NCBI GenBank assembly: GCA_951406725.2 | Contig: OX597835.1 | Location: 43,214,001-43,278,000, forward strand | Direction: 5' to 3' | DNA: 64,000 nt | Source: Octopus vulgaris | Lineage: Eukaryota | In this document: in pieces, positions 1-64,000 of the stretch | Layout: each line of letters begins with the position of its first letter | Numbering within the stretch: the first letter of the stretch is position 1 | Translations under genes and position numbers: made by a program | The notes under the pieces: generated by a model | The model's input: the letters and a program-made list of their open reading frames with translations, nothing else | Told to the model about the DNA's origin: nothing | Databases searched by the model: none

Positions 1-88
1 GTTTGACCAAACTCTTTGAGGCAACGGCCCAGCGTGGCCACATTTCATTGACTGAAACAATTAAAAAAAAAATTCAAAGATGTATATA

Positions 89-701
89 ATCCAGTTGCCA
101 CGTACAGGGTAGCACCTACATTGCTAGAAATAAGAGCCAAAAGCCCTTATAGCCACAAGAAGCACATTTATGCACTGACAGGAGAGACAGGCAGTTGTCT
201 CCCCTGTTGGTGCATAAGGCTATACTCTCTTTTACATTCTCTTACTTGTTTCAGTCATTTGACTGCGGCCATGCTGGAGCACTGCCTTCAGTCGAGCAAA
301 TCGACCACAGGACTTGATCTTTGTAAACCTAGAACTTATTCTATCGGTCTCTTTTGCCGAACCGCTAAGTTACGGGGACATAAACACACCAGCATCGGTT
401 GTCAAGCGATGTTGGGGGATGGGGACAAAAACACAGACACATATACATATATATATAAACGACGGGCTTCTTTCAGTTTCCGTCTACCAAATCTACTCAT
501 AAAGGCTTTGGTCAGCCCGAGGCTATAGAAGAAGACACTTACCTAAGGTGCCATGCAGTGGGACTGAACCCGGAACCATGTGGTTGGTAAGCAAGCTACT
601 TACCACACAGCCACTCCTGTGCCTATAAGGGCTTTTAGTTCTTATTTCTAGCAATGTAGATGCTACTCTCTCCCTTCAGTTACAATTAGTGGCAAGTGGA
701 T
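89..701. mobile_element. Palindromic MITE-like element interrupted by a SINE
   Basis: Inverted repeats ATCCAGTTGCCAC (89-101) / GTGGCAAGTGGAT (689-701) and ~106-150 / ~624-668; internal hairpin 167-216; SINE inserted at a TATA (221-224 / 624-627). Confidence 0.6.
225..623 (-). mobile_element. tRNA-derived SINE family A (Octopus-type), full length
   Basis: Reverse strand reads GGCACAGGAGTGGCTGTGTGGTAAG...GGTTCCGGGTTCAGTCCC (A/B-box-like head), internal (TA)n/(TG)n, tail CAGTCAAATGACTGAAACAAGTAAGAG; more than 10 copies in the window. Confidence 0.85.
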
Positions 702-1029
702 TTTTTTTTTTTGGTTTTATATTGTTTAATCCCCAGGGGTAAACCCTGATTGAGCAGCGTTCTAATCAAAAGCGTTTCAGCCATGACCATCCATTTTATT
801 TAGGACTTGGTAGGACTACATTATCTAATGTGTTCCTTCCAAATGCAAGCCAGTATGTGTGATGTGGCTGTTGTTTCTAGCAGGTTGAATGACTACAAAG
901 AGGCTTCCACATTGGCATCACTTTGTCAGCCAGGACTGTTGTGGTGGAGAGGTCAGTTAGCTTATTGGATCATTCAAAAGCACAGAAATTGCCAACTAGG
1001 ATATTTCCTGATCATATATCTATGACCAG

Positions 1030-1254
1030 TGGAGGCGCATGGCTTAGTGGTTAAGGTGGTGGTTTCGATTCCTGGACCGGGCGACGCGTTGTGTTCTTGA
1101 GCAACACACTTCATTTTCACGTTGCTCCAGTCCACTCAGCTGGCAAAAATGAGTAAGCCTGTGAGGGACTGGCGTCCCTTCCAGGTGAGGAATTTCTACA
1201 CCACTAAAACTGAGAAACCGGCCCTTATGAGCCTGGCATGGCTTGAGAACGAAC
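1030..1254 (+). mobile_element. tRNA-derived SINE family C (V-SINE-like body)
   Basis: Head GGAGGCGCATGGCTTAGTGGTTAAG...TTCGATTCC; tail GAAACCGGCCCTTATGAGCC shared with 49522-49820. Confidence 0.7.
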
Positions 1255-1289
1255 ATTTTTTTTTATATATCTATGACCTGTATTGACTA

Positions 1290-1550
1290 TTATTGATGAA
1301 AACTATGATTGACAACAGCTGTCACTGTCGTAACCAGTAGCAACTACATCATAGCCAATAGTGACTATGTCATAACTTATAGTTGCTATGTCATAACTAG
1401 TAGATACTAGACCATAACCAATGGTTGCTATGTCATAACTAGTAGCTGTTATGTCAACCAGTGGTTGTTGTGTGATACTCAATAATGTAGCTACCAAGTC
1501 ATCACCAGTAGCTACTCCGTATATCATATGGTAACCACTTATGACATCAC
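1290..1550. repeat. Degenerate ~21-bp minisatellite
   Basis: Recurrent GTAG(T/C)TGCTATGTCATAAC(C/T)A units. Confidence 0.7.
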
Positions 1551-1560
1551 AACTCTTGGT

Positions 1561-2270
1561 GGATCTTTTCCTTTTGAACGGCAGTTTTCAACACAATTTC
1601 TAGTTAACTAAACACTTTAAAACTTCGTATACTGGTAGAATGTGTCAAAATAAAACATTTTTTTCTCTTGGCTTTCTTGAGAAAATTGTAATTTGTAAGT
1701 TTAACGTAGTTTAATTTTTCGAATTTTAACCAATCAATGCCCTCTATTGAGCTAAAATCATTTGCTGCGTCTAAAACTGAGACAACATCCTGTCACTGTT
1801 ATGTTTACGTATGGAAAGCGTGTGTATAAAATTATAGAATTATTTGTTTGCTAATTGTTTAAATTATTTTCCATTACTTTCGTTTTAGCCTTTCGGTTTT
1901 TTTTTTCTTAAGCAATGGAAAATAGTTTAAACAATACACATGTACCTCAAAACTAATAATTTTTGACACACGCGTAACAATTAAATTAATTTAACAATTA
2001 AGAAAAATAAAACGAAAGGCTAAAATTTAGGGTTAGGGTTAGTTGTCTCAGTTTTAGACACAGCAAATGATTTTAGCTCAATAAAGGTGATTGATTGGTT
2101 AAAATTCGAAAAATTAAACTACGTTAAACTTACAAATTACAATTTTCTCAAGAAAGCCAAGAGAAAAAATGATGTTTTATTTTGACACATTCTACCAGAA
2201 TACGAAGTTTAAAAGTGTTTAGTTAACTAGAAATTGTGTTGAAAACTGCCGTACTAAAAGGAAAAGATCC
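1561..2270. mobile_element. MITE with ~225-bp TIRs, Merlin-like
   Basis: Starts GGATCTTTTCCTTTT and ends AAAAGGAAAAGATCC; near-identical inverted arms 1561-1786 / 2042-2270; flanking 8-bp TSD CTCTTGGT / CTTTTGGT. GG termini with an 8-bp TSD match Merlin. Confidence 0.75.
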
Positions 2271-2475
2271 CTTTTGGTTATGATGTAGTAAGATAGTATT
2301 TATTATTGCTGGTTCGTTCTTGTAGCTTATTACTGGTCATCTGTTGGTTGTGTTACGACCTGGTGGCAACAAGCGATGACAGTGGATGTTATTTATCATT
2401 TCTGGTTATTTCAGTGAAAGCTATTGTTAATCATATCTCACATGAATCCTAGCTACGGCAGATCATAGATATCAA

Positions 2476-2980
2476 CATCATCATTATCGTTTAACATTCA
2501 CTTTCCATGCTAGCATGGGTTGGACGGTTCGACTGGGGTCTGGGAAGCCAGGAGGCTGCACCAGGCCCAGTCTGATCTGGCAGTGTTTCTACAGCTGGAT
2601 GCCCTTCCTAACGCCAATCACTCCGAGAGTGTAGTGGGTGCTTTTTACGTGCCAGACGAGGCTGGCAACAGCCAAGATCGGTTGGTGCTTTTTACGTGCC
2701 ACCAGCATGGAGGCCAGTCGGAGCGGCGCTGGCAACGACCATGTTCGGATTATTCTTTTATGTGCCACCGACACTGGTACAATACAATTTCCATTGATTT
2801 TTGAGTGATTTCGATTCCGATTTCACTTGCCTCAACAGGTCTTCGCAAGCAGAGTTTTCTGTCCCAAGAGGGAAAGGTATGTATAAGTGGGCTGGCTACA
2901 TCCTAGGTAGAGGCCACGGGTTATGGTCTCACTTGTCCTGCCAGGTCTTCTCACGCACAGCATACTTCCAAAGGTTTCGG
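2476..2980 (-). mobile_element. Non-autonomous RTE-related retroelement / SINE
   Basis: Reverse strand contains GGCGTTAGGAAGGGCATCCAGCTGTAGAAAC and ends in a (GAT)n-like tail; no ORF. Confidence 0.55.
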
Positions 2981-3271
2981 TATATGATCAGGAAATATCG
3001 TAGTTGCAAACCCGTGTGTTTTTGAGTGATTCACTAGGCTAATCTGTCCTATCAACGGCTTCAGACTCCTCAGTAAACATATTTTGTGTATATCTCTTCC
3101 TCTTACCTACAACTGAAAGTGTATGTTCAATAAAGATATTTTCTTGCCAAAAAAACATTGTTTTGTGTGTATTTGTTAAATTTTTTTGAGAAAGATCATT
3201 TGATGTTCATTAATTTCTCAAACAGTCACAAAGTTACACTATTTTGTAATGGCAGTGGGGTTATAGGTCAC

Positions 3272-3503
3272 CGGTCGAGTTGGCAGAAACGTTAGCACAC
3301 CGGGCGAAATGCGTAACCGTATTTCGTCTGCCGTTACGTTCTGAGTTCAAATTCCGCCAAGGTCGACTTTGCCTTTCATCCTTTCGGGGTCGATAAATTA
3401 AGTACCAGTTACGCACTGGGGTCGATGTAATCGAGTTAATCCGTTTGTCTGTCCTTGTTTGTCCTCTCTGTGTGTAGCCCCTTGTGGGTAGTAAAGAAAC
3501 AGG
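3272..3503 (+). mobile_element. tRNA-derived SINE family B (Nin/Deu-domain-like core)
   Basis: GAGTTGGCAGAAACGTTAGC...GAGTTCAAATTCC head; core GCCTTTCATCCTTTCGGGGTCGATAAATTAAGTACCAG; tail CCCCTTGTGGGTAGTAAAGAAA. Confidence 0.85.
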
Positions 3504-3999
3504 TATTTTATTTGATGACAGTTGTGTTGTTTTTTCTTTTTTGGTTTTTTTCCAACAAATTTTTGAAAACTACCAGCCCAATTCCTATCTACAAAGCTGG
3601 GACTTTACTCCATGCTAGAACCTTTCCTGCCAAAAGAATGTTTATTTATTCACATAGTTTAGAACCAAGCAAACGTTACTTCGTAGCTTTGAGATTTTGA
3701 TGAGGTAACTGCTAATTCTTAGAATGATATTGTAGGGCTGGTGTGAGAGGCCAGACCTGGCTGATTTGAACATAAAACTTGTAAGACAATTCGGCCGGAT
3801 ATGGCCGATTTAACCATTTTTCCCTGATTATGTGTGACTGAAATTAGGGGACGTCTAATATCTTTGTTCATCTTTTATGCCATCAAATGGAGTAATTATA
3901 TTCTGCCATTTTCCCTGGGGTTATTTTATAAACCCTGGAAGAATAAAAGGTAAAAGTGTAACACGAATTGAATTGAATGGAAGAAGGGTCTTAATTCTT

Positions 4000-4210
4000 T
4001 CATCCTTGTATTTATTTGCCATTTGACTGTGGCCATGCTGGAGCACCGCCTTAAGTGATTTTGCTCGAAGAACTCGCCCCCCAGGACGTATTCTTTGTAA
4101 GCTTAGTACTTATTCTGTTGGTCTATTTTGCCGAATTGTTAAGTTACGGGGACGTAAACACACCGGCATCGGTTGTCAAGCGATGGCGGGGGTGGGGTGG
4201 AGGACAAAGA

Positions 4211-4241
<31 letters not shown>
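4000..4241 (-). mobile_element. SINE family A, 3' half
   Basis: Matches 225-450 (CATTTGACTGTGGCCATGCTGGAGCACCGCC...AAGTTACGGGGACGTAAACAC). Confidence 0.75.
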
Positions 4242-4243
<2 letters not shown>

Positions 4244-4420
4244 GTTTAGTAATGACAAAGTTAATATACTTCGTTATTTTCGAAATTAATTGGCTGAAGC
4301 AGCCCAGAATACTTCAACATAAACGGGGTACAAAAGGTTTGACAATGTGTAAGGTTGATTTCAGTCTTACGAAGTAATCACACAATATGTAAGGGAGATA
4401 ACTCTTCATCGCTTGATATT

Positions 4421-4934
4421 GAGTGAGAGCAGTGCGAGCCGTCTGGTGACACGGGTAGAAATATATGAAGCCCAATATACCCATCATGACTACCAGATTG
4501 ATAAGGGTACACCAGGCACATGCATCACAACCATATGTGCGCGACATGGTGATCTTGTATCAAGATAAACAGCGCATGACCTTTCAGGATCCTGCTCAAA
4601 AGGTCCCTGAATAAGGGTTGTTTAAGGATGTTGAAAGAAACACTCGTATTTCCAGAGGTGAATTATCCAAACCCCAAAGAATCCCTCTCAACACATGGCT
4701 ATGATGCTCCCCCACTACTTCTGCTCGTGATCAGGGATGCACATATCGTCAGCCACTAAGGGACATGCTCAACTGGTTAAGGTCAAACAACTGACAAGCA
4801 AATCTGTGGTATTCAGCAGAATGTTTGCTGTAGCCCATCTTTTATACCAAGGACAAAACAATGTACATGATAACACTTCCAATCAGTTAAGATCAGAAGC
4901 CATGAGAGCCACTGCCCTGGTACTGCATCAGGGC
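4421..4934 (-). mobile_element. Non-coding ~555-bp element associated with (TAA)n, copy 1 (small internal deletion)
   Basis: Near-identical to 34611-35092, 37040-37464 and 37501-38054; abuts (ATT)n. Orientation inferred by analogy with Dong. Confidence 0.8.
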
Positions 4935-5018
4935 ATTATTATTATTATTATCATCATCGAAAGAAAAATAATTATTACAATTATCGTTGGAAGATAATTA
5001 TTTTGATTTTAATTAATC

Positions 5019-5590
5019 AGCGAGCTGTCAGAATCGTCGACGCGCCAGACAAAGTGCTTAACAGCGTATTGTCCGTCTTTGTGTTCTGAGTTCAAATTCG
5101 GTCAAGGTTGACTTTGTATTTAGTCCTTTCAGGGTTGATAAAAATAAGTACCAGTTGATTACTAGGGTCGATGTAATCGATTTACCCCTGCCCCAGTAAT
5201 TGCTGGCCTTGTGCCAAAATTTGAAATCATTATTATTATTATTCGACCCTTCCCAGGGCGGCGAGCTGGCAGAATCATTAGCACGACGGGCGAATTGCTT
5301 GGCGGCATTTCGTCCGTCCTTACGTTCTGAGGTCAACTTTGCCTTTCATCCTTTTGGGGTCGATAAATTAAGTACCAGTTACGCACTGTCCTCTCTGTGT
5401 TTAGCCCCTTGTGGGTAGTAAAGAAATAGGTATTTCGTCTGCCGTTACGTTCTGGGTTAAAATTCCGCTGATGTCGACTTTGCCTTTCATCCTTTCGGGT
5501 CGATAAATTAAGTACCAGTTACGCACTGGGGTTGATGTAATCGACTTACCCAACCACTAAAATTTCAGGACTTGTGCCTATAATAGAAAG
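5019..5590 (+). mobile_element. Cluster of SINE family B copies (monomer plus dimer)
   Basis: Three occurrences of the Nin-like core. Confidence 0.8.
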
Positions 5591-5649
5591 GATTGTATAT
5601 ATGTGTGTGTAAGGGCAGATGTCTATTAAAATAACACTTCAGTGTGACT

Positions 5650-6120
5650 GATAAAATACAGGTGAGATATAACTACTACCTGAGTATGAGGTGTATCACC
5701 ACTAATGAAATACAGGTGAGAGATAATTACTACCTGAGTGTGTGGTGTATAACGTTAATAAAATATAGGTAACGTAATTAACTATAGTGTGAATGTGTGA
5801 CAGTAATAACATCCAGGTGAGATATGTCACTCATAATATACAGGTGAGATATAATTACCACTTGACTGTATGGTGTGTAACACTAACAAAATACAGGTAA
5901 GATAATTGCTGTCTGTGACAGGAATAACGTAATGGCATGTTGCAGGTGAGATGTGGGACTGCAATAACATACAAGGGAGATAATTACTACTTAAACGTTG
6001 TGTTTAACATTAATAACATACAGGTGAGTGATAGGTAAGTAGCACTAAAGAAATACAGGTGAAAAATAATTTACGTCTGAAGGTGGAGTGTGTTGCTGAT
6101 GAATTACAGGTGAGAGATAA
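5650..6120. repeat. Degenerate ~55-bp minisatellite
   Basis: Repeated AAATACAGGTGAGATAATTACTACCTGAGTG units. Confidence 0.7.
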
Positions 6121-6432
6121 ACTTGCGTGGAAACTCTTCCCAGTGCGAACCAACGGGGGTTTCCCGGCTGGAAAACCATTCGCTCTACTAAACGACCCCC
6201 TCTGGGTTAAAGAACACATCAGCCAATGGTAGTTCCTGATACACAAAACGATGGAATGGCTTTTCATTGACAGAATTTAGGCATTCCTCTCCACCACCCC
6301 ACCCACCCGTGATTCCTATTTTGCTCAATTGGGCCCTCGGCCATTTGACGTTTGAAAAATGCTATTATATCTTCGTAATGAAATATTAGAATTTTATAAC
6401 AAAAAAATATAAAAAAAGAATATTTTGTGTCT

Positions 6433-6666
6433 GTCCAATAAACTGGTTATGTATCGTAGAATTATAAACCAGCTTCGTTTTCGTAATTGGTTTGCAAGAT
6501 TCTTTATGTGAATTCGTGTGTTGGAAAAACTTTTGTTGTGTCTAGGGAGAGTCATTGTGTCAATATAACAGTCGGATATATAATAAATGAGTGGAATTGA
6601 ACCAGTGCGTGTGTGTTAATTATATTGGTATAATGAACCTCCCTAGATATAACCAGTTTATTGGAC
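6433..6666. mobile_element. Small MITE-like element
   Basis: 18-bp perfect TIR GTCCAATAAACTGGTTAT / ATAACCAGTTTATTGGAC; interior resembles 42808-42895; no clear TSD. Confidence 0.5.
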
Positions 6667-6799
6667 CTAGATTTTAATAACGAAATCTTATGTGGATCAG
6701 TTTAGAATCACTGATTTCAATGAAGATATCCTGCCTCAAGCTTAGAAACGGCAGTGATGGCGCTGATAGCAAATAGGGCCTCGATTCCTGGAACACTTT

Positions 6800-7010
6800 G
6801 GGGACCGGTTTCCATGGCGTGTAAGTGACCAAAACCACAATATTCCGTGTGGATGGGAAGCCAGTGTCCCGTCGCAGGGTCTTGCCCGCTAAGTGGACCG
6901 AAGCAACGTGAATTGAAGTGTATTGCTCAAGAATACAACGCACCGCCCGGTCCAAGAATCGAAATCACGATCTCTCTGTTGTGAGTGCAACACCCTAACC
7001 GCTAGGCCAC
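6800..7010 (-). mobile_element. SINE family C-related copy
   Basis: Reverse strand GTGGCCTAGCGGTTAGGGTG...TTCGATTCTTGGACCGGGCGGTGCGTTGTATTCTTGAGCAA, homologous to 1030-1140. Confidence 0.7.
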
Positions 7011-7039
7011 GGGAAAAAAAAACGAAGCCAGCACAAAAT

Positions 7040-8022
7040 GTTTTGCGGTATTTGTTCTGAGTTCAAATTCCGCCGAGGTCGACTTTGCCTTTCATCCTTC
7101 TGGGGTTGATTAAATAAGTACCAGTTACGCACTGGGGTCGATATAATCGACTTAATCCGTTTGTCTGTCCCCTCTGTGTTTAGCCCCTTGTGGGTAGTAA
7201 AGAAATAGGTATTTCGTCTGTCTTTACGTCCTGAGTTCAAATTCCGCCGAGGTTAACTTTGCCTTTCATCCTTTCGGGATCGATAAATTAAGTAGCAGTT
7301 ACGCACTGAGGTCGATCTAATCGACTGGCCCCCTCCCCCAAAATTTCGGGCCTTGTGCCTAAAGTAGAAAAGGATGTAGACGAATAACGTATAAACAAAG
7401 TTACCTCCCTTGATCGCTCAGTCGTAGCAAATCAATTGTTTATGACGGACGACCGGAGCTGGTCGAACCGCTACGGCGCCGGGCGAAATGCTTAGCGGCA
7501 TTTCGTCTGTCCTTACGTTCTGAGTTCAAACTCCGCCGAGGTTGACTTTTCCTTTCATCCTTTCGGGGTCGATAAATTAAGTAGCAGTGAAACACTGGGG
7601 TCGATCTAATCGACTATTCCCTTCCCCCAGATTTCAGGCTTTATGCCTTTAGTAAAAGGGATTATTACGGGCGGCGAGGTGGTAGAATTGTTACCGCGCC
7701 GGGGAAAACTGCTTAGCGGTATTTCTTCGGACTTTACGCTCGGAGTTTGAATGCTGATGAAGTTGACCTTACCTTTCATCCTTTCGGGGTCGATATAACA
7801 AGTACCAGTCCAGCACTGGGGTCGATGTAATCGACTGTCACCTTCTCCAAAATTTCAGGTCTCCTGCCTATTATAGAAAGATTATTACAGCACACAAACA
7901 TACACACACGGTGTGTACCGGGTTCATTCCCACAGCGTGGCACCTTGGGCATGTGTCTTCTACTGTAGCCTCGGGCCGACCAAAGCTTGGCCGCAGTCAA
8001 ATGACTGAAACAAGTAAAAGAG
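7040..8022 (+). mobile_element. Cluster of SINE B copies followed by a SINE A fragment
   Basis: Nin-like cores at ~7085, 7260, 7550 and 7772; SINE A pieces at 7915-8022. Confidence 0.75.
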
Positions 8023-8101
8023 TACCGTGTTCGCCCTTCTCGTTTAACAAAGCTGGTTAACCTCAGTGAATGTAGAGGGTATCCGAACTGTGGTTAGATT
8101 T

Positions 8102-8199
8102 TACCCCGATGAAGCAGCACCGGTAATTAACACCAAGATACACCCCAAGATGCATAATTGGTAGTGTGCACCGGCTTGCAGCGGAAAAACGTGTAGGTA
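8102..8199 (+). ncRNA. Type I hammerhead ribozyme motif, variant core CCGAUGA, long stem II
   Basis: Stem I TACC/GGTA; CCGATGA (8106-8112); stem II includes CCGGT...ACCGG; GAAA (8184-8187); AACGTGTA (palindrome ACACGTGT with one substitution); predicted cut after GUA at 8195. Confidence 0.6.
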
Positions 8200-8464
8200 C
8201 TGACAAAGAAAGATGCGATTAACTGTATTATAAAACCTGGCTACGTAAACCTCTGTTCTAATATCTATTAATTTATATATATGTATATATATATATATAA
8301 AGGGCAAGCAACAGGTTGCCTAGCCACATACCGAAAAATTAGAAATAGCAGTCAAAGACCGCTTCTTTCTATTTTCTACAAATATAACTCCACATATAAC
8401 ATATACATGTAACTCACATATGTAAAACAGAAGGAAAAAATAACGAAAACAAAGTCTTCGATTA

Positions 8465-8524
8465 GTTACGGACGCGTTTCTGGATTAGAATTATAAATCA
8501 ATTCATTTCCTTCTTCGGCGCAAC
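8465..8524 (-). ncRNA. Type I hammerhead ribozyme in the PLE 3' region (core CCGAAGA)
   Basis: Reverse strand GTTGCG-CCGAAGA-A-GGA..GAATTG..TAATTC..TCC-A-GAAA-CGCGTC-CGTAAC; 6-bp stem I with one GU pair; palindromic stem III ACGCGT. Confidence 0.75.
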
Positions 8525-9855
8525 ATTCCATTTAATAGATTTCGCAAATGCTATACATACCTCCAGCTTCCCGAACTAGCGTCATCGGAGATAGTAGGAG
8601 ATAGCCAGCATAGGCCAAATCCATATAGAGAATGAATTCGTACTTTCGTAATGGTATATATATGGGATTACCTTGGGTTTCACGTCTCTAAAACGCTTAT
8701 GGCTTCTCTAGAAAATGGAAGAGGAAAGCACCTCGCTACTCAATGTCAACAACAGAGGATTGTCTCCCTTCGACTATCGATCGTAATTGATCATGTTATC
8801 TTGTGGGTCCCAATATGCCAGCAGGAATTTCCTGAAATACAAGCACGGTCCGAAGATCTCCATTCTGGAGTTAAAGATGTTCCCCAGATCGAGGGAGTCC
8901 TTTAGTATCTTCGCCCTTTTCCCTGTGCACAGTTTACAATATTTGGTCCGTTTATGTAGGGGCCTGGATTTTCTAGGATTTTCCATGAATCTCGCCGTCC
9001 TTCAGCTGCCATATATGGCTGGCAAATGATGTAATGTATTTCCTTTCCAGTATGCTGAAGGAGGATCTGTGGTTGTAGAGGCGTTACTTGAATGTGTTTC
9101 GGGAGCAACCGATTAATCTCCGTACTCGGGTGTTGGCGGTGCTGTATCTGCTGGTGTTGGCATTGCTGCTACCGCTATTATTGGTACTGGAGCTGTTGGT
9201 GTTGGTGTCATAGGAGATGGCGATGGTGTTGGGTGCCGTTAATACTGGTGTTGGTAATGGTGCTGTTGTTGTTGTGGTCATCGTCGTTGATGAAGGCGCT
9301 GTCACTGCTGTTATAGATATCGTTGGCAATGGCTCCACTGCTATTTCCGTTAGGGACACTGCCATTTCCTGTCGTTGATATTGTTCTTGTTGTTATCGCT
9401 GGCGACGGTGCTGCCGCTGGTTCTGTTCGTCTCTGCTCCTGCTGCTGCTGCTGCTATTCGTGTCGGCCAGAACCTCAGTTTCGTAGACGACTCGCTCGGT
9501 TTCGCAGTGGCCTCTCACTAGGAATGTGTTGTGGTCCTTGCATGAACATCCTGCCTCCGTTCATGATATAGGGATGCTCTTAATATTAAGTTCACAGCTA
9601 AAAGAGACCCTAAAGTTGTGCCTATGTGAAGGTGTGAAATTTTTATTGACTTAAAGAATATCCTACCCACATACGTTTTTACATTAAGGTAGAAGTTGGG
9701 ACAAACCAAATAATATTTCTACGACGCTCTCCTCTACAGATGTAGTCCGGCGTGTAGGAGATGTGGTCCCTAAATCTGCTGGCAGCTAGAGCCTAGTTGT
9801 AGTAGGAGGCTGCTGCATCAAAAATCTCTTGGCTGGATCCTCTTGCTAACACCCT

Positions 9856-11071
9856 TCACCAGGTGGTGAAGGTCTTGCTAACAACCTTCACAATGGGTGG
9901 GTGACAGGACGCTGTGATGGTGTACATTAGCCTCTCATTTGGCTTGCGGTTAGGGCTGTATGTACCGGGGCCCAAGTCGAGCCTGACATCTAAGAAACCG
10001 GCGGTGGTGAGATTGGTCCCGATGGTAATTTTCAGTCCCTTGGAGCCAAGTATGCTAATTAGATCTTTCCTAAGCCTGTCCGTTTTCTCCTTTAGAGATG
10101 ACCTGAGAGAGAGGCCGAAGGGGACAAAGGGAAACTTTTTCTTTGGGGCATCAAAGATATACAACCCGATGAGGTCACTTACATCAGCGCAGTCGCGGGC
10201 CCCTAAAGCTACATCAAAGGAGCCAGCGGAGTCGCATTGTTTGACCCAGCACTGTTTTCCTGGCGTGCATAATGACATCTATATCCCTGCCGCTAACGTC
10301 AGTGAAGCCCCTAGCAAAGGAAATTGCCATGACCAGTAACCCTTTTGATATAGACGAGTAAAAATCGACCAAGTCAAACTGGGTGGACCTTGCTCTGTCT
10401 CTCCCTTTGTTAGTATCAAACCATGTAATCAACTCGTTTGTGCGACGCCATAGGGAAAGCTTGCTGGCTCTCCGTATGTCGTTGTTGATGATTCTCAGTA
10501 TCTGCTTTCTCGCTAGACCGATCTCGGATTTGGCCGGATTAATCAGGCGGCATTTAGGGTTTGAGGCAAAGTTCGGTTTATAATCATTGATGGTAATAAA
10601 GGCGCTCCTTTTAACTAAGATCTCTACCCTATCAGCTATATCTAAGTCGTTGGCTAATTGTTTGGCTTCATTGTTGATGTCGTATGTGTGGGGGGAAGCG
10701 CGCCAATAATTCTGTGTAATATTGTTTTCTAGCAGCCTATCGTAGTCTATCCTATATAGGTTTTTCGTCTTATCTGAGAAGATTAGGGACCTATCCGAGT
10801 TTTTTAGCAGTCTAATGTTGGCACGGAGCTTCCGTTGGAAGGAGCAAGAGAACTTAGGGAAGTTTAGCTTGGGAATGATGCCCAGTAGGTCCACTTCGAA
10901 GGGTGGGTGTTTCCTAGAGTTGACTCCATAGGTGTTGCTCTCCGGGAATATCGTGGCTAGGTCGTGGTAGAAGGCTTTCCATCTCATTTGCCTTATTACG
11001 TCCATCATTTTTCGAGTGTACAGCTCATTAGACGGTGTAGGTATACTCTTAGTGGAGTAGCCGAGGCCCAA
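9856..11071 (-). pseudogene. PLE reverse transcriptase pseudogene
   Basis: Overlapping ORFs 10214-11071 and 9856-10278 carry PLE RT motifs; frameshifted, and the YRDD catalytic motif is deleted. Confidence 0.85.
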
Positions 11072-11612
11072 AGTGGTTTCCGTAAAGATGTATATAAGCG
11101 CGGCCTGCTGGTCAGCTATTTAACACAAACCACGTGGCCTTTGTAAAAAGCTCTGGCCAGCGAGCGAGATGGATCGTCGGTTGAACCTAAATCCGAAAAA
11201 TATGCACATTCTTGCTCCCGGACCGGAGTGTTTTACAAAGATCACGTAGTTTGTGTTAAATAACTGACTGGGAATATAATTAAGATTCTCTAATGAGAAC
11301 TAAGATTATAATGATCACGTGATAAGGATATCACGTAAATAAGGATATGTCTGTTTACTTCATTTCGAGAGTTTGTCTCTCCGTGGAAGGGTGATTTAGC
11401 TCGCTCTCTCGCTTTCCGTTATTTGACTGCGGCCTTGCTGGAGCAACGCCATTAGTCGAACAGATCGACCCCCGGGACTTATTCGTTGTAAGCCTAGTAC
11501 TTACTCTATCGGCCTCTTTTGTCAAACCGCTATGTTACGAGGGCGTAAACACACCAGCATCGGTTGTCAAACGATGGTGGGAGAACAAAAACAGACACAC
11601 AAATACATACAC

Positions 11613-11655
<43 letters not shown>

Positions 11656-11657
<2 letters not shown>

Positions 11658-12040
11658 CCATAAGGCTTTACTTCCACACACGCCAGCTTAATCTAATTCG
11701 TCCTTAGTCGAAAGACACCTGTTGTTATGTCCTGTTATTTGTATTTGTGCAACTTTCTCCGTTTTTTTTTCGTCCTTGTTTTCGTATACATTCTCTGCTT
11801 TCTTCCAATGAATCTAATGCTCTTGGCTTAGTATTTCCTTGGGGCTGGCCAGATTGGAGCAATCTCGAGTATAAACAGCCGAAATTGCAAAGATACTCTG
11901 GAACTCGACTGATGAAAGAAAACTCTGACTGATCCGTTCTTGTTTTCTTTGTATCGTCTATCTGGATATTTTGTTGTCCCTTTCTTGTGTCACCTAACTG
12001 TCTGGATATTTTGCGTTCTTGTCCCATTTTGTATTTATAT
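11656..12040 (+). mobile_element. Non-coding repeat inserted in (TA)n, family unknown
   Basis: Flanked by TA repeats; the segment CAGCCGAAATT...GACTGANGA...TCCGT recurs at 58089-58216. Confidence 0.5.
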
Positions 12041-12050
12041 ACATACATAT

Positions 12051-12404
12051 ATATAGTGGTCGTATCCTGTCAACTCAATGTGACAGTCCCGTAAGGGAAT
12101 TACACCACCGCCATTTAGCCCTAGGAAACATCGACGTTTCCTATCGGCTTTGATACATTTTCTGTGTCCTTATATTTGCAAAGGGGAGGCAACCCCCACC
12201 CCCGCCAGCTGGGACTAAGCACCTGAAGACATATGTTTCTGAGTCTATTGCTCGTCGTCAGTCCAGGGTAGCCTGCCTCGCTCGCTGAGATGACTGCAAC
12301 CTCTCCGCAAATATATCCTATTTTCAGTAAAATTTATTTACTGATCACCGAAATTAGAAATATTGAATTTCTAAATGTCTCAGAGAGAAATTCAATATTT
12401 CTAT
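12051..12404 (-). mobile_element. HHR-containing non-autonomous element (retrozyme-like), ~357-nt unit
   Basis: Contains an intact HHR; second, permuted copy at 28421-28678; terminal fold-back TAGAAATATTGAATTTCT...AGAAATTCAATATTTCTA; TA flanks. Confidence 0.75.
12222..12267 (-). ncRNA. Type I hammerhead ribozyme, canonical core
   Basis: Reverse strand CCTGGA-CTGACGA-C-GAG-CAATAGA-CTC-A-GAAA-CATATGTC-TTCAGG; 6-bp stem I; palindrome ACATATGT; GUC cleavage triplet. Confidence 0.85.
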
Positions 12405-12536
12405 ATATACATATATACGAAAGGCTTCTTTCAGTTTCCGTCTACCAAATCCACTCACAAGGGTAGATGGCAGTTGCCGAAGTAGATGACTGTTGCCAAG
12501 CTTCTTACCACATAGCCACTCCTGCACCTGTGTGTG

Positions 12537-12597
<61 letters not shown>

Positions 12598-12604
12598 ATA
12601 TACA

Positions 12605-13550
12605 TAACACATGAACAAAGATCACGCCAGCATCAGCGGCACCGGCGAAGTTACCAGTCCCACGCCCAGAATTAACAGCGACGGCAGCCACATCATCTGC
12701 TGCAGTGGCAACACCAAAATATTGCGACCGGGCATGACAGCTACAACGACAATAACTACAGCGATGTCGTTGGACCGACGCCCTTTAATAACATCACCGA
12801 TGACGGCTGCAACAACAGCAGCAGCAACAACAACTCCAGGCCCGGAACCAACAGAAGATACACCAAAAATTGAACACAATCAGCACTTAAGTTCGGAGAT
12901 TCATCTGGTCGGCCGGAACTGCCTTTAAGTGGTGCCAGTACAACCATAGATCCTTCTTTAGGGTTCCGGAAAGACATTATGTCACGTCTCTGGCCAGCCA
13001 CGTGCTGCGCCTTAATGATGAAGGAACTCCATACAAAATTAAATGGAAGATCATAGAGCAGCCGGGGTGCTGTATAAACGGGAACCAGACGATGCAAGCT
13101 TTGCAAAGCAGAGCGGACAAGAATCCTTAAAGATTTGATAGACCCAGAATCTTCTTAAACTCAAGACACTAGATCTATAGCCCCTGCCACTATTTCAAAC
13201 GTTACCTACAGCATGCGTGGGATTCTCCGTTTGTCAATTTGGGCTGTCAAAAGTACTTCTAGACCGGAATCAAGCCAAAGGCTGGAGACTCCTTGTTCGC
13301 CTTTTATGTCCATAAGATTTGCCAGCCGGACCAGACTAAGGGAGATAACTCCTCCCTTTTAAGGCTCAGCCAGTGTATATTATTCTTTTGTTTACAAATT
13401 AACTGACCGTAACTGTTCTCTACCTCCAGTTTGAAGAGAAGTTATATCCCTGCGGCCATTGCAGTCTGGCAAGTCGTCTATAAAGCTGAGCGCTTTATGG
13501 ATGCGAAACCGTTGCTCACTCAATCACCGAATATATATTTAACTTCATGT
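12605..13550 (+). mobile_element. 5'-truncated Penelope-like element (Thr-rich region, GIY-YIG C-terminus, 3' UTR)
   Basis: Frameshifted translation KLKWKIIEQPGCCINGTRRCKLCKAERTRILKD...LNSRH.IYSPCHYFKRY, homologous to 8774-9100; possible decayed HHR at 13485-13516 (GCTGAGCG...GCGAAACCGTTGCT). Confidence 0.8.
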
Positions 13551-13620
13551 AAATATATTACTGCTCTAATCTACCCTTTAGAGTGATCTTTTCCAGATAT
13601 GTGATACACTGACAATGTAA

Positions 13621-13782
13621 GGCGCAGGAGTGGTTGCGTGATAAGAAGCTTGCTTCCCAACCATATGGTTCCGGGTCTAGTCCCATGCGTGGCACCTTGG
13701 GCAAGTGTCTTCTACTATAGCCTCGAGCCGACCAAAGCCTTGTGAGTGGATTTGGTAGACGGAAACTGAAAGAAGCCCATCG
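13621..13782 (+). mobile_element. SINE family A, 5' half
   Basis: GGCGCAGGAGTGGTTGCGTGATAAG...GGAAACTGAAAGAAGCCC. Confidence 0.8.
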
Positions 13783-13823
13783 AGATGACTTGAAAAAAGA
13801 ACTGAATGAAAGGAAGGAAGATG

Positions 13824-13860
<37 letters not shown>

Positions 13861-14023
13861 GAATAATAATAATGATAACGGTGACCTCCAACGAACTAAG
13901 GTGCACAAGTGCGTCTGTGTCTGTGAGAATGGTGTGTCTATGTATGAGTATGTGTGAACGGGGTGGGGTGAACATGTATGTGTGAACGAGTTGAAATGTA
14001 TGTGTGTGTGTGTGCATGCGTGT

Positions 14024-14119
<96 letters not shown>

Positions 14120-14341
14120 TATGTGTATCTATCTGTGTGACTATTCGTGTTCCTTCAGTCCTCATCAATCCAGTCTGTCTTGACCTCCATCTCTCTCACA
14201 AATTAACGTTAATCTTCTTTAATCACCTTAAGAAGATAATTAATATAATTAGTGTATCTCGGTGGTTCTTTGGTGAACTTGTTTGTCTGTTGTTATTGTG
14301 GCTGTTTGCCAACATTCTAGAATTAGACTGCGGGGCCTATA

Positions 14342-14363
14342 GTGTGTGTGTGTGTGTGTGCGC

Positions 14364-14456
<93 letters not shown>

Positions 14457-14858
14457 CGTGTGTGTGTGTGTGTGTGTGGTATTGCTGCGGCTGTTAGTGA
14501 TATTGTGGCAATTGTGGTAATTTTAGTTGTTGGTGGTGTTGGCGGTGGTGGTGGTCGTCGTCATTGTCGTTGTATTAGTAATGCTGGTGGTGGTAGTATT
14601 AGTGGTGGTGGTGGTGGTAGTAGTAGTTGTGGTGGTGGTCGTTGTGTTAGTGGTATTGGCAGTGGTGTTTATATTGTTGGTGTTAGTGGTTGTTAGTGTT
14701 TGTTGTAATGGTGGTGGTGTTGGTGTTCATTTTGTTGTTGTTTTTGTTGCTGGTGTTGGTGATGGTGCTGGTGGTAGTGGTGGAGGTAGTGTTCTTTTTG
14801 TTGTTAGTGTTGTTGTTGCTGGTGGTGGTGGTGGTGGTTACGGCGGCGGCGGCGGCGA
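14342..14858. repeat. (GT)n followed by degenerate (GGT/TGT)n
   Basis: Direct reading. Confidence 0.9.
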
Positions 14859-15734
14859 GGTTAATTACTTGCCCAAACTGATTAACGTCTATGTTAATAT
14901 TAGTTCATGTTAACTGATTAATGACTACGAAATTATTAATTAATTAATTCTCATAGCTGATTAACCACTGTGGTTAGTACTAATTAATTGAGTTTATATC
15001 AATCAGTCATGTTAAACACACTAACGACTCTACTGTATATTAACGTAGGTGTAGTATCCTTGTTTGTTAATTGCAGCCATGTTAATTGCCCTAATTAACA
15101 AAAATATCACCTGATGTGTTGCAAGGAAATGTTGTCTGGTATATTACAGAAATAACTCACCTTAAATTCGTTGAGAATTGAGTAAAGCTTTGAAACGTCA
15201 AACAAAAGATATCTTGTGGTATTTCTTCTGACTTTTTACATTCCGAGTTCAAATCCTGCCGAAGTCAAGTTTGTTTTTCATTTTTTTCTAGGGCGATAAG
15301 ACAAAGTTCACCAGTCAGTTTAGTTAAGTGACCCCTTTGAGATCAATGAAATAAAATAGCAGTCAGTTTAGTTAAGCGACCCCTTCCGTCATTCTGGGGC
15401 TAATGAAATAAGTACTAGTCAGTTTAGTTAAGTGACCCCTGTAATCCCTTCAAAGTTGATAAAATAAAGTACCAGTAAATTATTGATGAAAGTTTAATTA
15501 ACACCCCCCGGGGCATAGAAGTACGGGTAACGTATTAAATAAATGAAATCATAAAACAGCTTCACTACAAAATCTACTACAATAATACTCTTGTGTTTTT
15601 CTCCGTCACACTATAGGAATGAGAAAGGAAGGGGTGATGGGTGAATAAGGAAGGAAGGGGTGATGGCAAACTGATAGTGGGAGCGTTTCAACTCAGTATG
15701 AGTGTATGTGTATGTAAAAGGGAGGTATGTGAAT

Positions 15735-15780
<46 letters not shown>

Positions 15781-16009
15781 ACACAATAGAAGTGAGATGG
15801 TGAATATTCAACGCTGGAAAGAAAAATCAAGCAGCGTTTCAACTCTATGTGTGTATGTATGTGTGTGTGTGTGTGTGTGTGTACAAGGGAAGTATGTGAA
15901 TGTTTGTAGTGTGAACCGGCTTTCTTTCAGTAACAAACAACGATCGATGTCACATCTCAAAAGACAACCACTGGATAACATTGACGAGTGTATCAATTTG
16001 ATTGACCAT

Positions 16010-16492
16010 CCATATTTAGGAAAGGTCTTATAGGAGTTGTGTGAGAGTTATACAATGCTGTATGGGAGTGAGACATGGTGTTTGAGGGAGAGAGAGAGGG
16101 AGATGGCAATAGGACCGAGAGAGCAATGGTGAAAGAAATGTGTTGGGTGAGGCTGTTTGATAAGAGGGGGGGCTGAGGGCTTGATGGGGATGCTGGGGTT
16201 GGAGGAATCAGTGGAATGGCTGGCAAGGGCGAATGGAGTACGGTGGTATGGGCATGTGTTGAGGAGGGATGAGGATCATGTTCTGAAGAGGTTGCTAGGG
16301 TTTGAGGTAAATGGACAGCGAAAATATGAAGGGGACAGGTGGAGGAGATTGGGAGGGTAGGCTTGAGAAGAGAGGACACCCAAAACTGGGCAAGATGGTG
16401 AGATGATGTGAGGGCGGTTGCTATGGCATTGAGGTGGTTCCGGCCACGCCCATTAACAGTGACAAAATCTGGATTTAAAACGATGGATGATG
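16010..16492 (+). mobile_element. RTE-clade LINE 3' fragment
   Basis: Translation MLYGSETWCL...ERAMV...LARANGVRWYGHVLRRDEDHVLK, characteristic of the RTE ORF C-terminus; GATG tail. Confidence 0.8.
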
Positions 16493-16562
16493 GATTTATA
16501 TATAAAATTCTACAATTAGCCGTCATTTTTTATGGTACGGAGCCAGCTAGTATAGAATAAAT

Positions 16563-16716
16563 CATGGAGTGGTTGTGTGGTAAGAAGCTTGCTTCCCAAC
16601 CACATCGTTCAGGGTTCAGTCCCACTGCGTGGCACCTTGGACAAGCGCCTTCTAGCCTCGGGCCGACCATAGACTTGTGAGTGGATTTGGTGAACGAAAG
16701 CGGGAAGAAGTCCGTC

Positions 16717-16752
<36 letters not shown>

Positions 16753-16756
16753 CTGT

Positions 16757-16790
<34 letters not shown>

Positions 16791-17020
16791 TTGTGTCTGT
16801 GTTCCCCCCCCCCCATCACCACTGATTAATAATCGGTGCTGGTGTGTTTACGTCCCCGTAACTTAGAGGTTCGATGAAAGAGACGGATAGAATAAGTATC
16901 GGGGTTTTTTTTTTTTTTTTAAATTAAGTACTGGGATCGATACAATCGACTAAAATTTTCTTCAAAGCGGTGCCCTAGCATGGCCGCAGTCAAACGACCG
17001 AACCGAGTAAAAGCTAAAAG
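16563..17020 (+). mobile_element. SINE family A
   Basis: Head, internal (TA)n(TG)n and tail are all present. Confidence 0.8.
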
Positions 17021-17419
17021 ATAAAAGCTCTTAAAATGTAAGCATGATGTCTCCGTTTGCGGATGGTCAGAAATGGGTGCTCAGTTCACAGTAAGATCCC
17101 CAAAAAAAGTACTGAAACCAGTGAAGCAGATAACCTCGTTTCCTGCCCATTAAGAAAATTGCCGCCACCACCGAACGATTTTCGTCTCCCGCTGATACAC
17201 ATCTGCGTTTTTTGACACTGCACGTCTATAAGAGATATCATCCATAGACGAATACTTCGGTTAATTGCGCTTTCAGTGGTGTGTCTAAACAAGCAAATTG
17301 TTATTTATGAGGGCTTTGTTTATTTAATGAGTTTAATTTACCCAGTTTCTGTCGACTGAGAATTCAGGCACACTCTAAAGAGCATTGTGTGGGTATGCGC
17401 ACACGTATGTGTATGCCTG

Positions 17420-17798
17420 TTATATACGTGTGTGTGAGTGCGTGCGTGTGTGTATATATGTGTGTGTATGTGTTAATGTATGTATGTATATATACGTGTG
17501 TGTATGTGCGTGTATGTGCATATGCATGTGTGTATATATGTGTGTATGTGTTAATGTATGTATGTATATATACGTGTGTGTGTATGTGTGCGTGTATATG
17601 CATGTGTGTATATATGTGTGTGTATGTGTTAATGTATGTACGTGTATATATATATATATATGTGTGTGTATGTGCGTGTATGTGTATATGCATGTGTGTA
17701 TATATGTGTATGTATGTGTTAATGTATGTATGTATATATACGAGTGTGTGTGTGTGTGTATGTGTATATGCATGTGTGTATGTGTTAATGTATGTATG

Positions 17799-17835
<37 letters not shown>

Positions 17836-17861
17836 CTGCTTGAATGTGTGTGTATGTATAG

Positions 17862-17892
<31 letters not shown>

Positions 17893-17960
17893 TGTATGTA
17901 TCTATGTATGTATGTATGTATGTATGTATGTATGTATGTATGTATAGATATGTATGTATA
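17420..17960. repeat. Compound TA/TG/TATG microsatellite with a higher-order GTTAATGTATG unit
   Basis: Direct reading. Confidence 0.85.
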
Positions 17961-18349
17961 TGCATTAATCGATGCGCTCGCTCGCGCGTGCGTGCATTGG
18001 TAGAATGAATTAGAGCGTGAGACAAAACGTCTCGCGGTGCTTGTTGTGGCTCTCGTTCAAACCCTAACGGAGTCGTCCTTGCCTTTCTTTCATTCGGGGG
18101 TGGGGGCCATAAATGAAATAGCAACCCAGTTCTGGACGAACTCCCCTTTCCCCCAGAGCCGTCACATTCTGCATTCTGAACACTTCATTGGTTCGAGACT
18201 GAGGAGGGATAACAGAGTTCGTTGGATATGTCGGATTGTAACTAAACGAACGCCTAAAGCAATTAGTGAAAGCATCGTACACGCTACCCGATCATCCTTG
18301 ATTGCGGGTGATATCCGTAACGTGTGTGTGTGTGTATAATTATATATAT

Positions 18350-18751
18350 ACTCTCTTTTTTCTCTTTTACTTGTTTCAGTCATTTGACTGCGGCCATGCT
18401 GGAGCACCGCCTTTAGTCGAGCAAATCGACCCCGGGACTTATTCTTTTTGTAAGCCCAGTACTTATTCTATCGGTCTCTTTTGCCGAACCGCTAAGTGAC
18501 GGTGACGTAAACACACCAGCATCGGTTGTCAGGCAATGCTAGGGGGGACAAACACAGACACACAAACACACACACACATACATATATATATATACATATA
18601 TACAACAGGCTTCTTTCAGTTTCCGTCTGCCAAATCCACTCACAAGGCATTGGTCGGCCCGGGGCTATAGCAGAAGACACTTGCCCAAGATGGCACGCAG
18701 TGGGACTGAACCCGGAACCATGTGGTTGGTTAGCACACAGCCACTCCTGCG

Positions 18752-18753
<2 letters not shown>
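18350..18753 (-). mobile_element. SINE family A, full length
   Basis: Near-identical to 225-623. Confidence 0.85.
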
Positions 18754-18794
<41 letters not shown>

Positions 18795-18918
18795 TCAACA
18801 ATATTAAGGAATGACCTTGATAGGCCATTCGACTCACCAGAAAGAGCAGCTAAACTCAAACCGCTAAATAGTTGTAATTCTGAAACCAAAGGAGAAATAA
18901 AAACATTTATCCTTATCA

Positions 18919-19012
18919 TCTTTGGACTATGCATAGTTTCGACACTTTGGTAAACCAATTCAATTAAATTAAATTAAATTTGTTTACATCTGGCCTGTCT
19001 CGTCAGCAAAGA
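18919..19012 (-). ncRNA. Type I hammerhead ribozyme, canonical core, extended stem II
   Basis: Reverse strand TCTTTG-CTGACGA-GACA..GTAAAC..GTTTAC..TGTC-GAAA-CTATGCATAGTC-CAAAGA; perfect 6-bp stem I; 12-nt palindrome ACTATGCATAGT; lies in a ~300-bp element (~18793-19095) between TA tracts. Confidence 0.9.
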
Positions 19013-19123
19013 AGCCAAGGAAAATATATATCCACGAGGCGACACCAGCGACGCCTCGAGTCTATATACCCTAAATTTTCAAAATCCATTATATATCTTT
19101 TGCTTTTTTCGTAAACTTTCCCA

Positions 19124-19210
<87 letters not shown>

Positions 19211-19300
19211 GGGAAAGTTTACGAAAAAAACAAAAGACGAAGACAGGTGGTGTACAAAACAAACAGATGTATTAGTATAGCGCTAAGGAATAGAAAAAGT

Positions 19301-19336
19301 CATTTACGTTTCGAGCCTACGCTCTTCTACAGAAAG
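19301..19336 (-). ncRNA. Minimal hammerhead motif with CUGUAGA core, in a ~205-bp element (19207-19411)
   Basis: Reverse strand CTTT-CTGTAGA-A-GAGC-GTAG-GCTC-GAAA-CGTA-AATG; same element at 41066-41275. Confidence 0.65.
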
Positions 19337-19436
19337 GTACACAGAAAAAACAAGGAGAGAAACAAAGAGGGAAAAAAATGTGTGTAGTGGCTAACGATCT
19401 ATCATGGCGTCATATATATATATATATATATATATA

Positions 19437-20090
19437 AGTTTTTACTACCAGTGGCCTAGCGTACAAGAAAATTAGTCAATAGACTATATATTATTCCTGG
19501 TCCAGGAATTAGATGGTAAATGTTTTTGTTTTTCATTTCCTTCGAGAATTTATCCTAATTAGTGGTTTGGACTTTAACTGTTCTTTCTAGCGTAATGGAT
19601 TCCTATGATGGAAGCCTCTTAATGTGTTGTATTTTATATGATTAATATATACTCTATTGACTAATTTTCTTGTACGCTAGGCCACTGGTAGTAAAAACTT
19701 CTATAATTTTTATTACCCTGATATCATTTATTATGTATAATGATTTCTGGTTGGTTCGTTCGAAGTTTTCACCGGCATCCTCTTGTTGCCGGCAAAAATG
19801 ACTGCACTTGCGCAGTGGATTAGAAAAAATTAAAACGTACAAGAAATGAGTTTGGCCTCGTTGTTTGTATATTTAATCTAAGGCGTCCCCGCTGATGAAG
19901 ACTTAGCCTTAGTAAATAATAATTTTTATTTACTAAAATAAGTCAGAAACCATGGTCCGGGAATTTGATAGTAAATGTTTTTGTTTTTCATTCCCTTCGA
20001 GAATTTATCCCTAATTAGTGGTTTGAACTTTAACTGTTCTTTCTAGCATAATGGATTCCTATGATGGAAGCCTCCTAATGTGTTTTAATG
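19437..20090 (+). mobile_element. HHR-containing retrozyme/pLTR-like element: 455-nt unit, partial tandem copy and inverted 5' segment
   Basis: Direct repeat 19498-19628 / 19953-20084; inverted repeat 19437-19490 / 19646-19700; (TA)n on both sides. Confidence 0.85.
19888..19961 (+). ncRNA. Type I hammerhead ribozyme, canonical core
   Basis: CCCG-CTGATGA-A-GACTTA..TTAGTAAATAA..TTATTTACTAA..TAAGTC-A-GAAA-CCATGGTC-CGGG; palindrome ACCATGGT; predicted cut after 19957. Confidence 0.9.
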
Positions 20091-20097
20091 TACACTG

Positions 20098-20155
<58 letters not shown>

Positions 20156-20869
20156 ACATATACATAAGCACAAGCACATATATGTATATTATGATATTAT
20201 TAAAATTATTTGTTGTCTGTCTTGACTTCATTCCGTTTGCTCCGTGCGCACGTGCAGAAGCTTATTGACGATAGTTTGTCCACATAATAAACAAACATAG
20301 AAGCAATATTTACATACTGAGATATATTTCTTATTCTGAACAGAAAGGGCTCCACGTTTTCATTTATTTAATATATCGACAGTATTTCTACGCTTAATAG
20401 AATTCACTAGAGTTACCCATCATACGACAAGTAGCTTTTTAAAAAGTGTCTTTCCTACCATGCGCAACATTAGGAAAAATAATATAATTACAATTCAACT
20501 TTTATCAAATTTCTTGGTGTTTTTACAAAATGATGAAATTTATATTAATTTTCAAAAGAAAATTATTTAATGCCTTAAAATTAAATCACACAAGTTTTAC
20601 ATTTGTATACTCGCAATAAATACGTTATTATTTTTCAAGATTTGTCAGCATGATCGCTCTCCATTCCCTGAATGACCGAACTCTGCTAAATTGCATTCAA
20701 AAAAGAATTGTCAGTTTTTTCAGAAAGTTAGAAGAATCAAAATAAATAGTGCTGTACCAAACTGGAGAAGAGAAAAAAACTGGGTCGAATTTCGATCAAA
20801 AGGGATTGTCGAGAAATCGTGTATCATAGAAATGTCAATGGAAAAATGGAAAACAGATTAGGTTTATCC

Positions 20870-21665
20870 GTGGAAAGAAAAGCCTACGGAAAAGACCGCG
20901 GTAACCTTGGGCAATAATGTCATGCGAAAAAACACATTACAGAAAGTGACTCTCTTTTTTCCTTTCTTTTTTTTTTTGGTTCATAGGATTATGCTCAAGC
21001 TGGCTCCGTCATTCATACGTGCCATCCTTGCTACATTCACCCATCTTTTTTTTTTTAAGCATTCACTAGACAAAACTTCCCTCTCTACTCTCACCTTCCT
21101 CAAGTGATACTTGAAGAAGTTGATGAGAGATTGACCAGAGAGGAAAGTGTTTGTCTCTAGACCTTTCAGACGCGTCCGCCATACACATACATTCGCCATA
21201 GCCACAAGTACGATGAAAAAGGCTCTTCCTTCCCGTTTCAAGGAAGGAGGCGCAACAATATTCACTCGGTTGATAAACCGAGTCATCGCACACGCGATAG
21301 CAGTCATTTGACATAGGCCCACAGGTCAGAAATGGTCGGACACTGTACGAGTGCGAGCAGGACGGTTTCGTTACTCCGACTGCATCTTGGGCAGGTCGGC
21401 CGCGTGTTTCTCGAGCCATGCCTGTAGAGCTTATCCCAAACGGGTAGCGCTTCGCGATAGCACTGCCAGGCCAGGGATCGCTGGAAGTTGTCCATAGGTC
21501 CCTGCCCGAAAGTCGTCTTGAGCAGGCGGGTCAGGTATTCCTCGTCGACGCCCAGGTTCGCCCCGAAATCGTCGTCGTACCTCCTCTCCTCTAATCTCCT
21601 ATAGAATGCTTTGGTTGCGTTGAGGTTGCTCAAGGTCGACCCGGGACGGCAGAGTTGCTTGAGAG
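20870..21665 (-). mobile_element. Tx1/L1-clade LINE 3' fragment
   Basis: DNFQRSLAWQCYREALPVWDKLYRHG..TCPRC..ETVL zinc-knuckle region, homologous to 25218-25940; poly-A then 3' UTR. Confidence 0.85.
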
Positions 21666-21670
21666 CAACC

Positions 21671-21760
<90 letters not shown>

Positions 21761-21774
21761 CGTGTGTACGTGGG

Positions 21775-22130
21775 AGGCGACGAGCTGCTAGAATCGTTAC
21801 CACGCCGGGCAAATGCTTAGTGGCATTTCGTCCTTTCATCCCTAAGGGGTCGATAAAATAAGTACCAGTTGAGTACCGGAGTTGATGTTATCGACTTATT
21901 CCTTCCCCTAAGATTGCTGGCCGGATTAAGAAAAGATTGTTTATAGCTTTATGCGCTTCGGGATCCTCTGTTCTAAAATAGAATTATTTTAAAATTCAAA
22001 TGCCACCGAGATCGACTTTGCTTTTCATCTTCTCGAGGTCGATAAAATAAAGCGTCAATTGAGTACTGGAGTTGATGTGATCGACTTAGTCCCTTCCCTG
22101 AAATTGCTGGCCTTGTGTCAAAATTGGAAA
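21775..22130 (+). mobile_element. Two degenerate SINE B copies
   Basis: Nin-like cores at ~21833 and ~22020. Confidence 0.65.
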
Positions 22131-22141
22131 GCGATGTGTGT

Positions 22142-22195
<54 letters not shown>

Positions 22196-22641
22196 CTGAT
22201 CTTAACTAAGAAACAGTGTACAGACATCCGATGGTGCAACAGCGGCAGAACCAGAAAGAAACAACAGTGGAAGCACAACAACGATCAACATCTACGGAAA
22301 ATCTACGGGAAATAAATAATAGATATATTATTAAGTTTGACAATTTAGAGACATCAGATATAAAAATAGACACTGAAACAACACAATGTGTTTAAGAAGA
22401 TATCTTTAGCGACACCAGATAGAAAAGAATCTCTCTCAGTCTTTTTGCTTACAGGAAAGGGGAGATAAAACCAACCAATTCGATCTTGTTCCTCGGCCCC
22501 CAAAAAAGATCCTTGGGTAAACTTCTCCATCGAGATGGCAGAGTCGTCAAAGTGTCGGACAGGATGTCTTCTGTATTCTTGAGTTCAAATCCTACCAAAC
22601 TTTTCGTCTCATGCTCGATTCTTCATATCTCTCTCTCCCTT

Positions 22642-22698
<57 letters not shown>

Positions 22699-23394
22699 AT
22701 CTATCTCTATCTATCTGTCTATCACTCACCTCGTTCTGTCTCTCTCACTCTCTCTATATATATATATTTCTCCCTCTCTCTCTCTCTCTTCTCTCTCTCT
22801 GTCTGTCTCTCATCTCTCTCTGTCTGTCTCTCCTCTCTCTGTCTCTCTCCTCTCTCTGTCTCCCCCCCTCTGTCTCTCTTCCCTCTCTGCCTCTAAAAAG
22901 AAGAAAAAGAAATAGGGTGTGATTAGGACCTGGAGAGAAATGGATACCCTCGGCTTAACTCACTACAAGATCCCCGCAAATCCATCAGAAGATAAGAAGA
23001 GCCCAACGAATCTTTTGTCAAACCCTCATTACATCAGAGATGTTCCAACAGCGACCACAACACTTCTCCTCCCCAACACCATGCTACACTTAACAATTCA
23101 TTATCCAACATGTCTTTCCATCCTTCCTTTCTTCCTTAAGACAGTACTGTGAAATTTGACTACTGTTTCTTGCAGGCCGATTGACCAGGTTTAAGGCTCC
23201 TTATTTGTTGGTGTTGTTTTCGTTACTATCATTGTTTTTGTAGACCTTAGCGCTGGGAATAAACCAGGGGTCTGCAAAGTGGTCAATATTGAGCCCTTGG
23301 GGTGGCGAGTCTCTGTGGCCATCCAAGTTGAATGTAGTCGGTTCATCCCCACCTCTCTCAAGTTGCGCCCTTCTGGAAAAACTTGAGATCACCA

Positions 23395-25945
23395 TTAGAG
23401 TAGAATCGATTAGGCATTAGCGGTAGAGGGAGATTTAGTTAGAAAGTTTGATGAGACGCTTGGGACAGGCATCGCAACCAACGTGTTGGCGGCGAGGTTG
23501 GCCCTCGACCAATTTTCGACGCCAAGCACGAAGGCTGTGTTGTCAGGGCTCAGGCACGTTCACTAAGCGTGGAGAGACTAAGGCCGCTCGATGGGTCCAC
23601 GTGGTGAAGCCGAAACGTGACAATAAAGCAACAATTCGGTCTTTGGGGGACCAGAACGGGCGCGAGATATTTGAAGTACAGGAAGCGATGAAAAGCTGCA
23701 CAAGAGGCAAATCACCGGGTTTTGATTGTCTGCGCTACGAACTTTTTTATAGTTCATAGTTCAATGCCAGACTTGTTTGCGGGCCTCTTAGCAGACGTCT
23801 ACTGCAACGGACAACAAAATGGGTGAATCCCCATTTTTGTTTGTCGAGGGGTGGTGGCACTGCTGAGAAAGGACCCAAATAAGTGGGATGTTATAGAAAA
23901 TTTTCGTCCATCACTCTGCTCAATGCAGTGTTGAAGATTTTGGCCAAGGTGTTAAAGCCAAGCTGTTGGCGCTTGTCTTAGACAAGCTGATTGGCGAGGC
24001 ACAAACCTATTTCTTTACTGCCCACAAGGGGCTATATACACAGAGAGGACAAACAAGGACAGACAAAGGGATTAAGACGATTACATCGACCCCAGTGCGT
24101 AACTGGTACTTAATTTATCGACCCCGAAAGGATGAAAGGCAAAGTCGACCTCGGCGGAATTTGAACTCAGAACGTAACGGCAGGCGAAATACGGCTACGC
24201 ATTTCGCCCGGCGTGCTAACGTTTCTGCGCCATCCCAACCAGAACTATTCACGACAACTTCCACCTCATGTGCTACATCGTGGAGAGGGTGGGTAACGAA
24301 GCTGGCATGGGTGGGGCTTTGATCAATTTAGATCAATCAAAAACCTTCGATAGGGTCGACCACCGATACTTGGCAATTGTTCTCAAGGCAGCAGGTTTCG
24401 GTCCGGTCTTCCGTGGTTGGATCGCTGCTTTGTACAGCGGCATCTGCCCGTTGTTCGAGTGAATGGTCACCTTCTAGAACCATCAAGCATCTTGCACTCG
24501 GTCCGTCAACGGTGCCCTCTCTCCTTCCTTCTGTATGTATTAACTCTTGAGCCACTGCTGCGGAAGTTGGAGGCGTTGAGGGGTGTCCCGTGGGAGCAGC
24601 ATATCTGCTTACGCCGATGATGTCATCGTGATAGTGTCGAGCAAGAGGCATGTTATACTTGACTGGAGACAAGAATTTGAAGCGGTGACAGGAGCAAAAA
24701 TTAACGCGGGAAAGTCAGTGGGCTTGCAACTCGGACCTGGAGAGACAAGTCCATGCCGTCCAACAGCGTCGTGAGGCGCTGAAGAGACGGTCCGGTTAAA
24801 CTGCTTCGGGTCTGGTTCGGTCCGGACTCCCGGTGGAGAAAAACTGGGACGAGGTGACCAGCAGGGTGGCCAATCTCACCCAGAAATGGGCCCAGAGGAA
24901 GCTGTCCCTGAAAGGTTGAGCGGAGGTGGTGAATGCGTACATTACATCTGTCATCTATTTCCGCTTGACCGTCGTCCCTTGCCCCGTTTGCTGGTTGACC
25001 AAGCTGGTGCCCTCATTCTTCCGCTTTCTGTGGAAGGAGCGCGTTCCACTTGTCAGGTGCTCCATCTGCTGTCAACAGCCGCTGAATGGAGGGTTGGGCA
25101 TGCCGTGGTTGCTGATGCGCAGACATGCGCTCAAGCTATGGCATCTCCAGCGTTTCCTGGACGGTGAGCTCGTGAGATCACCGTTTGTCAGACTCGTTCT
25201 TCTTATAGCTCGACTCTTTGACTGAACTGCAATTCTGGATTAAGCGTAGACCGAGGAAGGGCACTTGGCACCTCAAGTGCCGTCAAGCGTTTACAGCCCT
25301 CCGCCAGGCGGACTATGCGATCGGTAACAGTTCCACTCTAGCGTTCTATAGGTTAATGGAGGAAAAGTACGACGACATTCTCGGGGAAACTCTTGGCTTC
25401 GACGAGGATCAATTTACTGGTCTGTTTCGGAGAACTTTCAGGCCGGGGCCTATGGATAACTTCCAGAAATCTCTCGCCTGGTAGTGCTACCGCGGCCTAT
25501 TCGAGATAAACTTTACAGGCACGGAAGTGCTGTCAGCCAGGCCTACCCGAGGTGCGCTCAGAGCGACGAAACCGTTCTGCACACACTCGCACAGTTCCCG
25601 AGTATTGCTGACCTGTGGGTTTATGTCGAACAGCTGCTGCCGCGTGTAGGACGGATCCGGCTATCAGCTGAATCCATAGTGAAGATTGCCCCGCCGGCCT
25701 CATTTAACAGGGAGGGGAAGGCAATCTTCATTTGTCTGGTGGCTGTAGCAAAAGAGGTAGTATGGTGGACTCGATTGAAAGGGCTAAAGTCAGACACTTT
25801 CCTCTTTGGCCAAACCCTCATCACCTTTTTCAAATAAAGTGAGGGTGGTGAGGCAAGGTTGTCTTCTAGCAAGTTTGCTGAAAGGTGGGGAAATGTCGGA
25901 GAATGGCCAGTGTGAAAGGAACAATTCTGAGCATACACCTGCAAA
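23395..25945 (+). mobile_element. Tx1/L1-clade LINE ORF2 pseudogene, interrupted by SINE B (24008-24230, minus strand)
   Basis: Motifs KSPGFD.L.YE, ENFRPITLLN, INLDQSKTFDRVDH, VRQRCPLS, AYADDV, GGLGMP, PRC..ETVLH; many frameshifts. Confidence 0.9.
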
Positions 25946-26009
25946 AAAAGGAAATTAAAGAAGGGCTCTTATAATAATAATCATTATTATTATTATTATT
26001 ATCAAGAAA

Positions 26010-26410
26010 GCGGCGAGCTGGCAGAAACATTAGCACGCCGGGCGAAATGCTTAGCGGTATTTCGTCTGCCGTTACGTTGTGAGTTCAAATTCCGCCGAGG
26101 TCGACTTTGCCTTTCATCCTTTCGGGGTCGATAAATTAAGTACTAGTAACGCACTGGGGTCGATGTAATCGACTTAATCCCTTTGTCTGTCCTTGTTTGC
26201 CCACTCTATGTTTAGCCCCTTGTGGGTAATAAAGAAATAGGTATTTCGCCCGTCGCTACGTTCTGAGTTCGAATTTCACCGACGCCGATTGTACCTTTTA
26301 TCCTTTCGGGGTCGATAAAATAAGTACCAGTTAAACACTGGGGTCCTTGTAATCGAACTGCCCTCCTTCCCTCACCAAATTGCTGGCCTTAAGCCAAAAC
26401 TTAAAACCAA
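26010..26410 (+). mobile_element. SINE family B dimer
   Basis: Full head plus two cores. Confidence 0.85.
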
Positions 26411-26524
26411 TATAATACCGGTGAATTATCTTTTATCAGTTTCGTTAAGTATTTTCATTAAATTACTTGAAATATTTCCAATTAAAAAAAAAAGTAATGA
26501 CACAAAAGAACGAGAGTATCATCT

Positions 26525-26935
<411 letters not shown>

Positions 26936-26954
26936 ATGTATGTATGTATGTATG

Positions 26955-26985
<31 letters not shown>

Positions 26986-28307
26986 TGTATGTTTGAATGT
27001 ATGTATGTATACATGTATGTATATATACACACACACACACATACAGTGTATGATGAGTAAATTGTCACTATTTTATATTTTTAATTTCGCGCATGCACAT
27101 TGTTTATTTCTGATTTTGTCGAGTAGGGTCAGTTGGGCACCGTCTGTGAGAAAAACAGCACCATGACGCAATTCGCTCTGCCAAAAATTTGGAAATGACA
27201 TGAGGTTATTGGTTGGCATTCGTGCCGGAAGTTCCAGTATGAACATTTCAGAGTGTTAGGCTGTCAATCTGAAGACAGTTCAGAGGATTTGGAAAGAGTT
27301 GGATGAGTCTAATGGTGATTACGAAGGTACGGCAGCTCGGAAAACTCACTCTGATCGTTCTGATGAGAAAAGAACTCCTGGATTTCTTGGTGAGATCCAG
27401 GCCATGATTGACAATGATCCTTCCAAGTTAATCAGGTCCATCGCCAGGGACATGGGAGTGTTTGGGTTTCTTATCAGGCAGGTAGTGCATGAAGACATTC
27501 GGTATTCCTCATACAAGATGAGAAAGGGCCAATTTTTATTCCGAGCCATCAAAGAAAAGAGGCAAGACCGGGCTACGAAGCTTTTGAGCAAACTCAAGCA
27601 TCACCTCCAACGGAACAGGCTTTGCTTTTTGTCAGACGAGAAAGATTTCTGCCAAGATCAGATAGTGAACACATAGAACAACTGTTGGCTTGCCGTGTCC
27701 CCAAAACATGTACCGAGAGTGATCAAAATCACACATCCAGTTAACATCATGGTGCTTGGAGTGATCACTAGTGATGGCGACATTATGCCTCCATTCATCT
27801 CACACACAGCCACAGACTCAGCACGGGGGCCTACATCAAATGCCTGGATGAGATAGTGCTACCCTGGGTCAAGAGAGTGGCTGCTGAAAGACCCTATATC
27901 TGGCAACAGGACTCTGCACAATATCACACAAGCAGAACTCACTCATGGCTGTCAGGCAATTTCTGCGACCACATCACCCTTAACACCTGGCCACCTAACT
28001 CCCCAGACTGCAACTCCCTTGATTATTATGTTTGGGCACAGTTGAGTGAGAGACCAACAAAACTCCTTGTAATACCAAAGATGAACTAAAGGCAAGGATT
28101 ATGGCAGCATTCACCAGCTTTTAAACAAGGAGACCGTCCAGAAGAGTTGCAGAAGATTCCGAAGTCGTCTGGAGGCCGTGGTTGAAGCTTATGGCGATTT
28201 TATTGAAATTTACTCTTTAGTATTTCAAGATAATTTTATGTAACTTTGGTAAATATATCTGTTGAAATGAGATGTCAGTGTTATTTTCATTTTTGAGTAA
28301 TTTAGAC

Positions 28308-28873
28308 CAGTGCTTCTCAAACTAACCGATGTGCTGAACCGGCAGTGTTTTTTCCAATGTGCCAGGGAGCGGTAATGTTTCTTAGTAAAATTAATTTATA
28401 CCGGAAACAATATATATAATTAGAAATATTGAATTTCTAAATGTCTCAGAGAGACATGAGTGGTGGTGAAGCGATATAGTGGTTGTATACTGTCAGCTCA
28501 ATGTGACAGTCCTGTAAGGAAATTACACCACCGCCATTTAGCCCTAGGAAACATCGACATTTCTTGTCGGCTTTGACACATTTTCTGTGTCCTTATATTT
28601 GCAAAGGGGAGGCAATCAGCCCCGCAAGCCGGGACAAGGCACCTGAAGACATATGTTTCTGAATGTTTTGCTCATCGTGTATTGTAGTGTATTATATATG
28701 ATGAATATAATAAAAGTTGACAATTTTTTAATCTTATATTTATTTTGTAAGCAAATATTATAATATTACATAAGCATTTTATAATGTTTCTTTTCTGGAA
28801 ACTCGCCGCCTACCGGCAGCTGATGGCTCGCGGACCGGTACCAGTCCACAGACTTCCACTTTAAGTAGCACTA
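28308..28873. mobile_element. hAT (Charlie-type) MITE nested in the right TIR of the DD37D element
   Basis: TIR CAGTGCTTCTCAAA / TTTAAGTAGCACTA; perfect 8-bp TSD ATTTAGAC (28300-28307, 28874-28881). Confidence 0.85.
28421..28678 (-). mobile_element. Permuted, truncated copy of the 12051-12404 HHR element
   Basis: Same sequence in a different register; HHR at 28642-28678 is broken within the CUGANGA box. Confidence 0.75.
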
Positions 28874-28974
28874 ATTTAGACGACAGATTATTCACCGCAC
28901 TCTGCACACACAAACACACACACACACACACGCAACAGAGAGAAAGCGTGAAAGATATTCACTGATATATAAAA

Positions 28975-29270
28975 AGTCGTGGAAGGTCCAGATCCCTACT
29001 TCGGAACCGAAAGTTTTATCGTCCACCGAACTGGACGGCACAGCATAATACCAAATATCCTGTATTCTTTATCTCGAATAAGGACCCAATACTGTATCAG
29101 CTTGGGCTTCAAGGGTTCACAACAACAATTCAACATCCTGCTCAACAACCTCAGAGATTTGCGATGTATAAACGAGGAGGTCTTCAAAGGGCTTCTGGGC
29201 AAAGTTCTATCTGAAGCATCAGACGAACCCATATCGTGACAGGAGGCACAAAGAATAGGGGCTCCGTCCA
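28975..29270 (+). mobile_element. CR1/L2-type LINE 3' fragment
   Basis: EG..P.FG...HRTGRHSIIP...SLGFKG.Q.FNIL...LRDL....EVFK..L.K.LS...DEP resembles the C-terminus of CR1-group ORF2. Confidence 0.65.
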
Positions 29271-29403
29271 AATCGCTACTTCACCCCCCCCCAAAAAAAA
29301 ACTGTACAGAAAGCAGATCCAAACATACTGAAAGGCCAGTAATGGATAAAAGCTATACAGTATGGTCCCAGCCTTTATACTGAAACCAGTAATGTGTATA
29401 TAT

Positions 29404-29466
<63 letters not shown>

Positions 29467-29859
29467 CTGTGTAAAGACAGACTAAACGGCGCACACACAT
29501 ATACACACACATACAGGCACACACAGAACTACAGGCAGTCGTACATTTTTTGGGGGGAGGGCAAAAAAGGAGGGTATTGGGATCATTGTTGAAACGGGCA
29601 GGAAAAAAATTTGATAGGAAAAAGCAAAAAAAGAAATAAAATAACAGTAATGAATGAATAAGTACAGAAGAGGGTTGGGGGAGTGTGTGATTGGGTGTTG
29701 AGTGGAATAGGGGAAAGACCAGGTTGCTAAGGGAGAGAGAGAGAGAGAGAGAGTGAGGGGGTGAAGAGAGGAGGAGGGAGAAGGAAAAGAAGAAGAAAAG
29801 AGAGACAGAGCTGATGATGATGGTGATGGTGATTATGTTGAAGGATAGCAAGGAGTAAT

Positions 29860-29872
29860 GGGAGAAGAAGAA

Positions 29873-29931
<59 letters not shown>

Positions 29932-30088
29932 AGAAGAAGAAGAAGGAGAGGAAGAAGGAGAGGAAGAAGAAGAAGAAGAAGAAGAAGAAGAAGGAGAGGA
30001 AGAAGGAGAGGAAATAGAAGTGGAAGAAGAAGAGGAAGAAGGAGAGGAAGAAGGAGAGGAAGAAGAGGAAGAAGAAGGAGAAGAGGAA

Positions 30089-30120
<32 letters not shown>

Positions 30121-30220
30121 AGAGGAAGAAGAAGGAGAAGAAGAAGAAGAAGAAGAAGAAGAAGAAGAAGAAGAAGGAGAGGAAGAAGGAGAGGAAATAG
30201 AAGTGGAAGAAGAAGAGGAA

Positions 30221-30251
<31 letters not shown>

Positions 30252-30322
30252 GAGAAGAAGAAGAAGAAGAAGAAGAAGGAGAAGAAGAAGGAGAGGAAAT
30301 AGAAGTGGAAGAAGAAGAGGAA

Positions 30323-30354
<32 letters not shown>

Positions 30355-30421
30355 GGAAGAAGAAGGAGAAGAAGAAGAAGAAGAAGTGGAAGAAGAAGAG
30401 GAAGAAGGAGAGGAAGAAGAG
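29860..30421. repeat. (GAA/GAG/GGA)n polypurine tract with higher-order duplications
   Basis: GAAATAGAAGTG recurs three times. Confidence 0.95.
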
Positions 30422-30779
30422 AATCTATCAAAACTGTTAACCTCGACATTTATGAAAGAGCCTAAGTTTCCAACGAGGGCGCAGAAACACTGTAGTCACC
30501 TGTCCCATTCGGTGACAGATGGCGTTCATTGAATCGGAAAGGCGACCACAAAAAAACCTATCAAAAGAAAATGTGTCTGGAAGACATCTGCCAAATAAAA
30601 GATTGCTATGGCTTCTTCTGTTGTGCTTATTGATGACCTAAATAGTTTCTAGACTGGCATCAACCAGTTTCAGGCAATGTTAATGGACGTGTTAAGGCTT
30701 CGACTCGCTTGATAAGCAGAGAGGAGAAGACACGCTTATATACACGCGTCAGTGTTTTGTTACATTCGCTAACGTCAAT

Positions 30780-32760
30780 GTACTTCTCTTATTAGCAAAT
30801 GATACTCTTTTCTTTTTTATTACGAGCCGATAGTGTGGGCCTATCTTATTAGCAAATCATAATGTCCGTATTGTATTAGCATACGATAATGTACCAATTT
30901 TATTTGAAGCCCGTAATAGCGTATCTAGCTTATTAACAGTCGATAAGGCACCAATCTCTTTAGCAGACGATAATGCATCTTTAGTTTAAGCGCCTTTTGT
31001 TTTATCAGACATTAATGCACCTCTGGTTTTGTCGGAGATAATTCACCGATTGTTTTAGCAGACGATGGTGCACCAATAGAAGACAATAGTGCAACAATTT
31101 CATCATACGATAAAGCGCCTATTATTTTAGCAAACAATGATGCATCCTATTGTTTTAGCAAAAAATAAAGTGCCTATTCTTTTAACAAACAATAAAGCAC
31201 CTATTGTTTTAGCAGAAGATAATACACTTATAGTTTATCAGACGATAATGCACGGATAGCTGTAAGATCGACAATGCATTTATTGTTCTAATAGACGAGA
31301 ATTAATATATTGCTTTAGCAAGCAATGATGCACCTATTGTTTTAGTAGACGTTAATGCGCCTATTTTATGAGCAGATGATAATGTATCTATTGATTTAGC
31401 AGAAAATTAAATGCCTATTCTTTTAATAGAAGATAACACACCTATTATTTTAGCAGACGATAATGCACCTATTATTTTAGCAGACGATAACGCCCCTATT
31501 GTTTTAGCTGAGGATAAAACACATATTTTGAGAGTTATCGATGATATATCTATCTTATATTAACGGTCGTCAGTGCGCCAATTTTATATGAAGCAGATGG
31601 TAGACTTATTTTACTTGCAAACGATATTGTACATTTTTTATTAACAATTATAATGCACTCAGATTAAAATCCGGTATCCGTGGAAATTGTTCATAATGGT
31701 GGTCTGTGTCAATCGGTTATGAGAGCTGCTGTGAGGAGGTTTGAAGATTTTAAAGGTTTCGGGACTTAGCCCTTTTTTTCTGACAGTGGTGAAGACCATG
31801 GAATGAAAGAAAAATGGAAAAGAGAGAATAGTGATGTTGTTTGGTATGTAAACAAGTAAATGAAGGTAATATACCCTAACTTATTGGGAGAAGATAATGT
31901 ATCTATTAACATTATCAAAGGATAATAATATCGCTATTTCATTGACCACTGGTAGTTTGTATAAATAAATACGGGGGCCTGACCGGTCGCTATCAGTTTA
32001 TACCGATCGCCGTCGAGGCGTCAGCTGTTCGAGAAGCCCGTACTACCGGTTTTCTCCGCAAAATAGGGATAACGGCAGCCCGTCGGAGAAATGAGCCCTC
32101 GAGGTTGGGTGGCTGTGTCGCTGGACATTCTCTGCGGCAACGCCATCCCGGTCTTTATTGCGGAACGCGGCTGAACACTCCACTTATTCTGAGATATGTG
32201 GCCCATTACCCCCTCCTCCCATCTTCCGCTGTCACCCCGCCCCCCCTATTCTTTTTCTTTCTTATACTTTCTTATCTCTCTTCTTTCCCGTTTCTTTATT
32301 TTTTTAATGTTCTAATAAAATAAACTGGTTTTTTTTTCCTACTTGTTACTCCTTAGTATGAAAGGAAGTGAAATTTATTCGGTTTCTGTGATTAAAACTA
32401 TGTTAAATTCTTTATTTACAAAAAAAATTAGTCATGCCGTTCAGAAAAAGCAAGACAACTACATCAACAGACGATACTGTGTCGATAAGCAGAGGATAAT
32501 GTTACTATTTCGCTAAGAGACGAAAGCGTGCCAATTACATTAGCAGAAGATAATGTGCATATTAACTTTTATCAACAGACGATAATGTGGTTATAACATT
32601 AACATACGGTAGCGCGTATATTAAAATATTCAGTGGACATTATTCCTATTACATCAGCAGACGACAATGTGTCAATCAACAGACGATACTGTTACTCTTT
32701 CATTAACAGACGGTAGTGTACCTATTCTTTTTAGCAGACAACAATGTGTCCATTAACTTT
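30780..32760. repeat. Degenerate 27-bp minisatellite, interrupted
   Basis: Unit CCTATTATTTTAGCAGACGATAATGCA; best preserved at 31140-31520. Confidence 0.8.
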
Positions 32761-33052
32761 ATGAATCCCAATCTTTTTCATGGTTTTGGATGGAACTTAC
32801 TCTTGAAAACATTCCTTCAACCGTGATATTGCTAAATGGCATGCTACAAACAGGCATTGTATATTCCAGCAATCCAGTCTCAACAGCTGCATTTGAGTTT
32901 TACTGCTACTCACAATAATTTCTCCATTTTTAAATTGGTCGTCCAAAGCTAAAATAGGGGTTGCGAGAGATGGCTCACCTTGACTTACACAATTGTGTAT
33001 AAATTTTTTTAAAATTTGTTTTGAAAGGTTTTAATATTTCTAGGTATACCTC

Positions 33053-33400
33053 AGCGGTATTTCGTCTGTCTTTACGTTCTGAGTTCAAATTCCGCCGAGG
33101 TCGACTTTGCCTTTCATCCTTTCGGGGTCGATTAAATAAATACCAGTTACGCACTGGGTCGATATAATCGACTTAATCCGTTTGTCTGTCCTTGTTTGTC
33201 CACTCTGTGTTTAGCCCCTTGTGGGTAGTAAAGAAATAGGTATTTCGTCTGTCTTTACGTTCTGAGTTCAAATTCCGCCAAGGTCGACTTTGTCTTTCAT
33301 CCTTTCGGAGTCGATAAATTAAGTATCGGTTGCGTACTGGGTTCGATCTAATCAACTGTCCCTCTACCCAAAAATTTCGGGCCTTGTGTCTAGAGTAGAA
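33053..33400 (+). mobile_element. SINE family B dimer
   Basis: Two Nin-like cores. Confidence 0.85.
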
Positions 33401-34054
33401 GAAGAGAATATTTCTAGGTATTCAGTTCAATAGTTCTTTGCAAGCCCGTCTTAAAAAATAAAAGAGAAAGAAAAACCTTAGATTTTTTAGATACACAGAA
33501 AATTTGTTTTAATGGAATTTTACAGGTGAAAATTTTAAAGAATACTTATCCACAAACGTTTCAAGCACCATCTGTTGCAATAATAGATGAACAGTTTTTA
33601 ATACCAATTCTCACATCGCTCAAGAATTTTTCACGACTTGATACAACACTTCAACTGCAGTTTTTGTAAGAAGAATTAACCTTTAAAAAACTATGATACA
33701 CATATAGCCTGCCGTTAATAGTATCATTTAACACACACACACACATTTTCTTTTCCAATGTTATTTGAATTAATACGAAAGAGATTTTTATCAAAATGTT
33801 TTGTTTTTACTTTTGTTGTAGATGTATTCTTCCCCCACAACTTTTGTCTATCATTTTTGAAATCTGAAAAAAATTTTCCCCTTTTCAGACGATGGAATGC
33901 CAAGTAGACAAACAACAACAGAAACAAACAAGCATGCAAAAAACAAAAAACGAACGAATTTATCTGAAGGCCCATTGGGTTTCTTGTAACAAAACAGCAA
34001 AGTTAGAGTAGTAAACATTTGCGGCTTGCCTCGAAAATTCGTACCGGTGAGCTT

Positions 34055-34230
34055 TGACTGTTCGAGACAAACTTTACAGGCACGGAGGTGCCGTCAACCG
34101 AGCATGTCCGAGATGTGCGCAGGTTGACGAGACGATCCTGCATGCACTCGTCCAGAGCCCGGGCATTGCTAACCTGTGGGTCTTTTCGAACGCCTGCTGT
34201 CGCGTGTGCGACAGATCCGGCTGTGGATCG
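34055..34230 (+). mobile_element. Tx1/L1 LINE zinc-knuckle fragment
   Basis: VRDKLYRHGGAVNRACPRCAQVDETILH. Confidence 0.8.
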
Positions 34231-34231
34231 T

Positions 34232-34517
34232 TCTTGCCACATTGTCATGGCGTCTTTTGTATCGGTCACTTTTGTGCCAATTTCAGGCATTTGCTAATGA
34301 TGTGCTTTTCCGTTTCATTCCTCTTACCACACATTCTGCATTTGTTGGTTGTGTTGTCTATTCTTCACTTCATATAGTTGATCCTTAACGCTTGATCTCG
34401 AGCTGCACATATGAGTGCTTCTGTCTCTATCTTCAGGTCACTCCTTCTCACCCATAGCCACCGGTCCTCTGTATCTCTCTTGGCGTTCACATGACAAATA
34501 CAGAGGACCGGTGGCTA
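34232..34517 (-). mobile_element. R4/Dong-type REL-endonuclease LINE fragment with fold-back 5' junction
   Basis: Reverse translation WLWVRRSDLKIETEALICAARDQALRINY..KCRMCGKRNETEKHIISKC.KLAQK (CCHC knuckle); abuts (ATT)n. Confidence 0.8.
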
Positions 34518-34594
<77 letters not shown>

Positions 34595-34610
34595 TACTAT
34601 TATTATTATT

Positions 34611-35092
34611 GAGTGAGTGAGAGAGCAGTGCATGCCATCAAAGTGACACTGGGGTAAAATATACGACCACCCGTCTGATAAGGATACACCAGGCACATGC
34701 ATCACAACCATATGTGTGCGATATGGTGATCTCATATCAAGGTAAACAGCGCATGACCTTGCAGGTGGGGCCCAGTTAGAATTTTCTTCAGGTTGAGTAG
34801 CCCATCCCACTAAAAAGGTCTCTGAATAAGGGTTGTTTAAGGATGTTGAAAGAACCACCCATGTTTCCAAAGGTAAATTATCCAAACCCCAAAGAATCCC
34901 TCTCAACACATGGCTATGATGCTCCCCCACTACTTCTGCTCGTGATCAGAGATGCACATATCGTCAGCCACTAAGGGACATGCTCAACTGGTTAAGGTCA
35001 AACAACTGACAAGCAAATCTGTGGTATTGAGCAGAATATTTGCTGTAGCCCATCTTTTAGACCAAGACAAAACAATGTACACTTCCAATCAG
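34611..35092 (-). mobile_element. (TAA)n-associated non-coding element, copy 2
   Basis: Homologous to 37501-38054; (ATT)n on both sides. Confidence 0.85.
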
Positions 35093-35100
35093 TATTATTA

Positions 35101-35155
<55 letters not shown>

Positions 35156-35177
35156 GGTTATTGTTATTATTTAGACA

Positions 35178-35375
35178 GCGAGCTGACAGAATCGTTAGCA
35201 ACCCGGGCGAAATACTTAGCGTCCGTCTTTACGTTCTGAGTTCAAATTCCGCCGAGGTTAACTTTGCTTTTCATCCTTTCGGGGTTGATGAAATAAATAC
35301 CAGTTGGGCATTGGAGTCGATGTAATCGACTTACCATTCTCCTAAAATTGCTAGCTTTGCGCCAAAATAAGAAAG
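35178..35375 (+). mobile_element. SINE family B
   Basis: Head plus core. Confidence 0.75.
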
Positions 35376-35609
35376 GGTTGTTTATAGCTTTATGTGCTTC
35401 GAGATCCTCTGTTCCAAAAAATAGAAATATTTCACATCCTTTCGAGAGTTTATGAATTCAATCAAGAAATTGGTTTTAAGTGGGTTTTTGTCTTTTTTTC
35501 TTGCAGACTTCCAAATGCTGCAAACAAGTTCGGTTCTCTTTGGAACCTCTTTGGTCAGTCAAAGCTAAAAGAAAAAAGTTGCAAAATACGGGTTGGCATG
35601 TTTTTGTCT

Positions 35610-35892
35610 TTTCTTTTACTTGTTTCATGCATTCAACTGTGGCCATGCTGGGGCACCGCCTTGGAGTTGTTTTTTTAAATTTTGTTTAGTCGAACGAATC
35701 GCCTCCAGTGCTTATACTTTTTTAAGCTTTCGGTCACTTTTAGCCGAACCAATAAGTTGCGGAGACGTAAACAAACCAATACCGTTATCAGACGATAGTG
35801 GAAGACAAACACACACAAATATACATACACACACATACACACATACACACACACGCACACAAACACACATACACACACACATACACACACAA

Positions 35893-35941
<49 letters not shown>

Positions 35942-35979
35942 CACATACACACACAAACACACATATACACACACATACA

Positions 35980-36028
<49 letters not shown>

Positions 36029-36170
36029 CACACATTTATGCGGCGGGCTTTTTTCAGTTTCCGCCTCCCAAATCCATTCAAAAGGCTTTGGTCGGCCCAG
36101 AAGACAGTTGCCCGAGGTACCACGCAGTGGGATTGAACCTGGAACCATGTGGTTCAGAAACAAACTTTTT
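35610..36170 (-). mobile_element. SINE family A with expanded (CA)n
   Basis: Homology on both sides of the microsatellite. Confidence 0.75.
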
Positions 36171-36607
36171 TTTTACCTTACAGTCATTCTTCGGTGAAAC
36201 TAAAACAAACAAAAAAAAACCCTTTGAAGGGTTTTCGATATTTCTCGACACACAGGTAACTCATTCTTTGTATGCCCATCTCATAAAGCTTAGAGACGTC
36301 GTTGTTCGACATGCAAGAAATAGCAACCAAATATCCATCAATTCCCACTACACATTCTCAAACAATAAGGATTACATTGCGGGGGCGGGGGAAGAAGGAA
36401 TTAGATTAACCTGCAATCTTTATTAATAAACACCTGTCGTACGGTCGGTGGCGAGGGCCATCGCTGGAGGCAATCTGTTACACGAACAGAACAACCAAAC
36501 CAACTACCAGGGTTTCGACCCTCGATTTTCAATTTACTCTGCAACAGATGCTAAGATCATTACAATAAAATAAAATCCTTGTTGTTGTTGTTTTTGCCGT
36601 TGTTGCT

Positions 36608-36608
36608 C

Positions 36609-36669
<61 letters not shown>

Positions 36670-36676
36670 GGTGGTG

Positions 36677-36728
<52 letters not shown>

Positions 36729-36742
36729 AGGTGGTGGTGGTT

Positions 36743-36777
<35 letters not shown>

Positions 36778-36778
36778 G

Positions 36779-36839
<61 letters not shown>

Positions 36840-36961
36840 AGGTGGTGGTGGTGGTGGTGGTGGTGGAGGTGGTGGTGGTGGTGGTGGTAGTAGTAGTAGT
36901 AGTAGTTGTAGTAGTGGTGGTGGAGGTGGAGGTGGTGGTGGTGGTGGAGGTGGTGGTGGTT

Positions 36962-37005
<44 letters not shown>

Positions 37006-37039
37006 TGTTGTTGTTGTTATTATTATTATTATTATTATT
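36608..37039. repeat. (TAG)n/(TGG)n compound microsatellite
   Basis: Direct reading. Confidence 0.95.
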
Positions 37040-37463
37040 GAGTGAGAGAGCAGTGCATGCCATCAAAATGACACTGGGGTAAAATATACGAAGCCCAGTA
37101 TACCCATCATGACTACCCGTCTGATAAGGGTACACCAGGCACATGCATCACAACCATATGTGCGCGACATGGTGATCTCATATCAAGATAAACAGCACAT
37201 GACCTTGCAGGTGGGGCCCAGTTAGAATTTTCTTCTGGTCGAGTAGCCCATCCCGCTCAAAAAGTCCCTGAATAAGGGTTATTTAAGGATGTAGAACCAA
37301 ACACCCATGTTTCCAGAGGTGAATTATCCAAACCCCAAATAATTCCTCTCAACACATAGCTATGATGCTCCCCCACTACTTCTGCTCGTGATCAGAGATG
37401 CACATATCGTCAGCCACTAAGGGACATGTTCAACTGGTTAAGGTCAAACAACTGACAAGCAAA

Positions 37464-37500
<37 letters not shown>

Positions 37501-38054
37501 GATTGAGAGAGCAGTTCATGCCATCAAAGTGACACTGGGGTAAAATATACGAAGCCCAGTATACCCATCATGACTACCCGTCTGATAAGGGTACATCAGG
37601 CACATGCATCACAACCATATGTGTGCGACATGGTGATCTCATATCAAGATAAACAGCGCATGACCTTGCAAGCGGGGCCCAGTTAGAATTTTCTTCAGGT
37701 CGAGTAACCCATCCTGCTCAAAAGGTCCCTGAATAAGGGTTGTTTAAGGATGTTGAAAGAAACACCCATGTTTCCAGAGGTGAATTATTCAAACCCCAAA
37801 GAATCCCTCTCAACACATGGCTATGATGCTCCCCCACTATTTCTGCTCGTGATCAGAGATGCACATATCGTCAGCCACTAAGGGATATGCTCAACTGGTT
37901 AAGGTCAAACAACTGACAAGCAAATCTGTGATATTGAGCAGAATATTTGCTGTAGCCCATCTTTTATACCAAAACAAAACAATGTACATGATAACACTTC
38001 CGATCAGTTAAGATCAGCAGCCATGAGAGCTACTGCCTGGTACTGCATCAGGGC
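37040..38054 (-). mobile_element. Two head-to-tail copies of the (TAA)n-associated element (37040-37464 truncated; 37501-38054 full length)
   Basis: Direct repeats separated and flanked by (ATT)n. Confidence 0.9.
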
Positions 38055-38055
38055 A

Positions 38056-38105
<50 letters not shown>

Positions 38106-38241
38106 CATTATTATTATTATCATTATTATTATTATCATTATTATTATGGTGCTGTATCTTGTCTTTCGGTATTGTCCTCCATGTCTTGGGCCCTTGTGGC
38201 TAATAAAAGAAATCATTATTATTATTAAAGTTGTTATAGTT

Positions 38242-38300
<59 letters not shown>

Positions 38301-38427
38301 TATCAACAGCATCATCATCATCATCATCAAAGTACTTTTAAAAATCAATATTAAATGAATAAGAGTATTGAGATTTTACAATGAATTTATGAGAAAAATA
38401 TTCTAAAATACTTTTGCGCATGTCAAT

Positions 38428-38945
38428 GGGCGCAGACGTGGCTGTGTGGATCTAGGGTTCGGCCGTACTGCGCGGCACCTTATGCAAGTTTCTCCTGCTA
38501 TGGGACCAAAACCTAGTGAGTGGATTTAATGAACGGAAACTGAAAGAAGACAGTTATATAATCGTGTGTGTGCGCATGTGCGTGCGTGCGTGCTTGCCTT
38601 TGTCCCCCACCACCACCAACGCCTGGCAACCGGTATTGGTTTGCTTACGTCCCCGTAACCATGTTCGAATACTACTGTGCATGCGCACTAAGTTGTAACG
38701 TTCTAGCTTACTTCTCCTGTTTACAGCACAGTTTGGAAGGAAGGTGTGTAGCGTGTGATCGTCACATTGATCATGACAGAGAGAGTTGAACAGAGAGTCT
38801 TTCTTTCTTTTACTTGGAATAGAATAAGTACCGGGTTCTTAAAAAAACAAAAATAAGTGCCAGCGTCGATTTGTTCCGCTAAAAATCCCGCTGAAGCTGT
38901 TCCCCCAGAATGGCTGCAGTCCAGTAATTGAAACAAGTACAAGAT
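38428..38945 (+). mobile_element. Degenerate SINE A interrupted by a mariner-MITE fragment (~38673-38800)
   Basis: The insert is the reverse complement of ~41960-42085. Confidence 0.65.
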
Positions 38946-39951
38946 ATAAATGAAAAGACATGTAATGTTTTCTTTCGACAATTTGTTAGAAACGTTTTGT
39001 TAAAGAGTAGCATTTTAATAGCTATTGTATAATATAACCCCTAAGCCATGATCAACATTGCAACAAATGCCAACAGAAAGCAAAAGTCCCTAGAATTTTA
39101 TGTTGCTGGTTCTTCTAAATTTATGCATTTCTTTTATAAATAGAATCGGTAAATTACAGCATCAAGTCACTTAATTCTTTCATAATTACAAGGTCTCTGT
39201 GATTTCATTCGTTTTTTGGGTTTTTTTTTTTGTTTATTCCTCAAAGATTATACATTCAGAATAGAATGTGAATCAAAGTATTTAAGAATTCAGCAACGTA
39301 CATTTAATTTAATCTGTTTCTAAATTTTACTGATTTGCCCCTCCCCCCAAAAATATCATTGATATAAATTTTGAAATAAAACAGGAAAGTAGTGTGGGTT
39401 GTGTAGCTAAACAAAAGTAGCGCAATCTGTTGCTTTTATGACGATCTGATGTTCTTGACACTATCATCTGCTCCGATACACTGACGACATTAAAACCGCC
39501 GCCGACGCACGCCGTCGCCAACACAGTCGACACCAGCACACGCAGACGGACACAAACACATCGATACCAACACAGACTAACACCGACGCACCAAAACCAA
39601 TACACACACCTGCTTACTAAACACACTAATTTATACTAATGGCAATGCACCAACACCCACACATCAACACGCTCCAACACTAATACACAAACACACACAC
39701 ACACACACACAATCATATGCTAAGATTAACACACAATCCAATACAGACACACCCACACACACTAACACTAACACGCCAACACAGCATGCGCTCCAACACA
39801 TCAACATACTCACACACACAGATCATCATCATCATCATCATCATCATCAACGTCATTGACATACGCCAACACAGAAATATTATTATATAACCAACACTCA
39901 AACACACCCAAACGCACGCGCACACACACGAATACACATATACACACACAC

Positions 39952-39989
<38 letters not shown>

Positions 39990-40423
39990 GTACACACCAA
40001 TGCGCCAACACAGACACACGCCGTCACACACCATCTCACATGATAACGTTAACGCGAACACTCCAACACACACATGCACACACACACCACCATACACACA
40101 CAGACACATCAGCATCAACACACACACACACACACGCACACAAACATACACTAACACACTCGAACACATCAACGCCTACACACACATTCATACATCATTA
40201 TCATCATCACACACACCAACACAAAGAGACCATTACATTCCGACAGACACACTAACACACACACACACATACACACACCATCACACAACACCAGCACCAA
40301 CAAACACACACACACTAACGCACACATACATACACAAATAGATGCACACACATCATTACACACCAACGTGCCACCACAAACACGCCATCCACAAACACGC
40401 CATCACACACACACCACCACACA

Positions 40424-40471
<48 letters not shown>

Positions 40472-40825
40472 AACACACACACACATCTCTTTCCACTTCT
40501 CTTGTTCCTTCCCACACCGGAAGTCTACAACCTGTTTCTTTTATTTAATCTTTTTCTCAATAAACTCAGCCATTCTGATTTGGACGATTTCGTCATACAT
40601 TGTGTGTGTGTGTGTGTGTGTGTATATATAAGAGTATATATGTTTATATATATGTGTGTGTATGTGTATATTAATGTGTATGTATGTTTGTAGTTTGTGT
40701 ATATGTTTGTATATATGTATATATGAAAGTGTGTATGAATGTATGTATATATGTATGTGTATGTACGTTTGTGTATATATGTGTACGCATGTCTATATGT
40801 ATGTATATGAGTATGTATGTTCGTC

Positions 40826-40865
<40 letters not shown>

Positions 40866-41142
40866 TGTCTGTGTGTGCATGTATGTGTATATGAATGTGT
40901 ATATGTGTATGTATGTGTGTATGAGTTATATATGTGTACGTATCTGTATATATATGTGTGTATGTGTATGTGTGTATGTATGTTTGCATCGGCAATGACA
41001 CCTCGGTCTTTACTTTGTTATCTCCCCTACTTTCCTTCTCGTGTGTGACCCTTCTGTCCGAGTCAGTCGCCATGATAGATCGTTAGCCACTACATACATT
41101 TTTTTTCTCTCCTTGTTTCCCTCCTTGTTTTTACTGTGTCCC

Positions 41143-41176
41143 TTTCTGTAGAAGAGTGTAGGCTCGAAACGTAAAA
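41143..41176 (+). ncRNA. Minimal hammerhead motif with CUGUAGA core, in element 41066-41275
   Basis: TTT-CTGTAGA-A-GAGT-GTAG-GCTC-GAAA-CGTA-AAA. Confidence 0.65.
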
Positions 41177-41312
41177 TACTTTTTCTATTCCTGAGCGTTA
41201 TACTAATACATCTGTTTGTTTTGTATACCAACTGTCTTCGCCATTTGTTGTTTTTTTCGTAAACTCTCCCTATAAGTGTATGCATGTACATATGAATGTG
41301 TATATGTATGTA

Positions 41313-42179
41313 CGAGGTATGATCAATAAGCATCCGGACTGTTGCCATAGTAACGAAGCTAAAGCACGCAGAGTGAAGCCGCTTTGCAAAAATTAACCTT
41401 GAACTCTGCTGTGCATGGACACTAAGTTTTAACGTTCTAGCTCACTTCCGCTGTTTACAGCAGTGCTTAGAAGGAACGTGTGTAGCGTGTCATCGTCTTA
41501 TTGACTATGAATCTGCATCAAATTTTGCCAAAAAGCTTGACGATTCCTGCTCAGAGGCCGATGTAAAGTTGCGGAAAGTGTATGGAGAGGAGTGTTTTCA
41601 GCTGAAAAAATGTCGACAGTAACGAACGTTCTGGGAGACCCGCAACCAGAAGAACTGAGAAAAATATTGCAGATGTGCGTGCAGCTGTGAGGGGAAATCG
41701 TCGAATCACCATCCGTGAGTTATCAGAGGATGTGCAGATTAGTTACGGTTCATTTCAGTCCATTATAACCGAATATTTAGGTATGAGACGCGTGTCTGCC
41801 AAGTTTGTGCCAAAACTGTTTTTAACTGACCAAAAGGACACTTGGGTTTCAGTTGCACAAGATCTCCTTGACTATGTCGAGAACGATGAAAAACCTTTTG
41901 AAAAATTTACGGAGGCCTTTGAACAGGTATCGCCAAGCTTTTGGCAAACTTTGATACAGACTCTCTGTTCAACTCTCTCTGTCATGATCAATGTGACGAT
42001 CACACGCTACACACCTTCCTTCCAAGCTGTGCTGTAAACAGGCGAAGTAAGCTATAACGTTACAACTTAGTGCGCATGCACAGCAGAGGTCAAGGTCAAT
42101 CTGTGCCAAGCGGCTTCACTCTGCGTGCTTTATCTTCGTTACTATGGCAACAGTCCGGATACTTATTGATCAGACCACG
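41313..42179 (+). mobile_element. Internally deleted mariner with long (~200-bp) TIRs
   Basis: TA|CGAGGTATGATCAATAAG ... CTTATTGATCAGACCACG|TA; HTH remnant ERSGRP..NRRITIRELSEDVQISYGS..LGMRRVSAKFVPKL. Confidence 0.9.
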
Positions 42180-42602
42180 TATATTTGTGTATATATGTGT
42201 ATGCATACATGTGAGGGTGTATACGTGTATGTATGTTTGTGCATATAAGTGTGTATATGTGTATGTATGTACGTATGAATGTACATACGTGTGCGTGTAT
42301 GGGTATGTATGTGTGTATGCTTGCGTGTGTGTTTATAATGTATGGATATATGTGTATATAGGTGTAAGAACGCATATATGCATGCGTATGCGTGTGTATA
42401 TATTTAAATGTGCTTGTGTATAGTTATATACATATGGGTAGATATATGTATATGTACATCTGTGTATATACTAGTGTATGGATATATGTATGTGTGTGTC
42501 TGTGCATCAATATGTGTGTATGCATAAATCCATGTATGTATATGTATGTATATGGATGCGAATGTATGTATATTGATGTATACAAGTGTGTGGGGGTGGG
42601 GG

Positions 42603-42634
<32 letters not shown>

Positions 42635-42647
42635 CATATATATATAC

Positions 42648-42679
<32 letters not shown>

Positions 42680-42751
42680 GTATGTATGTTTACATATATA
42701 TGTATGTATATATACACATTTGTGTGTTTGTGTATGTGTCTCTGTGTGTGC

Positions 42752-42792
<41 letters not shown>

Positions 42793-43049
42793 TGTTTATG
42801 TATTTGTTTTGCAAAATTCCTGATGTGAAATCGTGTGTTGAAAGATATTCTTATATCTGGGAACGGTCATATTCTTTTGCCAATTAACCACACGCACTGA
42901 ATACTTTCTCTTCACTTTTGCTTTATTAATAATCTTTCGTCACATATCCTATGACCTCTCCGGAGGAGATCATGGAATGGAGTGTCGCTGAAAAGGTCAC
43001 AGGATATGTGACGAAAGATTTCAAACAAAGAACACTAAAATAAGAATAA

Positions 43050-43256
43050 TAACCCTTTCTACTATAGGGAGAAGGCTTGAAATTGGTGGGGAGAGGGTAA
43101 ATCGATCACATCGACCCCAGTACTTGAATGGTACTTAATTTATCAACCTCAAAATGATGAAAGGCAAAGTCAACTTCGGCGGAATTTGAACTCAGAACGT
43201 AGTAACTGGCAAAATGTTTTTGCCCAGCGTGCTAACGATTCTGCCAGCTCGCTGCC

Positions 43257-43335
<79 letters not shown>

Positions 43336-43548
43336 GTAATAGTAATCTTTTCTACTCTAGACACAAGGCCAGGGAGGGGGTCAGTCGATTACATCGACCC
43401 CAGCACGAAACTGGTACTTAATTTATCGACCCCGAAAGGATGAAAGACAAAGTCAACCTCGGCGGAATTTGAACTCAGAACGTAATGCCAGACTAAATAC
43501 GGCTACGCATTTCGCCCGACGTGCTAACGATTCTGCCAGCTCGTCGCC
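43050..43548 (-). mobile_element. Two SINE B copies separated by (AAT)n
   Basis: Reverse complements of the SINE B head and core. Confidence 0.8.
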
Positions 43549-43597
<49 letters not shown>

Positions 43598-43640
43598 TAA
43601 TAATAATAATAATAATAATAATGATAATAATAATAATAAT

Positions 43641-44274
43641 GGCTGCCCAGTCCTGGCTAAGAAGGAATATATTCACAGACGTGACAGAGTTGGAACCTAC
43701 ATACACTGGAAGCTATGCCAACATTATGGAATAACAACAGAAAAAAGATGGTATAGGCACACACCAGAAAAGGTCACAGAAAACGAGAAAGCAACCATAC
43801 TCTGGGATATGCCGATACACACAGATAGAGAAATTAAGGCCAACAGACCAGATATAGTTGTCAGGGATCAGGAAGAAAAAAAATGCTTTCTAATTGATGT
43901 ATCAATACCGGCAGATGTATCAATACCGGCAGATGACAACGTGTCTCTAAAAGAAATGGAGAAACTTGCAAAATACAAAGACCTGGAAATAGAGGTAACC
44001 AGAATGTGGAATCTAAAAACAGAAACAATTCCTATCATAGTAGGTGCATTAGGCATGAAAAAAAAATATTCAGACAAATACATAACAAAAACACCAGGAC
44101 TTACAAACACATATAACATACAGAAAATTGCACTACTAGGCACTGCACACATCCTACGCAGCACACTTTCCATACAATAACCATCAGAGCATCACAACAA
44201 ATCACAGCACATACCCAAGGCACACAGAGCTGCGCTCGGTAGTGAAGTGAAAGCACGCTATAAAAATAAAACTA

Positions 44275-44277
<3 letters not shown>
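43641..44277 (+). mobile_element. 5'-truncated R4/Dong-clade LINE (restriction-like endonuclease domain plus 3' UTR) inserted in (TAA)n
   Basis: CPVLAKKEYIHRRDRV, ILWD, RPDIVV, LIDVSIP, EKLAKY, PIIVGALG; open to the stop at 44180; 18-bp internal duplication; (AAT)n on both sides, the known Dong target. Confidence 0.9.
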
Positions 44278-44358
<81 letters not shown>

Positions 44359-44408
44359 GGTGAGACTTGGAGCCAACTTGTACAAATATAAAGCAAAAGT
44401 CAAACATA

Positions 44409-44514
<106 letters not shown>

Positions 44515-44649
44515 AAGCAGAAGAAGAAGAAGAAGAAGAAGAAGCTGAAATGAAGACCTATTATATAGATAGTATGGTTAATTAGCAAAAATGTGACCAT
44601 CCCCAAGTATACCAATATATAATGTGTGTATGTATGCATGCATGTATGA

Positions 44650-44707
<58 letters not shown>

Positions 44708-44769
44708 GTGTGTGTGTGTGTGTTTTCCTGATTTTAATCATTTGAAGTCTTCCTGTAAGAAAGGAGTTG

Positions 44770-45343
44770 GTTTCTAACAAAGATGCAAATCCCCATCTTT
44801 GGGGTGTGGAATCACAAAAAACAATTTCACATCTTGAACTTGAGAAAAACCTCGCATATCTTTACTGTTCCGCTTGCAGAATATATTTGTAACGTGCGAG
44901 TTAACTGGTTGATTTCTTTTTCTGAAAACCCTATTGTCACTTAGGCACTTACAAACAAAACCAACTGCACCAATTATTATTGGTATAAATGTGAATTTAT
45001 AATCCGGATATAGAAGCTGGAGGTTTCGTAGCAGTTGTCTATAATTACCTTCTTTCTCTTTGATGTTCAAAGAGATATTCACATCAGCAAGACAGCTAAC
45101 CTCTATGACGGAACATGCTTTTTTTGTGCCTGTCTCAAACAACAATATCCGGCCTGTTATGTTTACACTTCACAGATGCTTTGATGGGTTGTTCTAGCAG
45201 TCATTCCTTGAGTTGAGATTTGTGAACATATTCAATAATAAGAGAATTCTCCATATTTATTCCAGGACAGCCTTTTTTCAAATGACATTTTATATTATTT
45301 TGGTGACATCGTATCGCCTAAAGAGGCAGTGCCTTGATGGCCT
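44770..45343 (-). mobile_element. Second REL-endonuclease LINE family, 3' fragment
   Basis: Reverse strand ..KHNRPDI.., VIEVSC.AD, KEK..Y, FIPIIIGAVG; frameshifted. Confidence 0.7.
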
Positions 45344-45398
45344 GTGTATGTATGTATGTATGTATGTATGTATGTATGTATGTATGTATGTATGTATG

Positions 45399-45432
<34 letters not shown>

Positions 45433-45437
45433 TGTAT

Positions 45438-45941
45438 GTTGCATGGTCGGGTCTTCGGCGACTAAACCGGCAACCCCACCAAGCTTGCTTGGTAAGGAGG
45501 GTGTTTATTGGACACCCTGAGGGATGAAAAACAAAACCCGTCAAAGGGCGGAGGAACTCTTGAGAGTCAACGGCCATCCAATAAATGTCTTAAGGCTGTA
45601 TCATGCGTGGGGACATAGAAATAATCGGACTGAATACCCGATCGCGCGGTTAAACCATTGGGAGTGAAGGACTCCTAGCCTTTGTTAGGGCATCCTTCTA
45701 GGAGAAGGTAACTCAGGTAACTGGGATAACTCCGACATAAAACCTGTGGCTCAGTGGTTACCGATGATGTTGACTTGTTCTTCTTTTCGGATTATGGCTG
45801 CTGTTGCTTAGTGAGTGGGATTGACTCAGTGCACAGCCTTTCCACACTCTACAAAAAATCTTCTTGCACAGGCATTGCACGATAACAACATTGATTAAGC
45901 TTCGTGCAATGGCCATACTCGATAACGAGGGGGAAGCCACA
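45438..45941 (+). mobile_element. Non-coding ~500-bp element in (TATG)n, RTE-5'UTR-like
   Basis: Flanked by (TATG)n; contains GGGCATCCTTCTAGGAGAAGGTAACTC, resembling RTE leader motifs; several hairpins. Confidence 0.55.
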
Positions 45942-45988
45942 ATGTATGTATGTATGTATGTATCTATGTATGTATGTATGTATGTATG

Positions 45989-46019
<31 letters not shown>

Positions 46020-46148
46020 TAAGGAAAAAACAGACTACATGCTACCACGTCGCACACATTTTTAAGCATCTGCTGTAGTCTTCCATGTGTATAGTTATAT
46101 ATTTGTTTACATGTGTGTGTATATAAATATATAGATATATAGATATTT

Positions 46149-46412
<264 letters not shown>

Positions 46413-46471
46413 GTGTGTATGGTATATGTGTATGTATGTATGTTTGCATAAATGTATATAAGTGCTTCGAA

Positions 46472-46503
<32 letters not shown>

Positions 46504-47051
46504 ATATGTTCGCGTGTGTAGATCTACCGTAAGTCATATTTACCAAAAGCCGTATCCACGCGCGTGTACACACTTTTACACTTGTGTAAAGCATGTGTAC
46601 GTAAACATGTATATACACGTGTGTGGTATGTGTGTGTATGTGTGTATGCTTTTGTTGTGTACTTTTGTGTATAGAACGAGAGGAAGCCGAAACGGGTGTG
46701 TGGGGTAGAGGGGTTAGTATTTAGGTTAGTAGGTATGTGGGTAGGTATGCAGGTGCGTGTGTTGGTAGGTGTACAGGTAGGTATGTGGGTAAGTAGTTGA
46801 AAGAAGCTGGATGGCAGAGAGAAGAAGAAGGTATGAAGATTGCGAGGGAAATAGGGAAACAGAGAGGCAGAAAAGGGACAGGTAGGTGGGTAGGTTAGTG
46901 CGTGGGTGGGGCAGTAGGTTGTGGGTAATGATTGTGACAACAAAGATGACGTTTGTGACAAGTGTGTCGACGGCAATTCTGCCGACGATCGCGACGACAA
47001 CTGTGAGATTTAAAGGTAAGAATTTTGACAACAGATGTGGCCATTGTGATT

Positions 47052-47096
47052 GCAGCAGCAGCAGCAGCAGCAGCAGAAGAAGAAGAAGAAGAAGAA

Positions 47097-47127
<31 letters not shown>

Positions 47128-47279
47128 AAGAAGAAGAAGAAGAAGAAGAAGAAGGGGAAGTGGAGGAAGAAGAAGAAGAAGAAGGAGAGGAAGAAGAAGA
47201 AGAAGAAGAAGAAGAAGAAGAAGAAGGGGAAGAAGAGGAAGAAGAAGAAGAAGATTTAGAAGAAGAAGAAGAAGAAGAA

Positions 47280-47326
<47 letters not shown>

Positions 47327-47390
47327 AGAAGAAGATTTAGAAGAAGAAGAAGAAGAAGAAGAAGAAGAGGAAGAGGAAGAGGAAGAAGAA

Positions 47391-47425
<35 letters not shown>

Positions 47426-47441
47426 AGAAGAAGATTTAGAA

Positions 47442-47473
<32 letters not shown>

Positions 47474-47480
47474 AGAAGGG

Positions 47481-47512
<32 letters not shown>

Positions 47513-47534
47513 AGAAGAGGAAGAGGAAGAGGAA

Positions 47535-47581
<47 letters not shown>

Positions 47582-47591
47582 AGATTTAGAA

Positions 47592-47623
<32 letters not shown>

Positions 47624-47672
47624 AGAAGGGGAAGAAGAGGAAGAAGAAGAAGAAGATTTAGAAGAAGAAGAA

Positions 47673-47719
<47 letters not shown>

Positions 47720-47819
47720 AGAAGAAGAAGAAGAAGAAGAAGAAGAAGAAGAAGAAGAAGAAGAAGAAGAAGAAGATTTAGAAGAAGAAGAAGAAGAAGA
47801 AGAAGAAGAAGAAGAAGAA
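47052..47819. repeat. (CAG)n then (GAA)n with periodic GATTTA interruptions
   Basis: Direct reading. Confidence 0.95.
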
Positions 47820-48087
47820 TTATAACAAGTGAGGTGACAATTCGACAACTGAGGTAATCATTATTATGTTTGGGGTGACAATTATGACAAGCGACATATG
47901 ACAACTGAGTTGACAATTGTGACAACTTGGGCAACAACTGTGGCAAGTATGTAAACAATTGACAACTGAGATGACAAGTTGTGATAAGTGAAGTGACAAT
48001 AATGGAAACTGAATGAATTGTGACAAGCGAGGTAATAATAGTAGTAGTAATATAGTTGTGACAATTTGAAAAATATGTTTCTAAATA

Positions 48088-48241
48088 GGCGCAGGAGTGG
48101 CTGTGTGGTGAGTAGCTCGCTTACCAACCACATGGTTCCGGGTTCAGTCCCACTGCGTGGCACCTTTGGCAAGTGTCTTCTACTATAGCCTTGTGAGTGG
48201 ATTTGGTAGACGGAAACTGAAATAAGCCCGTCGTATATATG

Positions 48242-48313
<72 letters not shown>

Positions 48314-48315
48314 CG

Positions 48316-48351
<36 letters not shown>

Positions 48352-48550
48352 TGTCCCCCCAACATCGCTTGACAACTGATGGTGGTGTGTTTATGTCCCC
48401 GTAACTTAGCGGTTTGGCAAAATAGACCGATAGAATAAGTTCTAGGCTTACAAAGAATAAGTCCTGGGGTCGATTTGCTTGACTAAAGGCGGTGCTCCAG
48501 CATGGCCGCAGTCAAATGACTGAAACATGTAAAAGAGTAAGAGTAAAGAG
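48088..48550 (+). mobile_element. SINE family A, full length
   Basis: Complete head, microsatellite and tail. Confidence 0.85.
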
Positions 48551-48599
48551 GGAGTAAATATGGATTGTTGGGATAACAATAATTAGAAGTCAGCTGACA

Positions 48600-49480
48600 A
48601 GATGTGGGGTAACTGGTGATGGGATAACTATGAAATAGGTGACGTTTATGATAGTTTTCAGTCTACAGATTAGATAGATTTGAAGTCATTAGTAGTAGGA
48701 TAACAAGAAGTGGGGTAACTAGAAGTGGGCTAACTAAGTGAGATAAGTGATTGTAGAGTAACTAGGTGAAGTTAAACAGAGATGGGGTAACTAGATGTAG
48801 GGTAATTAGAACTGGGATAACTTCGGGTGGAGTAACTAGGTGAGGAACAGAAGTAGGATAAACAAAAATAGGATAACTATGTGAAATAAACGGAGATAGA
48901 CTAACTAGAGTTAAGGTAGCTAAGGGTGGGGTTAGTGATATAAATAAAGGTGGGATAACTGGAGATGGGATAAATACAGGAGGAATAACGAGGCGAAGTA
49001 AACAGAGGAGGGATAACTAACAATAAGGTAATTTAATGAGATAACCTCCAGTGGGGTAACAAGAGGTGAGCTAACAAGGTGAGATAAGCAGAGGTGGGAT
49101 AAATGGAATTAAGGTACGTAGTGGTGAAGTAACTAGACGATATAAGTAGAGATGGGATAACTGTAGATGGGATAACTACAGTGGGATAATGAGGTGGAGT
49201 AAACAGAGGTGGAATAACTAGAGGTAGGGTAAAAAAGTAGATAGGCTAACAAGGTGAACTAAAGAGATGTGGGATAACGAGAGGGGTAACTATGTGATAT
49301 AAACTGTGATCGGATAACTAGAGGTAAGTTAATAAGGTGAAATAAACACGAGTGGGATAATTAGAAAGAAGGTACCTTGGGGAGAAAAATAAAGGTGGGA
49401 TAACTAGATGCAGGGTAACTAGATGAAACAAAGAGAGATGGGATAACCGAAGTAGTAGGGTAAGTTTAGGTAGGACAATG
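48600..49480. repeat. Degenerate ~15-bp minisatellite
   Basis: Recurrent AGGTGGGATAACTAG. Confidence 0.75.
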
Positions 49481-49521
49481 AAGCAGTGAGTACAGGTTAA
49501 TATCGGTTAGTCTCTAATTCT

Positions 49522-49820
49522 GGAGGCACATGGCCTAGTGGTTAGAGCAGCGGACTCGCGGTCGAGGGATGGCGGGTTCGAATCTCAGACCGGGCGATGT
49601 GTGTGTTTATGAGCGAAAACACCTAAACTCCACGAACTTCGTGAAGGTAATGGCGAACTTCTGTTGACTCTTTCGTCACAACTTTCTCTCACTCTTTCCT
49701 CCTGCATCTTGCAGCTCACCTGCGATGGACCAGCATTCCCTCCAGGTGGGGAACCTATAAGCCAAGGAAACCGGGAAACCGGCCCTTATGAACCAGGCAT
49801 GGCTCGAGAAGGAACAAACA
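49522..49820 (+). mobile_element. SINE family C
   Basis: GGAGGCACATGGCCTAGTGGTTAGAGC...GGTTCGAATCTC tRNA-like head; flanked by the direct repeat AGTCTCTAATT (49510 / 49831), a probable TSD. Confidence 0.8.
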
Positions 49821-50969
49821 GCAAACAACAAGTCTCTAATTAGAAGTGATTGCAACGAGGATAATTATGGGTGTGGTAGGGGTGAGTGAAATCGTTAATA
49901 GGGGTGTTTGGTGGAGGAGATTATATTTGGAGAGCGGGATTTCAGATATGATCAATGAGGGAGAGAGGGAGAGGAAGGCAGAGACAAAAAGAGAGTAACC
50001 CAGAGGGGGAAAGACGGAGACAGAGAAAGAGAGACAGAGAGAGAGAGAGAGAGACAAGGATAGAGAGAGAGGCAGACATGGGACATTGCCGCTGTACCGA
50101 GTGCAGACTATGAAAAGTCCGATGGTATTTGAACGATCTGGGTTGGGAGAAATGGAAGGAAAGTGTAGAGTCAGGTTGGAAGAAGGGTGGGAAGGAAGAT
50201 CTGGGACGGTTTAACGGATTCCATGGATTTGTGTTTTGTATTCAATGAATGGTTTAGGAAGGAAGGAAGGAAGGAAGGAGGGAAGGAAACATAGGGGTTT
50301 GGTTTGGCTTTTGGGTTTTTTTTAGGGTGTTTGACACTGGATGGGGGAAAGAAGGAGGGAGAGAAGAAAGTGTAAGAAGAAATAGGAGGAGGAGGGAGAG
50401 GAAGAAGAAGAAGAAGGAGGGGGAGGGGGAGGAGGAAGAAGAAGAAGAAGGAGGAGGAGGAGAAGAAGAGGAAGGAGAAGAAGAAGAAGAAGAAGAAGAA
50501 GAAGGAGGAGAAGAAGAGTCGGGTGCAAGAAGAGAACGAGGGGGGGTGGAATCCACGACCAGGCATCGAATGGCTGGACAAGAGTGGGCTCTACCTGCTA
50601 AAGAGAGCCAGTGGTCAGGTGGACTCTTGTGTGAAGGTTGACCATTGATCAGCTGGTTATGGTGGTGGAGGGGTTGGACAAGGGGACAGATTAGCCCCAC
50701 AACAGTTGTAAAGGAGAACAGGGTCATAAAGGGTGGATTGAAGGCAGGGGTACTCATAAATGCGGGGTTTGTCGTGAAAGTAGAAGTGAGTTGGCACCAA
50801 ATTTAATGGAAGTGGAGGAAAAGCATAGCAATTAAAACGGTGTGGTTAGGAGAGTAAGGCTGGAGAGGAAGGGTCTTGGTGTTGATTGGGGTGGTGAGGG
50901 TGGTGGCGAACGAAGGGCGTGTTTATTGTCGTTATTATTGTTGTTACCGTTGTTTGTTGTTGTTGTTGC

Positions 50970-51015
<46 letters not shown>

Positions 51016-51499
51016 GGTGGTGGTGGTGATGTTTTTGCTGGTGTTATTGTTTTTATTGTTGTTGTTGTTGTCGTTGTTGATGATGAAGACGATGACGATC
51101 ATGGTGGTGGTGACGGCGTCGGCAGTGTTGGTGGTAGTGGTGGTGGTGGTGGTAGTAGTGGTGGTGGCGGTGGAGGCGGCGGTGGTGGTCGTGGTGGTGG
51201 TCGTGGTGGATGGTGAATGGTGATGATGGTGGATGTTGTGGTGGTGGTGGTGGTGGTGGTGGCGGTCGTGTTTCTCTTAATGCTACTGGTGTGCTTGTTT
51301 GAGGGGAGGGGTACTCTATCTGTTTTTATTTCTGTTTTGCTTTTTTTTCTGTGTCTATGTCGCTGTCTGTCTGTCCGTCCGTCTATATAGATGGACAGAT
51401 GTCCAGTAAGAGAAATATCTGAGTGTCCAGCTGGAGCAATAAAAAGCGTCTGTGCGTGCATGTATGCATGTATGTATGTGTGCGTGTGTGTATATATAT

Positions 51500-51843
51500 T
51501 TTATCCTTTCGTTTCAATCACTCGACTGCGGCCATGTTGGAGCACTGCCTTGAAGGGCTTTTTGGGGTCGAACAAATTGACACCAGTTCTTTTTTGTTTG
51601 CTTTTTGTTTTAAGCCCGGTACTTATTCTATCGGCCTCTTTGCCGAACCGCTATGTTATGGGGACGTAAACACACCAACACCCGTTGTCAAGGGGTTCTG
51701 TGAGACACAAAGACACACACAAAAATACATTCATAGAGATATGTATATACGACAGGCTTCTTTCAGTTTCCTCAACCAAATCAACTCAATGCTTTGGTCG
51801 GCCCGAAACTATATTAGAAGACACTTGCCCAAGGTGCCACGCA
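51500..51843 (-). mobile_element. SINE family A, 5'-truncated
   Basis: Homology to 225-555. Confidence 0.75.
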
Positions 51844-52362
51844 TCCATACATGCATAAATACATACATATATATATATGCATATACATACACGCATACAT
51901 GCATAGATATATATGTGTATATATATATATATACATATATACATGTGTGTGTATATGTGTATGTATATATATATATATATATATACACATATATATCTAT
52001 GTATGTATGCGTGTATGTATATGCATATATATATATGTGTGTGTGTGTGTGTATATGTGTATGCATATATATATATGTGTATATATATGTGTTTGTGTGT
52101 ATATATATGTATATATGTATATATGTATATATGTATGTGTGTATATGTGTATGCATATATATATGTATATGCATATATGTGTGTGTGTGTGTGTGTGTGC
52201 ATGGATATGTATGCATCTGTCTGTCGGATTGTCTGTCTTTTTGCCTGTGTGTCCAGCTGGAGAAGTATGAGCGATGTGTGTGTGCGTATGTATAAATACA
52301 TGTGCATGTATGTATGCGTGTCTGTATGAGTCCGTCTGTCTATCTGTCCGTCTGTCTGTCTA

Positions 52363-52404
<42 letters not shown>

Positions 52405-53941
52405 CAGGTGGAGGTTCCTTCACTGTAGAAAAACATGTCAACATAAGGGGAAAGACGGCTATTTAAGAAAGGGAAGGAGAAAAAAAACCCTACTTCTATG
52501 GGCATCGGAATAAAGGAGGAGAGAGGGCGAGTCCCAGGAGCAGCTGGACAGCTTTGAACGGGACCGGGGAAGGAGGACATGGAATATAGGGTTAAGAAGC
52601 AGCCCCCTTTCTTCTTCTTCTTCTTCTTCTTCTTCTTCTTCTTCTTCTTCTTCTTCTTCTTCTTCTTCTTCTTCTTTCTTTCTTTCTTTCTTTTTAGTTT
52701 TATTTTGGGGTTTTTGGGTTTTTTTTGAAGAAGTGTGTGTGGGATTCTGTGAAGCAAACAAAAGGGGAGCAGATATTTAATGATGGAATGATGGAGCGGT
52801 GTGGTTGGTGTAGCGGCGGGGTGGGTGGTGACCTGGTGAGATTAAGGGACGGTGGTCGTGACGGTGGTCGTGGTGGTCGTGATGCAAGGGGTGGTGCAGG
52901 GGGGAGGGAAGAGAATGCGGTGCCGGGTAGTGGCGTTGACCGGTGTTCCCGAACTCGGTCGCGAGAGCGGGGTGCGCGGCGGGTGCCGGTACGGGTGCGG
53001 GTACCCGAGGTGATGGTGCGTGGGGGTCCGCAGAAATGCTACGAAGTGGGATGTGCGCGTGATGTTTTCTTTTTTGTTTTTTTTTTTTGGTGGAGGGGTG
53101 GTTGTCGGTACCCCGGGTGGCGCGGTGGAGAGTTGACTGTGGATAGGGAGGAGGAGGTGAACCGGGGGTGCAGTGAGGCTTTGTGTAGTGGTGGTGGTGG
53201 TGGTGGTGGTGGTGGTGGTGACGGTGGTGGTGACGGTGGCGGTGGAGGTGTTGGGAGAAGGGATCGGTGTTCCGAGGGTGGTGAGGGTGTATGGGGTGGG
53301 GGTTTGCAGAGAGGCTGTGTGGATGCGGTGGATGCGGTGGTTTGTGTAGAGTGCTTCAGGTCATCTGTTTATTGTGAAGAGAGCAACAAAGAGTGATTAG
53401 AGTGAGGGCAAAAGAGGGAGAAGGGGGCCAAATTGTGAGGGTGGGGTAGGGGTTGGTGGAGAGGCGATAGGGGAGAGGAGAATGCTCAGAAAGGGGTCGG
53501 TTATAACAATTGATATTGGAAGGTGGCGAGGGGTAGATGATAGCATTTGTGAGGTGGGAAGTTGGGAGAGAGAGAGAGAAAACGAAAGGAGAGAAGGAGA
53601 ACAGAGAGTGGAGAGCAGAAGGAGGAAGAGGAGGAAGGAGAGATTGGGGTTAGGAAAAGAGAGAGAGGGAAGCGTTAGAATTTAGGAAGGGGACTTGAAA
53701 GAGTAGTGGGAGCAGAGGGAGAGAGGGAGAAGCGGGGAAGGTAAACAAAAGCACGAACCTAGTGGGGTGGGGAGAGGTAAAGGTGCGCGCGCGCGTGTGC
53801 ATGCACATATATATCTATATGTGTATATCTATAAATATGCATATATAAATATACGTATATATATATATATATATATGTGTGTATGTATATGTATATGTGT
53901 GTGTATGTCTATATATATATATATATATATATTTATTTATA

Positions 53942-54720
53942 CAGGCTGCGATGAGTAAATCGTTGCTATTTTATATTCTATTTTCGCGCATGCGCAGTTT
54001 GTGTTTCATTTTGTCGACTACACAGTATAGTAGGGTCAGTTGGGCACTGTCTGTGAGAAAAACAGCTCCATGACGCAATCCACTCTGCCAGAGATCCAGA
54101 AATTTGGAAAAGATTTGTTGTACTGCTTGACATTCGCGCCGGAAGCTGCAATACGAACATTTCAGAGTGTTTGGGTGCCAATCTGAGGACATGTACTGAG
54201 AGTGATGAAAATCAAACATCCAGTCAACATCATGGTGTTTGGAGTGATCACTAGTGATGACAACGTTATGCCTCCATTCATCTTTCCACACGACCTCAGA
54301 CTCAACACGACGCCCTACATCAAGTGCCTGGAAAAGGTAGTCCTACCCTGGGTCAAGAGGATTGCTGCTTGAAAACTCTATGTCTGGCAACAGGACTTTG
54401 CACCATGCCACACAAGCAGGAGAACCCAGTCATGGCTGTCAGACGATTTCTGCGACCACATCACCCCTAACATCTGGCCACCTAACTCCCCAGACTGCAA
54501 CTCCCTTGATTATTATGTGTGGGGAGACCAATAAAACTCTTTGTAACACCAAAGATGAACTGAAGGCAAAGATTATGGCAGCATTCACCAGCTTAAACAA
54601 GGAGAAAATCCAGAAGAGTTGCAGAAGATTCCGAAGTCGTCTGGAGGCTGTGGTTGAAACCAATGAGATGTCCGTGTTATTTTCATTTTTTCATAATTTA
54701 GACGACAGTTTATTCACCGC

Positions 54721-54726
<6 letters not shown>
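53942..54726 (+). mobile_element. Internally deleted copy of the DD37D transposon
   Basis: TA-flanked TIRs; D-x37-D segment DFAPCHTSRRTQSWLSDDFCDHITPNIWPPNSPDCNSLD; homologous to 27044-28904. Confidence 0.85.
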
Positions 54727-54759
<33 letters not shown>

Positions 54760-54774
54760 TATAATTTTTCTTCT

Positions 54775-54811
<37 letters not shown>

Positions 54812-54814
<3 letters not shown>

Positions 54815-54921
54815 CTGCTCGCTTAGCCAGCGGATTGGCGTCGTTCGAAGGCTAAAACAATGCGAACGCATTGTGACCAGCGATTTGTAAGAACATCTGA
54901 TGGTCTGGTCGGTCACGTGAT

Positions 54922-54928
<7 letters not shown>
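54812..54928. mobile_element. Short GC-richer insert in (TA)n, probable retroelement end
   Basis: Bounded by TA tracts; ends GTCACGTGATCACGTGATA. Confidence 0.4.
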
Positions 54929-54952
<24 letters not shown>

Positions 54953-54954
<2 letters not shown>

Positions 54955-55371
54955 AAGAAACTGAGACAAGGTAGAAAATTGCAAAAATAATTTTATCATG
55001 AAATACATTTTGTAACGGTTGGTACCGGTTTCAGTCTTTTCGACTTTTCGACTTTTTCAACTAAGAGTAAAAGAAAGGTGGGAATTAATTAAGAAGAAAA
55101 ACAATCAAATTGAAGGAGAAAGTAAATGAAATGTTTTGTTAATATTTCCATAGTCTTCAAAACTGTCCAACCTATTTGAAGACTATGGAAATATTAGCAA
55201 AACATTTAATTTAGCTTCTTAAATTTAATTGTTTTTCTTCTTAATTAATATCCACCTTTCTTTTACTCTTAGTTGAAAAAGCCGAAAAGACTGAAACCGG
55301 TAACAACCATTACAAAATGTATTTCATGATAAAATTATTTCAGCATTGTCTACCTTGTCTTAGTTTCCTTA
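54953..55371. repeat. ~420-bp imperfect palindrome with an HHR-like motif in each arm
   Basis: ~200-bp arms around a ~13-nt spacer at 55161-55174; motifs at 55019-55064 (-) and 55269-55306 (+). Confidence 0.85.
55269..55306 (+). ncRNA. Hammerhead-like motif with U3-A8 core (UUGAAAA)
   Basis: TTAG-TTGAAAA-AG(C/T)C-GAAAA-GACT-GAAA-CCGGTA; palindrome ACCGGT; weak stem I. Confidence 0.5.
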
Positions 55372-55565
55372 TACATATCAACTTTCAAATTTCTACATAT
55401 ACCCACACATACCTACACATACCTCTTTCTCTCACACTCTCTTGTCTTAGAAATAAATTTTTCTTCACCCATTCCCTTCCGGTCATTTTAAAATGTAATC
55501 ACAAATGAACTGTTGGCGATTTTTTCCTCCGTCTTCCTTTCTATTGGACCATTCCTCTGTCTCCT

Positions 55566-55600
55566 GTTTCTGAAGAAGAGCTGTGCTCGAAACGTAAAAC
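55566..55600 (+). ncRNA. Minimal type I hammerhead ribozyme, canonical core
   Basis: GTTT-CTGAAGA-A-GAGC-TGT-GCTC-GAAA-CGTA-AAAC; palindrome ACGT; lies in a ~200-bp element related to 41066-41275. Confidence 0.8.
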
Positions 55601-56157
55601 CACCTTCCCTTCCTACTCCGAGCGTCTGCTAATACTTTGCATGTACCATGTCCTCGCGTTGTTGTTTTTTCTTGTGTTTTTTCTTCGTTTTGGTGGGGGG
55701 GGGGGGTGAATTACTATATATGTGTGTGTGTATACATACACATACATATATATGTGTGTGTGTGTGTGTGTATGACCATATGTATATGTGTATTTATGTA
55801 CGAATAATCGTGTGTATCTGTGTACATAAGTATGTTAGCATATTTTTTAGCCCTAGGTCCATCTATGACTCAAGGCATTCCAACTATGGCCTCACCATCG
55901 ATTTTAAAAACTCACTACATCTAGAACTATATTTATCCAATATTTATCCTTTGTTAAGGCAGTAATATGTGATTTGAGGGAAATTTAGCTATTCTTTCAA
56001 GCAGGTCATATAGTCTTTGCATAGTTTGTAACAACTCGTTGTGTATAAGTCTATATGTGTTGGTCTATATTTCATATATTTTTTATATACAAATAGACAG
56101 GCACAATAGACAGATAAACAGACGGACAGACGGACAGACATGTAGATGGGGTACTGA

Positions 56158-56565
56158 TTCTCTAATGAGGTTCTAAAAAGAATCGAAACCAGTCAAGACA
56201 ATTTTGTTTTTTCTGTCCACAGAGATAAAAGGATTTCTTTACCTCTCACAATGAAGTTAAACTTGCATTGTATTACCAACGGTATACGTTATATTTTAAA
56301 ATTATCCAATATTTGCTAACTGAATTATTAAATGATTGGTTGATTAATTAACAACGTAACCAATTAATGTATTGTTATGCTAATGAAACAGGCCATTTTT
56401 GTGAGACCTGGTTTGTAGCCACTATAAATAGCCATAGGTATGAGTGACACTGTGGATAGAAGAACAGAGTACTTGTCCTCTGATGAGATTCCAAACAGTA
56501 ACAAAACCGGTCAAGACGGTTTTACTTTTTCCACACTCGGAGAAATAAAAACATTTATTTACAAT
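56158..56565 (+). mobile_element. Old tandem HHR element: two decayed hammerheads 318 bp apart
   Basis: CTAATGA-GGTTCT-AAAA-AGAATC-GAAA-CCAGTC-AAGAC (56162) and GTCCT-CTGATGA-...-AAAA-CCGGTC-AAGAC (56480); similar downstream flanks. Confidence 0.65.
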
Positions 56566-56604
56566 CCACTGCTAAATAGAATTGTCAGACCATCTGGAGA
56601 AAAC

Positions 56605-57430
56605 GCCTTGCGTTGTGAGTTCAAATCCCTCCAAAGTCAATACCTATTTCTTTACTACCCACAAGGGGCTAAACACAGAGGGGACAAACAAGGACAGACA
56701 AACGAATTAAGTCGATTACATCAACCCCAGTGCGTAGCTGGTACTTAATTTAGTCGACCTCGGCGGAATTTGAACTCAGAACGTAACGACTGACGAAATA
56801 CCGCTAAGCATTTCGCCCAGCGTGCTAACGTTTGTGCCAGCTCCCTCCAAAGTCAATACCACCTTCCATTCTTTCGGGAATCGATAAAACAAAGTACCAG
56901 TCAAATAATGGGGTTTGATGGTATCGACTAATTCTCTCCCGACAAGGTTTATGGCCGTCTGCCAAAATTAGAAACCGCCATTATTTAAAGGGAGTTGATT
57001 GACAGAATTGGTTGTGCATTGAAGGAATTGCATTTCGGTATTTCTTCCAGCTTTCATGTTCTGGGATCGAATTCCGCCGTAATCCGCTTTACATTTCATT
57101 CTTTCCGGGTTAATAAAATAAAGTACCATTTCAGAACTAAGGTTGATGGCATCGACTAACCTCTCCACTCAAAACTTTTAGCCTTCTGTTCAAATTAGAG
57201 ACAAACATTGGCTTCAAATTTTGGCACAAGGCTAGCAAGTTAAGTCGATTACAGGGGGTTAAGTCGATTACATCAACCCTAGGGTTCAACTGGTACTTAT
57301 TTTATCGACCCCGAAAGGATGAAAGGAAAAGTCGACCTCGACGGTATTTGAACTCACAACGTAAAGACAAACGAAATGGTGCTAAGCATTTTGCCGGGCG
57401 CTCTAACCATTCTGCCAGCTCACAGCGTTA
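56605..57430. mobile_element. Nested SINE B cluster
   Basis: Minus-strand copy 56643-56842 is flanked by the TSD CCTCCAAAGTCAATACC inside an older plus-strand copy; further copies extend to 57430. Confidence 0.75.
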
Positions 57431-57669
57431 TTAGAGACAAATATTAAAGATTTAGTGTGTGTGTGTTTTGCGATTTACAAATAAAAGGAAAAAGTACCCA
57501 ATTACAGGCTTAGAGTATAGTTATTTATTGTGGTGCTGAAGTCTCTTAGAATAGCTACTCCGAATGTCCGAGTATCGCTAATGGCTTCACTGTTACGTGA
57601 CCTGCATTCTCGCGAGACTCGGAGTTAGAGTAACCAGTACTCAAATCATTAAATAAATAAATATGCAAT

Positions 57670-57710
<41 letters not shown>

Positions 57711-57946
57711 CATTCATACACGTGCACGCGCATAGAGTGCGCGGGTTGGGGTGGGGGGAGACAAACAGACTCAGACAGAGGCAAACAAAGAAACAGAGTG
57801 AAGATATACAGTTATTCGGCCCCAAATAATTTTGTCATGACAAATATACTGGCTGCCAATGCAAGTGTCTCTCTCTCTACCTCTCTGCCCATCTATCTTT
57901 CCGCTTGTTTATCTGTCTCTATGAAAGACGTATCTGTCCGTCTATA

Positions 57947-58062
<116 letters not shown>

Positions 58063-58216
58063 AATCTATATATATATATATAATTAATCAGCCGAAATTA
58101 CTACGATGATCCGGTTCTTGACTGAAGACTGAGGGTTTCGAATGTCCTGTCCGTGTTTATTGTGTCGTCTTCTAAGAGTTATACGTTCTTGTCCATGTTG
58201 TATTTTTCTACATACC

Positions 58217-58250
<34 letters not shown>

Positions 58251-58408
58251 TGTTTGTCTATCTATCTATCTATCTATCACACACTTTCTCTCCCTCTCTC
58301 TCTCTAAATATATGTGTGTGTGTGTATCAATATCTATCTATTACTTATCTATCTATCTATCTATCAGTCCATCCGTCTTTATGTTTGTCCGTCGGTATAT
58401 ATATATAC

Positions 58409-58485
<77 letters not shown>

Positions 58486-58543
58486 TATATTATATATACA
58501 TATATATACATACATATACATATACATACATACACACACACAA

Positions 58544-58591
<48 letters not shown>

Positions 58592-58792
58592 CTTTTATCT
58601 TTTGTTTCTGTCATTAGACTGAGGTCATGCTGGAGCACTGTCTGTATATATATATATATATATATATGGATGGATGCCGTGCCTATCTCTCAGTCTATTT
58701 CTCTCTCTCTCTCTCTCTCTCTCCAGCAACTTTATTCTCTCATCCTTCACCCTCCCCTTCCTTCAACACCTCACTCAACTGTTGTTTACTCC

Positions 58793-58828
<36 letters not shown>

Positions 58829-59104
58829 TTCCTTCTCCTTCTCTGTTTATATTTGACTATTTTGGTGGGTGTGGCTCTGTGTGTGTGTGTGTGTCTCTAC
58901 GCCTGTGTGTCTGTGTGTCCGTGATGTGTCCGTGTGTCGCAATGTCAAAGTAACAATAAAAGTGAGCCAGTAGCAGGGGGGGTGAGGTGGTGGTCAGGTA
59001 GGGGGGGGGTTTCAGCAGCTGCCGTTACATGTGGAGAGTTTGTGGAGGGGGTGAGTTTAAACAATGGCACCGCTATATCGACAATCTACAACGATGCTGG
59101 TATT

Positions 59105-59870
59105 GGCGGTGGTGGTGGTGGTATGGGTGGTGGTGGTGGTGGTGGTGGTGGTGGTGGTGGTGGTGGGTGGTGGTGGTGGTGGTGGTGGTGGTGGGTGGTG
59201 GTGGTGGTGGTGGTGGTGGTGGTGGTGGTGGTGGTGGTGGTGGTGGTATGGGTGGTGGCGGTGGTGGTGGTGGTATGGGTGGTGGTGGGGTGCTTGTGGT
59301 GGTGGCGGTATTGGTGGTGGTGGTGGTGGTGGTAGTACGTGTGGCGGTGGTTGTTGTGGTAGTGGTAGTAGTTGTGATAGTGATGGTGGTGGCGGTGGTG
59401 GTGTTGGTTGTGGTAGTGGTGGTGGTGATAGTGATGGTGGTGGCGGTGGTGGTAGTGGTGGTAGTGGTGGTGGTGGTGGCGGTGGTTGTGGTAGTGGTGG
59501 TGGTTGTGTTGGTAACGGTGATGCGGTCTTGGTAGTTGTAGTCCTGTGGTAGTAGAAGTGATGATTGTGGTGTTGGAGATAGTAATAGTGGTGGTTGAAG
59601 CCGTATTAGTGTGGTGGTTATGATAGATGATAGTAACGGTGATAGTTGTGGAGGTGATGGTTGTTGTGAGTGTAGTGTGGTGGTGGCCCGGTGGTGCTGA
59701 TATAGTGCAGGTGATAGTGGTGGTGGTTGTGGTACTGGCACTGGGTAATGGAGAAGTTGTAGAGTTTGTGTAGTAGTTGTGGTAATGGTATAATGATGGT
59801 GGTAGTATTGGCAGTAGTAGATACAGTCTTGCTGAGAATGTATTGGCGGTTGCAATGTAGTGGTATTTGG
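59105..59870. repeat. (GGT)n and degenerate derivatives
   Basis: Direct reading. Confidence 0.9.
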
Positions 59871-59914
59871 TCGAAGACGGTACCAAACACTCAGTGTACT
59901 TGGTTTGGAATCAG

Positions 59915-60357
<443 letters not shown>

Positions 60358-60359
60358 AC

Positions 60360-60970
60360 GGGAAGTGCAGTATGTGGGGTATTTGTGGGAATGTGTAATT
60401 ATGGGAGTGCGGTGTGTTTGTGGGAGGGCGGCATAGTTGTGGTGAGTTGTGTATTTGAGGAAATGTGGTATGCTTGTGGGGAGCAGGGAGTGTTTGTGGG
60501 AGAATAGCGCATTCGTGGGAATGTTTTTGTCCGGGGGGTGGTGTACTTGTGGGAGAGTGGCGTGTTTGTGGGAATGTGCTTGCGCGCGGGAGTGTGGTGT
60601 ATTTGTGGGAGGGCAGTGTAGTTGTGGGAATGTGATGTGCTTATGGGAGAGTGGCATGCCTATGGGAGAGTTGTGCATTTGTGGGAATGTGGTGTGTTTA
60701 TGGGCAGTGGACAGTGTTTGTGGGAGAATAGTGTATTTGTGGGAATGCCTTTTATGCTATAATAGTGTAGTGTATTTGTGGGAGAGTAGTGTGTTTGTGA
60801 GAATGTGGAGTGTTTGTGATAGGATAGTGTATTTGGGGAAGAGTGGCGTCTTTGTGGGAGTGCGCTGTTTTGTGGGAGTGCGCTGTTTTGTGGGAGTGCG
60901 CTGCTTTGCGGGAGTGCGCTGCTTTGTAGGAGTGCGCTGCTTTGCGGGAGTGCGCTGCTTTGTGGGAGTG
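60360..60970. repeat. 18-20-bp minisatellite
   Basis: TTTGTGGGAGTGCGCTGC; near-perfect at 60851-60970. Confidence 0.85.
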
Positions 60971-61247
60971 TAGAGTGTGTGATGAAGTACATCTAGGATT
61001 ATGAGTTCCTGTTGGATGTTGTGTCTGTGGAATGTCTTTTGTGGGGTGGTGAATCTGTGGGACGACGCTTCCACGTGGGTTGGACTGTCTACCGTAGAAG
61101 AAATGATGCCTGGAATGTGAGATGAGATGATAATGTCGTATGAGGAATGGGAGGAGGCGTAAGGATCTGTGGTATGTGGGTGCAGTAGTTGTTTCTGTAA
61201 TATAACACGATGGACTAATTGTTGTTGTGATGGTGGTAGTAGTAGTT

Positions 61248-61281
<34 letters not shown>

Positions 61282-62129
61282 CTATAATCTTGCTAAGAAT
61301 GTAATGCCGGTCACATGTAATGGTACTTCACTTGGAACCAAATGCGTGTGTGTGTGTACGTGCGTGCGTGTGTGTGTGTATGTGTGTGAGTGGGTGTGTG
61401 GTGTGGCGGGAAATGCTGTGTGCTTGTGGGAATGTCTTGTGCCGATGGGACTGGCGCATTTATGGAAGTGCAGTGCATTTGGGAGTGAGTTAATCGACGC
61501 TGTGTTGATCTTTGTGTGGGATATTCTGCGGTCGTTGCTGTGCGCGATCTTGCGGTGGTGTTGTTAGGTGGTTATTGTTAGTTATCTACGATGTTGTGAG
61601 TGCTATGTTGTTAGATGTCTGTGATATTGCGAAGTGGTTGTTGTTAATTGCGTGTGGTGTTTACGTTGATGGTTGTGTAAAGAATTGTGAGGTGGCTGTT
61701 GTTAGATGGTCATGTGTAATATGTAGCGATGTGTAGATGGTTATATGAGATCTGTGGTGTTGTGTTGTTGGTTGTGAGGAGTGTTGCGTTGCGCGTGCGA
61801 TGTTGTTGTATATGCTATCGTTAGGGTGTGCTATGTTGTGTATGGTGTCGTGTCGTTGGTGGTGTGTGATGTTGTGACAGCAGCCTTTCTAGCGAAGAAT
61901 GTTCTGGGGGAAGTAGATTGTTGTAATGTTAGGAGTGTGTTGGCAATGGCGGAGAAATAGAGCACGAGAAGTGGACGAGAGAGGGAGAGAGAGAGTAAGG
62001 AGGAGTGGGGCTGAAAGAATGAGAGGGAAGTCAGATGAGGGAAACGAAGGATGGAGGAAGGAGAATGCAGATGCGCGAAGGAAGGTGAAGCTGGACAAGG
62101 AAGTGTGAGGCTGAGTGAAAGAGAATAAT

Positions 62130-62485
62130 GCTGGATGAAGGAGAGTAAAGCCGGACGAGGGAGAGTAGAGCTGGACGAAGATGGGGAAGCCTGGATGAAG
62201 GAGAGTAGGGCCAGACGAGAGAGAGTAGAGCTGGACGAAAGTGGGGAAGGCTGGATGAAGGAGAGCAGGGCTAGACGAGGGAGAGTAGAGGTGAAAGAAG
62301 GCGGGGAAGTCTAGATGGAGGAGAGTAGGGCCAGACGAGGGAGAGTAGAGGTGGAAGAAGGCGGGGAAGCCTAGATGGAGGAGAGTAGGGCCAGACGAGG
62401 GAGAGTAGAGGTGGTAGAAGGCGGGGAAGCCTAGATGGAGGAGAGTAGGGCCAGACGAGGGAGAGTAAATTTGGACGAAGGTGGA
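62130..62485. repeat. 60-bp tandem repeat built from three 20-bp subunits
   Basis: Successive 60-nt lines 62161-62460 are nearly identical. Confidence 0.9.
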
Positions 62486-63184
62486 GGAGGATGAATGAAT
62501 AAGGGAAAGTAATTTGTTATCGAGGAATTAATAATATAATAGTAAAAAAAAAAGAAAAAGAAAAATAACAAGGTGCTGGTGGCGGTGGCGGAGGGGGGGA
62601 CAACTGATAAGAGCGTGCGGAGTGGTAAGGGGAGATAATTTGAAGGAGTTGGAACGGGAAGACAAAGCGAAGGCGGTGGTGGCGGCGGCGGCGGTGGCTG
62701 TGGTGGCAGTGGTTGGTGGTGGTGGTGGTGGCGGCGGCGGCGGCGGCGGTGGTGTTGGTGATGGTGGTGGTGGCGGTGGCGGTGGTGGTGGTGGTGGCGG
62801 TGGTTGGTAGTGGTGGTGGTGGTGGCGGCGACGGTGGTGGTGGCGGTGATGGTAGTGATGGTGGTGGTGGTGGTGGTCATAATCATCGTCTTGATGGCGA
62901 TCGCTGTGGTTAAATCTGAATCAGTATGCGTATATCAGGGACAAAATTTGTGTGGATGTAAAAGGCTGTATCTGAATATTTATGTATGTACGTATGTATG
63001 CATGTGCATATGTATGTATATGTGTGTATGAGTGTGTATGTGTGTATATATATGTGTGCATATGGATGCGTGTATTATTAAAGACAAGAATCACGCCCCC
63101 ATTTTAAGGATATTTTTGTAATATGCTATTAATGAGATAATTACTGTAGTTCTTTATGTTTGCAAACAAAAGCTTTTCCAAAGT

Positions 63185-63228
63185 CCATCGACGTTTCAAG
63201 AATTTCCAAGGTTTTGTCTTCGGGCTGA
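63185..63228 (-). ncRNA. Degenerate hammerhead motif (CCGAAGA core)
   Basis: Reverse strand TCAGC-CCGAAGA-CAAAACC..TTCTT-GAAA-CGTC-GATGG; stems imperfect. Confidence 0.4.
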
Positions 63229-63449
63229 GGCTATTTAAATAAATCACTGGTTTCTCGAGTGTGAGGCTAAAACAAATAATTTAATTTTTTCATCGACCTC
63301 GCTCCCAAAAATGCGTTATGCATGCAAATCAATAAATCCGAGTTACCAGGCTAATGATGTATTTATAATCAGCGTCTTCACGTTCAGTTAAAGACACTGA
63401 TGAACAGCTGTTGTCTCTGTGTTGTTGGTTTACTTTTTTATATATGCAG

Positions 63450-63855
63450 ATTCCACAGCCTCAAACAGAAGATTCTACAACCCTAGCAACAGATACCACA
63501 GCTCCTAACAACAGAATGTGCAACCCTTAGCAACAGATACTAGCAACAGATATTGAAACCTCTACCAATGGATAATACACCCCCTTACAACATAAACTAG
63601 AGCCCCTAGGAACAAATACTATAGCTCCTAGCAACAGATACTACAGCCCCTAGCAACAGAAACTACTACCCCTAGCAACAGGCACAACAGCCCCTAATAA
63701 CAACAACAGACTCTGAAATTTCCAGAAACAAATCGCCACAGCCAGACTACTTTCTTAATCACAGATACTACAGCCCCTAGCAACAGAAACTACTGTCCCT
63801 AGCAACAGACACTGCAGTCCCTAGCAACAAATACTATAGCCCCCTAGCAACACAG
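63450..63855. repeat. 22-bp minisatellite
   Basis: CCCCTAGCAACAGATACTACAG units. Confidence 0.85.
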
Positions 63856-64000
63856 TCAGAGTTGTTACCGTGCTACTATAGATCGGACTCATCGCTTTAT
63901 TCTATATTTAATAAATTTTAATGCTAGAGTTATCTGCCCACCTTCCTTTAATGACGATAATTAATCATTATTGTTTCCTGTTCACTGCAGATGTAACTTT

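Follow-up and report, generated by a model that had tools for sequence, protein, structure and literature searches.

How did a hammerhead-bearing tandem repeat in octopus DNA come to have a 5′ boundary within a few nucleotides of its own predicted self-cleavage site? The repeat lies in a 64,000-nucleotide stretch of the Octopus vulgaris genome (contig OX597835.1, positions 43,214,001 to 43,278,000; hereafter, the window). A preliminary description of the locus took this boundary to be the cleavage site itself, left by reverse transcription of a self-cleaved RNA of more than one unit length. The window copy is an ordinary, old member of a non-coding hammerhead repeat family scattered through the genome, here called F1, which is an animal retrozyme. 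We consider it quite probable that this copy was written into a (TA)n tract by a Neptune-type Penelope-like enzyme, the RNA template likely being uncut at the ribozyme site.

Table 1. Features of the F1 insertion and of a neighboring F2 insertion (window coordinates; −1 and +1 flank the predicted cut).
Feature	Coordinates	Strand	Basis or remark
(TA)n, likely target, left end of F1 insertion	19412..19436	.	sequence
Inverted arm of window copy, 66 bp; 3′ end faces outward into (TA)n	19431..19496	-	repeat comparison
Head-to-head junction ATTCCTGG-T-CCAGGAAT	19493..19509	.	direct reading
TGGTC, positions −5 to −1, upstream of predicted cut	19498..19502	+	repeat comparison
One full non-coding unit in register with predicted cut, 455 nt	19503..19957	+	
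Type I hammerhead motif: C3-G8 core, A.A at base of stem II, palindromic stem III	19888..19961	+	motif reading
Partial second round, ending at family site A (about 150-162 nt past predicted cut)	19958..20102	+	
(TA)n, likely target, right end of F1 insertion	20103..20151	.	sequence
Separate F2 insertion with one arm only, which runs to site A and ends within (TA)n	18780..19088	-	sequence comparison
F2 hammerhead motif, canonical core CUGACGA-GAC...GUC-GAAA-CUAUGCAUA-GUC	18921..19010	-	predicted cut between 18925 and 18924

The direct repeat on which the earlier reading was built is confirmed. Specifically, positions 19498-19555 recur at 19953-20010 with 93% identity, at a spacing of 455 nt that becomes 456 past a 1-nt indel, and the repeat continues to about 20090. 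TGGTC opens both copies, the last base of the second one being the predicted cleavage nucleotide, C19957. The 5′ boundary of the direct arm is not at the cut, as had been claimed, and lies 5 nt upstream of it. The length of 455 nt holds for the window copy, but the majority unit of 15 full units aligned is 474 nt; the shorter length of this copy reflects two deletions, one of 12 nt that none of the remaining 14 units in the alignment has and one of 11 nt that L002 also has. Similarly, an inverted copy does precede the junction, but it spans 66 bp rather than 54 (95% identity to 19640-19705 in reverse complement, which corresponds to roughly 151-214 in family numbering). The junction itself is composed of 4 nt of microhomology from the inverted arm, one unexplained base (C19497), and then the direct arm from −5. 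An 8-nt fold-back had been noticed at this place; the sequence is there, but on direct reading it is mostly coincidental, with ATTC being the end of the inverted arm and TGG being positions −5 to −3 of the direct arm. The CAGG/CGGG difference between the two rounds was rejected as proof of a mixed template because one CpG change suffices to explain it.

All six frames of the window F1 unit are full of stops, no match to a reverse transcriptase (RT) or endonuclease was found within the window, and GC content is 0.37 over 18001-20000. A short GC-rich near-palindrome, ACTGCACTTGCGCAGT, lies at 19800-19818 inside the AT-rich unit and takes the form ACTGCGCTTGCGCAGT in many copies; by resemblance, we presume that it might be a promoter element. 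Elsewhere in the window, positions 19096-19237 form 71-nt arms that are 96% complementary and centered on (TA)n, the non-TA outer parts of which resemble another inverted two-armed insertion. Two more hammerhead-like matches to a loose pattern occur at 56480-56555 (+) and 12261-12228 (-).

The hammerhead of the window copy had been described as intact. The motif is indeed present (stem I CCCG 19888-91 / CGGG 19958-61; CUGAUGA 19892-98; stem II GACUUA/UAAGUC; GAAA 19946-49; palindromic CCAUGG-UC; predicted cut after C19957), but it is not fully canonical, with an extra A (19945) between stem II and GAAA that faces a bulged A (19899). This extra A is a family trait, found in 72 of 77 F1 hammerhead spans from 65 loci. 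Positions 3 and 8 are U·G in 44 of these spans, C-G in 18 and U-A in 11, and stem I covaries (T-A 51, C-G 16, mixed 5), all of these tallies counting copies rather than events. The window copy carries one hammerhead motif, whereas some family loci (L010, L013 and L015) carry two. The F1 stem III palindrome has a predicted self-duplex energy of -11.8 kcal/mol, and in this it resembles hammerheads described as dimers. An Rfam scan returned microsatellite matches, with no hammerhead among the matches listed (150 of 152). The accessible portions of the literature searched contain no activity data for U3·G8 hammerheads; U.U at 10.1-11.1 is given as the best-tolerated mismatch in the available part of one study (PMC3088659).

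The F1 unit yields 3484 candidate matches in the 2.8-Gb genome, the best 40 of which were scored and, the window itself aside, show 75-92% identity. Two exact F1 30-mers have 124 and 138 matches in the genome and 0 in controls. For the first F1 sample we took loci with the exact 30-mer at unit positions 96-125, a choice independent of the 5′ end. Each sample comprised the first 100 listed pattern matches in contig order, which for this one meant 100 of the 124 matches, at 92 loci. Second loci of the same insertion, F1 segments below 87% identity, L316, three L375 duplicates and one of two L404 arms (both at +54), the last by mistake in removing duplicates, were left out.

The insertions are 5′-truncated, with partial tandems and inverted 5′ copies, and have fixed 3′ ends and variable 5′ ends. 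F1 3′ ends cluster at about 150-162 (site A) and at 243-250 (site B), about 88 nt apart, and (TA)4 or longer occurs within −8 to +30 of 100 of 138 A or B ends, compared with a background of 9%. The sister family F2 has a unit of 466 nt, is identical to F1 at 318 of 433 aligned bases (73%), and uses the same A and B sites. The 92 F1 loci contain 55 head-to-head pairs, of which 41 combine A with B, 1 is AA and 1 is BB. When both ends are of A or B class, A+B pairing is seen in 120 of 127 pairs (F1 64/69, F2 56/58). The earlier proposal of Penelope-style inverted ends is supported, as is reverse transcription of an RNA longer than one unit. Rounds within a locus share 34 rare variants versus 2.1 in controls, which indicates one template lineage, and they differ by 7.6% versus 11.1% between loci (42 comparisons). 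Hints of mixed templates at two loci (L121, p=0.017; L127, p=0.042) were picked after the fact. At L004/L081, the region around the predicted cut is repeated at the 5′ junction as a stack of several short fold-backs. Another related repeat with two arms, the third of its kind, lies at L179 (reverse strand, 121-290) and is 72% similar to F1 positions 29-92.

Could such arrays have arisen by local duplication and palindrome formation at the DNA level, with no RNA step? A few loci are indeed later duplicates (L315/L316 and L375-378). Nevertheless, hundreds of unlinked loci have in common 3′ ends that are fixed, 5′ ends that vary, flanking (TA)n and the pairing of A with B, and because of this end polarity we regard a DNA-level origin as extremely improbable.

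The arrangement of the arms suggests a route in which the enzyme would cut both target strands within (TA)n, and reverse transcription would start inside the RNA, from one break end at A and from the other at B. Each cDNA would stop at a variable point, and both would then be joined head to head through short homologies. In the window copy, the right arm would have started at A and run 1.3 units to −5, and the left arm, whose 3′ end is at neither site A nor site B, would have started at a minor site near 214. Alternatively, a cDNA primed once might fold back and copy itself out to a second TA-like site, generating the inverted arm. This route would also yield one A end and one B end, and junction fold-backs are seen in the window copy and in L004. 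In F1, moreover, the 5′ ends of paired arms are correlated, lying within 10 nt of each other in 12 of 55 pairs versus 4.9 expected (p=0.0016), a closeness that fits fold-back. Against single priming, there are many pairs in which neither arm is contained in the other (L064, 26-165 with 133-243; L066; L093), for which an extra central deletion is therefore needed. In addition, paired 5′ ends are uncorrelated in F2 (6 of 43 within 10 nt versus 4.1 expected, p=0.21), and a purified Penelope-like relative extends both strands, according to the available part of that report (PMC11167929). We therefore judge single priming unlikely and retain the route with two starts.

A candidate for the enzyme is present in the same genome, in the form of intact 781-aa RT plus GIY-YIG frames with a cysteine linker, ending in (TA)n. 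These came from a search with 6136 candidates, the best 150 of which were scored. Copies of this family end in (TA)n at one of two sites that are some 36 nt from each other (4 and 2 of 6 copies). Judged by the linker, these frames presumably belong to the Neptune clade. Comparison of F1 with 32 GIY-YIG loci gave nothing better than E 0.008 (38 nt), and pseudo-LTR homology to an autonomous element was not found in these loci; because of this lack of a sequence link, we infer the partner from the insertion footprint. The autonomous family represented by L192-L197 (for example, L192:2245-4587 +) looks young, with many intact 781-aa frames. Some 65 nt from its end is a minimal hammerhead-like motif of the U3-A8 type, and in an array upstream the words TGACGTC and GATTGG recur, with a resemblance to promoter motifs. 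At least two further RT/GIY-YIG families (L198, L201, L203 and L200) have cysteine linkers and end in (TA)n.

If cut RNA had templated F1, then 5′ ends should pile up at the GUC site, as the preliminary description anticipated. A pile-up exactly at the F1 cut is rejected: in the first sample (92 loci, 99 arms), 3 ends fall within −4 to +5 versus 3.2 expected, none starts at +1, and 51 arms cross the predicted cut site. Read-through over all samples amounts to 114 of 213 arms, with ends being those of local alignments, good to a few bases, and arms of one locus not being independent. A post-hoc excess at +2 to +30 (26 ends/2209 arm-nt versus 41/7063 and 2/996) survived an AT covariate in the first sample. 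A replicate of 61 new loci from a second pattern, at least 9 of which had been seen in earlier biased sets, gave 13/1728 = 0.0075 in the same pre-specified interval versus 0.0078, 0.0090 and 0.0067 (p=0.48). Because this pre-specified replicate is flat, the excess is not claimed, and F1 has no established pile-up of 5′ ends after the predicted cut. Pooled F1 ends number 18 at +1 to +14 versus 8 at −13 to 0 (p=0.07). Among first-sample arms with the position 113 allele linked to U3·G8, 17 of 55 end in the interval +2 to +30, a frequency similar to that of the rest (9 of 32). The L315 end at +1 is preceded by AAGTC and so may lie at −3. In the first sample, 5′ ends are also somewhat raised at −45 to −15, along the 3′ side of the extended hairpin of stem II, with the top scan edge at −44; these ends are flat in both replicates.

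These counts bear directly on whether the template of the window copy was a self-cleaved RNA of more than unit length, with the 5′ boundary of the copy marking the cut. The boundary is within 5 nt of the predicted cut, a mirror-image fold-back occurs at the same place in L004/L081, and the subfamily of the window copy retains its C3-G8 core together with a covarying stem I pair. The pooled F1 rate ratio at +2 to +30 is 1.7, although this value is driven by the post-hoc sample. However, the window copy holds −5 to −1, five nucleotides from before the predicted cut that could not come from an RNA whose 5′ end is at +1, and supplying three untemplated bases that match GTC would be a 1-in-64 event. 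F1 ends show no pile-up within −4 to +5, and the replicate is flat. Furthermore, 9 of 122 F1 arms reaching +5 end within −5 to +5, so a near hit to the predicted cut is not rare. The claim that the 5′ end of this copy marks a self-cleaved RNA is thus unsupported; we consider it highly unlikely and already largely refuted.

We therefore return to a template that was uncut at the ribozyme in most cases, either a tandem transcript or a circle, two forms that the data do not separate. For the window copy, we lean slightly toward an uncleaved tandem read-through transcript, with a re-ligated circle being a tentative second choice. Because its core is altered, F1 is probably cut rarely.

F2, whose predicted core is canonical, behaves differently. 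In the first F2 sample (78 loci), 24 ends fall in a pre-fixed interval at +3 to +30 versus 6.7 expected, and all covering arms give 33/2285 at +2 to +30 versus 21/6639 downstream and 3/919 just upstream. The replicate comprised 42 loci (39 after duplicates), a subset of the new matches that included L150, L155, L157 and L171 from earlier biased sets, and it gave 17/1204, a rate ratio of 3.4 (p=0.0003); two of its first-round ends fall precisely at +1. Restricting each locus to a single arm weakens the replicate result (median p 0.028, worst 0.43), and when −14 to +1 alone serves as the contrast the difference is not significant (p=0.26). When samples are pooled, 32 ends lie at +1 to +14 versus 4 at −13 to 0 (p=1e-5). 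The pile-up of 5′ ends at the cut that had been predicted from the window copy is therefore found in the sister family, in two samples. No excess occurs in single arms with non-TA flanks (0/406). AT richness was rejected as its cause, since the excess survives an AT covariate and other AT-rich tracts give 15/3555. An alignment artefact was also rejected: flanks printed for ends at +2 to +12 are without upstream GTC context. The flank of the L391 end at +1 is a fold-back. Three F2 ends lie at −19, a position that is flat in both replicates.

From this one-sided pile-up, it is likely that a minority of F2 arms were copied from cut RNA. In about 30% of arms, synthesis seems to have run off a 5′ end at the predicted cut, with a loss of 0-30 nt on joining (mean loss 16 nt). 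It is possible, though we think it somewhat unlikely, that the step at +1 instead reflects a transcription start, or stalling of the enzyme where the hammerhead is folded or has protein bound to it. Most F2 arms do read through (89 of 168 cross the predicted cut), and in the accessible part of the anole element study no RNA reads begin or end at the cut (PMC11167929). But the edge falls on the predicted bond: in the discovery samples the best fit is +1/+2, this edge ranks top of 316 scanned positions both in F2 and in the pooled data, and 0 of 400 null simulations are as strong. Moreover, F2 stem I consists only of UUUG/CAAA, the edge recurs one unit upstream, where 6 of 10 arms end at +1 to +30, and it is weaker in the altered-core family (ratio of rate ratios for F2 over F1 2.2, z=2.9). 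We therefore continue to favor cleavage as the source of the F2 edge.

Together, F1 and F2 may amount to a natural experiment. On this view, F2, with its canonical core, marks the scissile bond with a hard 5′ edge in about 30% of its arms; F1, which has acquired an additional A and in most copies no longer has C3, marks it little or not at all, yet has spread to numbers similar to those of F2. With confidence evenly poised, we propose from these sequence patterns that the genome records germ-line cutting, that cut linear RNA may be a real template beside uncut or circular RNA, that cutting would be dispensable for spread, and that the 5′-end profile could serve as a sequence-only readout of ribozyme activity in vivo. 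The contrast between the two families lends itself to a test, in which dimers of F2 are expected to cleave and variants of F1 to cleave poorly. Should that hold, cut RNA would serve as a real, if minor, template, and spread would not depend on cutting. In the available portions of the literature, the purpose that the hammerhead serves in Penelope-like elements is described as unclear (PMC8557442), and in vitro experiments showed no need for cutting and no RNA termini at that site (PMC11167929). The present analysis contributes a 5′ edge that replicates in F2 and is weak in F1.

The comparisons that follow draw on those parts of the cited papers that were accessible. F1 appears to fit the class of animal non-LTR retrozymes (Cervera and de la Pena 2020, PMC7229834; Li, Clavereau and Pollet 2026), which likewise have a short, non-coding, AT-rich tandem unit, a type I hammerhead with a palindromic helix III suited to dimer cleavage, and Penelope-like elements in the same genome. 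Their units are 150-450 bp (PMC7229834) or 51-972 bp (bioRxiv 10.64898/2026.07.22.740005), with GC below 50%. The mismatch at the base of helix II is U.U in axolotl HHR_Amex2 and A.A in F1. Animal retrozymes form long arrays, whereas F1 insertions are mostly short and either 5′-truncated or two-armed; most F1 copies have U3·G8, unlike animal retrozymes; and the window copy has one ribozyme motif where these elements are defined by two. Accessible parts of these two papers contain no mapping of insertion ends. Likewise, we found no map of retrozyme 5′ ends against the cut in the parts of the open-access literature covered here.

In its mode of insertion, F1 would work like a non-autonomous Penelope-like element. 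Penelope-like insertions (Craig et al. 2021, PMC8557442) show 5′ truncation, partial tandems, an inverted 5′-truncated copy and microsatellite targets, all of which F1 shares, and non-autonomous derivatives such as MRC1 are known. A tail often at one end only is also known in these elements, and is counted here in 120 of 127 F1 and F2 pairs. The A-B gap of F1 is 88 nt, compared with a tail of 30-40 nt in print, and F1 is not an autonomous element, as it has no RT plus GIY-YIG open reading frame. Penelope-like hammerheads (Cervera and de la Pena 2014, PMC4209133) resemble that of F1 in having an extra base after A9, a long helix II, a short helix I and a palindromic helix III, and they include the U3-A8 variant found in 11 of 77 F1 spans. 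In contrast, the A between C11.1 and G12 and the U3·G8 pair (44/77) of F1 were not found among those in the accessible part of that paper.

The closest biochemical parallel is the purified Penelope-like protein of Poseidon PAc (Frangieh et al. 2024, PMC11167929), which cuts and extends both strands of an AT-rich target, uses two internal starts downstream of the hammerhead, and has uncut RNA as its main template. The route proposed here for F1 and F2 is alike in its two internal starts past the hammerhead and in the extension of both strands. The systems differ in that F1 is without an open reading frame and has starts that are 88 nt apart and TA-like rather than AC-rich. Finally, whereas the Poseidon PAc study reports no reads at the cut (PMC11167929), F2 appears to carry a genomic sign of cut templates.
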